64,000 nucleotides of DNA, from positions 79,546,001 through 79,610,000 of the forward strand of contig OZ296651.1 in NCBI GenBank assembly GCA_965655095.1, written 5' to 3'. The notes beneath the pieces were generated by a model that was not told where the DNA came from, did no database searches, and saw only the letters and a program-made list of their open reading frames with translations. The translations under genes and the position numbers were made by a program. Origin of the DNA: Haplodiscus bocki (taxonomy: Eukaryota). Below are positions 1-64,000 of the stretch, in pieces (position 1 is the first letter of the stretch; the number at the start of each line of letters is the position of its first letter).

Positions 1-416
1 AAACAACTGTATACGGCATCTATTGGCATCGCACAAAATACTACAAGTTAAAATGTCCCTCAATCCTGACAACGTAGTAAAGAAAAGGTACTCAATCACG
101 ATGGCGACGCCAGCAAATGTCAAGCGAAACAAATTCTGAGTGAAATTAAAAGAAGAGCTCAATATTCAACACCAACTGTTGCGAATGCCAACGAAAGATC
201 TAAAATTTCTCACCATTAGGCATTACAACTTACAGTGCCCAAAAAGACAACCCTTTGCAAGCTGTGTCTTGAAAACGGCCTCAGCGGATCAACATTTATA
301 AGTCCATGACGTGTTTGCCGCCTTGTTTTTTGCAAGACAGCAGAGAAGAACCGAGACATTATATATATACAGAAAAATGCCCGATTTTTGTGCTCGAAGC
401 GCCAGCGTTACGGAAA

Positions 417-1220
417 ACACAGAGGTGAAGCGGAACGTCGCAACTCATTTTGATCAGCCAGAGATCAAAGAAGAAGTTTACACATCAAAGGTGAACCTTA
501 ATCAGATTCATAATTGAAACTTTTAGAAAGACTAAAGCAGATGTCTATCAAAAGTTGTTTGGAGAAGTCAAATTGAGACGAAAACCAGTCATCGTCTGTA
601 ACTAGAAAACTTGATCTGTCAATCATGTCTTTTTAGATGCACCATTATACAGCTCAATATTTGAAAGATTTCCACAGCAAAAATGTAAAAAAGTCCCGCT
701 CTCAAAATGGTTACTACTACTCAACAAGACTTCAAAACAGCTTCAAAAAATTCTTCATTACGTATCAACCATGAGGATTTGTGACTATTGAGTGAAACAT
801 CAAATAATTGTAAGCAACTTCGAAATCTGAAAGTGTCAGTTTCAAAATTTGAGATTCAGTGTCAATTTTGATGATTGATAGGAGGTAGGTCCCGACATGA
901 AAGAAGTTCTGATGTCCTATTTCTTAAAATCAACCATTTCGAGAGATCGAAATTTTTAATTTCAACGTTTCTTTTGGGACACCTAATACAATGCGCACAT
1001 GATATTTCAGTCGTGTCTTCCAAGTTTTGCTGCCTCATGTTTAAAATTTTTGACCTGTAAACAACTCAAAAAATAACATACCTGCCAAAAAGGTCCGTTT
1101 TGACAGTTTACACTAGATGACTAGACTCTGATGACATAAAAAATGCAACTTCTGGACAGGATAAAAAATATATGGGCCGGTTTCCAATACACAATCTTCC
1201 GAAGTCAGAATGTGTAGAAG
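417..1220 (+). mobile_element. Dispersed non-autonomous repeat (Helentron/HINE-like family A), inside the SF3A1 intron
   Basis: Colinear similarity to 40648-41410 (e.g. tttacacta.atgactagactct..gatgaca...atgcaa.tt.tggacag.ataaaaaa). Starts with an ACACAGAGG + hairpin terminus. Confidence 0.65.
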
Positions 1221-2099
1221 CAAGCAAAATATCCGAAGCAGTTATGAGTTCGGAGATGTGGTGACTTATCTAGCAACACCAACATTTACTACTTACGTAG
1301 ATTAGTAAATTTTGTTCGTTTCAGTTTCGTATGATTATTTCTTTCAATTCTTTATCTGATGAATAAAACTCGGTGTTTGTTTTCACTAAAAAATAACGAG
1401 ATTTTTGATTTTTCTCAAAATATTAACAGCACTGGTTGTACAGTTTCATTCTAAGACACTCTTCTATGAGTGTCGGAAGTTTGTTTGGACTAGGGGCTGA
1501 CTAAATCTCTAGCAAAATGTTGAAAGCTGTTGACAACAAATCAAAGTCCGTTCAAGTCTAAAATCCCAGTGAGATGCAAATTACTCCTGATTTTTCTTGG
1601 TGACGTTCGGAGAAAGTTTTTTCAAGCTTGGTACTTTTGGTAATTTGTCCAAAATGACCTTTAAATATCACGAAGTAGGTCAAAATTGGTTCCATTTTTC
1701 AGACAATATCAGTTTTGCATGGCTAATATTATAAAGAAGTTTCTTTAGTGCTTATTTCTGAACCAATTTTCGGCATAGCGTCAGAGATTTGAAACATTTC
1801 GATGACGCTTAGTTGATTCTTCATTTACTTTCATTGTTTTAGAACATCTTGAAAGAATTGAAAAAACTTGAACTCAAAAAATAGTCGGATTTGCGGCGGG
1901 TGAAATTTCAATCGGATGAATTGGCATCCGATTGAAAGACAAACGCTTGAAAATTTGAACAATTAAAATGACATGTAACCATAAATTCTATAGTTGCCCA
2001 GACACTAAACTTCACCAGAAACACTCAAGTTCCAAAATAGATTTCAAACCTTGCCTAATAATTTTTACAAGCACAATAATGAATGTTACATTGACAAAC

Positions 2100-2870
2100 C
2101 TTTTGCTTTTGTTTTTCAACATGTTTTCTCCACTCGGCTCGCCTTTTGACCTCTCCCACCATGGGATTCATGCTGATGGATTGCCTTTCCAGCATTTCTA
2201 CTAAGTCCTTCGGTGGTATCAACACCTTGGTATATTGTTCCACTAGCTTCGTGAAATATTGAAACATGCCGTGTTGAGGTCTAAGAAAATCGAACTGAGG
2301 ATTGCGTTGTTCTCTGTTCATCAACTGTGTTAGGAAATGACGCCCGTTTCGAGCTACAAATTGTGCTGTGAGTTTCACGATGTCGAGTTCTAGTCCCGAG
2401 ATGGACGGCGGATCAGCAGTGAACTCGTAATCAGGCGGAGCTTCTTTTGGCACCGCAGATTCTGCAGCAATTTGTTGCTTTATTTTCTCTTGCTGCGCCT
2501 GCACTGCACTAGGAAGAGTTGGTTTCTGAGGAACTGTCGGCTCTACTGCTTTGCCTTCTCTGAATTCTTTAATCTTGTGTTGATAATATGCATGGTAAGG
2601 GTCTGTCGTGTTGAAAAAGTTAAACTTAGAATTCGATATTTCATTTTGTCGAACTTTCTCTTCGAATTCAGGTCCGTTTCGGGCGACGAACATGGCAGTT
2701 TTATCAATAATGTTACGATGCTCTGGTGGGGGATAAATGATACCGACAATAGGCTTCGTTTGGTTTTCATTCTGAGGAGGATCCTGAGATTCCTGTTGGG
2801 TCGCCGCTCCAGTCTGTTGCTGGTTCTGCCCAATAATAGACTCTCTCGACGTAGCAGGGTCCAAAGTCAT
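2100..2870 (-). CDS. SF3A1: Splicing factor 3A subunit 1 (SF3a120/Prp21), first coding exon; gene continues beyond the window start
   Basis: Two SURP domains (GIIYPPPEHRNIIDKTAMFVARNGPEFE...PYHAYYQHK; DIVKLTAQFVARNG...NPQFDFLRPQH) and PRP21 region (YFTKLVEQYTKVLIPPK). Phase-0 donor AAG|GTTTGT at 2100/2099. The expected next exon (AQIDWHDF) was not seen in 1-2099. Confidence 0.95.
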
Positions 2871-3343
2871 GTCTGAAAAATACTGATCTCAGAGATCATG
2901 ATCAAAAGTGCAGCAATATTAAAACTTGAAAAATTCCCGTTTCAAAACAATTATGTTCACCTTCAAAAAAATCCGCAAACCAAAAAATCTATGAAAGTGC
3001 GCAACATCAATTTCTCATTGTTTAGTGATAAAAGGTTGAGCTCAGTTTTAATTCAGTTGAAATACACAAACTGATTCTTCTCCAAATAAACATGGAAGCG
3101 AATAAGTTTATTGCCCCTGTCCAAAAATTCATTACCAAATTATTGGTTGTTAGTTGAATAATAAAAGACTGAATGGATTAAATTGCTAATTCCAGACTGA
3201 TAATCTAGCGCATTACAAAATATACAAATCCAATTTAAAAAGCGGACATGAAGATTACATTTTAAAGCAAATTAGAATCGACTAAAAAGGCAATGAAACT
3301 CCAGGCAAGATATGCAATACTGTTAGACTCTAAGGTGAGAAGT

Positions 3344-6300
3344 TCAGACTTCAGAAGCTCTAAATTTCCGCACTGGCAAAACTGTATGAGATGTAGGTTT
3401 CACTGGAAACCAGTAGTAATCATTATTGAGTGATAACTTTGATAAATGTATTTTGCAGTATCCAAAAGGCAGTTGATCAATATGGTTCAACAATGTTGCT
3501 ATCAGGACGGAAGACCGCAGAATTTCTTTAGTCACGTTAAACTCAAAAGATCTATACCAAATTGGATTTTCTGTACGTGCAACTTCGGTAGTATGTGACT
3601 GCTCCTTAAGACCTGATGCAGCTGCAGCGAGGCGCAAAGTTACGTAAGTATTCATTTTATGATGCAGCAACAACGACAGGTGCTTAGCCTCGACTACTTC
3701 AATAACCAATCTGTTTTTTAACTGGCTGAAATGAAATCCAATGTGAATCAAAGGTGTTTTTTCGTTGTCCTCGAAATGCGAGTTATTTCTACTAACGGAA
3801 GTTTCGGACTGAAACCTTTTCAGACTTCCTGATGACTGTATTTTTGTTTCAACTGCACTGTAAGTATTTTCTAAAGTTGCCGTTCTTCGCTCCAAAGACC
3901 AAACTTTTGAGCCCAAAGAAACAGCTCCGTTGGTTGCATTTCTATCTTGCACATTCTTCCTGCCAGAATTATCACCCATAGAATTAAATTCTTGTATTTT
4001 TGTAGAAACTTTGTCTCCGCTTACCGTAGCTTGATTAAAATTAGAGTGCACGCGGTAACTTGAGGGACTTAGATAATCCTGGTGGTTTCTTCGACTCAAT
4101 GATTCAACTCGAGGAAGTACTGCAGGATTCACTTCGTCATCCTTAAGTTCGTCGGTTTTACTACAACGATCATTCGGCGTGGTTGCTGCACTCATATCAC
4201 TACTCCCCGTTGTTGAGACCCTAGCAGACCTTGAAGTGGGCAAAGGGGTGGGTTCATTGGCCACCATGAGTCTCAACACCACCTGAATTTTTAGTGTTGC
4301 GGGTTTGCGAAGATGTTTGGAGGCAGTCTGAAGAGTCAAATCCATCGCACCCTGCATTTTGTGTTTTCTCATCACGTCGACTACTTGCAGATCAACAGAA
4401 CCAATCATTTTTCGAGATTTTTCCTCATCAAGAACCTAAAATTTAAAAGATTTGAAAATGTTCCAATGGAAGAAAGAGAAAACTGTAGTATCGCTTTGTC
4501 AAACGGCATGTAAAATAGAGATATTAGTTGCTAAATTTTTGGTCACGATTCCTTTAAACGGGTAAGTTAGCATGGCGTCTTTGCAAAATTTTTTCGAAAC
4601 ATCAAGGGATTTGAAAGCTTCGTTTTACCTAATTCCGATGCTTGTCAAATATTTGACGCGAAAAATTACTTCATGTATAAATTGGCGCCTTGCAATTCCG
4701 CGCATAATCCAAGGCTTACACTCCAGCACGTTCAAAAATAGAAGTGGAAACATAACTTTCGAAATTTCATTCTGAAGACTCACCTGAAATTGAATGCGAT
4801 CAACTTTGGGGTTCGGGAGGAAGAAGTCAAACCCATAATTCCACGTAGGGCTGCAAGAATCAGCAACAAATGGGGTAACCAAAAGCTTCTCGTGCTTTTT
4901 CGGTTCTTTCCCAACCATCGAAACTTTGACAAGAGCACTGGGCTTGTCATCTATAGTTTCTGAGGTAGTTTCTTTATTATTAGGGAGATTATCGGCCGAT
5001 AAAATGACCAATTTTAAGTAGGCAGCCGACAAGTTACCTGCTCCCGGAGGCATCAACGATTGGGCTTTGAAAGCATTTCTCAGGTCATCAGCATTGTCAC
5101 TGAGGTTCAACCAGGAGACCATGAATCGTATTTTACCCTGCGAGACTTCATTCAAAGAATACCATTGGTCCATAAGCCCATTTTTAGCTTGCGTAAACTG
5201 CTTTATACTGATGACAGTTGTTCCTAACGTCTCGTCCGATGATCCCAAGTCACTGTCAAATAAATTAATTTCTATATTTTGGTTCTCAACGAACGCCACT
5301 TGACATTCATAGAACTCATTCCAAACCGGATTTAGATTGGATGAGATGGTTTTGCTTTTGAACTTCGCAGCTCCGACTTGAATTACAGCATAAGGGTCAC
5401 TTTTGCCCATAAAGTCAGATGATACAAGCTCCGTCGCTTCAATCAACCCAATGCGAAGTACTCCCTCAGGCATGGGGTACTTCAACTGTACAACATCTAC
5501 TTCGGGTTCACTGCAAATTGGGAAGACCATGCGGTTTGGTAATGTTAGTCTAGAGTCAACTTGATCACGAACAAGGTTTCTAAGAGTTTCGTTCAAAACA
5601 GGCAAGTCTAATATGTTGGCAGCATTTGTTAAGTTGAATTTCAAAGTTGGTGGCTGTTTGAAGAAAAACGTCATAGCCCCTACAAAAGGAGGCTTTGCTA
5701 ACAGTGGCGCCATCACAATTCTAAGCTTTCCACTCATTTTTAAGTCTTGAATACCAGCAGCAGGCACCCGGTTCAAAACGATTTGAATATTGCAGTCTCC
5801 AGGGTATGCCAAATCAAGGTCAATTATAATTTCTTTTGCGGCTGACCCAGTGTGTGTCAATCGGTCCACTTCGAAGCACTTCAAGCCCGATACCCTCGGA
5901 GAATTTCGACCTAAAGTGATGGACCCAAATTTGAAGCCTTTTCCCAAAATACCTGGAAGCTGCTCCTTCACTTGGTTTTCCACACTATTCCTGAGAAAGT
6001 CTTGCACATATCGATTAATGAAGGGCCAGAATTTTTTGAAAATACTATTCAACCATTCGGCCTTTTCTTCATCCGGAAAATGAACCCAACTTGGCAACTC
6101 TTGAAGTCTTCGCTCCACTTCTTTCATCTCATTTTCGGCAATAAGTTGGCGGGACTTTAAGATAATACCTTTACGATACTTCGCATGTCGAGTTATAGTG
6201 ACCCAGCTTGTTGCTAGACAGACAAATACAAAACTAGCAGGAGGCGCCCAGGATCCCAAATAACCCAAAAAGAAAGATGCAATGCAACCCAGAAATAAGA

Positions 6301-6385
6301 AATGGAAGTCTCCGGCATAGGTGCGGGCAAATTTGAAGACCTTCGAAGGTAACTCGATCAGTTTTACACCAAATGAGTTATCCAT
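3344..6385 (-). CDS. ESYT2: Extended synaptotagmin (TM hairpin, SMP, three C2 domains), join(4784..6385, 3344..4435), about 897 aa
   Basis: LPSWVHFPDEEKAEWLN (SMP start), C2A GVLRIGLIEA...GKSDPYA...NLNPVWNE, C2B, C-terminal C2 (ENPIWYRSFEF). Intron 4436..4783 has donor CAG|GTGAGT and acceptor TTTTAG|GTT, phase 0, joining the two ORFs in frame. Paralogue number is nominal. Confidence 0.93.
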
Positions 6386-6899
6386 GGATGATTAGGGTCT
6401 GCCACGCTTATTGATCTGTTCGTATAGATATGCAGAAATTTACCGAAAGGGTCCAAAATCTTTATGTACAGTTACAGTTGATGTTTCAAGTAACTCCTCA
6501 AATTGATACATTATAAGGCACACAGATTGGATATGTGGCAGAAACAATCCCAATTTCCGAAGACTGGTTTAAAAAACGAGCATCTGAAAGATATTGAAAC
6601 ACTATTTACACAAGCAGAAACAAGCCGAAAAATTAGAAAAGTTGGAGCTTTAGATAATGTTCAAACGCTTCTCAGGGAGACCTTTCAGTGTTTGGAAGTC
6701 TTTTTTCCACAAAAACCTTAATTTATCAAGGTATCACGAATTTTTGCCAAAAGTATACCGCAAAAATAGATGCAAAAATCTTTTGCATACGATCCAGTTA
6801 ACTTTTTACTCGACAATTGATGGCTTGCCAAAAAACTTTAAACTAATGTTTGATATCGAATCGAGCAAATTTTTTGAAACTGACAAACCGATTCCAGTC

Positions 6900-8020
6900 G
6901 AACAATACTATGAAACAAAGTAGCTCAAGTCAAAAAAGGATATTAGTTAAATTAACCTAGACATATTAGGCTACAGAGAAAACCTCAGCCGCATATGCTT
7001 CTGGAAAAATGCTATGTCCGTCATTTATAGAAATAGGTTCATTTCTCAAAAAAAATTCAAACCTTGCTACATTTAAATCAATCTGCACAGAATAGCCTTT
7101 CGATGAGGCCCTAGATCGAAAGAATACAATGCCTGGTTGAAGAGAAGACCCAAGAGGAAGACCGGCAAAACTCGACATCTTGTGCCTTTACAGTGCTGGC
7201 ATCATCAGTTTGAGAAAATGAAAAACCTCTGAAACAGAATCCAATTGAATCAATTTACATTTGGAGAAAGACCTTTCGATTCTGCCTTGGATGACAGAGG
7301 TTGAAAGGAAACCATAGTTTAAGAGAATCATGTAGAAAAAGTCATAGTATAAAATTCAGAAAATCTCAAAAATTGCTCCGTTTAAGTTAAACTTACATAT
7401 AAAAGCTGTTGATTCAGCCATGAATGAAAAGAAATGGATGGGTAGTTTAAGAGAAAACGTATTTTGAAAAATTGACTAAAATAAGCATCATATGCATATG
7501 TGACAACGTTTTTACCCTTATTTTTGGAAAATGGGGCCTGATCTAAAAAAAGTGCTCCACTCAAATAAATCTACATGTAATAGGTTTTCGATTGAGCCTA
7601 ATATGAGGGGAATTTACTGACTTGTTTCAGAGAAAAAGCATTTGGAAATTTGACTATTATCGGCATCATATCTATACGTAGTAATGCTTGAACCATAATT
7701 TTTGGAAAATAGAGCATAATCTCGAAAAAGTTCGTTTTGAATCAATTTAAATACAAGTTTTCGATTAAGCTTTAGCTGAAAGGAATTGGGTTCTCAGTTT
7801 GAAAAAAAAACATGAAAGGGACAAAAATCAGCATTATGGGCGGCTTCCATCACTTTTAGGCCATCATAACTGGATTAAACGAACAAAACGCAAAAATCGG
7901 CTCGAATTCAACTCTTCTACATATTGCTAGCTTTCAGGAAGACCTTGGCTGAATAAAAATAATGAAAACTTTTGGGGAAAACGGTTTTCTTAAATGAGGA
8001 TGTTTAAGAAAACAGAGGTA
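6900..8020 (+). repeat. Highly degenerate tandem array, unit about 135-180 bp
   Basis: Recurring motif aa(a)tcaat.tacat...tttcgatt.agcc.t.g.tgaa near 7065, 7238, 7373, 7553, 7728 and 7895; resembles the units at 22950-25200. Boundaries approximate. Confidence 0.5.
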
Positions 8021-11000
8021 GAAAAAAAGCTATACGAAATCCAATACGTCACGAAAAAATTTTCCTCGTTCGTAAAATTCTCCGGGGACCACTCGTGTTC
8101 GTTTTATAGGTGTGAATACGTTCCTTTTATAGGTGTGAAGACGCGGCTGTGGTGTTAGTAAAAATCGACAACTTTTTGAACTCAAACTTTCGCAGAGCTG
8201 GACAGATTCTAGTTAATTACAACAATCTGTCACAGCGTAATGTAGAATATACCCATCTGCCACGAATGATCGAGCGATTCCAAAAATGAGACAATTCTCA
8301 AAAAAAGTATTTGCAAAGGTTTAACAAAAGTTTGAGGTACTTGAGTTCTCAAAAACTTCGGTCAATGCAAAATGGTTATAATGAAAAGCTAATGTTCGGG
8401 GTATCGAATATTGCCGAAATTTCAACACGCAGCTCGTCGCTCTGTAACTGTTTTGTCTAACTCACTGAACCAATAATTTCAGCTAGCTTTTTGTGACTTA
8501 GCTTAAATAAAGGCATTTAGGATGCTATGCATTAAGCACTAGCAATCTAAAAGCGAAAAAATGTGGAATTAGCGAATTCATTACACCAATTTGAGCGAAA
8601 AATAATATCGCTCAATTCCATTATTCATAAATTGGGTAAATTCAATAATTCCCACTGCTTCGAATATTCGAAGCGTCGCAAATTTGGGAGCGTTTTGAAA
8701 TTTGGAAATATTTGAGACTTCCAGAATCAATAATTCTTCGCCGCAATGAATGGTCCCCATTTTGAAAATAGGCTACAGGCGAACTCGAATTTCGAAGCAG
8801 AAGAAATAAAAACTACACTTTGATGTTTCCAGAAAAAATAAGGTTGCTCTAAAACGTGCCAAAATTCGAGAAATTTAGCAGAAACATTCATCAGTATCGT
8901 TTTCCCCGAAAAACGCGAAGCCACTCACTTTTGGTCAACTGTAAAGAAATAAAAAACTTCGTTTTTGAGACAAACATACTACATTAGACAAAAGTGCGTC
9001 TTCATCAATTCCGTATTCTAGTAGCAAAAAACTAATCAAGATACCGAAAGTGAAAAAAACTCCGGATTAGCCGAGAAATCCCGAGTTACGAATCACTTTG
9101 AAGCAAAAAACACCGGTTCTAGTTGAATATTTCAAAACTCAGACAAAATTCGCACTATTTATACTGTTGTATTAATCCAAGATAGATCTGTAGCTAAAAG
9201 TTGAAGTGGAAGGCAAAAAAAACCTGTGAATATTAGGCGCTTTTTCGGCTGATTTTAAAGGCTGTAACAGTACCATTTTGGACAAAAGATGCAAAGGACA
9301 GAAAGTTTCCAAATTCATCCATTTCTATCGAATTGGGCTCGATATAACGTTGATTTGCAAGGCCATCACATGCGATTTCGATGCAAATAACTTTTTTTCA
9401 CAAATGTACATCGTTTTTCTTTTAAGCTTGACTAAAGAAGTTCTTTAGCAATGACTATCATTGCACTTGTAGCTAAAGAACGGAATTGGATAGCAAAAGC
9501 CAAAATTCCGCAGAAGCCAGTTAGCTTTCTTTCGCTCAAAACCAACGGAAAACCTCAATAGCAATTCTGCTGTACTTTTGCTAAAATTGTGATTCTGTGA
9601 CGCATTACTTTTGAACAATCGCTAGTCGCTAGAAGATTGATTTGGAAGGGAAAAGTTAGCAAGTTCTGGAAAAATCACAATATTCGCTACTCTTATCTTG
9701 CTTTAAACTACTAAACGAGCCACTTTTCGACAACATTGTGAAAACCTATTTAAAATCTAACCATTCGTATTGTTTGCACAGTATGTCTTCGAAGAAGATT
9801 ATCAAGAAGGCAAACCGGCGAGAACTAGAAAAAAAATCGAAAAAAAACAGCAATTACGTCCACTCAAAATTACCAAGTTAGAAGGAACTTACGAAACAAG
9901 TCTGGCTGTTTAAAAACTGCTTTCGAGACTAGTTATTAAATTTGCATCCCACAATTGGTCACACGTGGTAACTGTAATTACACCGCAATCACCCGTAGCG
10001 AGAGTACAAGGAAAGGAGGCAAAACAGAAATGTGCGATTAAGTTATGTCTGGTCTGGAAAAAAGTTCAACGTCGCACCTTTAACATCCTTCACCGTCATT
10101 TCCGGTAAAAAAGGAAAAAGACAATAGGATCCGAAGTAAATTGACAAACTTGATAAAATTTGAATCAGTTACATGTACTTGTTTCCTGTTTTTAAAATGC
10201 ACTGGAAATCGTAGAGCAAATAGCAAAGAATAGACTACAGTACTGATTTTAATAGAGTGAACTCCTTGGTAAACATTACAGTTGTCAAAGTCTAAAATTT
10301 CAAAAACCAAGAGGTTTAGAAAAAAGTAGTGGGATCAAAAAGTTCTCAGTTTTGATGAAACCACGAAGTTTTAATTTGATGAAAATAAGACGAACATTCA
10401 AAGAGTTCGAGACACCTTTTTCAGGCAATTTTCACAATTTGTTCACTTTTTCAACGGCTAAATCAGACTCCTTCTGAGTGCCACGAAGGCATGGTATTAG
10501 ATGTTTTGTGAAATATTAGGTAGGTCGATTTCAATTCGAGTCGTCTACTAAAACAAATTCCATGGTTGAGGATAAAAAAGCTCAAAATTTAAACCCAGAT
10601 TTCTTCACAATTTAACAGTTCACTAATGCTAAATAAATCCTAATAATTTCTTCACTTTGTTTATTTGAACATTACAGAAAAACTGAGCATATATATAATA
10701 AGGAGCTATGAAGAGGGAACAACTCGATAATTGCAAGCTTCATGTTTTGAACTAAAAATTAGCCAGGGGAGTGTGATCCATGGAACGAAGAAACAGACTG
10801 TTCGCTATCAGCTGTCTTCTACAAAATTGGTAACATTAAATCAACCAAATTTCCATACATGACACCTCGCTTCTTGGCGTAAAATTTTCAACAGATTATT
10901 TGACAGAAAATCAAAAATCAATTTTTTTAGGTGAGATTCAAAGCCAATTCATTGCATCTGAAAAACTTTCTGAATTTTTGTTGGCTATGAAATTCTGAAG

Positions 11001-13143
11001 AAAACTATTTTCGAACAAAATCAGGTTAGTCATAAGAATGGTCCATTTTCAAAACAAAGAACGGTATAAAATCTTGTGAAAAATCGAAGAAACTTTTGCT
11101 ATTGTTGTTTTCTGGTAAAACTGTCGTGCTTTGAGAAAATGTCCTTCAAACTTGCTTAATCTTTGTTCAATTTACTCACTGAAAATCAGTACTGTAGCTT
11201 GGGGATACAAATGGGTAAATAGAAACTAATAAAAGTGAAGAAGGTTTGTGCTTTCCACTATCGCTCAGCTGTCCAGTCACTCCGCCGTTTGCAAAGAAAA
11301 AAGATCTTTTCTGTTAACTCCCCCATACCATAATGAATATGCGAAATAATAAGCGGCATAAAGGCTGAACTCATGCGCGAGTGAATTTCAGCCAATCAAA
11401 GAAGAGTTCGGTTCCTCGAGGGAGGGAGGCATGGGGGTGGTTGAAGTGGAATCTAAACAAAACTTTGACCCCTATTTCAATTAAGTCCGGCACTTTATAT
11501 TAAATTGTAGGGTGATTTCAGCAGATAGCATATTCTTATACCTGTGACTTGCAGTGAACTAAGAAAATCGCGGCTTCTTGATGCCATTGACATAACTACT
11601 TAATAGTACATGATAAGTAACATAACAACTACATAACAGTATTGGAAGAGAAAACATCAATAACTGTTTTAGAGACGAACTATCATTTTTCCAACTCCGC
11701 CTTTCATGGCCCTAGCTTTGCTAAGCGAAGTTAATTTGGAAAGAACAGAATATTATCGAGAACTTCTAAATTCATGTTTGCATTTTGAACTCAGTGGAGC
11801 CAAAAATTCAAGTTGGAGGCAGTTAGAATATTGATGCGATGCAGTCAGAATATTGATGCTATGCAGTCAGAACAAAACCGCTAAAAAGTGTGATAAAAAT
11901 AAAGGCATCAAAACAAATCTCGAATTGGACTATCACCAAAACTATCTGGATTTTCGAGAACTCTCCTGGAAGTATCTTAGAATTTTATCTAGTTTACAAT
12001 CATTTTCATTTGAGATTTCTGCGACCAATTTTGTGAAAGTTTCGAGTCGCCATTTTTGGACAATTTTGCCTCAAACTGGAAATTTTTCCAATTATTTGAC
12101 ACAAGGGCAAAACTGGGCTTCGCAGACACTTGTGAAAAACAGAAATTACAAAAACAAATTTGGATTCCAACTCAATCTCTTTCGCAGTTGTCAATACATT
12201 CCACTCAATTCATCTGAGCTACTCCAAAGAAAACAGGCAGCAACCGGTTAAATCGGCGCTGGATAGAGCCAATACGACTACTGGCCACCGACAAAAACAG
12301 TTTTGAAGATGAACGAATTCCAAAAAAGTTTTAGACTTTTCAATTACAACACAAAACTTTTCGCACCAAAAAATAATATATTGCCCTACCAGCTACACGA
12401 CAGACACTCCAGGCCGCGTGAAGTTGAACTGACGATCGATGGCACCAATCCGACCACTAGCCATTGAACAAAAAAAAAACAATTTTATCCAACAACGAAT
12501 CTATGAGCATCTTCGATTTTGCTTAGTTTCAGATTAAGATGTTTCAGAATCAAATTTAAAAACAGCAAACTAAGCTACTCTACAGAAACTCTAGGACAAC
12601 AGTGGATCACTTACCGCGGGATGGAGCCTTTGCGATCACTAGTAAGTGAGAAAAAATTCCAAAATAAAGAAATCGGAAAAAACGTTTACAACAAAATAAT
12701 TTTACAAAGTCAAAACATTTCACGAGAAAAAGCACAACCCACAAACGCCAGAAATGCGTCTCAACATAAACTCGGGGAAGAAGTAGCTGATCCAGCCAAA
12801 GACAGACGCAAATTTACCACCAGTTAAAAAAATGTTTCACGAGAAAAGCCAGCCAAATCACAAAAAAAAAATAAAAAAGACGAAAGTAACGAGAGTTCAG
12901 GCTTATCGCATTGAAATTCATCAACGCCGACCACAAACAGTTTGGAGTGTCTCATGAACTGAATCAAAAAGAATAAAATTGAACTAAAGTCTCCGCACAG
13001 CACTACGGAGATCAGCTAAAACCACGGCAAGAACGATATTTGCGCTGCAACACTGCTGGAATAAGAACAATTAGCAAAAATGTACGGTCGGATAAAAGCG
13101 GCGTCCTATCCCGATTCCAAGAGACTAGTTTGCTTCAAGTGTA

Positions 13144-14300
13144 ACACAAAGGCAAAGCTTTGCTTCTCAAATACTCGCGACACACAAAAGAGCTCCTGCT
13201 GACAGTTATTCAAAAATCTGCGAGGTAATGGTTAAACGTAAACTGTCGACAGCCGCCAAAAAGATATTCAAAGTGCTAGTTATTCGAGAACTAACAAGAT
13301 ACATCTAGTAATTGATCAAACTTTCCGTTATTGGTTGATAGACGTAGTATAAACGACATCTGATCAATAGCGACCGAAGTATTGACGGATAGCGCACCAT
13401 ATCCTAGGAAAAATATTAAGGAATAAAGGCGCAAGGAAAAACTGTTACAATTTATACAGTACGTAGCAAGATATTTGATAGAAAAACAACAATGAACAGA
13501 CCAATTATGGCAATCTCAATAACCCCAAAGTACTAAAAATCAAACAAAGGTTAGCCGCATGCAATGAACACAAACGGTGGTATATGTTTGTATTTGGCGG
13601 AGTGGTAAAAGTCGGGACTCGCAATTGAAAGGTTGCGCGTTCCATCCATTCATTATCCAATGTCTTTGCTATTCCAGTTACTTCGTTTGCAGCAGGCTAT
13701 TAGCTATTATAACTCCTAAGAGCTAAGAGTCATGAGTGGCTCAAAAAACGCGACGCCTCAAGATTAACAGATCTACCTCAGTTCATGAAATCGGGACTTG
13801 CCAGAGACAACAAAAACACTTCTGACAAAATACCGAAGTAAGAACTCATTAGATGTGCCTATTACAAGGTTAAACATTTTGCCAAAAAAATATGGGCCAG
13901 ACCATCCATGCCTCTCTATTGATACTCCGGGCAGCGACTAGTCTATTTACTCTTCATTTGACAACCTCCGGAAAATAGTCTGGAAGAAAAAGACAATCGA
14001 CGAACGACAAGTAAAAATCTTTTCGATTATTCAAACACCATTCAAGACAGTTCGCTGTAAAGATTGAAAAAAACCAGCCCAGCTTATTGCCAAAGGTCCC
14101 GGTATATAGTTGAGTCAACACTGGATGGACCGACTTCGACCAGTAGTCATGAAGAAAAAAACCAACAAACGCCAAGAAAAAACATCTTCGAGTTTTGAAG
14201 AGGCAAGTTGCGGTATTTTGCGATGAAAGTTGACAATACACGATTCCCGTTCTTTTCAGACTTCTGGGACCGCGTAGTTGAATCAGCACTGGGTGGACCC
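13144..14300 (+). mobile_element. Dispersed repeat (HINE-like family B)
   Basis: Shares the terminus acaca...gcttc.caaatactcgcgacac and the internal block tagttgagt.aaca...tcgaccagtagtca with 38744-39500. Confidence 0.55.
13595..13650 (+). other. tRNA-derived SINE head or tRNA pseudogene fragment
   Basis: A-box TGGCGGAGTGG and degenerate B-box GTTCCATCC at tRNA-like spacing; no acceptor stem. Confidence 0.45.
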
Positions 14301-15281
14301 AATCCGATCAGTAGTTAATCAGAGAAACTCTTTTAGCGAACGAAGAAAGTGAAAATATTATCAACTCTTCAATTCGAAAAATTTCGTCACAAAAATATTC
14401 AGGACCTTCAGGTAGCGAGAAATCGAAATAATCTCGGATGGACGCCATTCCAAAACTGAATTTCAAGAAAATCACTTTTGACAACAATATGGAGCAGAAA
14501 ATGATTTGCATGTTTCTAAAGAGAGACCTTCCCTAGCATGACCATTAAAAACAGGGAAATAATGGCATTACCAAAAACTTTTTCTTGTTTGACAGTTTAT
14601 GGTGAGAATTATTTGCATGTCAGGTTAACCCGGATTAGCTGAACACTCAAAGTATCCCCCAGTCAGGATATAAAACTAACTTAGAAATTGATATTAAGCT
14701 TGCGTAACGTGATTCGATTGAAATTGGTGGTTGTTCATTTTGCCGACACGTATTTATGCCGACCATGATAAATGAAACTTAATTCCGATTACATAACGAC
14801 TTTCGGACTTGAAATCTAAATTAGAATAAGCATTCCACTTTACTCGGAAGATTTTGACGGAAGTAGTTTATTTCTTTGAATCGATTGGTCAACTTAAACT
14901 AAGTGACGTTTCGTCATGTCGGCAATAACCACTTTCGGCATATATATCTATCACCAGCGATACTACCGGTGTTGTTGATTTGCAGAAGGTGCATATTTGT
15001 TTCTTTCGATTTGATTTTAAAAAAGACGACTGTTCAGCTATATTGTTAATTTGAACTATTCGATATTTACGCACTGAACTACATGATAGCTCAATCCAAA
15101 AATAAGAAAAGGGCACGATGTCGCAATTCCAAAACGTCACTTGATTTGGCAGACTTCTCCAATGAAAGTTTCACCAAGTTTTAAATTTTCTCCACATTCC
15201 ATTCGACACTGTTGTAGCACTATTGGTTCTTCTGACATATAACATTAAGGTAAATGAGGGTGTGTATCAGTTACGTTTTCT

Positions 15282-18126
15282 TCACTTGAAAGTGGTGCCT
15301 GACTTGGGGTTATGGTAAAAGGTCTTCCTTGACTTCAGCAAAGACCATTTTCTTCTGTTGAAAGCGTATGCAATCATCCACAGACCCATGGTCACCGAAA
15401 ATACCTGCAAAAAATGTTTTTTTTTTTCAGATAAAGGAACATCGGTTGATTCAAATATACAACCACCTAAAAAAATCTATTGCCCTCAGTATTTCAACTT
15501 GAAATGAAAATTTAACAGTACTTTCATAGTTGTTTTGGCAGTTTCAAGTAACTAAAACTACTCCACATGTTTTTTCAGCTGAATGAAAGCAGCAAACTTC
15601 AGACTATCAACATTGATACCCTAAATGACTCAAGGGATGAAAATAAATAATGTTCAAAGAGGCATTATTCTTGAGTATGAGGACAAAAAAACTCATCAAA
15701 TGTACAATAAGAATGGTGGTCAACTTCATTTGATTTCACTAGTCAACCATTAGTGCAGTTGACAAAGGGAAATTATGATGAGTTTATAGTTGGTTGAAAA
15801 GCGCACCTTGAGGAACATTCTTTTTCGGTCATTGAACTCTGGCTCCGCAGACCACCTCAAGTACGTGACAACGTCTTTCGCACACTGTGATAGAGTTGCT
15901 GGAGTGCCTAAAACAAGCAAGCTATCATCAGATCAGAAAACTTCCGAACTTCTAACAAGCTGTGAAATGATATTTATCGTCCAGACCAATTTTACTGTGG
16001 TAAATTAATTTTCCAGGAATTTCAATTCATAATGAAATCAAACAAATCTGATATTAATCAATGCTTAAAATTGATCACTTTAAGCACGCCATAGAATATA
16101 AATGCACAAATGAAAACTTTACCATCTGAGTATTCAATAATTTCGTTGTAAAGAGGAGGTGCCATAGAGATCCAGTTGCCAGGCATGTAAGCATTGAAGT
16201 ACTGGTCTTCGTGGGGCTCCACTCCAGCAGGCGCATCATAGTACCCAGTCAGAATAGAAAATACGTAGTCTTCATGTCCATGCCTTTGAACAAATTGTTA
16301 GCATTCCGATAAAAAAATTTGAGAGGACTTGTAGATATTTTCTTTTAAAATGATTTAAGCTTAGAGAATTGGAAATAAATCAATGAGCAAAATACGCTAA
16401 CAGCTCCGCGGTTAAATATATGTTAGCCAAAAATTTGCGGAAAATCAAAGTACAATCTCAAATATTTCTCTCAAATACACTGTCCGATGCTCACTATTAT
16501 TGACTCTTATGATATACGCAGTTTGTTCAACTATCGTTTCAAATGTTAATTTTTTGTGTGTAATAAATACCTGGCGTTGATTATAAGAGAAAGATCTGGC
16601 GGATATGCGCCATTGTTTGCGTATCGTGCAGCCTCTTCATTGGGGTATGGGTCGGGGAATCTGTCACTGAGTTTTCCAGGCCTTGTGACGGGGTTGCCCT
16701 GGTCGTCGGGGTCAACGTCAACAACTGTTACAGCTAATGCTTCTTCCTGCAACATAGAAAAATCTTCAACTTACTACGAGAAGACAACGAATGTTAATTA
16801 TGTCTTTTAGAACATTTGAGGGTATACATCGTCTTATCAAATCAGTTACATCATCGCAATTTCCGAAGTTTTGAAGCCACAAGCCGGCTCAACAAAGATT
16901 TTAGATAATTTTTCTTGAGACTAATATTTGGACTCGATGTGGGCTCGAAAACTGCTGCCTCAAAAATTGGAAAACATTTTCAAATTAAGCATCAGTCTAG
17001 TAACGTGATGTTCAATCAATGTTTTTTTCTGCAAAAATGAAGCACCTTTGCTTCTTCTTCGGTGTGCGTGTTGTTCACAAGATTTCTGTAGTGCATGTAC
17101 TTCATGGAGTGACAGGCCGAGCACACCTGTTTGTAGACTTCATATCCTCTCCTCACACTGAAACCATACAGATCACAAACTAAAAAAACAACTCGAAACT
17201 TTTAGTTAGGGTTATCAGTCCCCATCGGCTTTAGGGAGTCAGAAGTTGAGTATATACGCCAAAAGACGATGTCATGAGAAACTAATTCTCTGTCCAAAAT
17301 TCGCAATTTTCATATGAAAGGCAGTTGCTTTCCAGTTTGGAAAAACAATTATTTGGAAGAAGCATTTGCAAACTGTAAACGTCCTTGCAAACTGTAGACT
17401 CTGTGGCAAACTGTAGACGTCTGGAAAAGTCTTAACAATTTGGCAGTTTTTGGCGAATAAATAAGAAAATCTCCCAAAAGTAGGCATCAGACGCTGTTAC
17501 CGAATTATTCAATCTCAATTCGTTTGCTTTTAAATTATCAAAAATGCATTCTTCTCGACAATTTGGGATTTTAGTTGATTTATTTTGTATGATGATAGAT
17601 TCAGAATGCAACAAGGCTTTCTAAAAATACTTTATCACGTCCTTTTGGATATGATCATTATTACCGTAGTGGAAAAAACGAAAACTAAGAAAATGGCCCA
17701 TGGGTCCCTAAAATTTTCTCATATGGACGGAAGGCATTCTCATCAAAGCGTATCCCTCGGTACAGGGCATTCCTATTACGGTGCATGTATGTCCGGAGGG
17801 CTTCATGAGCAAGAAGATGTTACGATTTTTTATTCAGTCAGGGCTCACGTACATGCGAGCACCCGTAGTAAGCTATCCCTCTGTTGGTAAACCCCGGGTT
17901 TTGCTTCCCTTCCAAGGCTATTGTGAGTTTACCTTTTCATGTCCAACTGATCGAGAGGACCTTTGTGATTCCAGTGAAAATGAGGAGGGTGGATTTCAAA
18001 TCCTTCAGCCAGAACTGTACCAGCAGCCACAGCGCCTCCCACTGCAACAGCCGAGGACCCAGCAAGAGCCCCTATGATTAACCTTTTGCCCCATTTGTTG
18101 CTTCCTGAGAAAAATCTGTTCATCAT
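15282..18126 (-). CDS. CYC1: Cytochrome c1, mitochondrial complex III; exons 17933..18126, 17046..17157, 16571..16746, 16123..16283, 15807..15907, 15282..15404 (about 288 aa)
   Basis: Spliced translation gives EIHPPHFHW...[19 protein letters not shown] (CxxCH heme motif), [28 protein letters not shown] (axial Met), [26 protein letters not shown] helix and KWSLLKSRK. All five introns are GT-AG with compatible phases (2,0,2,1,0). An extra upstream exon is possible. Confidence 0.96.
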
Positions 18127-18593
18127 TCGATAATAACTCTGAAATTAGACACACCAATTCTATAAAAATTTCATCAATTAATTTTTGTGACATGTGCCAA
18201 TTAAATTTAGAATACTTCAATGGCATACAAATAAAGAGTTTCAAGAAAACAAGACAAAAAGGGCCGAGGTCGGCTTAAGTAGGCGGAACCCATCGGTGAT
18301 TAATGAAGTATTTTTGGGTTTCCAGGAAAATTTGAGGATGCCGAAAAAAGGAGTCTAAAGACTTTATTCTCTGGGAAAAAAGCTTGCAGGGTTTTTTTGC
18401 TCTTTGATACTTTGTTAACTGACCAAAAAAACCAAAACATGTCAATAGTTTCCTTTTGAAGAAACTTTGGTATATGCAAGGCTATCAGGGAATTTTTGGA
18501 ATTCGCATTTCCCAAAAACTTATGAACTGCCTTCAAAAAGGAAAATTAGTTTCCTCATCAACATAATCATCGCTATAATGTAGTCCACTGGAA

Positions 18594-18790
18594 TCCTATA
18601 TAAAATAGAGATAGTGAACCGTGTCTCGGCTTTCTATAACTATCAAAAATTTTCTGACGTCATTGCCGAAAGACCGAAGTCAGCAAGTTAAAATAGCGAG
18701 CCAATAACAAACGAGTAAATAGGACTCAGTGATTGTGTTTCGGGTATGACGTTATGACGATCATGCCGAATCAAGAAAGCGACTGATTTC
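18594..18790 (+). mobile_element. Helitron-like 5' end fragment, copy 1
   Basis: A|TCCTATATAAAA start (Helitron 5' TC after A); about 190 bp of similarity to 45873-46060 (tagtgaaccgtgtc.cggct...tctgacgt..ttgcc...agccaat). Confidence 0.5.
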
Positions 18791-19133
18791 CTCAAGTCTT
18801 CCCCTACATTCACTCATGGGCTTTGTTCTTTCACAGTGATAAGTGACTATCAAAAAAACGTGAACGATTTTTGAAACACTTGGACCCATTGAAAATTTAA
18901 TCTGCCGATCTAGCAAAAAGGTTTGCTAGTTATATAAAAAAACACCATTCGCTGACAGATTTGATCGAAAAGCATCAAAATTTGAACCTTTCCGTTAAAA
19001 CTAAATTTTCTAACAATTGATTTCCCAAAATTACGGAAAGCTTTATGCCCGTTTTAGATCTAATTCATTGAATACATGTAAAATGACAAGTGAAATGAAT
19101 ACTTGTCAGCAACTAATTTAACACTATATTTGT

Positions 19134-19810
19134 AACGGGCGGCGCAGTAGCACTGCAATATTTTTTGTCAAAGGAGTTCAGAAATGACTGGTCCATCAAA
19201 TAACGAATCGTTTTCACAACACTTTTGATTGAATAGAAAGCTCTCGATTGATACCTTGTCGAAGAATTGAAGCCTCTATTTTCCTGTTTCATTTTTTAAT
19301 ATGCAATTTTTCATAAAATATTGTTCATAACAAAATTTTGATACATTTGCGCCAGCAGTTTAATATCGTAGAAGAGTTTTAGCAAATTATGAGTCACGAT
19401 AAAGACAATAGCAAAGACAGCTGCGGTTTCCGGTTATCTTGGCCCATTAGTAAATTCTGTTGGCTGCGCAAAAATCAAGTGATTGCAATTCAAATACCCT
19501 TCTACAGGCAAAAAGCTGTCAATACCTTGATGGAGGTCAAGCCAAAAGTTTATGGAAATCAGAATATGAATATAGGGATATGTCAAATTTATTATCACTT
19601 TTGGCAATTTCGGTCCATCAGGATTCCGACGCAAGGATCAAGATCCATCAATTTTCTACTGAAAAGTTCTCCTAAGTAGAGAGGTGTCGTTTGATCCCAT
19701 GATAGAAAACTTCAAGCTCGTAGTTGCCGAGAAATATGAGTTCGAAAACCTGGATATAATGTTCAAGATTTTTGGCATTTTCGGCCTTTGGCGAATCGGA
19801 AACAAAGACG
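19134..19810 (+). mobile_element. HINE-like element with degenerate tandem units
   Basis: Hairpin terminus GCAGT-AGC-ACTGC plus atatttt.gtcaa shared with 22731. Internal units ...ggtccatcaggattccgacgcaagga... match the 22950-25200 array. Confidence 0.5.
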
Positions 19811-20299
19811 AAACATAGCCACTAAGGGCGCAGTGCTAAGGTTGCGGCAAGAGCTTTCCGAAAAAACAGGGAAAACGCGCCACAGCTTGTAAATGAAATC
19901 CCGCTGGTTCACGGAATTGGCACATTTCAAGTTTTTAAGGACGTACTCGTAATAGATGGATTACAATTTTTTCCGGTAAAAACCTAGCAAAAAATAGCTA
20001 CTGAACTAAAGTATCTGGTACTTTGGAGCCTTCTTGTTAATGTTGTGCCAAATCAGCTTCATTTTTAGTACCTGCTTCAAGGATATACGAGAGTATCTGA
20101 AACTTTCAAATGGTCAATAAATCCCGGTCATAAAGATTTCGTTCAAAGTATAGTTAAAAACTTTTTGATCGCAAATGAAAAACTTTGCGTTCATAGGTGG
20201 AGACCTAATCCAAAATTTTTGTTTTTAAAGGTAATAGCCATGATTTTGAAATATGACAATTTGAAAATATCAGAAATAGCTCGATTATTCCGTTCTCCC

Positions 20300-21570
20300 G
20301 CCAAGAAACTTAGCAAAAAAACTTCTCACCCCAGCCACAACTTACTATGTAAAAGACTGCATTCTCCATGTTTTGCCAAAGAAAAATGTGGACCATTTTC
20401 AAGCTTGTCGTTAAAGAAGGACGTACTTCTTAAAATTGACGAAAACTCAAGACAGACGAAAAAAGCACCATTATCAAGTTTCTCTCGCATAAAAACCTAT
20501 CGGAAAACTCTGATTTTTAGACTGCAACCAGAGCAAAAGACAAAATTAACCAAAGCTTTTCATCAAAACCGTGCGAAAAAAGGATAACTTTTCGAATTAC
20601 ATCCAGTATACAAGACTTCAAATTAACTAAAAGATTTCAAAAAAGCTCGACTTTCAATATTTTCCCCCGAAAACAATGTACCTAAAAACATTTGTACCTA
20701 AATGGAAAGCTAATATCACATATATGGGAGCAAGTGACAAAACTCAAGTAAGTTTAGAACTTAGATGCCAAGACAAGAAAAGCCGAAAAGGCAAACATTT
20801 TCGGAACAGCATATTAAGCTCGATTTTCGAGATTCTTGAGCGAAAAAGCGCAACAAAACCTTCGGTCAAGAACTAAAACGTAACAGATGACTATCTCAAG
20901 TTTTATCTCGAAGCCCGGACTTGTTCGGAGTGCAAAGGACTAAAATTTGACCGAAAAGTTGGGAAAAGCACGATTTTCAAGATCTGTTTGCAAAAAAACC
21001 TCTCGAAAAATTTCGTCACCCAAACCAAGTATAAGTATCCGATACAAGTGAGTGAAATTTTTATTATTGTTCAAAATTCAAGTAAATATGGAGCTGGGTG
21101 CCAAATAAAAGATTTGGAACTTACAGAAGTCTTCCAAATACTCATAAAAACTTGATTTTCAAATATCTTTTGGAAAACAGATCGAAAAAACAGGCGGACA
21201 TAAAATAAAGTTCAGTTGTGATAGAAAAAAAACCTTTTCATTAAACCTGTAAGAACTCAGGCAATATGACCCCCTTCGTGCGGAAATACACGACCAATAA
21301 AATGACAACTATGCTCAAAGTGTCCAAAATTAGCTCGACTTTCCTTCGCAAAGGATACTATCCAAAAACGATCGGACCCAGTCAAAACCCAAAATGTGAT
21401 ACGACTAAAGTCTCGTCGTAACTTTTGCGGAGAAATCAGGAAATATTGTTAATTTATAGGAGAATATTATGCGGCCCCAAACAAGTTTTGAGTTGAAAAT
21501 GGAAAGCAAAAAATTGCATCTGATTTTTCCAGTGGGTGTGTGAAGAGCTTTTGCTTCAATTACGCTACGC
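20300..21570 (+). repeat. Long diverged dispersed repeat (family C)
   Basis: Patchy colinear similarity with 32920-33960 (ttac..tg.aaagat.g.., ending catct..tttttccagtg...gt.aagag..tttgct); a partial copy lies near 35110. Confidence 0.45.
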
Positions 21571-21833
21571 ACGCCTCAAGTGGATGAGTTTTGGAGAGGT
21601 CCTCCTCCAGTAAAAAGGTGGTGATTAAGACCTTTGTCGAATGAGTGAAGCAGGTATTTTCAAAGAAATATGAAAAATAATATCAAGATATGACAATATT
21701 ATGAGCCTTTCGTTGCAACATCTCAGTGTCGGGATTCTGACAGAACACGGAAAATCGATAATTATTTTTGTCAACACTCTCCAAAAAAGAGAGGTAAAAA
21801 ATTCGAGCTTAATACAAGAAGCCAAACCAGTAG

Positions 21834-22163
21834 TTATTGAGACACATGAATTGGAATATCGAGATGCGTCCAAATTATTAGCAAATTCCGTTTTTGCACT
21901 ATCAGGATTCCGACTAAGGGAACATAACCGAATATTCTTCCCTTGAAAAGCTTTCCTCAAGTAACGACATCCCGACTGAGATCTCCTGAGTTTCAAAACC
22001 GACATCTGTAAAGATTAACAGCCTTTAGGGCAGTTTCGGCGACAGGATTCGGATGCAAAGCAAAACATTTATGATTTTCCTTTTGAAAAGTCCTCGTCAA
22101 GTAAAAAACTATCGACAGACCCTGATTAAAGACTTGAACCCTATAGTTATGGAGTAAAGTGAG
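21834..22163 (+). repeat. About 330-bp recent direct duplication, partner at 23961-24293
   Basis: Near-identical sequence ttattgagacacatgaattggaatatcgag...ctatagttatggag with scattered substitutions. Confidence 0.9.
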
Positions 22164-22259
22164 TTTTAACATTCAGCAAAATCAAAATTCGAAAATATCT
22201 ATAATTAGAATCATTTTGGAAGTTTTATGAAAGTTTATTCTGCGACTTTGAGCCAAAAA

Positions 22260-22580
22260 ATTTTTCAGCAGAGTTGTCACAACTGCATTCTACGTGTCCA
22301 GATGAATATACTGAGTAAGGTTGTTTTCAAAAAAAGGCAAAACGTTTCAATTATTTTTGGATTGTGAACAAAAAATATCAGAACTTCGCGCGGAAAACTT
22401 TCGCCATGGCTGTCAAAACTGCATTCCACGTGTTTAGAGGACCATTTTCGAGTTGTTTTTCGGAAAGCAAAATTTCGAATAATTTTTTCACATTCAGAGC
22501 GAAAAAAATTGAGACTTCGAGCGGAAAAATTCCCACATGGCTGTCAAAACTGCATTCTAGGTGTCAAGGGGACAATTTCA
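22260..22580 (+). repeat. Three degenerate tandem units, about 130-140 bp
   Basis: Core g.tgtca.aactgcatt..a.gtgt at about 22270, 22408 and 22539. Confidence 0.7.
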
Positions 22581-22730
22581 CAATGAGAGAATCATTTTGC
22601 TTTCGTATTTATTATGACGGAAAGTAGTAACAATTTGACGTTATAATTTTTGAATCGAAGCGGTCTCAAAACAGTCAAGTCTTTCTACATTACACGAATT
22701 TCTCGCTTGGATAAAAACTTGTTCTAAGAC

Positions 22731-25260
22731 AAAGAAGAGGCGCAGTCGCACTGCGATATTTTTCGTCAATGGGGAGCAAAAATGATTCATCAAACACACA
22801 CCAAATAACTTCCAAAAAGAAACCCGTTATCGACAAAAGTATCCACAGAGACCTTTCCAGAAGATTTCAAACCGGTAGCTTTAGAGAATGATGAAATTTA
22901 GGATCAATGAAAAATGAATGTGAAATGAACAATCTCGCATTTTCGAGCCAACAAGATTCCAATTGAGGCGACACAATTAGAGATCACGGTCGATTCAAAC
23001 ATTGGTACAAGAATACAAATGTTTATGTATCGAGGAAGACGAGTTGGAATATCGACCTAACCCATTAAGAATAGCACTTTTGGTTAATCAGTACTCCAAG
23101 TTCAGCGCAGAGAATATTCTTCATGATATACAGAAACAAATAGTCCGCCTCATGTAAAAGGGTAGCGATGGACACCTTGATTGAAGAACGAAGCAAGTGG
23201 AGCTGGAGAAATATGAGTTTGAATAAGTTGACATGCCAAGATTATTAGCATTTCCTCGATTTTCTGGTCCATCAGGAATCCACCGTAAAGAGAAAAAACC
23301 ACAGACTTCTAACGGATTATTTCAACACAAGCTGAAAGCGTTAGATTGAGAACTTAAAGCAAGATTACAAGCCAGTTGATTTGGAGAAACACGGATTCCG
23401 AGCTAAAAATGAGCCCATCTTACAAATAATTCTGCCATTTTTGGTCCGCCAAGATTCTAATGCAGGAAAGGAATTGATAGCTTTTCCACCCAATACCACT
23501 CGGAAAGTACCGACTAAAAGCAGTTCTTCGGCATTTTCTAACAACCGAAACTCCAACGCAAGAAACAAATTCAATCAGTTTTTAATTTCCAAATTCCTCT
23601 ACGGCTAAAAAATTGTCGATCGAGATCAGGATGCTTGATGGGAGAAATCTAGTCGGTAGTTACGGCGAAATTTGATTTCGGATATCGAGGTAGGTCAAAA
23701 TGAAAGAATTTCCGATTTTTCGGATCATTGCAATTTCAGCGCAGTGAACGGAAAGAATAGTTTCTCAGTGTTGAATTGTTTTACAAGTCGAAATTTTTTC
23801 AATTGAGGGCTTCATGAAAGAAATTCAACCTGTATTTACGGAGAAAAAGTCCTTGAATCTCGGGAAGATTCAATATTAAAAGCACACGTTGGAACTTTCA
23901 GACCATCAGAATTCCAAAGCAACGATCAGTTATATATATTGACACACATGAATATATATATTATTGAGACACATGAATTGGAATATCGAGCTGCGTCTAA
24001 ATTGTTAGCAAATTCCGTTTTTGCACTATCAGGATTCCGACTAAGGGAACATAACCGAATATTCTTCCCTTGAAAAGCTTTCCTCAAGTAACGACATCCC
24101 GACTGAGATCGCCTGAGTTTGAAAACCGAGATCTGTAAATATTAACAGCCTTTAGGGCAATTTCGGCGACAGGATTCGGACGCAAAGCAGAACATTTATG
24201 ATTTTCTTTTTGAAAAGTCCTTGTCAAGTAAAAAGCTGTCGACTGAGACCCTGATTAAAGACTTGAGTCCTATAGTTATGGAGCAAAGGTGAAGGAAAGC
24301 AAGCTTGCACTTACGTTTATAGATGGGTTTGGGTATGGAGGTAAAAAGATACAGCAAGTTTGGGAATTTTTGGACCAGCAGAATCCTGACCAGGAACAAA
24401 TTGACAAGTTTTTCAAGGGCACACTCCTTCACAAGTTTTCAGTTTTCGATTGAGACCTTAATGGAAGAAATCAAGCCTGTAAATAGCGAGAAAAAAGTTT
24501 ATCTTGGGATGAATCATAATTAATAGCACATTTGGAATCTTCAGAATTTCAGAAGTCTGAACCGAGGCTCTGAATCAACTTTTTTGAAGCTAATCCTCCT
24601 CCACTATCGTAATCCATTGAGACCTTGAAGGAAAAAATTGCAATGCAACTTGTAGTTAGGGCCAAATGTGAGTTCGAATGTCGAAATGTATCAAAATTAA
24701 TAGAACTTTTGGGAAGTTTCAGACCTTGAAGATTCTGATGCAGGGATTGATAAACTTTTTTTTATTGAACACTCCTCAACCAAGCTAGAGCGTTCGACTG
24801 AGACTTTAATGGAACAAATCAAAGCTATGGTTATCGAGAAACATGAGTTCGAAAAGCGACAGGTATCGAAAATAATAATCAGTTTTGGGAAACTTTGGAC
24901 TATTATGTCTCCGATGCAAGGAACAGAACCAACGGTTTTTCAAGGAAATGGTTTGGCACTAGATGAAAGCTATCGATTGAGACCTCAAAAGATTCACGAA
25001 GTCCAAGAAATAGGACCAAGTAATTCAGAAGAAATAAAATATTTGATAATCGAGGTTTTCAAAAAATAACAGCACTTTTTCTGAGAAAAACCGGTAGATT
25101 AGGATTCTGACGCAAAGAACGAAAGCTAACATTTTTAAATGGCATAACCTTGTACTAGTAGAAGGCTTTCGATTGAAAACTAGATGAAAGAATTGAGCCT
25201 TTTTTTGGTGAAGTGAGTGGCAAATTCTAGGAATTTCAATATTTCCAGTTTTAGGCATTT
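22731..25260 (+). mobile_element. HINE-like element carrying a long degenerate 160-180-bp tandem array
   Basis: Terminus AAGAAGAGG-CGCAGT-CGC-ACTGCG. Recurring unit landmarks (ggaccatcag.attc.gacgcaagga; tcgattgagacctt.atggaa) at about 23264, 23441, 23901, 24371, 24547, 24722, 24895 and 25097. Confidence 0.6.
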
Positions 25261-25623
25261 CCTCAATGTGAGAATCAAAAAACGAGATGTTCCAGCAGAT
25301 TCATTTTTGAACAAAGATTGTATTTTCCAGCCCCGGAGAAATGATAGGATAGACAAGAAAAACTACCATTAAAAAACTTGAAAAACTGGCATTTATAGTT
25401 GAATTTTTTCAGAGATCTATCAACTTTCAACTTTTATGGCCTTTTGGGAAAATCGAATTTTTTCCCATATTTTTGAAAAATGTTCAGAAGAAAAACGATT
25501 CGTAGTAGTTACATCGCAAATCGGATAATTTTGGGGAAAATTCCCCTTTATCAAAAAACCTTGTTTTTTGCCTTTATGAAGTACGAATGTATTAACGCAT
25601 GTCTGAAGATATGTAAAAATTAT

Positions 25624-25684
25624 GGCCAGTAGCGGGATTCGAACCCGCCACCTCCGGTTTCTCAACCGCGGTGACACCCGACAC
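25624..25684 (-). other. tRNA-derived SINE head or tRNA pseudogene
   Basis: Perfect T-arm GCGGG-TTCGAAT-CCCGC and an anticodon-like arm cggt-tgagaa-accg, but D-arm and acceptor stem are missing. Confidence 0.6.
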
Positions 25685-25969
25685 ATATATTAAAAAAGAC
25701 ACTAACGACTCTGCAGACTTGAACTCGGCGAGTGAACACTGACTACTGAATTGAATATTTTCCTTTCGAAAATTTTTTGACGGAAAATAATAACTTCATC
25801 AGATGCTTTTCAAGGTGGCGCTTCCGAAGAAAAAATTGTCTCTTGAAATCTCACAAGAGTAAAGATCACAGATCAGAAAGAACTGTCCCCTTTCTGTTCT
25901 CGATACAACTGACTCTTCTCTTTTCGTATTTTACAGTATGCCAATAGTCAAAAGCTAACTTATGCAAGT

Positions 25970-26680
25970 TCTCAAAAGCACACACCCCACCCACATAAGT
26001 TTTTTGGAACTGCGAAACAAAAAAAATCGATGAAAAATCGTGATAAAGCCCCACCCCCGAAATTTTTCGGCAGACACAAAAAGTTCAATTCATGTTTACC
26101 CAAATTTTCGCGCCCGACAGATGGGCAGTGCCGACTGGGCTGTTCTTTTTTAAAATCACATCGAATTTCCCACTCATACTGATTCTTCCTCAAAATTTTG
26201 ATGTTAATAATAATAAAGTACGTTAAAATGAAAATAGAGAAGTTCTCAAAATGATCAAAGGGCCCCCTAGGAAAGTTTTCGGCAGTCATAAAAAAATTCG
26301 AAAAAAATTGTGATACCCCTCCTCCCGTTGATGTATAAAAATTTTCATTAGCAAAAACAAACGGTCTCCCAACGATATTTTTCGTCACCAAAATCGTGAT
26401 ACCTTTATCGTTAACCCAAATGTTTGCATCCGTCAGATAGGAATCAACCACTGTGAGGTGCGCTCAGCTCGTTAAATTTTTTGAAATCATTTCTTCAAGA
26501 GCAGAAATTACTGTCGATTCTTCTTTTTGACCGACTCTTCCTCAAAATTTTACGGTTGATTTATACTATGTCAGGACAGTCAAAAGACAACACATGAGTT
26601 CTCAAAAACACCAGAGGGTTCCTCCCAACGAAGTTTTTCAGTACAGACAAGAAAAATTCGTCTTTGACCTGTTCCGGTCA
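25970..26680 (+). repeat. Degenerate tandem or dispersed repeat cluster
   Basis: Recurring cccc...gaaa.ttttcggca...aaaaa..tcga.aaaaatcgtgata.ccc units and a duplicated ttcttcctcaaaatttt...gagttctcaaaa block. Confidence 0.55.
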
Positions 26681-27139
26681 CCACACCGATGAAGAGCAGC
26701 AAATTTTAAGCGGTTATCAGCTTGCTTTTAGTCGCACATTTTACTTTTGAGAAGAAAGGTCCGACTATTGTTGACTAGTTTAGTTTTGGAGGCTAGTTTC
26801 AGTTACATTTTTGTTCTTTCCGTCTCCCATTTCTGCTTTCGAGCTACAATTCCAGTAAAAGTTCGTACAAAAGCCCATATTTTGCAAACTCCCATGAAAA
26901 TGCTTTTTCCAAGAATAAACTCATTGTTACTCGACACTTTACTTTTAGTAAGGAGGCCAACTATAGTGACTTTTCGTTTTTTTTCGTAACAAGATGAAAC
27001 TCACCAAACTGACCATTTTTAAGAGTTGATCAAATTGACGGTTTTGATGATACGGATTGTACCATATGTATCTAAATTGTCCAAAAATAAAAAACTCGTG
27101 ATACACACTTTGTATGCATTGAACTTTTTCTCATTTTAT

Positions 27140-27208
27140 ACAGCCCAGCCGGTAGGACAAAAGCGCTCCGAGACCACAGGTTGCGGGTTCGAACACAGGT
27201 ATAGGCTA
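27140..27208 (+). other. tRNA-derived SINE head
   Basis: A-box-like AGCCCAGCCGGTAGG and B-box GGGTTCGAAC preceded by AGGTTGC; no cloverleaf. Confidence 0.5.
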
Positions 27209-28537
27209 AAATCTTTTTACATTTTATACCGGAAAATACAAAAATCTTCCTACTTTCGAAAAACTTTGGACCTTCATTTGTGAAAAACGCCCATAAAATC
27301 TAACGAAAAGACGTGTAACAGGTTTGAATCCCAACATAAGCTATGTTCTCGGAACGTTTATACCAAAAACCGAAAAATCAACTCCATTCTATGAGTATTT
27401 TGAGCTATACGGGCGGCGTTCTTGGTTTGTTAGTGACAGACAATTACTTTTCTCTTGTAACAGATCGTTACTGTTCTCTTGTAACAGAGCGTTCTTGGTT
27501 TGTTTGTGTGTCTGCAGAAATAGCTAATTTCTCTTATCTCCGAAAAATTTGCCTTTCAATCAACTTTGTGACTACGCATACAGCTTAATTTGACAAAGTG
27601 ATGGGTCATGAAGAATTTCTCAAGTTTGAAAACTTCGTCCAAAATAGTACCATGTTGTCTTGGAGCCAGCAAAAGAAGTTAAATTTAGCGATGCGATTTT
27701 CATGAAACTTCGTGCTTTTGGCTTCCAAATCAACTTTTAGCTGCAAATGCATCAAGTAGGGTAAAAAATCGTGGGCTACTGCTCTGAACAGGCTTTTCAC
27801 ACTACCGTCTTCAAAAAATTACTTTCTGAGCGAAGAGCGAGCTTCATTACGCCCTAAGGCGCCTATGTTTTTCACCACGCCTATGTATTCGACGAAATTG
27901 AAGAGCCTTCCCAGTGAAAAGTGGAACCAGAATGCAGTGGAGGACCAAATAGAAGCAAGCATATTATACAGCTAGAACGCGAAAGAGTATTCATTTATGG
28001 AAAATTTTTCGATTTCGGTTCAAAAGTTTTTCACGATTTCACCCTTATATGTACCAGAACATTTTCCTTGGAAGCATATACAGAAGATATTTTAAGCTAA
28101 AGCTTTTTCAGACAGTATAAATTGTAGCAAAGAGGCTACTAAATTTTGAAACTTTCGACAAAATTTCCACAATTTTCACAAAAAAATGCGATTATACGTT
28201 TTCTGTCTCAACTCACAATTTTTTAAATGTACGACCCCCATGGATATTGAGCCTTCAGGCCAATGCTGACTTGGGGCGTTCCCGGCTTGTTCCTTTAGGA
28301 TAGGAGCATTGGAATTGTTCCATACACTTGTGACAGCCATAACCGGAAAGATGAAATCAATGGAACACTTGATGTTCAACTGATTCCCATTCATTTTTCA
28401 AGGCTATGTAAATTATCGAACATACTAAATGCCAAGATGATAGAGCAATAATACACGTAACAATGCTTTTTGTTTTGATGTGTCAAATGTTTTTCCGCGG
28501 TTTAGAATGATACTTTTTTTCATTATTTATTATTGGA

Positions 28538-28600
28538 CGCCGGCAAATTGAGGATCGAACCTGCAACCTAATAGTGATCATCGGTCCTACAATAGTGCCT
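28538..28600 (-). other. tRNA-derived SINE head
   Basis: Minus strand AGGTTGCAGGTTCGATCCT, same AGGTTGC-B-box pattern as 13630 and 27178. Confidence 0.4.
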
Positions 28601-29532
28601 TACTTATTTTGAAACATTTGATATATTAGCTGTGAATTTGTTATTTTCACATACTTCTTAAGAGCGTACAAAAAATTATGCTTGAAATAAGCTCCATTGC
28701 AAGTATTTTACAATTAGTCATAGACTGGAAGAATTATAACGAAAAACCAATGCATTCAAGCTCTAAAATAAATTATTTTTAGTTGATTTAAATTTGAGAC
28801 ATCAATTGAATTCTGATGATTATTTGACTTGTGGCAAAAACTATCAAGTGCATTGAAGCATGAATGTACCTTCTTCCTTTTCTTTTCGAACCTTTATTCT
28901 CGAGCAGTAAAAGTCACTCCTGAAATCATTTTTAGTTCACGCAGCTCTCCTTCATTTCAAGTAAACTCAGTAAAACGGAAATTTTTACTTTTTTGGATGA
29001 AAAAGTCGAAAAATTGCAAGCAATAATGAATGATCATAAAATAATTTTATCGAATTTTCTCTTGAAAAAGTGTTGCATCAAGTCAATGGTTGACATTAAA
29101 CGTAGCACGCATATAGTGCACAGATAAAATTGATAACTTAGTAAAGTTCATAGAGCTATCTAAAATAGAAAAAGCACCTTTATCATAAAAATCTAACGGA
29201 GAACAGAAGAATTAAAGGAACATATGGCAGAAAGAAATGACTTCTGTACAATTAAAAATAATATTTTGCAAACAGCGTAGATTTATTTCAAATTCACCAA
29301 TTGGCTCTTCTTTCACTGTTCTTTTATGTTGTCAACAGTGATTGCATGAGTTTACTGAAATGCATTCTTGAATATCAAATTTTTTCAACGCTGTGAGATA
29401 GAAACTATGTATATGTTGAAAATATGTATAGTGTATGTATTATATTTGCTTTTGACGATGAACTATGACATTATTAACTGAACTGCAAATTTTTGCGCTG
29501 CTGTATTGAGTTCTCCGTTCCAGACATTCGCA

Positions 29533-30505
29533 TCAATCAACGGAGTCTGAAGTACTATTGGTTTCGGTCGTTGAACTCAAGGGAGGCGAACAGGGTTCAG
29601 ATTTGATTTCGATAACTGGGGTGAAGATTGAATCGAGACCTGCTCCGTTTGTAGAGGGAGTGATACCCATTGCAGAAGTGAATATGGGAGTCCAGGCAAA
29701 ACTTGCCGCAGACCCTTTAAATTGCCCCCCAACGGTGCAGCCAGTAAGGATATTATTGCCATTGGTCGACACCCCTAACAAGGGAGTAGAAGGGGTGAAT
29801 TTGGAAGTTACGTCATTCAGGAAGCTCGCCATGCTGAGCACAGGGGTTTCTGCATTGACTAAAAAACATTCACTGGAAAAGAACCTAATGGGAGCATGAT
29901 TGTAATAAAATAGACGCATATTTTTTCATCATACTAGGTAGACAGTGAGTATGACGGTACTTCTGAAATATTTAAGTTTACAATAGAGCTTATTCCCATA
30001 GCAAAGTCATTATTAGTTTGTCCAAATTATTCTATAATTATGATTTGACAATTACAATTGTAAATTATCTTGCGTTTCAAAAAATGCGACAGGTTAAAAA
30101 CTAACTTTCACTCATTTCTGAAGGTGGAGTTACTGGGGTTGTGATTAACGGCAAGGTGAAATTTTTGCTGGACTTTCCTAAAGATTCTTCCGATGACAAG
30201 CTTGAATTTCCCCCTGCGTAGTTGACTTCGTCGTTAGATTGCGATTTTCGATTTGTAGGATCCGTCTCATCCTTCTGTGAAGTTGAGCTCCCCTGTCCAC
30301 TGCCAGAGCTACTGCATGATTCATGCAAGTTCAAGGTCAAACGTTTGGAAGTTGCTAAGCTCATGGCCGATATTGAAGGGGTCGTGTGAGACGAGGTCTC
30401 CGATAATTTTCCTCCAAGCACCAGAAGCTTCAAAGATCCCTCAGCACTGAAGGCTGTTGGAAGCACGTGTTCTAATCTACCAGCCGATGGCAAATCTTCA
30501 ATGTT
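29533..30505 (-). CDS. Probable C-terminal exons of the Fos-like gene (30106..30505 and 29533..29858), Ser/Thr/Pro-rich
   Basis: Acceptor TTTTCAG|AAC at 30505 is phase 0, matching the donor TCG|GTTAGT at 41922. Donor A|GTTAGT (30106) and acceptor TTTTTAG|TC (29858) are both phase 1. GC-richer coding-like composition with many TP/SP sites; AATAAA at 29282-29287. Linkage across the 11.4-kb intron is inferred. Confidence 0.68.
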
Positions 30506-30879
30506 CTGAAAAATTCATGCCAATATCACTAAAAGACTGAATTAGCCATCATCCAATGCTGCAACCTCCTGACATAGATTTATTTTAAATGAGCGAAACA
30601 TTGCTCATTTGAAACTAAGATCCTTTAATTCATTTACAAAATTACAGACACAAATATTGAACTGTTTTAATGGAAATGTTTGAGCTATTAAAATGAAGAG
30701 TTCAAAGTCTGGGTTATGTTTGCAAATTAAAGGAAAGACGCGCTGGAAACACAAAGTGGCTCTTGGGTGGAGCAATGTATTCATTCAAAGACCTACAATT
30801 AAGCCAACTTAAGTTTTCGCAGTGAATTCTTCGTTGAATCTGTTCATTTTGGACCACTGAGGAAGTTATTTGAACTCTA

Positions 30880-32350
30880 AAAACTACAGTAGTGACAAAA
30901 AGTCGCATCAAGGCACTCAAAAAAGACCGAACTTGAGAAATCTCATTGGGTAATTAAGATAAACACGCAAAAACTATTGTTCCACTTGAGACAATTCCTA
31001 TTAATTTTGCACTTTTACCTAATTTTGAGCATGTGATAAAATTATTTTCGCCAAAATTCTCTTCCCAAAAAATCCCCTGAATCTCCTGAAGCCACTGATA
31101 CCTTTTGGCGCTTTTCTGTAAAATCGAAATTTTAAATTTGCAAATTTCAAAACCCAATGCTAATGCATGTGAAATCAAAAATCGTTATTTTGGGAGCTTG
31201 AAATTTTTACTATTTTAAATTATTTTTGATTCAAAACATATCAGTGGTTTCAAGATGGTCAGAAGAATTTTTGAATTAAAAATTTGCCGAAAAACAATTT
31301 TTAAGCTGATCAAAATCGAGAAAAAAACGCAAATTTGAGCCAAAAGAGTTATTCGTAACTTTTGCAATTTTGATCGCAGTTTTACATAAAATCGAATGTA
31401 AACTAGAAAAAATTCTAAGAAACTTTTAGTCAAGACATTTTGGAGAAACTTTTACAGATTTTTGGTGACATTTGAATTCGAGATTTCTGCTTTAATGCGT
31501 TTATTTTCATCACTGCTTTAGAGCGAGCATTCTACCGAGAGTTTTCTAGAAGAATGGAGCTTAAGAACCTTCACTGACGCTATTTAGCCCATAGGATTTC
31601 ATTATATGCTCTCAATTTGTACTGTAGCTCAATATTTTCCGCCAGATGTACAATACAGACAAATCATACACCGAGAGTACTTTTTGGTAGAATAATGTAA
31701 ATAAAACTAAAGTAGTGATAAACAGAAGCACATCAAAACACAACTTCCAAATTATACTATCAACAAAAATTTGGCATTTTTCAAAATCCCTTGAGTAGTA
31801 GTTTGTTGAAGTTTCATCTAGTTTACAATCGTTTTTGCTGGAAACTACGGTCAATATTGCAAAAGTTACGGATAACCAGTTTAAAAATTTGGCTCAAGCT
31901 AGAGGCTTTTCCATTCTTCGATTAAATTTTACAAATGTCTTGCGACAAAATTTTTATTCAAAAAACTCCCCCTGACCATCTTGAAGCCACTGCTATGTTT
32001 TGAATCAAAAACTATTGAAAGAAGTGAAAATCGAGCTCCCAAAATATTGATTTTTATATTCACATGGATTACCATAGAATTCTGGAATTTGCTTCGACGA
32101 AACTTTCATTTTACAGAAAGACTCTACTGAACTTTGATATCAAAAGCTATCAGTGGCTTCAGGAGAATCTTTTGGGAACTTTGGCGAAAAGAATTTTATA
32201 ACACATTCAAAAATCGTAAGAAGAGCAAAATCAAAGGAAATAGTCCGAAGCGGACCAATAATATTTGCACTTTTATCTTAATTAGACAATATAATCTCTA
32301 CAAATAGGTCTACTTTGGGTGCCTTGATGCGTTCAATTTAATCACTTCTA
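30880..32350. mobile_element. About 1.5-kb degenerate palindrome (foldback/MITE-like) in the Fos intron
   Basis: Inverted pairs: gcatcaaggcactcaaa (30904) / tttgggtgccttgatgc (32313); ctcctgaagccactgata (31084) / tatcagtggcttcaggag (32148); gttattcgtaactttt.gcaat (31348) / attgcaaaagttacggataac (31856). Arms converge near 31600. Confidence 0.8.
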
Positions 32351-32919
32351 TTTATGCTGATGTTTCTACATTCAGGGGTTCTTTTGAAATTCATTTTCGA
32401 GTTGTCCTTTTAGTATTACTCGGTTTACATACGGATTACCGAAAATTAACGATGACGTACTTATCCAGCAGCTCATTTTTCGTTTTCTCCAAAGAATGGT
32501 CTCTTGCGAGGCTCGAGCATGAAAGCAGAAGCAATTGAAGATGACATTTATGAAGTAAGATTTTTGATTAGTCAAACTTTGATTTAAATTTTAGGGAAAT
32601 CCGTTTTAGAGTTTGAAAAGAAATGAAAAAATGAAATATCTTCCGAAATATTGAAAAAAGAATTTGTGAAAGTATAACACAGAAATCTTTTAACCATAGA
32701 TGGATCCATGAACAAAGGCACATTTGGAGAAGAGATTCAAAAACATAGGCACAAAGCACTTAGTGCTAGGCTCACAGTAAGAGCTTCTCAGAAAAAAAGG
32801 AGAACTGTGTCATCACTTTTCAAACCTGTGGCTCAAGGATTTCAAATAAAGCTTAGGATCTAAATGTAAATGTAACCAAATAATCTCCGAACAAAGCAGT
32901 TTTCAAGTTTTTGTCGCAA

Positions 32920-33960
32920 CAAAGCTATGCGGAAAATTCTGGCCGCAATCAAAATCTGTTACGTGAAAGATTGGCGCCTCCCTGTAATGACAATGGAAAA
33001 TCTGGCCAATTTCTAGACTTCGCTTCCACACTATCGGACTAGGATTTGACTAAAACCAATTGAAAAACATCTGACCGCAACGAATATTCATACGTACAAG
33101 ATTATTTTACGTAAAAACTCCTTGCTATGCCAATGGATAATATGGATCATATTTTAAACTAATCTCTCCGGACACAGGCGTGAAATTTGATCTGAAAATG
33201 TTCAAAATCACCTGATTTTCAGATCTCTCTCGCAAAAAAGCCTTCAAAAAACAACATGACCGCAGCCGAACAATAGATCCCTCATAGGAATGCCCTTGTT
33301 ATGCCTCGCTAAAAAATGTGTTGTTCTAGACTTATCTCAAAGAATATAGGAATATATTTTGGAGAAAAATATTCAAAGTAACTCGAATTATACGATTCCG
33401 TCACGAAAAACTGCTCCCACAACCATAACAGAGTACCTGATAGATTTAGGTCACCTTGTTATGCCTATTCAAAGAAAAGTAGACTAAGGACTCAAGTGAC
33501 AACAATTAAACTTGATGAAAACCTTCGGAAACACAAAAAAAAAACATTTTCAAGTATCTGTCGCAAAAAAATCTACCGAAGAAATGTCACATCTGAACTG
33601 AATTTTACCATATCATATTGCGCACTCTCCTTATCCAAGCTTACGCAAAATTTAAGTGATTTCGAACAATCTTTGAATAAACGACTTCTGAAAGACTAGG
33701 TATTGTCAAACTAGCCCAAAAATGGCCCGATTTTCAAGATTCTTTCCCTGAAAACCTATCGCAATGTCGGACAACTACCGAACTTTTGTATGTGCTAGAT
33801 TAAAGGTTCTCCAAAAAGCAAACTAAAACCGTGAAATAGTTGAGAAAATAAGCATTGAAAAATTTGAAAAACTTTCAAATGTAACGAAAAATTGAAAAAC
33901 ATCTCTGCATTTTCCAGTGTTGGCATGTAAAGAGGCTTTGCTCGGCTCGCCTACAACAAT
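32920..33960 (+). repeat. Long diverged dispersed repeat (family C), second copy
   Basis: Patchy colinear similarity to 20300-21570. Confidence 0.45.
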
Positions 33961-36900
33961 AACCTAGCTCTCTGGCATTGCCATTGCACTTCCCAGTCGG
34001 TCTTTCAGTTTTCCTTTGGTCCCGATACAGCCATTCAGAAAACATTAATATTACCTCATTTATAACATAACATTCCCAATATTAAAAATATAGGCCGAAA
34101 TGAAACCAAACAATTTTCATTTCTGCGTGAATGTAGCCCTTTCTAAAAGCGTTGTAAAGTTTCCTGGGACACTACACTACATGGGTGCGATTACTGGAAA
34201 AAATTCCTGAACGCTTTCTTATGTCCATTAAAAGGCTTCAATATCATACGTAGAATAATACGCCTTAAACTACTCTCACTTTGGAGCTCATTTGTTTCTT
34301 GGCCCATGGTTTCCGTATAAAAGTTTAATTGTAATCAATCCTCTTTTGAACGAGAATACTTCACTTTTTCATACTTACAAAAGGAGTAGTGTTCTTTTCA
34401 TTGAGACTATTTCTGGGTAAAGAATTTCAAACACTCTCTGATCACCAGCCAGTGCCAACGGTGATTAAGATCCCGTTTCAAGGTAAGAAAAGGCCACTGA
34501 AAGTGCAGGTGCGGGATTGCATTCTTTTGAAAAACAAATTTACAAGTCCTACAAAAATGACTTTTGTTCTGAATTTTTCACGCATAAAACTTAAAACAAG
34601 CGAGGAATACCCAAGGCTACGCTTTGTTTATGAATAAATGTGGCTTTTCGACAAAAACTTAGTAAAATCCCTTCATTGTTGTCATTAGTGAAAACTTTAC
34701 CGTAGTGCCAAAATTTTGTACAGGGAATCTTGATGCGATACATACTGCCTCAGAATTTTTACAGATAAAATTCTTTCAAAAGCTTTCCAATAGAGATTAT
34801 TTCTAAAACTCAAAGCGCGGGACACCTGTTCGGCTAACGAATATTTAACATTTTGAACAAGTCCTGCGCCAATTAAATAAACCGCGGATTGTCATCAAAA
34901 CCCAATAGTACATAGAAGAGACTGTTATGGGAATGCTCAGGCAACGATTGGTTCGGTTACCAGATCATGAGCAAACTTGCACTGTTTCGAGAACAATGTC
35001 ACCATTTGACATGAATTTCAAACCGACTTTTCAGGAAACTTTGCAACGAAAACCATTTCATAATGGTACTTTTCTTGAATAACGGTTTGCAAAATTATGG
35101 GATAAAAAACAGTCGAGCAGTTATTCAGCCGTGAGCAAAATTATTACGTGAAGGATTGGAGTGTCTTTTATTCTTATTCAAAACCTAGGTGATTTTGAGA
35201 CGTATAAGCTAGGATATTGGACCACGAGAGCGTGCTTCCCCAAAAATCTCCAGTGAATACAAAGGCGTTATCACGAACTTTTTCGATTTTTGAACGCAAT
35301 GATGCAAATAGTTGCATCAGGCCCACAAATTCGACAAACTCTTAAAAGTGGATCCATTCGCAGTGAGGTCTGTTGCCTTACAAAAACAGTGAATAATAGT
35401 AGGCAATTTTCCAGTAAAGCGATGATCGAAATATGCAGTTCGGGAACGGCTTGTGATTAAGCAATTTTATCAAAATTATACATCAATTGAACCAGTATTC
35501 TGGCTAAAATGAAACATTGAAAGGAATAAGTTGGAATGCTTCCACTCAATCATTGTTAAACATGTTATTTTTAATTCAATTATTCCGATTCTATTTTTGG
35601 TCTTATACAGTCTACTTCTAGCTTCAAAATAAAAAAAATGATCGACCAAATCACTGGTTTGAACTTTGTTGAATTGTGTCTGTGAGTTAGTCGTCCTGTA
35701 GCCCCACTTGAGTGTTAGTACACGGTAATCTTGATTTGTTTAGCCGCTAGTAGTTCTCTATCATTACTTGAAAGTCATTACAACGTAATAAAACCTCCCT
35801 TCTTGTCTCCCGCTTAATTAACTCGTCAGCAACGTGTCAATGACACCGTAAACAAACTCAACAGACTTCAGGAGGAAACTCACGGGCGCATTCACAACGC
35901 GATCCAAAAGAAATCACTCAAAAGAAATGTTAGGTCAATCAGAAGCAACACAACACCCAACCCAACTTTGCTGAAACCGTGCGAAGACCAAGTCGCCTCA
36001 ATCGCCCAAAACTGGACAAGATGCAAGTGGTTTCAACAAATCAACAAGAAATCATGCAAAAGTTAGTTTGTGGATCACGAGTTCACTGATCAAGAACATT
36101 ATCCACGGGGAAAATAGTTTGACTTGGGCAAAAAATGGGCTAGTCCAAAGTTAGTTCCAACTGGAGTTTCTATTGCAGTGTCTACGAGACAGCGTGATGC
36201 CGTCAGGCCAGGGTTTTCTGTTGCACCGGTCTCATCGTCAAAGCTCCCCTGGTGGTACTGTCTTCCGAAAATTACACTAGATCACCAACTTCCAGGAATC
36301 TTCGCAAAAAAAATGCAGCCTCTTTCACTTTCCGGAAGGAACTCACTGTGAGCCTACCCTTTCTAGCGACGACGAGTCATAGAAAATTACAGAAATCACC
36401 AACCAGCAGAAAAAAGATTGCATTTAAGGCATCATCCTACTTGTAGTCACTGCTAACTTTGCTAACTTTAGTGACTGGTCAAATGTTTAAGAAGGATTCA
36501 CTTTGTACAACAAAAGTTAGGAAGAAGTCTCGTCAATTCTGCAGATCCCAAAGATAACAGGAAAGGGTGCTTGAACTAACAAGACCGATGTCCCGCCAAA
36601 AAGAGGGACCACAGCTGGATTCCTTCATTACTGCCTCCTTTATACAGAGGCGAAGCTGTGCTCCGCAAATATTGTCGACGAAACTGAGAAAGAGTATCAC
36701 CTACTGATCAAAACCGCTCAATTGATACTCGTAAAGTTTTCAATAGAGCAAAATTTACAGAAAAATGCTTCAACTGAAAACAAATTAGGAAGCATATCTG
36801 TCCAGAAGTAAGCCTATTCAACACGATTCAAATTAGGCATTCGATGGCCGGATCCAACCGACGATCTCCGAGAAAGTTTGAAAAGTTCATATCAAAATTC

Positions 36901-38743
36901 AAGAAATTCTCGTGAAAGGTATGAAATGGGACATTCCGGTTCGTCCGCGGATCCTCAATCTTCGCAGTTATTCGTATTGCAGGTTTTGAATGAGCTTCTA
37001 GATGCCCGCAACCGAACTAATAGTTTTCGAGAAAAAAAAACGCAAGTCTTTGGAAAACATTGAAAATTTTTTGAATTTCAAATGTCAAGAAAGTTAAAGT
37101 TGAATGTATGGTACGAGATATCCTTGCATCTCTACAATTTGTCGTTGTTGCACACTTTTGAAGGAACGAATATTAGCAATACGAAAAATATTGAAGAAAA
37201 ACAAATTATTGCACTGTGAAATAACAATTAATTGACACTATATATTAAAGTTATTCAAAGAAAACTTGCATAATAGTTCGGGATTGCTGATCTATTTAAC
37301 TGATTCACCACGCGTTTCAAGCTCAATTTGACATCGCAAATGTGAAAATATACCTGGATGATTTGATGCAAACTCACTCAAAGGACATACTGAGATTATC
37401 GGACACAATAGAACACCTAGCTTTGCTGCAACTGGAAGAATCAGGTCGCCTCAATTGCTTAATACTGGACAAGATGTAAAAAGTTTTGGAATACGGACAG
37501 ACGTCAGGCTGTTCACCGTTCCGTGGCTCCGAGTCTTCTTTCAGCGCCTCTAACCGGAGAACCAGTGGGAACGACCAACCCACTCCGTTTAATGACTACC
37601 GCTCAAAGCAGCTAACTCAAACGATCTGGCTCCCCTGTTGACATATCGTGGTTGGAAACGTGAGGCACTTTCTAAAAATGCGCCGTAACATCCATCTGGT
37701 GCTCACTTTATTCCTCACCTTCTACGTATGGCCACCAGCATCCAACAACCTGCTCCTTAATTTCAACCTCCTATGCATAAAAGTGAACAAAGAGCTATCT
37801 CTCAAAGAGCTTTCAAAGAAACCATTCTCCAACCGCACCGATCAAAAGTTGCCACTTCCTGAATTTACCATCAAACTGAAAAGTTAATTACAACCGTAAA
37901 CAGAATTCAGGAGTTCACTGTGCCCGTCCACAAGCAGCACATGTTCATCTTAAATAGTCAATCCTAAAACACTTTTAGTAAATTATAGTAAACATTTTAT
38001 TACACAATCAAGGACAGATTCCAATAAATCCAGCAGAAATCATGAAAAACTCAAGTTTTTGAATCATGAGTTGATTATGTACACAGAGGCGAAGCTTAGC
38101 TTCGCAAACACTTGCGAGGACGTTAACATGCGAGCACACGCGCAATCAAAAACATGAGTGCTTTCGAAATATTAAGGTGAACCTGATGTTTCTAATTTGA
38201 ACAAGACAAATTCTGAAACCGATATTTATCAACAGCAATGAATTGCAAACTTTCCCATGAATGCAATTGAAAAAGTAACATTCTTTAAAAATGATGAAAT
38301 GTAGCGCTTTCGGAAGAACAGTTGATTTTTTGGAAAATGGGAAAAGAAGGCCAATTTGATGAATTGGAATAAAATAGTTACACTTACTTCAAACTAATTT
38401 TACATTCAAATTTTGGGTTCTTTTGAAAAACAAGCCAAAATGCGGGAAAAAGTGTAGAAAATGCTGAAGAAAGGTTATTTATCGGAAAAATTTTCATCTA
38501 AAAGCTGCAAGGCTAGATATGTCCCGGTGGTACTTTGGCATCTTGTTCAATAATAACTCATCGTTTACCCGCCAACTTGGGGAATAGAATGAACTATAGT
38601 CCGCCAAAACCACATTCCATTTTCCCGCCCAATTATAGCAAGCGAGAGTGAAGTCTTGATTCTGCGGTATTTGATAGAACTGCTCACGGTAGGAAAAAAG
38701 TACCCAAATATCCGGGTTCAAGCCATTTGCTAACGTAAGTGTG

Positions 38744-39500
38744 ACACAGCTGCCATGCTGTGCTTCACAAATACTCGCGACACCAAACAGGCTTCCAGCA
38801 ACCCGTTAGTGGAATGTCTTTGGCGTAACGGTTACACCAAGACCAAGTAAACCCAGCAAATCAATTTCTGTACAATTTAAAGAAACCGATGATATTATCT
38901 TGAAGATGAAAGCTTTCAAATATTGTTTAAACAACCCCCAAGAACCGATATTTGTTTTCCAGAACATTTTTGTTGGAAAATTCAAAACTTTCAACGAAAG
39001 ATGCAAAAGACTAGTTGGATAACTGATGTGAAAAAACATTCAACAGACCAACTCTGGCACTGGAGGACCTCCAACTAGGAGGAATCAGATAACCACCAGA
39101 TAGAAATACTGCGACGAAGAGATGCCCAGAATAATTCGACGAAAAATCAAAATCGCAAAGTTCTTATGAAGAAATGTGGAAGTTTGGCGCAGCCAATCAC
39201 GGTTGCCCTGGTATTCATCCAGCCAATGATTAGTCGAAGTAGCCATGAAGACAAAATCCAATCACTAGTTTTAAAAAAAATACAGATTCGATGACCGATA
39301 ACACAAGAAAAAGCAATGGAAAATATCTTCAATACTTTTTAAACACTATCAAGAGATTCCACGATGAAAATTGAAAATAGATCACCCCGGCTACTAGCCA
39401 GAAGCCAGCCAATGGGAACGAGTAGTTGAGTTAACAAAGAAGTGGAGCAGCACAGGATTGACTCAACTCGACCAGTAGTCACAAGAAAACGACTTCAAAC
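38744..39500 (+). mobile_element. HINE-like family B copy
   Basis: Homologous to 13144-14300. Confidence 0.55.
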
Positions 39501-39514
39501 GAACGACACAGGTG

Positions 39515-40050
39515 ACAGAGGCGAAGCAGAACTTCGCAACACAGTCTGACTAGTCAATTGAGCTCATAGATCTTGAGCAAATCAAAGGCCCTGAGAGATA
39601 CTTGAAAAGTGATGGGTTACACGATTGACACTTTGAGAAACACTACACCTCCGGCTGTCTGCCTAAACGCTGTTCAAGGTTGAAACGAAACAAAAGCCGG
39701 TGATAGTTTCTGATCCTCGAAAAGTTGATATGTCAGTTATGGCTTTTGCTAGTCGCCAATTTCCATCTCAACATTGAAAAACACTTACTCAGCATACAAC
39801 GACAAAGAATGAACAACACTATGTGTTAAAAAAACGCTACATGTAAAACCTCGAGTTCTCAAAAAGGGCCATAATTTGTCAACAAGCCATCAAAGCAACA
39901 TCAAAATTTCTTTCATCTCTGATATTTTGTTAACTGATGTTAATCACTTTCAAACCTCAAAAAGTTCACAGGTAACCTTTTTTCAGACAACTAATAGACT
40001 GCCGACACTGTCTCATTCAAAATGTTAGAATTTCAGCAAAAAAAATTGAA
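39515..40050 (+). mobile_element. HINE-like family A copy (partial)
   Basis: Colinear with 40648-41170 (caaatcaaaggccc.gagagata, tcagcatacaacga.aaaga.tgaacaa.acta, caaacctc.aaaagttc.ca.gtaac). Confidence 0.7.
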
Positions 40051-40647
40051 AACGTTGAGCCGTGCCACTCCACACGACTGCAGGAAATCGCTTGCGTGCT
40101 GCATGGACGCAATTTGACCTATAAACCCTAACAAAAACACTTTGAACAAAAGACAAGATAAAAAACCGTCATTCAAACTGTCAACTAGATAATCTCCAGA
40201 ATGAGTTTAAGATGCTCCACCGTAGTTAGTTGCAACCTGAAAGAAATCGATGATACGCCACGAAAAAAATTGGACTCCAACGCGGCATGAACAAACTTCA
40301 GGAATACGGGGCACGCATACCGTACCAGCCATGGGATTTTTTTGAGTTCTAAGGACGTCCGAAGAAAATAAAGCCGTCCGCCATGCACTTCGTTTGCTCG
40401 CTCCTCTGAACAAAACAGTCGAATGATTTCTAACTGGTTACAAGACGCCCAGTAGCACTGCGAAGATTTCCAACAACAGCAGCTTAAAACGCTAAAAAAA
40501 ACGTGAACCGTGTATTGCGAAAGATTTTTTGTGTAGAACAGAGCAACCTGCACAGTGTTGCATTGGAAATTTTTTTGAGAGGAAAACATGTCCCCAATGT
40601 ATATGATGTCTTTGCTTTGGGTTCCTTAATTGTTTTGCCAAAAATTC

Positions 40648-41410
40648 ACACAGAGGCGAATCTGAACTTCGCAACGCATTCTGACTCGTCAGTTGAGATC
40701 GAAGATCGTTAACAAATCAAAGGCCCGGAGAGATATCTGAACAATGATAGGATACATGATACACACTTCTCGAAAAACTTTTACAGTTGTCTGTTGAAAG
40801 GTTGTTTGAGAAACTCGAAATGAAACAACAATCTCTAACAGTGTCTGATATTCGAAAAGGTGATGTCAATCATGGCTTTTTAGATTCGCTAAATTGCAGT
40901 CCAATGTTTGAAAGACTATCTCAGCATACAACGAAAAAGATTGAACAATACTACGTGTCTCAAAAAAATGGTACACATGAAAATTTCGAGCTTTCAAAAT
41001 GGCCAATATTGGTGAACAAAAGGTCAAGACAAATTGAGAAATTTTTATCTTCTATGTTTTGTTAAATAGTAATAATCTTTCAAACCTCGAAAAGTTCGCA
41101 AGTAACGTTTTTTGAGACACTCAATAGACTGCCCACACTGTCTGATATTCAGAACATTGTTATCTGAAACATTACATTTAAGAACGCTGTCGGTAATTTT
41201 TCCAACCAATGTTCATAAATTCTGCACTTTCCAAAACACAAAAATAAATGTACCTGCCAAGACTATTCAAAAAAGGCCCTTTTCGACAATTTACACTAAA
41301 TGACTAGACTCTCTGATGACAACACACAGATGCAAGTTTTGGACAGAATAAAAAACTATGCATAGACCGGTTTGCAATACACATTGTTCCTTTCAGCCAG
41401 AATGTGTGAA
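40648..41410 (+). mobile_element. HINE-like family A copy
   Basis: Terminus ACACAGAGGCGAAtctgaacTTCGC; homologous to 417-1220 and 39515-40050. Confidence 0.7.
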
Positions 41411-41921
41411 AAAAGATCGTGACACCCGCCGATGCATATGTTTTTGGGTTCCCTTTGCATTTTCACGTTGTTTTCCCGAATACACAAAAAAATCACCATA
41501 TCCCCCATTTCTCACTCAATTATCCGCCATTATACTCATCCGTCGATTATCTGCCACTCTAATATCCCCGTTTTTGGCATCATACCATGCATACCTTTTG
41601 GCCGCCCTTCACATTTTCTCCTTGGTACTTCTGGAAAACTAAAACTTTCGTTATAAGCCCATAGAATTCCTCGATCATCCGCCACTCTGTTTATCCCTCG
41701 ATTACCTGCCACGGTACTATCCGTCAGCTTTGCAAACTTAAGGTGGAAAATCGAGGAACGGTATACTTCCCTCAGGTGTGTTGATTTTCTTTGAGACAGG
41801 AATGCCATCTAATGGATCAGCAGAATGCGGCGGTAGAAGGAAAAAAGTGAAAGCAGGCTACGGAATTCAAGATTTTGCTCAATACTAAAGCATAGTCGCA
41901 AAATAATAAATTCTCACTAAC

Positions 41922-42677
41922 CGATAACACGTCAGTTTTGACAACTTCTGAAAGGGGAGGTAAGGCTGATTGGCTGGCTGATGTTGACGTCAACTGGACC
42001 TGATTGCTAGTAGGCGGAGGAGGCACGAAGACTGGAGCAGTGACCGTAGTACTACTTGCGCTGATTGACGTTGCTGCTGTTGATATAGATTCCTCAGGCA
42101 GAAGATCCTCTAACCTTTGTGAGGGTATCGGTCTATTGATCATGGAACAGGTCGCAGTGTGCACCTGCAGTAAGAATTCTAACTGGTCTCTCTGTTTTGT
42201 GAGTTTCTCGATGTCCAATTTCAATTCTTTCACTTTCTCTTCCCAGTCGCATGCTTCCTGGCAAAAGAGATAAAACTGAGGATTATGTCTCCAGTAAATA
42301 CATCATGTTAACATGTGAACACATCCTAAGGTTGAGATCAATTTCTTGCAATGAGTCCTGGTCATTTTCACGTGAAAAATTAGTTCCTTCATAGTATTCA
42401 TTCAGATTATCTAACAAAAGGTGAGAAATTTGATCAAACCACTTTTGCAAAGCTAATTGGCGAAGTTGAAACAAACAATCAAAGATTCGTGGGTTGATTT
42501 TTTTCCCGAAAACACAGAACGTGGCTGTATGCGCACTACTTCTAAAACGGCAAGAACATGGTAATTAACCTTCTCTAGGCGACATATTGTTTCTCGCCTT
42601 CTGTTCCGACATCTAGCAGCAGCTGCTTTGTTTCTCTCGCGTCGCTGATTGAGTTTCTCTTTGTCAGAATCTGACAA
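41922..42677 (-). CDS. FOS: Fos-family bZIP transcription factor, basic-region exon 42570..42677 and zipper exon 41922..42257
   Basis: LSDSDKEKLNQRRERNKAAAARCRNRRRETICRLEK is a 108-bp phase-0/0 exon, like the vertebrate FOS basic-region exon. It is followed by EACDWEEKVKELKLDIEKLTKQRDQLEFLLQVHTATC (Fos-type LEF.L..H...C). Canonical AG/GT sites. Upstream exon(s) not identified. Confidence 0.88.
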
Positions 42678-45082
42678 CTAAAACAAAAAAAGATCTTTAA
42701 TAGTTCCAAGGATTAGCGATTGGAACACGATGCCAGCATGGCAAAAGATCAATCTTCACATGCCTTTTTTCTCTTCAGAAAGCGAGTTACGAAAACAATT
42801 CATATATGGTACAAAAATTCAAACCCCCCAAAAAAACAAAACTAATGTCGAGGGAGGCATTGGCTTTTTGGGTATAGTTGAGCCATATACATTAAAATAT
42901 AGATTATAGATTTCGAAAATGGACTACAGTTTATGAGCAATTACCAAAAGTTTAACCATTTAGTGAGTACGTAAGTAAGTTCTCATGATTAAATTATGAG
43001 CTGGTACAGAGGGTGCAGGCCATTCTGCCTCCGACGTCATCTTTCGGCTTGCCCTCAAATCAGCGATACAGGACAGAATAACTTCTCCGATGCGATAGGC
43101 AATATCCAGACGAAAATTAGTTTTGCTAACTTTGGAAGTTCCACATTTTCTATAAGGTAGTTACGCTAGGCCCGCTAGAGAACTTTGACGATTGGTCAAT
43201 TTTCCCAAAAGTTGACGAGGGAAGCATGTCGTGACTTATCTGGACGAGCAGTCATTGGTGAACATTTTTTTTAAAATAGTTCAGATATACTAAATTATGC
43301 AATATGATCACCTAATCTATAAATTTTGCTTCCACTTGCGATTCATTAGATGTTTTCTCTTTTATATGCGACCGTTATTGACTGTAAGAAGGCTTTCCAG
43401 CGTAGTGACGCTGACCGTCCATACTTGATCAGGACCCTTCAGTGTTATCGGCATGAATATTGGCTTTAGTACGCACGTTACTAGTAACGGAATCCGCAGT
43501 TTTTTCAAGAGGGCTTCAGCCTTTGAAATTGCTGACGATTTTAGAAAAGCTTCGGAACTAATGAACTAAAACGCCTCGGACACTATACATTTCCAATTTG
43601 TGCATCAATATTATTTGATTTATTGTGTCTATCACTTTGCTAAGAACAAGACGCAGAACAGGTTTCACGTTAAATTCGACCGTAATTTCTCCACCGAATT
43701 TCGGGTAATACTGTACCTATTTCCGAACCAAAATAGCTTTTTAATTGGCATTTTACAAAACTGAAAGCCCGGTTATAAGTTGCTGTTTTAAACACTACTA
43801 AGGTTCTACAGAGACTGGTCTAAATTTTTTAATGACGAGCCATTTTGGAACACCGAAGGTATTGCTTTCTTCAGGCAAATTGGAATGTTGAGGACAAGCG
43901 CTATGACTCGGATAGTGTTCAGACACAATGGCATCTTTCTGCCGGGCAGAAGGACACCCAATTTATTTGACATGAAACAAACGAAAGAGCACTTTAGTTA
44001 TCATATCATAGGTTCTAAGTTCGTTATTTTCTCCGAAATCTAATAAAAAAAATCAACAACAATTCAATATTTGACGTATCGTCGAAGGACAGTTCTTTGA
44101 TGACATTGTGAGCTTCAGTTCAAAAAAATGGCAAATCAACATCGAAAAGTTTTGGGAGCAGCGGTGTTGGGAGATATGAATCGGAATGGATTCATACTTA
44201 AAACTTATTACCCAATGCCGAAAAGATTCAAAAATTGAATACTTCTTGTGATTCATGTTGAGCCCCAGAGGCTTGATTCACCAGACAAAAGAACGGAAAT
44301 CAACCACTGAAGACATTAAAAATGGTGGTAAATAAAAATTCGTTACACTGTCGTTCATTCTTTCTCAAATAAGAACCTTGAATATTACTTTGTTCTGTCA
44401 AGGGAAAATGTAGGGCACTAAAAATTTAGATAAGTAAGTGTATCTAAAACGGTAAAGAAAAACTTTGCATAAAACCCACATTTGAATTTGCTGTTTTGTT
44501 CTTCAACGAATTTGAATTTATTCGAAAAAAATTTTATCAATTTATTCGAGAAGTGGAAGTCAATTGTTGTTGTTCCAAGAAGTGGGACTAAAAAAATCTA
44601 AAAAAACGAAATAAAACGTTTTCACAGGACTTTTGAATATGAAGATTCAGGGTATGCGTTTGAAAAGTTGATTTAAAAACATTTCAAAAGTCTATCACGG
44701 GAGTGAACTTCGAAAGTCGCGTACTTAGGGAAAAATGAACAATTTTTAAAACAGGTTATCAAAATTTGATGAAAAAATAAGAAATATCTCCAAGACGAAA
44801 AACGGTTGGGCACTACCATTCTACAGCGTTTCCACTTCGACCAGTAAAAGCGTTTTTTAACAACGAGGAGTTTGATGGAAAAATGTCAATTTTCTCCAAA
44901 ACTGGTGGTCGCATTCAGCTGAGATTACGTATGTCAGTTCACCAGTCGAATTACGTTTGAGCAAAGGGGGGTAACTGAAAACACCATATTGGAATTGAAA
45001 TTCGAATTTTTGCCACAAAAACTGAATCACACAAACACGGCCGCCGTAGCATTTTAGGAAATTGCATTGACAAAAACTTCAC

Positions 45083-45572
45083 AAGTTTCATTATGAGAGG
45101 GATATCAAAAGTCGCGTAAGTTTCATTATGAGAGGGATATCAAAAGTCGCGTAAGTTTCATTATGAGAGGGATATCAAAAGTCGCGTAAGTTTCATTATG
45201 AGAGGGATATCAAAAGTCGCGTAAGTTTCATTATGAGAGGGATATCAAAAGTCGCGTAAGTTTCATTATGAGAGGGATATCAAAAGTCGCGTAAGTTTCA
45301 TTATGAGAGGGATATCAAAAGTCGCGTAAGTTTCATTATGATAGGGATATCAAAAGTCGCGTAAGTTTCATTATGAGAGGGATATCAAAAGCCGCGTAAG
45401 TTTCATTATGAGAGGGATATCAAAATTCGCGTAAGTTTCATTATGAGAAGGATATGAAAAGTCGCGTAAGTTTCATTATGAGAGGGATATCAAAAGTCGC
45501 GTAAGTTTCATTATGAGAGGGATATCAAAATTCGCGTAAGTTTCATTTTGAGAGGGGTATCAAAAGTCGCGT
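45083..45572 (+). repeat. Minisatellite, 14 x 35 bp (AAGTTTCATTATGAGAGGGATATCAAAAGTCGCGT)
   Basis: Head-to-tail units with no spacers. Copies 1-7 and 12 are identical; copies 8-11, 13 and 14 carry 1-2 substitutions. Confidence 0.97.
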
Positions 45573-45872
45573 AGTTCACGCGAAAATCGACAATTTTCGA
45601 AGATAGTTTTTTTCAAAGACTGATCAGAAAAGTGAAGATCAAAAGTTCTCGAGCTGAAAAAGGCCATTCGTACAAGAGGGAAAACGCTAAGGCCTCTAAA
45701 CGAAACCGTTTAGCAATAGTGGTTTTTCAGTTTTAAAACTTTTCCGGAAAAATGAGGATATTAAAATTGACAGTTTTGATCAAAAATGTCAATTTTCTTT
45801 GGTTCTCAAAACTGGTGTATTGGTTTAGTGATCGGATCCACCGTAAATTTGGCGGGTCATTTGTTAAATTAT

Positions 45873-46060
45873 TCCTATATAAAAAGGAGGTAGTGAACCG
45901 TGTCCCGGCTGTTCAAAGCTCCAACAATTTATCTGACGTTTTTGCCAAGAAAGGACAAAGCGAGAAAATGAAAGCAAGCCAATGAAAAAGTGAGAATGAA
46001 TTAAGCGAAAAGGTCCTGCTCATGGCTTCATGATGATCACGCCAAAAAGAAAAAGCCATC
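45873..46060 (+). mobile_element. Helitron-like 5' end fragment, copy 2
   Basis: TCCTATATAAAA start; homologous to 18594-18790. Confidence 0.5.
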
Positions 46061-48249
46061 GAGTTCATTCAAGCAATGTGCTAAAAAGAGTGTAAGCGAA
46101 AGCACATGGAAATACTTTGCTTTTACAAAAACAACATGAAAACATGGAGAAAAAACAATCATTCGGATACCATAGAGGGAACCAAATTTCCGACTTGCAA
46201 GACTTTGACCACAGCAAAAACCATCACCGAAAAAACAATCTACCGATCTCAAATACTCAAAACTTGAAACTGAACAAGGATTGTCAGTGTCGCATTTCTA
46301 ATTTCTACTGGATATGATTTTCTATGACGACTCGCAAAACAACTAAATTGATATGTTCACTTCGACAAACCAACAACAACAAACTCAACAAATCCTCATT
46401 TAGTCCAATTTTTATACACTGACATTTCGATTCATTATTAGATTATTATTATTAGTATTATTATTAGATACTTTCGTCATCGGTTGATTTAATAGCAATG
46501 GATTATTAAAAAGCAAGTCCTTCTAGAAATAAAAAGTTAAGAACTTTACAGCAAAACAAGAATAAACGGCTTCCGGAAATTAGATTTACAACAAAATTAC
46601 TTCAATTGATATTAGACTCACTATTTATCCAAGGAAATTCCATGTTGAGATTCAACAAGATGAAACGTTCACACATATCTGTATATTTTCAAAATTTCCC
46701 TAAATGATGTCGAGTAATATGCTGTCATCGAATATTTTCCCTGATATGTTCAAACTTTGCATTGGCAGAAAAAAAATTCCCTAGAAACATTGATCTCAAG
46801 ACTTTCACCTTATATCGGTCTGCGGTCTCAAAAGTAGAGTATTTAACATAAAGTTGAGTTGGTTCAGTAATTTGCCCAATGAAGTTTTGCGTTTTTCAGA
46901 GTAATTTTCATTTGGTAGCCGATTTCTGCCAGATACTGTGAATTCATACTCAGGTTTTATAAAATTACCAAGAATACAACAGATCAACCGAAGTTAATCG
47001 GAGACGAATTCAATCGGCCACTGAAAGGAGCAGTCACATTTTGCAACAACGAGACAATTAGATCCAAACGCGTGCAGACTAATGAAAACATAGTCCAAGA
47101 TACGAATTACACTCGGCACTAGTAGTAAGGGATTCGCTGGTCCCAAATGGAGGGATCCTCCAACTTCAAAATCCCAACCCCTCCGATGAAAGAATGGCGT
47201 TTTACCTGACTACTCACTATCTTTGTTAATGAGAAAGACTGAGTAGAAATCAATTACATTGATTTTTTTAAAAGAAAAAATTGAAACAGCGGACAGAACA
47301 CCTCAGTTATTTACAACTGGAGTTCTGTCGGACTCGCACTTTGGACAAGTAAAGGCCTCTGCTCATCACCGTCTAATCTATTCTCATATCTGCTAACACC
47401 AACTGATGGTATTTATTATTGGAGCAAGTTATTTTGAGAAAGCATTAAAGGAAGGACCCAGAAAATCCATTTGAAAACTGCCAAAAAGCTGTTTCCCCTT
47501 GTCAGTTCACAGTTTCAGCCGCAGAGCAAAAAATTAACCAAAAAATTTACAGCCGCTGTTGGATCGATAATCTGACAGGAAGTAGCGGCACATACTTCTA
47601 AGGCACGACGTCATCAGTAACACCTAGAGAACACGCAAATTGAAGAAAGTCAACATCAGCTCAAAATTAAAGACCATGAAAATTTCAAAAAAATATATAG
47701 CATCGGCGTTCCAGCGGTTCTTTATACACCTCGTCTTGGTACTGGAAACAAAACGAAAGTTCGGAAAACCCTTGAGCCCCACATTAATGACGCCACGAAC
47801 TTTCTACGACAAAAAACGATGAGACGAAACTTCTCCAAGAGTTGGGGAAAAGATCACACTGCACCTTAGCTGCGGTTGTCATTCGTACAATCATGAAACA
47901 TAGAGACAACTTTGAGATCCCCCACCTTAAAACCGGAAAACTATACGTTGGTACTTCAATTCAAATTTATACCGTTGACTCCTTTCAGTGGTTTAGGCGA
48001 TCTGTCTTGGAACTACTTTTGGTTAGTAAACAGTTTACAAGGAGAAAAATCGAAGAATTAAAAGCAAACCACGCCCGCGAGATTCGGGATCAAAAATGGC
48101 AATTCACACTGTACATAACGTACCCTGGCACATTAGGGTGATCTGAAACCCTCTCAGATCAACGCTTACAGCGGCAATCAAATTTTCTCTCAGTACAGTT
48201 GCAGCAAGGGACAGCACAATAAGTTTTCGCATAGCATACCAGTTTGCGG

Positions 48250-49270
48250 CTTGATAAGGAGGGGAAGAAAAAGAAATCGTACCTCAAGAATGGAGAGAAA
48301 AACTTCAGAAGGTACTGTCAAATACAGAATATGGCGAGAAAAAGATCCCGCGAGGACCAAGCCGAGTAAGAGCAAACGGTAACACATGATGTAAATGAAC
48401 CTTAAGAGGTTTTGAAGTTCTGTGACTTCAAAATTAAACAAAAAAAGCTACCGCTACCACTACTGGCGGAAATGGCTAAGATCAAGGAATAAAGATAAGG
48501 TACAGGTTTTGAACAACTACTTTGCATGTATTGAACGAAGAACCGGATCAGTCCATATATACGAAAACCCGAATAGTATTGCGCTGATCGGGATATTAAT
48601 CGTTCAATAGACCCGGCAGACCGGCAACAGGACAAACTGATCCTCAACAAATCTCATACCAGATGATCTACCACCGAGACTAACTAAAAACTATAAGCAC
48701 AATTTGACAAAGCCCTTACTACTGACTCTCGAATTGTCATATGGGAAGGATCGACTACCATCGAAGTGGAAAATAGCTACCATAAATGCCATACAAAAAA
48801 GATCCAAACATGAGTTCAGCAAATGCAGGCCTATTATCATAACACCATTTCTGAAACAGATGGAACACCTGTTATAGGGGAATATGCCCATTGCTATAAG
48901 CAATTCGGCTTCAATCCAGAAACATCTACGCAGATGCAGGTGCTCAAACTGATGAATAGATGGACGTTGGAAATTGATCAGGGCGACGAACTAGAATTAG
49001 TAGTCAGGGATTTTGCGGAGGCAGTTATAGAGACATCAGTCCAACTGCTGATTTTTCATTATTACAGGACGACCGAATGATCATTAGAAAGCGTTGGGTT
49101 CTTTTTCTGATGATCTAAAAAGAGCTTGGCCACGACTTTATTCGAACAGTATATTTTCTATTATAGTTTCAAAGTATCCCAGTTTATCGTACTTTATATC
49201 AGAATAGCAATATTCAGAAAAATAATAATTTACTTGACCATATTTGGTATCTTGTAAGACATATTTTCTG
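48250..49270 (+). mobile_element. Decayed CR1/L2-type non-LTR retrotransposon, ORF2 reverse transcriptase relic
   Basis: Broken frames give KVQVLNNYFAC, PDDLPPRLTK...LTKPL...LPSKWKIATINAIQK...CRPIIIT and QFGF...W...IDQG...VRDFAEA, the conserved pre-RT and RT0-2 motifs. Many stops; may extend left to about 47600. Confidence 0.75.
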
Positions 49271-51555
49271 ATTATACAGGATGTTCATTGAAGATTAATG
49301 TTGTTCAACAAAGTTCATGATTCATAGGTCATGACACTCCCCACTGTTGAGAGAAAAAAAAACAACCAGCGTCCAGGGCAATGAGCATCATCATCGGCCA
49401 CGAGCTGGGGATGAAAAACATCGTTTGAAAGATGCGAGTAAACCACAATGTCAAAACTCCAGCAGAAAAAATGAAAAATGCAAATACGAAAAGATAAGGA
49501 AGAAGATGAAGTTAAAATTTATCTTGCGGTAGAAAAGGGAAGCATCGGTCAACAGACTTGTAGACAGGATAAAGGGGGCAAGCAAGAAAAACGATTTTTA
49601 TTGGGGGGTACAAGCGAACGGAAAGCAAAATTTTCCGTTTGGACTCTGCATTTTGTTTTGAAAGGTTTTGTGAAACGACTACATGGTCATATTATACAGG
49701 AGTGATACTGAAGAGAAGTAGCCTTGAACTCAAAAAGAGATAATGAAAGGGCGCAAAGAGCAGTTGTTTAAAGGTGAATTCGAGTTTTACAGAACTGCAG
49801 TTTGAGGAAAAAATATTTGCGATGAAGATGATCATGCTTTGAATTGCTGCATGGACGTTCAGATGATCCGACTCCCGGCAGAAAGACGTAAAAAAGTTTC
49901 AAGGAAAATGGATCAGTGTGTCGTGTTGTCCCGATGGCAATTACTTGTTTGAAAATGAGAAAATAACAGCTCGAGCAGGAAGGTTTACCGGGTGCAACGA
50001 TCATGCTGTGCAAGCTGATAAAAAAGAGGCCGCTTAAGCAGTTCAAGAGAAAGGCGGTGGATCAATGAAAGGGTTCAGCATCAAAGGTGCGATGATACTG
50101 AATACTGTTGATCGTAGCGATATGTAGAGTAAGTTATGCAGCCAAGTGCAGTAGAAGTGGCGGAAAAAAAATTGTTCCCGAGCAAAACATCTATACTGTA
50201 CATTTTAGTTTTCTGTTGATTTTAGACTGGCTCTTAAAGTGACATTAACTACATCTCCTTTCAGTCAATTTATTTTTTTAACAAAAGCCAGTAAATTGTT
50301 GTTGCAATTTGGTCCACTTTGATAATTAACTGTATTGAAGGTGATGATGTAACTTCGTGTAGACAGTGTGATAAATTCGTTCAGTATTAAAATTTTTGTT
50401 TTGTACACTACTCGTGTTTTCTTTGAAACGTATTTATATAAAGTGAGGGTATCTGGCAAACTACTCAGGCGCTTCGATGTCAAATTTTCCGATCTCAATC
50501 TTTTCATGATTTCTAGTGTATTGACTTAGAGCGTGTGTTTGCGTGCGGTTAATGGAAATCATTGAGGCTTCGATGTCCGGACCTTGCATAGATCACATCA
50601 CTCAAACGCTTGGGACCCAAAGCACTGACTATATTCTTCCCGACCTCTTGAATGGTCGTGTGAAGTGCTTTGTTAGGGCGTCTAGGTGATGTGTTTGGAC
50701 ATCGACTGTTTTTCAGTCGAATGTGTCAAACGCGCTGAAAAACGTTTAAGTCATTTTCCCGGTAGGATTTTGGTCATCACAGGGGGCGTTACTCTGCCCA
50801 AATTTTTCCCAGTGAGATGAGCCCGTTTTTGGGGTCCAATTGCGAAAAGATGGAAAAAGTCGCAATGTAAAATTTGCCTGGGTTCCAAGAATTTGCAAAT
50901 GTGCATTTTGTTGTTATAAATTTGAAGAGTTAGTAATTCCGAGGTATGTGTCCGAATTAGCCGGAACGTCTGTTGTGGATGGCAGAGCAGAGTTGATGTA
51001 GCGTTGATCGCTTTGAGGACGTGAGCATATTATGTGAGCTTTTTGAAAAATGGGACGATCGGGTGTTCATGCAAATATTCCCAATCTTTGACACGAACAA
51101 CTGCTACAGGTCGGGTTTTGATTTGTAGACCAGGTATTGACAATCTGAAAGGAAAACGTCTATGGACTTTCTGATATTTGCGCAAAAGGTACGTAACGAG
51201 TATATGAGCTGCGATTGAAACAACGAAACTAGTAAAAAACAAATGGGTGGGCCATTCGACTGTCTTTTCAAATTTTGACGAGAACTGCGGATTACAGTGA
51301 GGCATTTGTTATTACTGGATCAGCTATTTTCTCAATCTCTGTCCGAAAATTTGACCCTGCTGGTGTGTCCGGAACCGCACAACACCTACCATTGTCATCC
51401 TCGGCGCTCTTATACTGGCTCTGACTCGACCGTTGTGTAAGGCTGGAGAAGTTGAATCCCTCTTTAACGGACGTCCACTCCGCTGAAAAAATCTGTAAGT
51501 TTTTTCGCACAGGCTTCTTACATGTGCTGTGTTGCTGGGGCTTCTGCTGTGGAAT

Positions 51556-52292
51556 CTTTCGCAGGGCTTTTCCGTGCGCTCTTTCACAAGCGCCTTTTCC
51601 GTGCGATATTCGGCAGGGGCTTTTTCCGTGCGCTCTTTCGCAGGGGCTTTTTCCGTGCGCTCTTTTGCAGGGGCGATTTCCGTGCGCTCTTTCCTGGAGG
51701 GTTTTTCCGTGAGCTCTTTCGCGGGGGCTTTTCCCGTGCGCTGTTTCGCAGGGTTTTTTCCATGCGCTATTCCGCAGGGGTTTTTTCCGTCCAGTATTTC
51801 CCAGGGGCTTTTTTCGTGCGCTCTTTTGAAGGGGCGTTTTCCGTGCGCTCTCTTGCAGGGGTTTTTTCCGTGCGTTCTTTTGCAGGGGCGTTTCCCGTGC
51901 GCTCTTTCGTAGCGGCTTTTCCCGTGCGCTCTTTCGCAGCGGCTTTTTCCGTGATCTTTTTCGCAGGGGCTTTTTCCGTGCGATTTTCTTCGCAAGGGCT
52001 CTTCCGGTGCGCTCTTTCGTGGCGGCTTTTCCCGTGCGCTCTTTCGCAGCGACTTTTTCAGTGCTCTTTTTCCCAGGGGCTTTTTCCGTGCGATTTTTTT
52101 CGCAAGGGCTCTTTCGGTGCGCTCTTTCGTAGCGGCTTTTCCCGTGCGCTCTTACGCAGCGACTTTTTCCGTGCTTTTTCGCAGGGGCTTTTTCGGTGCC
52201 ATGTTTCCCAGGGGCTTTTTCGCTGCGCTGTTTCGCAGGGGCTTTTTCCCTGCGCTATTTTCCGCAAGGGCTCTTTCGGTGCGCTCCTGCCC
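51556..52292 (+). repeat. GC-rich 27-bp tandem array (TTCCGTGCGCTCTTTCGCAGGGGCTTT, about 27 copies), subterminal in the Maverick
   Basis: 27-bp period explains the 9-aa repeats (AKERTEKAP, SVRSFAGAF) in overlapping ORFs; about 110-bp higher-order repeat at 51881-52190. Confidence 0.92.
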
Positions 52293-52333
52293 AGAGAGTT
52301 TCTTTGAAGCTCACTTCCACGGTTGAGTGTTAT

Positions 52334-55300
52334 CTAGGTGAAAGAAAAACACTTCAAAACTTTGTTTTCATAGTTTGCTGAAAAAGGTTTGCATGTTTGG
52401 CGCAAATCCTTTCGTACGATCAAATATAACTCAGTATCACTTGAAATTATTACAACTCTTCTTCTCTTGGGTTGGGAAACATCCAACAGGGAGGGAGACC
52501 TCAGCGGCGAAAGGTCAATTAAGGGACTAGGGTTGATTGTCACATCATATTCTGAATCGAAATCTGGAAGGGAATCTTCTTTAGCTTCGATCTCAATGAA
52601 AGGGTTTCTTTGTCTAGGAGTTGAATATGCCGTTGTTTGTTCATCAAAGTCAGTGACTTCTTCCAGTTCACTTTCGGAGTAATCTCGTTGATGCATTCCA
52701 GGGTCAGGAGGAGTGAATATCTAATCTGAAATTTGTTTCAACTTCATGGTTGCTTCGTTCGCGGTCAGCACCATAGTTTGAAAGCGACGAGACACTGCTA
52801 CCAGGGGAAATTGTGAAGTCCCGGATAAGAGTAGACCAGGTTGGACTAATTTCTGGGTCTTCCTCTCGCTCTTCATCTCCCCAGCCATCGTCTTCCAGGA
52901 TTTCTTTAGGCAATTGCCAGTCTCTCATTTCGAAGTGGCCAAAAGGTAGACAATTTATGCCATCATTTGGTATGAAACGCTTGTCATCAAAAGCACTCAA
53001 TGATATTTTGTTTCGAATGGTTTGGAGGAGATGTTTCGAAGAGTCATTTCGTATGTTATTTGACCTTATGTGGTGACCACTCAGTAGAACACGTTTGTAG
53101 ACATCATGTTACAGTGAAGTTTGAGCGAACCGAGATACGCCTCTTGCTGACATCTTTTGCTGGTTCTCATGAACTATTGAGTATATTTTGGGTTTGAGAC
53201 CAATTAATTCTCGGATGACTTTCCCTGCCATCTCATCTTTGAATTTGAGTGTGACCATCTTGTTTGTGTCACAATGAGGACAGTCGTCCGGATAGTTAGA
53301 AAAGTCGAAGTGGTTTTGTAGCAAGGGGTCGTTTTCTATTTTCTCATAAAAATCCTGTGCTCTGATCTCATAAAATAGCGAGTAAGTGTCGGAATGCAAT
53401 AGTCAGAAGTCGAAGGTCTTCTCCATTACCTGTAATAAAACGTTTTTTATTCGATTGAGACTATTTCAAAAACCCTAGCCTCGGCTTCCGAACGTTTTGT
53501 CGTTGCATCTAGACTATTTTGCTTGGACACCTGATGAATATCGATTCAAACCATATCGGTGGAAAATACACCGGCTCTTCTTTTCGTCTTGGGGGTGAAA
53601 GTAGTGATTCTGATGTCTTATGCTTACCTTGTAATGGAATTCATACATATGGAACTTGGCAAGATCGAGTATGCAAGCGCCCACGAGAGTTGGCGTATCC
53701 CAGTAAATTTGTCCTCGGCGACTTGTAATTGCTACCAGATTTTCATCGAAGATGTTGATTGATTTCAACAAACCCTTATCAGAGTTTTCAAGTACGGCCT
53801 CTCTTCTCTCAACTAGTTTTACGTTTACCCTGTTTCGTTTGCTTTCAAGAGTTTATAAAATAACTCTTCGAACTTACTCTTTGACTGAGTTCGCCTTATG
53901 GTGTCCAAGCTGATGTAGGGCTCCAACCACTTTTCTCGTTTGAACTGTAGGACCCGATGTACTTTAGTAACTTTGAGACCGAGATCCACGTAGAGCTTTA
54001 GGGTAATGTAATGAACGGCGTAATTTCTCTTCGCGAATAATGTCTGTACAAACTTTGGCGTGGTAACACGTCTATTGCATGCTTGATCCAATAGACCCAT
54101 CTGATACTCGGACATATTGCGATCAAAGTTCTCTTTCGTTGGAGCCAGTGGAAAGTCTTTGTGAACATTGTGGAAGGCATCAGGATAGTCCAAGTCGACT
54201 TCTAATACGAAGCCAATTTCCGAGTCGTTTGCGGTCTTAAGAATTAGGCTAAGTTCAACGTCCACGATCTCAAACTCGCGCAAAGGCAGTGGAAATTTTT
54301 GCATGATTCCACCATAAAGATTGTTTGCATCCAGGAGGAAACCATATGTTCTTGCTTTTGTCTCGTCAAATCTTTCCAGGTATTTGTTGTTCATCGTTGC
54401 CAAACGCTTTGAAAACACTGAGGACACACCGCCTCTGATCAAGTTTTCAGCCATCTCCAAATGACTACGGTCCGTAAGCAATTTTACTCCTGCTTTACTA
54501 ACTTTTAGGGAAGCATCGCCAGAAAGATGAGAACATGCGTAATAGTGAGCACTATCCAATCCGTAAGTAGAGTACGTAACTTTTGGAAACTGCTCGACCA
54601 CACATGCAAGTACCAAAGTTTCCGTTGTTAGGTAAAGGTCGTGGTAACTACCGAGGTTTTCGCACCCAAACTTTTGTAAAACTTTTGTTGCATGTTGAAA
54701 GTCATCTGGAGTAATTAACACCTGACCATCTTGGAGAGAGTTCGTCCGTTTTTCTACACTGGGCAAGGATTTTTCCTGAAAACTCTCATGTGAATCGAAA
54801 TAAGAGTAGGGGTAAAAACCCTTTCCATGGAGTAGTTGCAAGTGTTCGGAACAATGTTGAGGAAAGTGATTATCCAATAAACTGAAGTTCTCTGCAGGTA
54901 AGTAACTCAGAAGTTTGACCAGGGATGAGCCCATAAATCTAAAGGAGTCGACGAAACGTAAATATTCATAGACATATTTTTCAACTCCCCGGCGGTCGGT
55001 GTAAGACGCAACTCATACCAATCGGAAGCGAAATGTATTTTTCATCGGTTATAGAAATGACTTGAATCTTGTGGGAAAAGGTGTAGATTTTTGCACATAA
55101 ATTGTAAATCATAATTCGAAAGATTATGACCGAATATCGGAATGCAGTTTACCGTGCGTCGTTTAAGGTTGCATTTACTGTGTGCGGAACCCAAGAACTT
55201 TCCGCTGGCATGACAGTGATCTAAAACTCTTGAGCTTTCAGCTAAATCTCTTACAAATGCAGCACTGATCGGAAGGAAACTGAGGTGATCCTGTGTAATT

Positions 55301-56869
55301 TCGATGTAATTGCCTCATCTCATAAATGTCTTTTGCAAGTTTTTGTAAGTTTTCGACGAACCTTTGCATACAATTAGACGATCTTTGCACTTTGAAAAAG
55401 ACAGGTTCCCGAAAGTTTTCCTCGATAATAAGCCAGCAAAATCAACAAGGATCATGTCTCTGTATAATCTCGCTTGAACTTCTCTCAGAAGTGTTGGAAC
55501 ATTTTGCTACAGGTCTGATGAGCGACTCAAAGTCAAAATACATAACATAGGGTGCCAACCACCTGAACTGGTAATTTTGAAATTGTAGGTTGTTTTTCGT
55601 TTCATCTAGTAGTTTAATAGTGACTGCTTCGATTTGCATTATGTCTCAATATGTATTTCGTGAAATTCAACTGTATAGCAAACATGAAAGCAGTTACCGC
55701 ATATTTTGCTACTGGATCGTCGAACTTGTTGTTTCAAATTGCTGACCAAAATTTTCAACTCTTTGATCAAAACTTAAAGGTAAGCTTGACCATCGCTCAG
55801 AAGAAGAAGGTCTAAAATGAATGGCAATTCCTGTCGTTTCAATATTCGCAGGGGAATTTGATTTTTCTGTTGGTAACGGAATACATTAACTTGACCTTGG
55901 TCAGGTTTTCAAACCTTAGGATTTGGTTGAAAGCCATCGGCAATTCCAAATCGCCAACTGGTTGATGTGTCATTGGATTAGATGGACAATATTTTTCTTG
56001 GTTCTTTCTCATTCGCCAACCGACATTTTCATACACACTCTGAGCATAAGTAGAATGGCACGCTGTCACGTAACAATAGAGGAAGAAGTTGTTAATTTCC
56101 CGATTCCTTATGTTCAACAGGCAATTCATACTTTGAGGGTCACTTAGCAATGCATGGTAGGATGAATCTCGAATGGTAACGTACGGAACTAGTTTAACGT
56201 AAAGACCATTGATATCTTTGAGCATTCACCCACTTCCAGGGCAAGTAAAACTGAACAGACTCGATAACAATTGATGAAACTTCGTGAAAAAAGCGTCCTC
56301 TGTGAGTCTCTCACCGAGATAGACTGTTTCCATTTTGGAGTTCATGTGAATCGTGAGATCAGTGGCATCTTCATCTTCTGAGGCAGGTTTTTCCAATTTT
56401 ACTCTTGCTGATAGCTGCACTTTTTTCGGTTCGGCTTGAACAGCTTCTTCTCTAATCTCATCAATCATTTGCTTTCGGTCTACCATGAACTGTAGGAAAC
56501 CATGATCACCGTTTGCTTCTAAGATGTACGTTTCCACTTACCACAAAAAGCATATGCTTGAGGTAGTTTGCGCTCCGACATTTGGGTTTGTGTAACTGGA
56601 GGCAACGAAAGAACTTGTTGTAAGTGTTTATTGAGAATTTTTGTATCAGAGAAGAGACTGTTGCAGTAAATGCAGAGCTTCTGTTTTGCTGTACCTTGTT
56701 TTTCTTCAACGTGTTTTTTCATTACGGCCAAAGAGTAACTTTTGAAAGGACATTCCATGCAGTTTCTCTGCTGTGACTTCGACGTTTCAAAGTTATGAAT
56801 ATTGCGAAGATGCCGATATAAGTTTTGCTCATTCGCAAATATTTTGCTGCAAAAATAACAGTTCAGCAT
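52334..56869 (-). pseudogene. polB: Maverick protein-primed family B DNA polymerase with N-terminal C2H2 zinc fingers, endonuclease VII-like domain and acidic C-terminal tail; multiply frameshifted
   Basis: Three C2H2 fingers (56519-56869); ExoI YFDFES; VLDHCHASGKFLGSAHSKCNL; HNLSNYD; KGFYPYSY; IRGGVS; LDANNLYG; YKLL.N; SDTYS (degenerate DTDS); KFKDEM..GLKPKIYS; SAFDDKRFI..DGINCLPFGH. Confidence 0.93.
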
Positions 56870-57658
56870 ATTTTCCGCTGCTGAGTTTATTGAACTGAAT
56901 TTGAAAATTTGAGGAATTAAAATTGTTCTCGCGTTTTGTTTACGATGTCTGTTTTGTTGACTAACGCTGCAGGCTAAATGTAAGTCATCTCATCAAATGG
57001 GTAACTATTGAAGAAGTTCTGAGTGTTTATGATAGTGTCTTTTGTCTTGATCTGGAAACAATTACCTCTCGTTCTTTTGTTTGTTCAAAAATAAACTTTT
57101 GCTGATGGCTTTTGCTCTCTTATCACCACTTTTACTATTCTGCATTTCAACTATGACTAGCTTCACACGCGCGATTTCTTTGAAGTTTGTTAATTCTGAT
57201 TTTACTGCCATCCGCTGACTGTAAATTATGCCCGAGTGGTTGCATTTTCTTTTGTTTTAGCGGAGGAAAGACCAATTGGTTTTATAGTATTAATCCTCAA
57301 AACGGAAGTTATTCTAGCTGAGGAATTTAAAAAATGTATAGAAAAAAATTTCTAGGGGAATATCGGAAAATGTAGAAGACAATCATGAATGTTTCTATCA
57401 ATTAACAGATAATTCAGAGTTTGGAAAGATCTGTCTTCACTTCTGGTGAAAATGTGGGACGTGATTCTAACATCTTACTTTTTGGCGCTGGAGGACATTC
57501 AGGAGAGTAGCAAGGCCTTTATTTCACAGGAGTTTCAAGATGAATGAATTCAGTACTGTCCTCATTACTATCTTCAATTGGGGTGTTGGAAATGGAGATG
57601 GCGGCCTTACTTCTTTCAGATGTGGGTATTGCGGTTTGCTAACTATCTGCAAATACGA

Positions 57659-58099
57659 CTATAACGTTTTCAAGTCCGACATATAACCAAACTGGTTCTC
57701 GGAAAGGGGTATATCTTCACAATCGAAACGGAATAAGACTTCGCGAACACTAACAGGTAATTCGCAACGGTCAACGTTTGAACGTAAATGAAAATTTTCC
57801 TCTGCAAGGCCCATATTTCCCAAAATGCTGACAATGTTAGGTGGGACGCTCTTGCTCTTCAACAAACCAACTATGTCTTTAGGTACGGATATGGAATTTT
57901 TGACGCTCCACTCGATCTGATTTCTCTTCTCTGACAGTCGCCACCGATTTATTGAACCAAGTTCCGAAAAAAGTATAACAATAGGAACAAGAAAACAACT
58001 GAAGGTTTGAATCTCTAGTTCCATTCTGTGAAAAATAGCTGTATACAAACTTGAACATTTGAAGTTGGATCTCGTGTAGTATCGAAAGTGTAAAATCAC
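57659..58099 (-). pseudogene. Maverick accessory ORF of unknown function
   Basis: 146-codon ORF co-oriented with the core viral genes; no recognisable motif. Confidence 0.35.
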
Positions 58100-58624
58100 T
58101 GTAAGAAAATTTTATAGAGGCACCCAGTTATCAAATTGACGATTTATTGAAATTTAGCAAGCTATCGAGAAAGGAAAATTAAAATGATGAAAAAGTGAAA
58201 TGGGTTTTTTGTTTACTTTACATGTAATGTCTACTAGACATTAGACATTTTGTTGACATATTGTCCAGACCTTGCAGGTGTAAGTGGTTATAGATTTGTT
58301 TACCTGTCGTAAAACGAATAATGCTTCTGATCTTGTCATTTATTCACAACCAAGGTTTCTGTGTAAACGACATATGAAATTTATAGTAAAACAAGTCCCT
58401 GCACGTTCCTATTTTCAAAGTATTTTGTACTAGTTTTTTTCTCCATTTCTGCCAATTACTATCACTGCTTGTTAACAAAATAGCCGTTCCTTTGTAACTT
58501 TAAAGTTCAAGCCCTTTTCATCAAGCATTCTCTGTCTGGTTTTATTTTAACACCTTGTGTCACTCAACTTTTCACGTTCCCTAGAAAAGAGTTTCCTGCT
58601 CGAAATTGCCTAACTGCTTAAAAA

Positions 58625-58980
58625 ATGAACCGTCCATTCTCTGCCACTACTGACAAAGATTTCGGGGATAGCTGCATCGATATTTCGAGAACTGAGAGGC
58701 GTCTCATACGAGTTACAACGAAAACCTATTCCAACACGGGGACCTACTTGTTTCTGGAACTTTTCGAAAAAGGAGTTGATGATGAGTCTTATCTGGATCA
58801 ACGATTTACACTCACTGCTTGAGTTTCATCAGTTGAGTAACCATAAAGAGAACATTGGAATGCAACCAGGACACGAAGAGGAGGATGTAATTCCAACTAT
58901 CAAGCGAGAGAAGCTATCTAACAAACAATTCTCTAAAATGCCCAGATTATGATTTTCTGGCAGTAACTCTATATAAAATT
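58625..58980 (+). pseudogene. PC4/Sub1-like ssDNA-binding protein (Maverick accessory), frameshifted
   Basis: IDISRTERRLIRVTTKTYSNTGTYLFLELFEK...YLDQRFTLTA/EFHQL follows the PC4 strand-strand-strand-helix pattern. By-eye match only. Confidence 0.5.
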
Positions 58981-58988
58981 TCATTTAA

Positions 58989-59625
58989 ATGTATTTGCCT
59001 GTGAACATACATCTTCCTTCATCAATTCATTCTTTGATGCCAAGAACATTTTTTTCTTTTTGAAACCATAAGTTCAGTCAATGAATGTTACCGAATGTGA
59101 ATTAGTTCTTTTTCAGTAACCGAAAATGGTTGAGGCTATATAGGAATAAACGCCCGAATTTTTCATGAAGCTTCGGAAAAAATTTCGTTATTTGTTTGGA
59201 AGAACCGCGTGTGGGGATAGATTTCGAAAACGACATATTTTGCTTTTGGTTTGCACTCTGAAGAAAGCGAATACTGTGACATTGAGCAAAAACATTATCA
59301 TCTTCTGGAATCAAGCTCCAAATTTCAAAAGCGGGGAAGAAGGTACGCTGTGCCAAGTTTATATTCAACTTTCTCGTTTCTGATACACACTACTAGTTAT
59401 TTAAAGTTAAACGGTGATACAATTGAAAAACTTATTCGAGCTGTATCATAAAACAAGAATCCGGTCAACAGGATCCCATTTTTCAGAAACACCAAACGAA
59501 TCCGCAAACGAGTCCCCGTAAGGAGAAAAGGAAACGAAAAATCAGCACAAACCAGCTACTTGTCTCCGGTTTTTCTCAATAGACTAAACCTGATACTTGA
59601 TGGTAATCATAGAGCCTTAGTTTAA
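58989..59625 (+). pseudogene. Decayed ORF with HUH-endonuclease-like motifs
   Basis: YFAFGLHSEESEYCDIEQKHYHLL and VPSLYSTFSFLIH; one frame runs 59041-59625 with a few stops. Confidence 0.35.
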
Positions 59626-59719
59626 AAAATTTTTGATAATTTTATTTCTGGCTCTGGTACTATAAACAATGAGTTTCTAGCTTTTGAGTCATCCTGTATT
59701 GCAAAAAAAACTCGAAAAC

Positions 59720-60122
59720 TATCCAAAAACCAAAAAACTCGATTAGCGGTATTACAGGGTAGTAACCACTGAAAACAAAGAGCGTTGTATATAGAATAAA
59801 GTCCACATCAGTTCGATGTAGGCGGCTGAAGTGGTTTTTGAATTACTTGTTGACAAATGAAATTTTCATAGGTTAGGCGCTTATTAACTTTCTTGTACTC
59901 ATCCAGGCGTAAGCCAAATAGGTCGCCGAATATGTAGATTCAGCCTTTGTGGCTTATCAAGAGCCTATGATTCCCTTCCTCATCAGAATTTTCGGAGTTC
60001 ACAAAATTGATAGTTGTCATTGAGTGGTATAGGAAATGTGTCTCTGCAGAGAATACCCCCACGAATCTATGTGTCAGGTACCTACACTTCGTAATCTGTA
60101 GTAAAATTGCGGTACTATCCAT
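59720..60122 (-). pseudogene. Adenain-type cysteine protease (Maverick PRO)
   Basis: FVGVFSAE...VNSENSDEEGNH(R)...FGDLFG...LQPPTSN*CGLYSIY in one frame with two stops; His/Asp/Gln-Cys catalytic motifs. Confidence 0.85.
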
Positions 60123-60147
60123 CAACACGCGGTTTCCAGCTTTGTGT

Positions 60148-61439
60148 TCAAAAAAATATTCTTGGAAACCTTCGAGAGGAGACAATGTAGATAGTAGAAG
60201 ACCGTTCACCTAGCAAAATCACTTCTACACTGTTTGTTAGTTGTGCTGAAAACCTTAAGCTAATAGAAATGGATCCATTTGTCAGCTCTGGGTACAGATA
60301 ATTATGGGATGCTTGTTGTGTGCTGACCAGGTTGAACACTAAAAAATAGTGATTAGCATAGTCGTTGTAAGGAACTCAATGACCATGTTGTCCGAAAGCT
60401 AGAGCTTCGAGCGAATTGAGGTAGAGTTTCTTATCACTCTCTGTTTGCAGTGGAGTTCCGCCAACAGGATAACCGTTACGATAAACTGTAATGCTGTTGT
60501 TATTGAATTTTTGGAAAAGGAAAGGATTTGCGCGCTTGGCTCCCAGAAAGGCCTCGTCTGTTGCATAGCTAGTGCAAACCCTCCAATGGGCTCACTAGGG
60601 AATACATCTACGTGACTCCCTTTCTGCACCTCTGTGGAAATCAGAAACGTTTCGGGTATGATCTTAGTATAACATGAAAGAGCAGGTGTTTTGGTTAATG
60701 TGGTCTCAATAGCTGAGTAAACGTTGTCACTAAGTGTCATTTTTCGACCGTATAAACTGGCTTGTATATTCTTGATTTTATATTCGTTTGATTCATCATC
60801 GTAAATTAATGCATATTCAGGTCGGTTTCTGAGGAACAAAATTCTCAGTGTAAATCAACTTTTCAGGAGTTTATCACATGAAAAACAGTCCGACGCAATT
60901 CTTCCAAAGAAAGATATCTCTGCGGACTCCCGAGTTTCAGCTGTCCTTGTAGTGAAAACTGTTTTGGTAAAGTCATCAGGTTGCTCTTCATAAGAATAAC
61001 CCTGACATTTCAACCAGGTATCTTTTGCTTCCTTGTTGTGTGAAAATTCTGTTTCATTGAAAGCTTTTTGACCGTAATTTCCATTAGCAGAAGGAATTTT
61101 GATGCCATTCGCAGTAATACTGCACTCAAAGAAAAGAGAATGTAGCGTATTATTAACAAAGAATGGTGAACCATTTGCCGAAGCATTACCTGCATCGTAT
61201 TCCAGTTTGTCACCATTAGGTATGAGAATCCTACATTTTACTTCGAGATAGATGTTTTGTAATTCGACGAAATTGGTTCGATCTCCAACTACTTCAAACT
61301 TCAGTGTGGCTCCATTTGGAGCATATACTGGACCAGTTTTCTGCTCGAATGATGTATTGGAAGTAATCAAAAGAGGGGGACGCTCGAAAATTTCCATTGA
61401 ACTGTGTGATGCTTGAACAGGTAATACGTTAGGTATCAT
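60148..61439 (-). pseudogene. Major capsid protein (double jelly-roll, hexon-like)
   Basis: SSMEIFERPP...LKFEVVG...VELQNIYLEVKCRI...NNTLHSLF...NYGQKAF.ETEFSHNKEAKDTWLKCQGY; continued in frameshifted ORFs 60399-60839 and 60148-60339. Confidence 0.85.
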
Positions 61440-62365
61440 TGTTTACTCGTGAAAAGAAATTTGACCGCCTTCTCTGTAGCTTCTTTTTTCGTTGACTGTT
61501 TCTTTTCACAGGTTTACTCTTCTTGATTGATGCACTTCCTCCAATTTGATTCTTCACTGTTCTTTTCACAGCTGACTTCGCTGCTTGTTTGGGAGATTTT
61601 TTTTCTCGTGGCAATATCCAACAAATCTGGTAAGCTTTGAACAAGGAAACCATTCTCGAGTATACTAATGACCAAATTGCGGGATTTATCACTGACCAAT
61701 GGCGCAAACGATGGAAAAGAGGGTTTAACAACTCCTTTCTCACGAACCTCACTGCAAGTGTACCAGCATTTAACGATATCTCTCCGATGATATGCGGCGA
61801 CTCATACACAGCTAATAAAATCTGCGAGTTCCTGATTGGCAATTCCCTAAAACTAGCCGACATGAAGTGGAAATTGAGTCTCTGTGCTTCACCGATGTGT
61901 GAATGTGATGAATCGGAAGAAACACCATTTCATTTCTTTTTAAACTGCAAACTACAATCTGCTAACAGACCAAATAACTGTACAAACCTGAACGTCTTTA
62001 ATCAAGACGATTGTATAAAACTGACTACACTCATACTAAGCTCGAAAAACTGGACTGAATAGAATTGTGTGAACTATGGTATCCACGTAGTTCAAATGTT
62101 ATCAAACTGTTCATACTTATAAATGAACAAAATGAAAATGTAAAATATCCTCCCGCAAATTGGGGTTGAAAGAATTTATATATATATATAATTGAACAAC
62201 TAATTCCTTACCTATCGATTTGAAAACTGGTAGAAGTACTTTTTTCGCGAAAGGTAATGCGACCTATCCAACTCCAGCGGCTAAGGATCCTAAACCGCTT
62301 CCTCTCTGTTTTGTGTGGCTCGATAATTGAGGCATGACAGCTTGCCGGGAATATTAAGACTGCAT
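61429..62365 (-). pseudogene. Basic core (pVII-like) protein of the Maverick, interrupted by a LINE fragment
   Basis: After removing 61645-62199 it reads MQS*YSRQAVMP...KQRGSGLGSLAAGVG*VALPFAKKVLLPVFKSIGKELVVQSLPDLLDIATRKK/SPKQAAKSAVKRTVKNQIGGS, followed by a K/R-rich tail. Confidence 0.7.
61645..62191 (+). mobile_element. 5'-truncated non-LTR retrotransposon with 8-bp TSD
   Basis: ORF2 C-terminus with QWRKRW and CCHC knuckle SPMCECDESEETPFHFFLNC, 3' UTR and (TA)n tail. TTGAACAA flanks both sides (61637-61644, 62192-62199). Confidence 0.88.
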
Positions 62366-62367
62366 TT

Positions 62368-63207
62368 TTAGAACCTGCGAAACTTCAGTGTTATCGCAAC
62401 ACGACCGGTTCCAACAAAACGGGACGTAATCTCTAGACACTGCAACTAAATCAAAAATTATTTCCCGGATTGTGTCCAGAATTAGCTTTTTAAACTGCAA
62501 TTCCAGAGATTTGTTTCGTTGCAGACCTGGTTCGTAGGTTACCGTTTGTTAGGCGTCTTTCTGTATCAATGACACGGAAGAGAAGTGCTTTAACTCCAGC
62601 TATGTGCTGGTGTTCAATGATATCACAGTTAACGAAGAAAATGTTGGTTCCTGCTGTAATATCTGCCAGATAATCACCCTTGATTGGTTGTGTTTGCTTC
62701 TTCACCTTGTTTTTGTTACCAAACAAATACCCACCTCGGTTGGGATCCAGCACTCCCTTGAACCTTAATACATCGAATAGACTTCCGTCATGAAGTTTTA
62801 ATCCATAACCATTTGTAAAATTGAAGTCTACACTGTCTTGTTCAATGCTAGAAGTAACAATGAGCCTCGTGCTTTTAGCAACCGCGACATGTAAACGCGT
62901 GACAATATCCTTGACAGTTTGGTATTCACCATCAGGAAAAGTTGCATAGTTTGAACAATCCTCACGTTCCACGATAACGCCTCCTGAGTTTGTCTTGCCT
63001 GTTGATGTTGAAATAATGAATGGAGTTTTCGATGTGTATACGAAGTACATTCTTGATGCTTGTTGGGAAAATTATTTGTGTCAAAGCCACTCTCCAATCT
63101 TCTAGTTGTAAAGGTTCAGCGAGCACGTAGCTGAGCCATGCCATTGTGTTTTGTCGAGAAGTTTCCCTTGAACCGGTTGACTCTAAATATATGTCAAACT
63201 CATCCAT
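62368..63207 (-). pseudogene. Minor capsid (penton-like) protein
   Basis: FDIYLESTGS...QNT...LAEPLQLEDWRVALTQIIFP; DITAGTNIFFVNCDIIEHQHIAGVKALLFRVI; C-terminal GTGRVAITLKFRRF*. Frameshifted. Confidence 0.8.
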
Positions 63208-64000
63208 TTATACCGGGTTTTTGTCAACTCTGGCTCGTAAAAATTTCCTTCAATGTCTTCTCCTTCAGAGTCAACCAGCAAATAAGTGGGTGAGTTGAAG
63301 GTTGCAATTTTAGTAATCTGGAAGACTTCGTCAGTGAAGCGTTGTTTGTACCCTTTTTTGAACGCTACTTCTTCTTTGGCTATTCGAACTCGGTCTCCTG
63401 GCTTCAAGCTTGGTTCACTGACCAGTTTACTCGACTGTTGCGCTATTTGTTAAACCAGGTTTGTTAGATGCTTCGCCGAGACCTTGTTCGGTGCCAATCC
63501 TGGTACGCGGTTGATTCGAGAATTGATTGTCTTAACGAAAGACGGCAATTCGTTTATGTAGCCATAAGGCCATTTGCTCTCCAAACGTTTGTAGATGATG
63601 TTTCTGAGAGATTGAATATTGCGCTCTGCAAATGCCGACTTTGCTTCACGGTTTGTGGTGTAAGTGTCGATGTCTTTGGTTTCACAGAACTTTTTGAAAG
63701 CGCCTTTGAACTCGGTTCCTTTATCAGACCATACTTTCAATGGTTTAGTTTTGGTGATCATGCGACCAAAACATTCAAGTTTCCTCTGCACCCTCAGTTC
63801 GCAATGGCTGAAATCTGAATTTTCGTGACAGTACATCAACAGCGACAAAAGGTATTCAACACCATCGTTGTATTTAGCCAGTTAGTCTACATTAGCCAAC
63901 TCAATAGACCAGATCTCATTGATATCATAAGCAATAACTTGCAAACGGGATAAACGTCTTCTGTATTGTCTGTACTTCGTGAGTTTTTACTGTGTAAGAA
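63183..64000 (-). pseudogene. int: Maverick retroviral-like (rve) integrase, 5' end outside the window
   Basis: INEIWSIELA, KVWSDKGTEFKG, KSAFAERNIQSL, INSRINRVPGLAP, KPGDRVRIAK...FKKGYKQRFTDEVF, IEGNFYEPEL; stops and frameshifts. Confidence 0.92.

Follow-up and report, generated by a model that had tools for sequence, protein, structure and literature searches.

The window, a stretch of 64,000 nucleotides of Haplodiscus bocki DNA, contains part of a Maverick and, within it on the opposite strand, a decayed copy of a small gene whose product is predicted to adopt the HUH/Rep fold. The features at the locus are as follows.

51,335–64,000 (−): the window's part of the Maverick, 86–91% identical to the related copies L053 and L054 outside a tandem array
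52,704–56,989 (−): broken pPolB gene with N-terminal C2H2 fingers (in the related copy L053, DNA_pol_B_2, E 1.5e-14)
58,625–58,976 (+): small upstream ORF, broken here and conserved among copies
59,126–59,731 (+): decayed copy of a gene for an HUH/Rep-fold (predicted) protein of ~200 aa, placed by pairwise alignment to the natural uninterrupted copy L003
59,221–59,451 (+): open frame of 76 aa, stop to stop, with the motifs of the preliminary description
59,254–59,301 (+): predicted metal site, His46 (59,254), Cys53 (59,275) and His59-Tyr-His61 (59,293–59,301)
59,356–59,388 (+): column 81 and the helix that bears the catalytic Tyr in RepB, with column 88 at 59,377
59,739–60,122 (−): gene tail to tail with the HUH/Rep-fold gene, labelled protease from a motif and its position (no Pfam match)
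60,399–61,442 (−): broken major-capsid-like gene, so labelled from its size and position (no Pfam match)
63,183–63,881 (−): fragments of an rve integrase gene (in the related copy L054, rve, E 1.7e-8)

The element is identified as a Maverick/Polinton by its pPolB, rve integrase, TIRs, AGTAGT ends and 6-bp TSD. The window copy itself gives only weak Pfam matches for pPolB and rve, and the packaging ATPase is putative, from a Pox_A32 match (E 2.9e-4) below the cut-off. Intact, this is a dsDNA integrating element of ~19 kb bounded by a 72-bp TIR with AGTAGT ends, and its 6-bp TSD is exact in seven of the eight elements with both ends and carries one mismatch in the eighth; the far end of a ninth was not found. 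For the window's element the pPolB-side terminus was not found, and the other side runs past the window end: roughly 4.1 kb after position 64,000 come its ACTACT end and the terminal palindrome, part of which has been deleted (L031 4096-4259). The pPolB of L053 has an Endonuclease_7 match below the Pfam cut-off (E 3.5e-4), and this endonuclease VII-like stretch corresponds to pPolB residues 574-610 (L053:4834-8388; about 55,000-55,300 in the window); HNH insertions in pPolB have been described for nematode Polintons. Beyond pPolB the element contains a 27-bp tandem array, both strands of which have long open frames (51,300-52,300; L053 1,440-3,660), and a 35-bp array of near-identical units lies outside the matched element (44,943-45,677). 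About 550 bases at 61,645-62,191 are likely a later insertion, because the related copy L054 lacks them.

The preliminary description had reported a Rep_2/HUH-endonuclease-like relic lying opposite its neighbours between the protease and pPolB. Strand and location hold, the gene being on the + strand and both the protease match and pPolB on the − strand, but the span given, 58,989-59,625, had to be corrected to that listed above. The motif letters had also been read correctly, as the 76-aa frame translates as YFAFGLHSEESEYCDIEQKHYHLL...YAVPSLYSTFSFLIH. The copy has been disrupted by three frame-shifting deletions (near 59,188, 59,235 and 59,710) and four stops (at 59,141, 59,147, 59,449 and 59,623). 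The pattern LH-x(9-17)-H[YWF]H-hydrophobic, composed after the motif was seen, occurs once in the window, and 3 of 100 shuffled windows had one. Between the gene and pPolB lie one small + strand ORF and one − strand ORF. The ORF at 58,625-58,976, of about 115 codons and just 5′ of the gene, is open in many copies and may be co-expressed with it; the fragment tested had no Pfam match.

A search of the same genome gave 115 candidate copies, of which 40 were scored (78-90% identical, the window itself aside) and 30 retrieved; four of these 30 are uninterrupted over 210 codons, with no stop and no frameshift. With the protein of L003 (P0001), one of these four, as unaltered query, a direct protein search returned 23 proteins with identity down to 35%, and a profile built from 10 proteins reached 294 clusters at E<=0.001 (150 of them listed). 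The open reading frame is conserved among copies and in the wider family. Full-length members are mostly 180-230 aa among the matches listed, and longer or fused forms did not appear among proteins of 402-2000 aa, a weak indication of a stand-alone protein. No named member was found among those read in 10 clusters, Pfam, NCBIfam and PDB sequence searches gave no significant match for the family, and a search of IMG/VR did not find a relative. A metagenome search yielded one 1.1-kb contig with a relative, likewise tail to tail with the protease.

The pN/pS of subfamily 1, measured against L003, is 0.22-0.42, with p<0.05 in five of seven pairs; that of a second subfamily (33% protein identity) is 0.25-0.55, with p<0.05 in seven of eight. 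The pairs have a reference in common and are therefore not independent. Values were higher in L012 (0.64) and in the window copy (0.90). Of the control frames for subfamily 1, neither of the other + frames reached p<0.05 in any pair; low values came also from the antisense frame with shared third positions, in three pairs, and from one further antisense frame, in a single pair. Gene and protease lie tail to tail in each of the 11 distinct loci compared that carry the gene, and the gene is upstream of pPolB in all three loci with long flanks; in a third lineage (D) a distant member lies directly upstream of its pPolB. This is a conserved family under purifying selection, and in three lineages its gene lies close to where pPolB begins. 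The ratio below one that had been anticipated is borne out, but the description as a relic is not supported: the gene is an old, selected and syntenic part of these Mavericks. Subfamily-2 gene fragments also occur in tandem at about 2.7-2.9 kb spacing (G000:C5:359,000-420,000 and G000:C8:5,955,000-5,967,000), a piece of Maverick turned satellite, and in the subfamily-2 element at L051:2,200-8,200 part of pPolB, together with the zinc fingers, is duplicated.

The family alignment comprises 86 of 167 proteins, picked for coverage of the N-terminal domain and 20-83% identical to P0001. Three His columns, H46 (80/85), H59 (74/86) and H61 (80/86), and two Cys columns, C53 (84/85) and C81 (80/86, versus Ser in the window copy), are strongly conserved, as is G100 (79/86). 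The two near-invariant Cys, like the terminal hairpin described below, were absent from the preliminary description. The H-U-H motif and the third metal ligand are present, with replacement by CxxH in one clade: eight rows have lost H59 and gained a Cys at 58. C81 is missing too from four of these eight, and the seven of tree length form one branch (SH-aLRT 100, quick tree). Judged from the sequences, such a ligand swap would suit a structural metal site.

When the predicted structure was compared with the PDB using Foldseek, pMV158 RepB emerged unprompted as the top match, although with an E-value that was not significant, and the top 11 structural matches all fell in one superfamily. A profile alignment places RepB His39, His55 and His57 in register with H46, H59 and H61, and F88 opposite the catalytic Tyr, reproducing the residue-for-residue register, with Phe at the Tyr position, of the preliminary description. 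A two-copy complex prediction with Zn, run without an alignment, was uncertain in its own fold. An HUH/Rep fold is predicted for the N-terminal domain. The HUH half of the original assignment is thus retained as a prediction, with RepB first in Foldseek, and Rep_2 membership is abandoned, because the family has no Pfam match and no catalytic Tyr: none of the 86 members exceeds the Rep_2 (PF01719) cut-off of 24.6 bits (best E 0.079), and the Rep_2 signature, a match above that score with SPLHD and YLTH motifs, is absent. A Rep_OBD search of the genome gave no match over the cut-off and three weak ones below it.

A conserved catalytic Tyr (motif III) is absent. Column 88, the register of the RepB Tyr, is occupied by Leu in 28, Tyr in 15, Phe in 13 and His in 8 of 85 family members, and among the 30 genomic copies by Phe in 22, Ser in four, Leu in two, and Val and Tyr in one each; these counts do not support a Tyr lost here by one base change. 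The maximum for Tyr over any column of the domain is 57/86, and 22 of the 86 rows have no Tyr anywhere in residues 82-92. Tyr83 and Tyr86 were rejected as family-wide catalytic residues, being present in only 55/86 and 24/85. The catalytic Tyr is found in 12 of 12 Rep_2 controls, which derive from 16 motif-matching frames (13 without near-copies, one truncated frame then dropped) and of which two were checked against Pfam (136 and 149 bits).

Folding of the termini revealed, at the integrase-side end of subfamily 1, a palindrome (z -28; arms of 96 nt, loop of 5 nt) that begins 10 bases inside AGTAGT and contains 33-bp internal repeats. The opposite end has only the 72-bp TIR, so the palindrome is one-ended; that of the window's element, being partly deleted, gives z -9.7. 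The loop occurs in both orientations: among 33 assembled copies (the best 32 near-full-length terminus matches among those listed, and the window's) its two reverse-complement forms number 21 and 9, with 3 unclear. Orientation differs even between copies that are about 99.6% identical, and a tree of 16 copies requires 4 changes of orientation, compared with a mean of 5.07 in shuffles (a share of 0.25 of which are as low). Across 15 copies, six paired changes (five distinct) affect both arms, versus 0.62 expected, and 79 changes affect one arm; it is therefore likely that, in the active lineage, one arm was copied from the other. Besides rolling-hairpin replication, template switching at the palindrome, recombination between its long arms or an error of assembly could produce the two loop forms. 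At the same end subfamily 2 also carries a hairpin, an imperfect one (z from -0.5 to -7.4 over 12 copies, as against -1.1 and 0.1 at the opposite end), with its loop in one orientation in 12/12 printed sequences read by eye.

Two further observations concern the termini. One terminus (L054:9000-9322) gave 801 first-look candidates versus 115 for the gene, with far higher contig depth, and many non-autonomous elements probably share these ends. The pPolB-side TIR and the outer arm of the hairpin (L190-L198 vs L178-L187) differ at 6-10 of 72 positions in five elements and at 1-2 in three, and the low divergence in those three points to occasional end-to-end conversion.

Hairpins are present in 2/2 lineages with an HxH-type gene, 0/1 with a CxxH-type gene and 0/4 without the gene. 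Five further lineages contributed one copy each; four have neither gene nor hairpin, including the closest capsid relative (79%), and lineage D has a CxxH-type gene and no hairpin. That gene and hairpin always occur together is rejected by lineage D, and the association, small and with one exception, is suggestive. Lineage E was not counted as gene-bearing, its 35-residue, 7.8-bit match being treated as noise, nor was lineage A, in which a genuine family match lies nearby but outside its TIRs. Lineage D (L245-L248, G000:C9:2,356,501-2,396,500) looks young, with seven capsid matches that have 424-aa open frames; its pPolB is a different one, and long inverted repeats flank it on either side.

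Three metal His are kept, two Cys are added and no catalytic Tyr is conserved, and the protein is therefore likely to be a non-nicking origin binder. The full proposal, in which we have about even confidence, is that this protein, stabilised by a metal ion, binds the element's one-ended hairpin as an origin and does not nick it. The His/Cys set would bind a tetrahedral Zn-like ion and close the old active site, while the Rep-fold domain and the linker, which in P0001 is basic (12 K/R vs 2 D/E), would bind the 33-bp repeats of the palindrome. Bound there, the protein might keep the palindrome open or extruded during copying of this end by pPolB. Template switching or cruciform cutting could flip the loop and keep the arms identical; a candidate cruciform cutter would be the EndoVII-like domain in pPolB.

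The protein could instead be an active, unorthodox nickase or resolvase, in which the His triad binds a catalytic metal, the nucleophile is Cys81, a His, water or a shifted Tyr (83 or 86), and cutting of the hairpin lets the integrated element be copied out by a rolling-hairpin step. The MobM relaxase uses a His nucleophile, the triad is near-invariant over rows with 20-83% identity to P0001, and Cys81 stands at the start of the helix that carries Tyr99 in RepB. We nonetheless consider this reading unlikely, as the best Tyr columns reach only 55-57/86, the conserved Lys of the YxxK motif is missing from the helix, Cys81 has gone in half of the CxxH rows, where HxH is also broken, and the 10 terminal bases outside the palindrome would set it apart from the extended end of a parvovirus. 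A flip/flop loop, for its part, has been adduced as evidence that AAV replicates by a rolling hairpin (PMC11575299, accessible text). To a similarly small degree we credit reuse of an HUH-derived zinc protein in transcription control, packaging or single-strand binding near pPolB, with the hairpin and its flips arising independently through recombination or template switching, as described at the circovirus origin palindrome (PMC2690592, accessible text). Lineage D, the non-flipping loop of subfamily 2 and a co-occurrence based on seven lineages speak for this, but the hairpin is present, at the same end, in both HxH-type lineages and in none of the four gene-less ones. A non-homologous small alpha/beta zinc-binding fold convergent on Rep domains is very improbable, given structural matches confined to one superfamily and sequence motifs independently in register. 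Recent capture of a Rep_2 initiator, inactivated here at the Tyr codon, is barely credible: the motif register is as the preliminary description stated, but the column-88 counts in copies and family, the pN/pS values, the depth and conserved synteny of the family and a genome without a Rep_OBD match over the cut-off refute it.

Returning to the hairpin-binding proposal and its nickase variant together, it is possible, though doubtful, that a Tyr-less HUH protein, whether a Cys/His-nucleophile nickase or a hairpin binder, couples a parvovirus-like hairpin end to protein-primed replication in a lineage of animal-type Mavericks. To our knowledge, the exit of Mavericks from the chromosome and the start of their replication have been modelled, not shown. 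If the coupled reading is true, it accounts for the copying of an integrated Maverick out of its chromosome, and the flip/flop loop is a direct read-out of that step. The system offers a candidate protein that is small and well-folding, a defined candidate substrate of 197 nt and, in loop orientation and arm-to-arm copying, a footprint that can be counted.

Animal Mavericks/Polintons (adintoviruses) share with these elements pPolB, rve, a putative A32-like ATPase, AGTAGT ends, TIRs and 6-bp TSDs, and the accessible text on them describes neither an HUH-fold gene nor a flipping hairpin (PMC8097293). The unnamed Adintoc or PM/PW/PZ genes, known here by description (PMC8502044 section 3.2), may include this family. 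The term HUH is absent, by term search of the accessible text, from 10.1101/2023.08.22.554363 and 10.64898/2026.10.13.758929, and such a gene is not described in the accessible parts of PMC11161782 and PMC11071296. Our literature search, mostly without subscription papers, found no Tyr-less HUH gene or flipping hairpin in animal Mavericks. Halocafeteria virophages and PLVs have terminal palindromes beside TSDs, with hairpin priming proposed, but there the palindromes occur preferentially with non-pPolB replication genes; flip/flop and an HUH gene are not mentioned in the accessible text (10.64898/2026.07.28.741278). AAV has a terminal palindrome with two loop orientations (PMC11575299), a feature here of subfamily 1 only, whereas the Maverick palindrome is one-ended and lies 10 bases inside the AGTAGT terminus, with its 6-bp TSD, of an integrating dsDNA element of ~19 kb.

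Mriyaviruses and Mriya-like PLVs also carry a stand-alone HUH gene in a double-jelly-roll virus, and some Mriya-like PLV groups have rve integrases too (PMC11253617; 10.64898/2026.06.19.733378); by description, however, their HUH protein keeps motif III and is predicted to be active, and mriyaviruses are without a DNA polymerase. The closest structural match, pMV158 RepB (Rep_2, PF01719; PDB 3dkx, 8amu), has equivalents of the three His in register and is likewise a two-domain protein of about 210 aa without a helicase (PMC5030251, accessible text). In its proposed way of working the protein parallels two inactive HUH domains that bind origins, those in SV40 large T and in papillomavirus E1 (PMC13595969, accessible text), though it is not itself a papovavirus OBD. 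Theirs are fused to an SF3 helicase, whereas the Maverick protein appears, on the weak evidence of protein lengths, to stand alone, keeps its His/Cys site and accompanies a protein-primed polymerase. A widespread, unannotated HUH offshoot with the metal His kept and the Tyr lost would represent a separate domestication of Rep beside the papovavirus OBDs.
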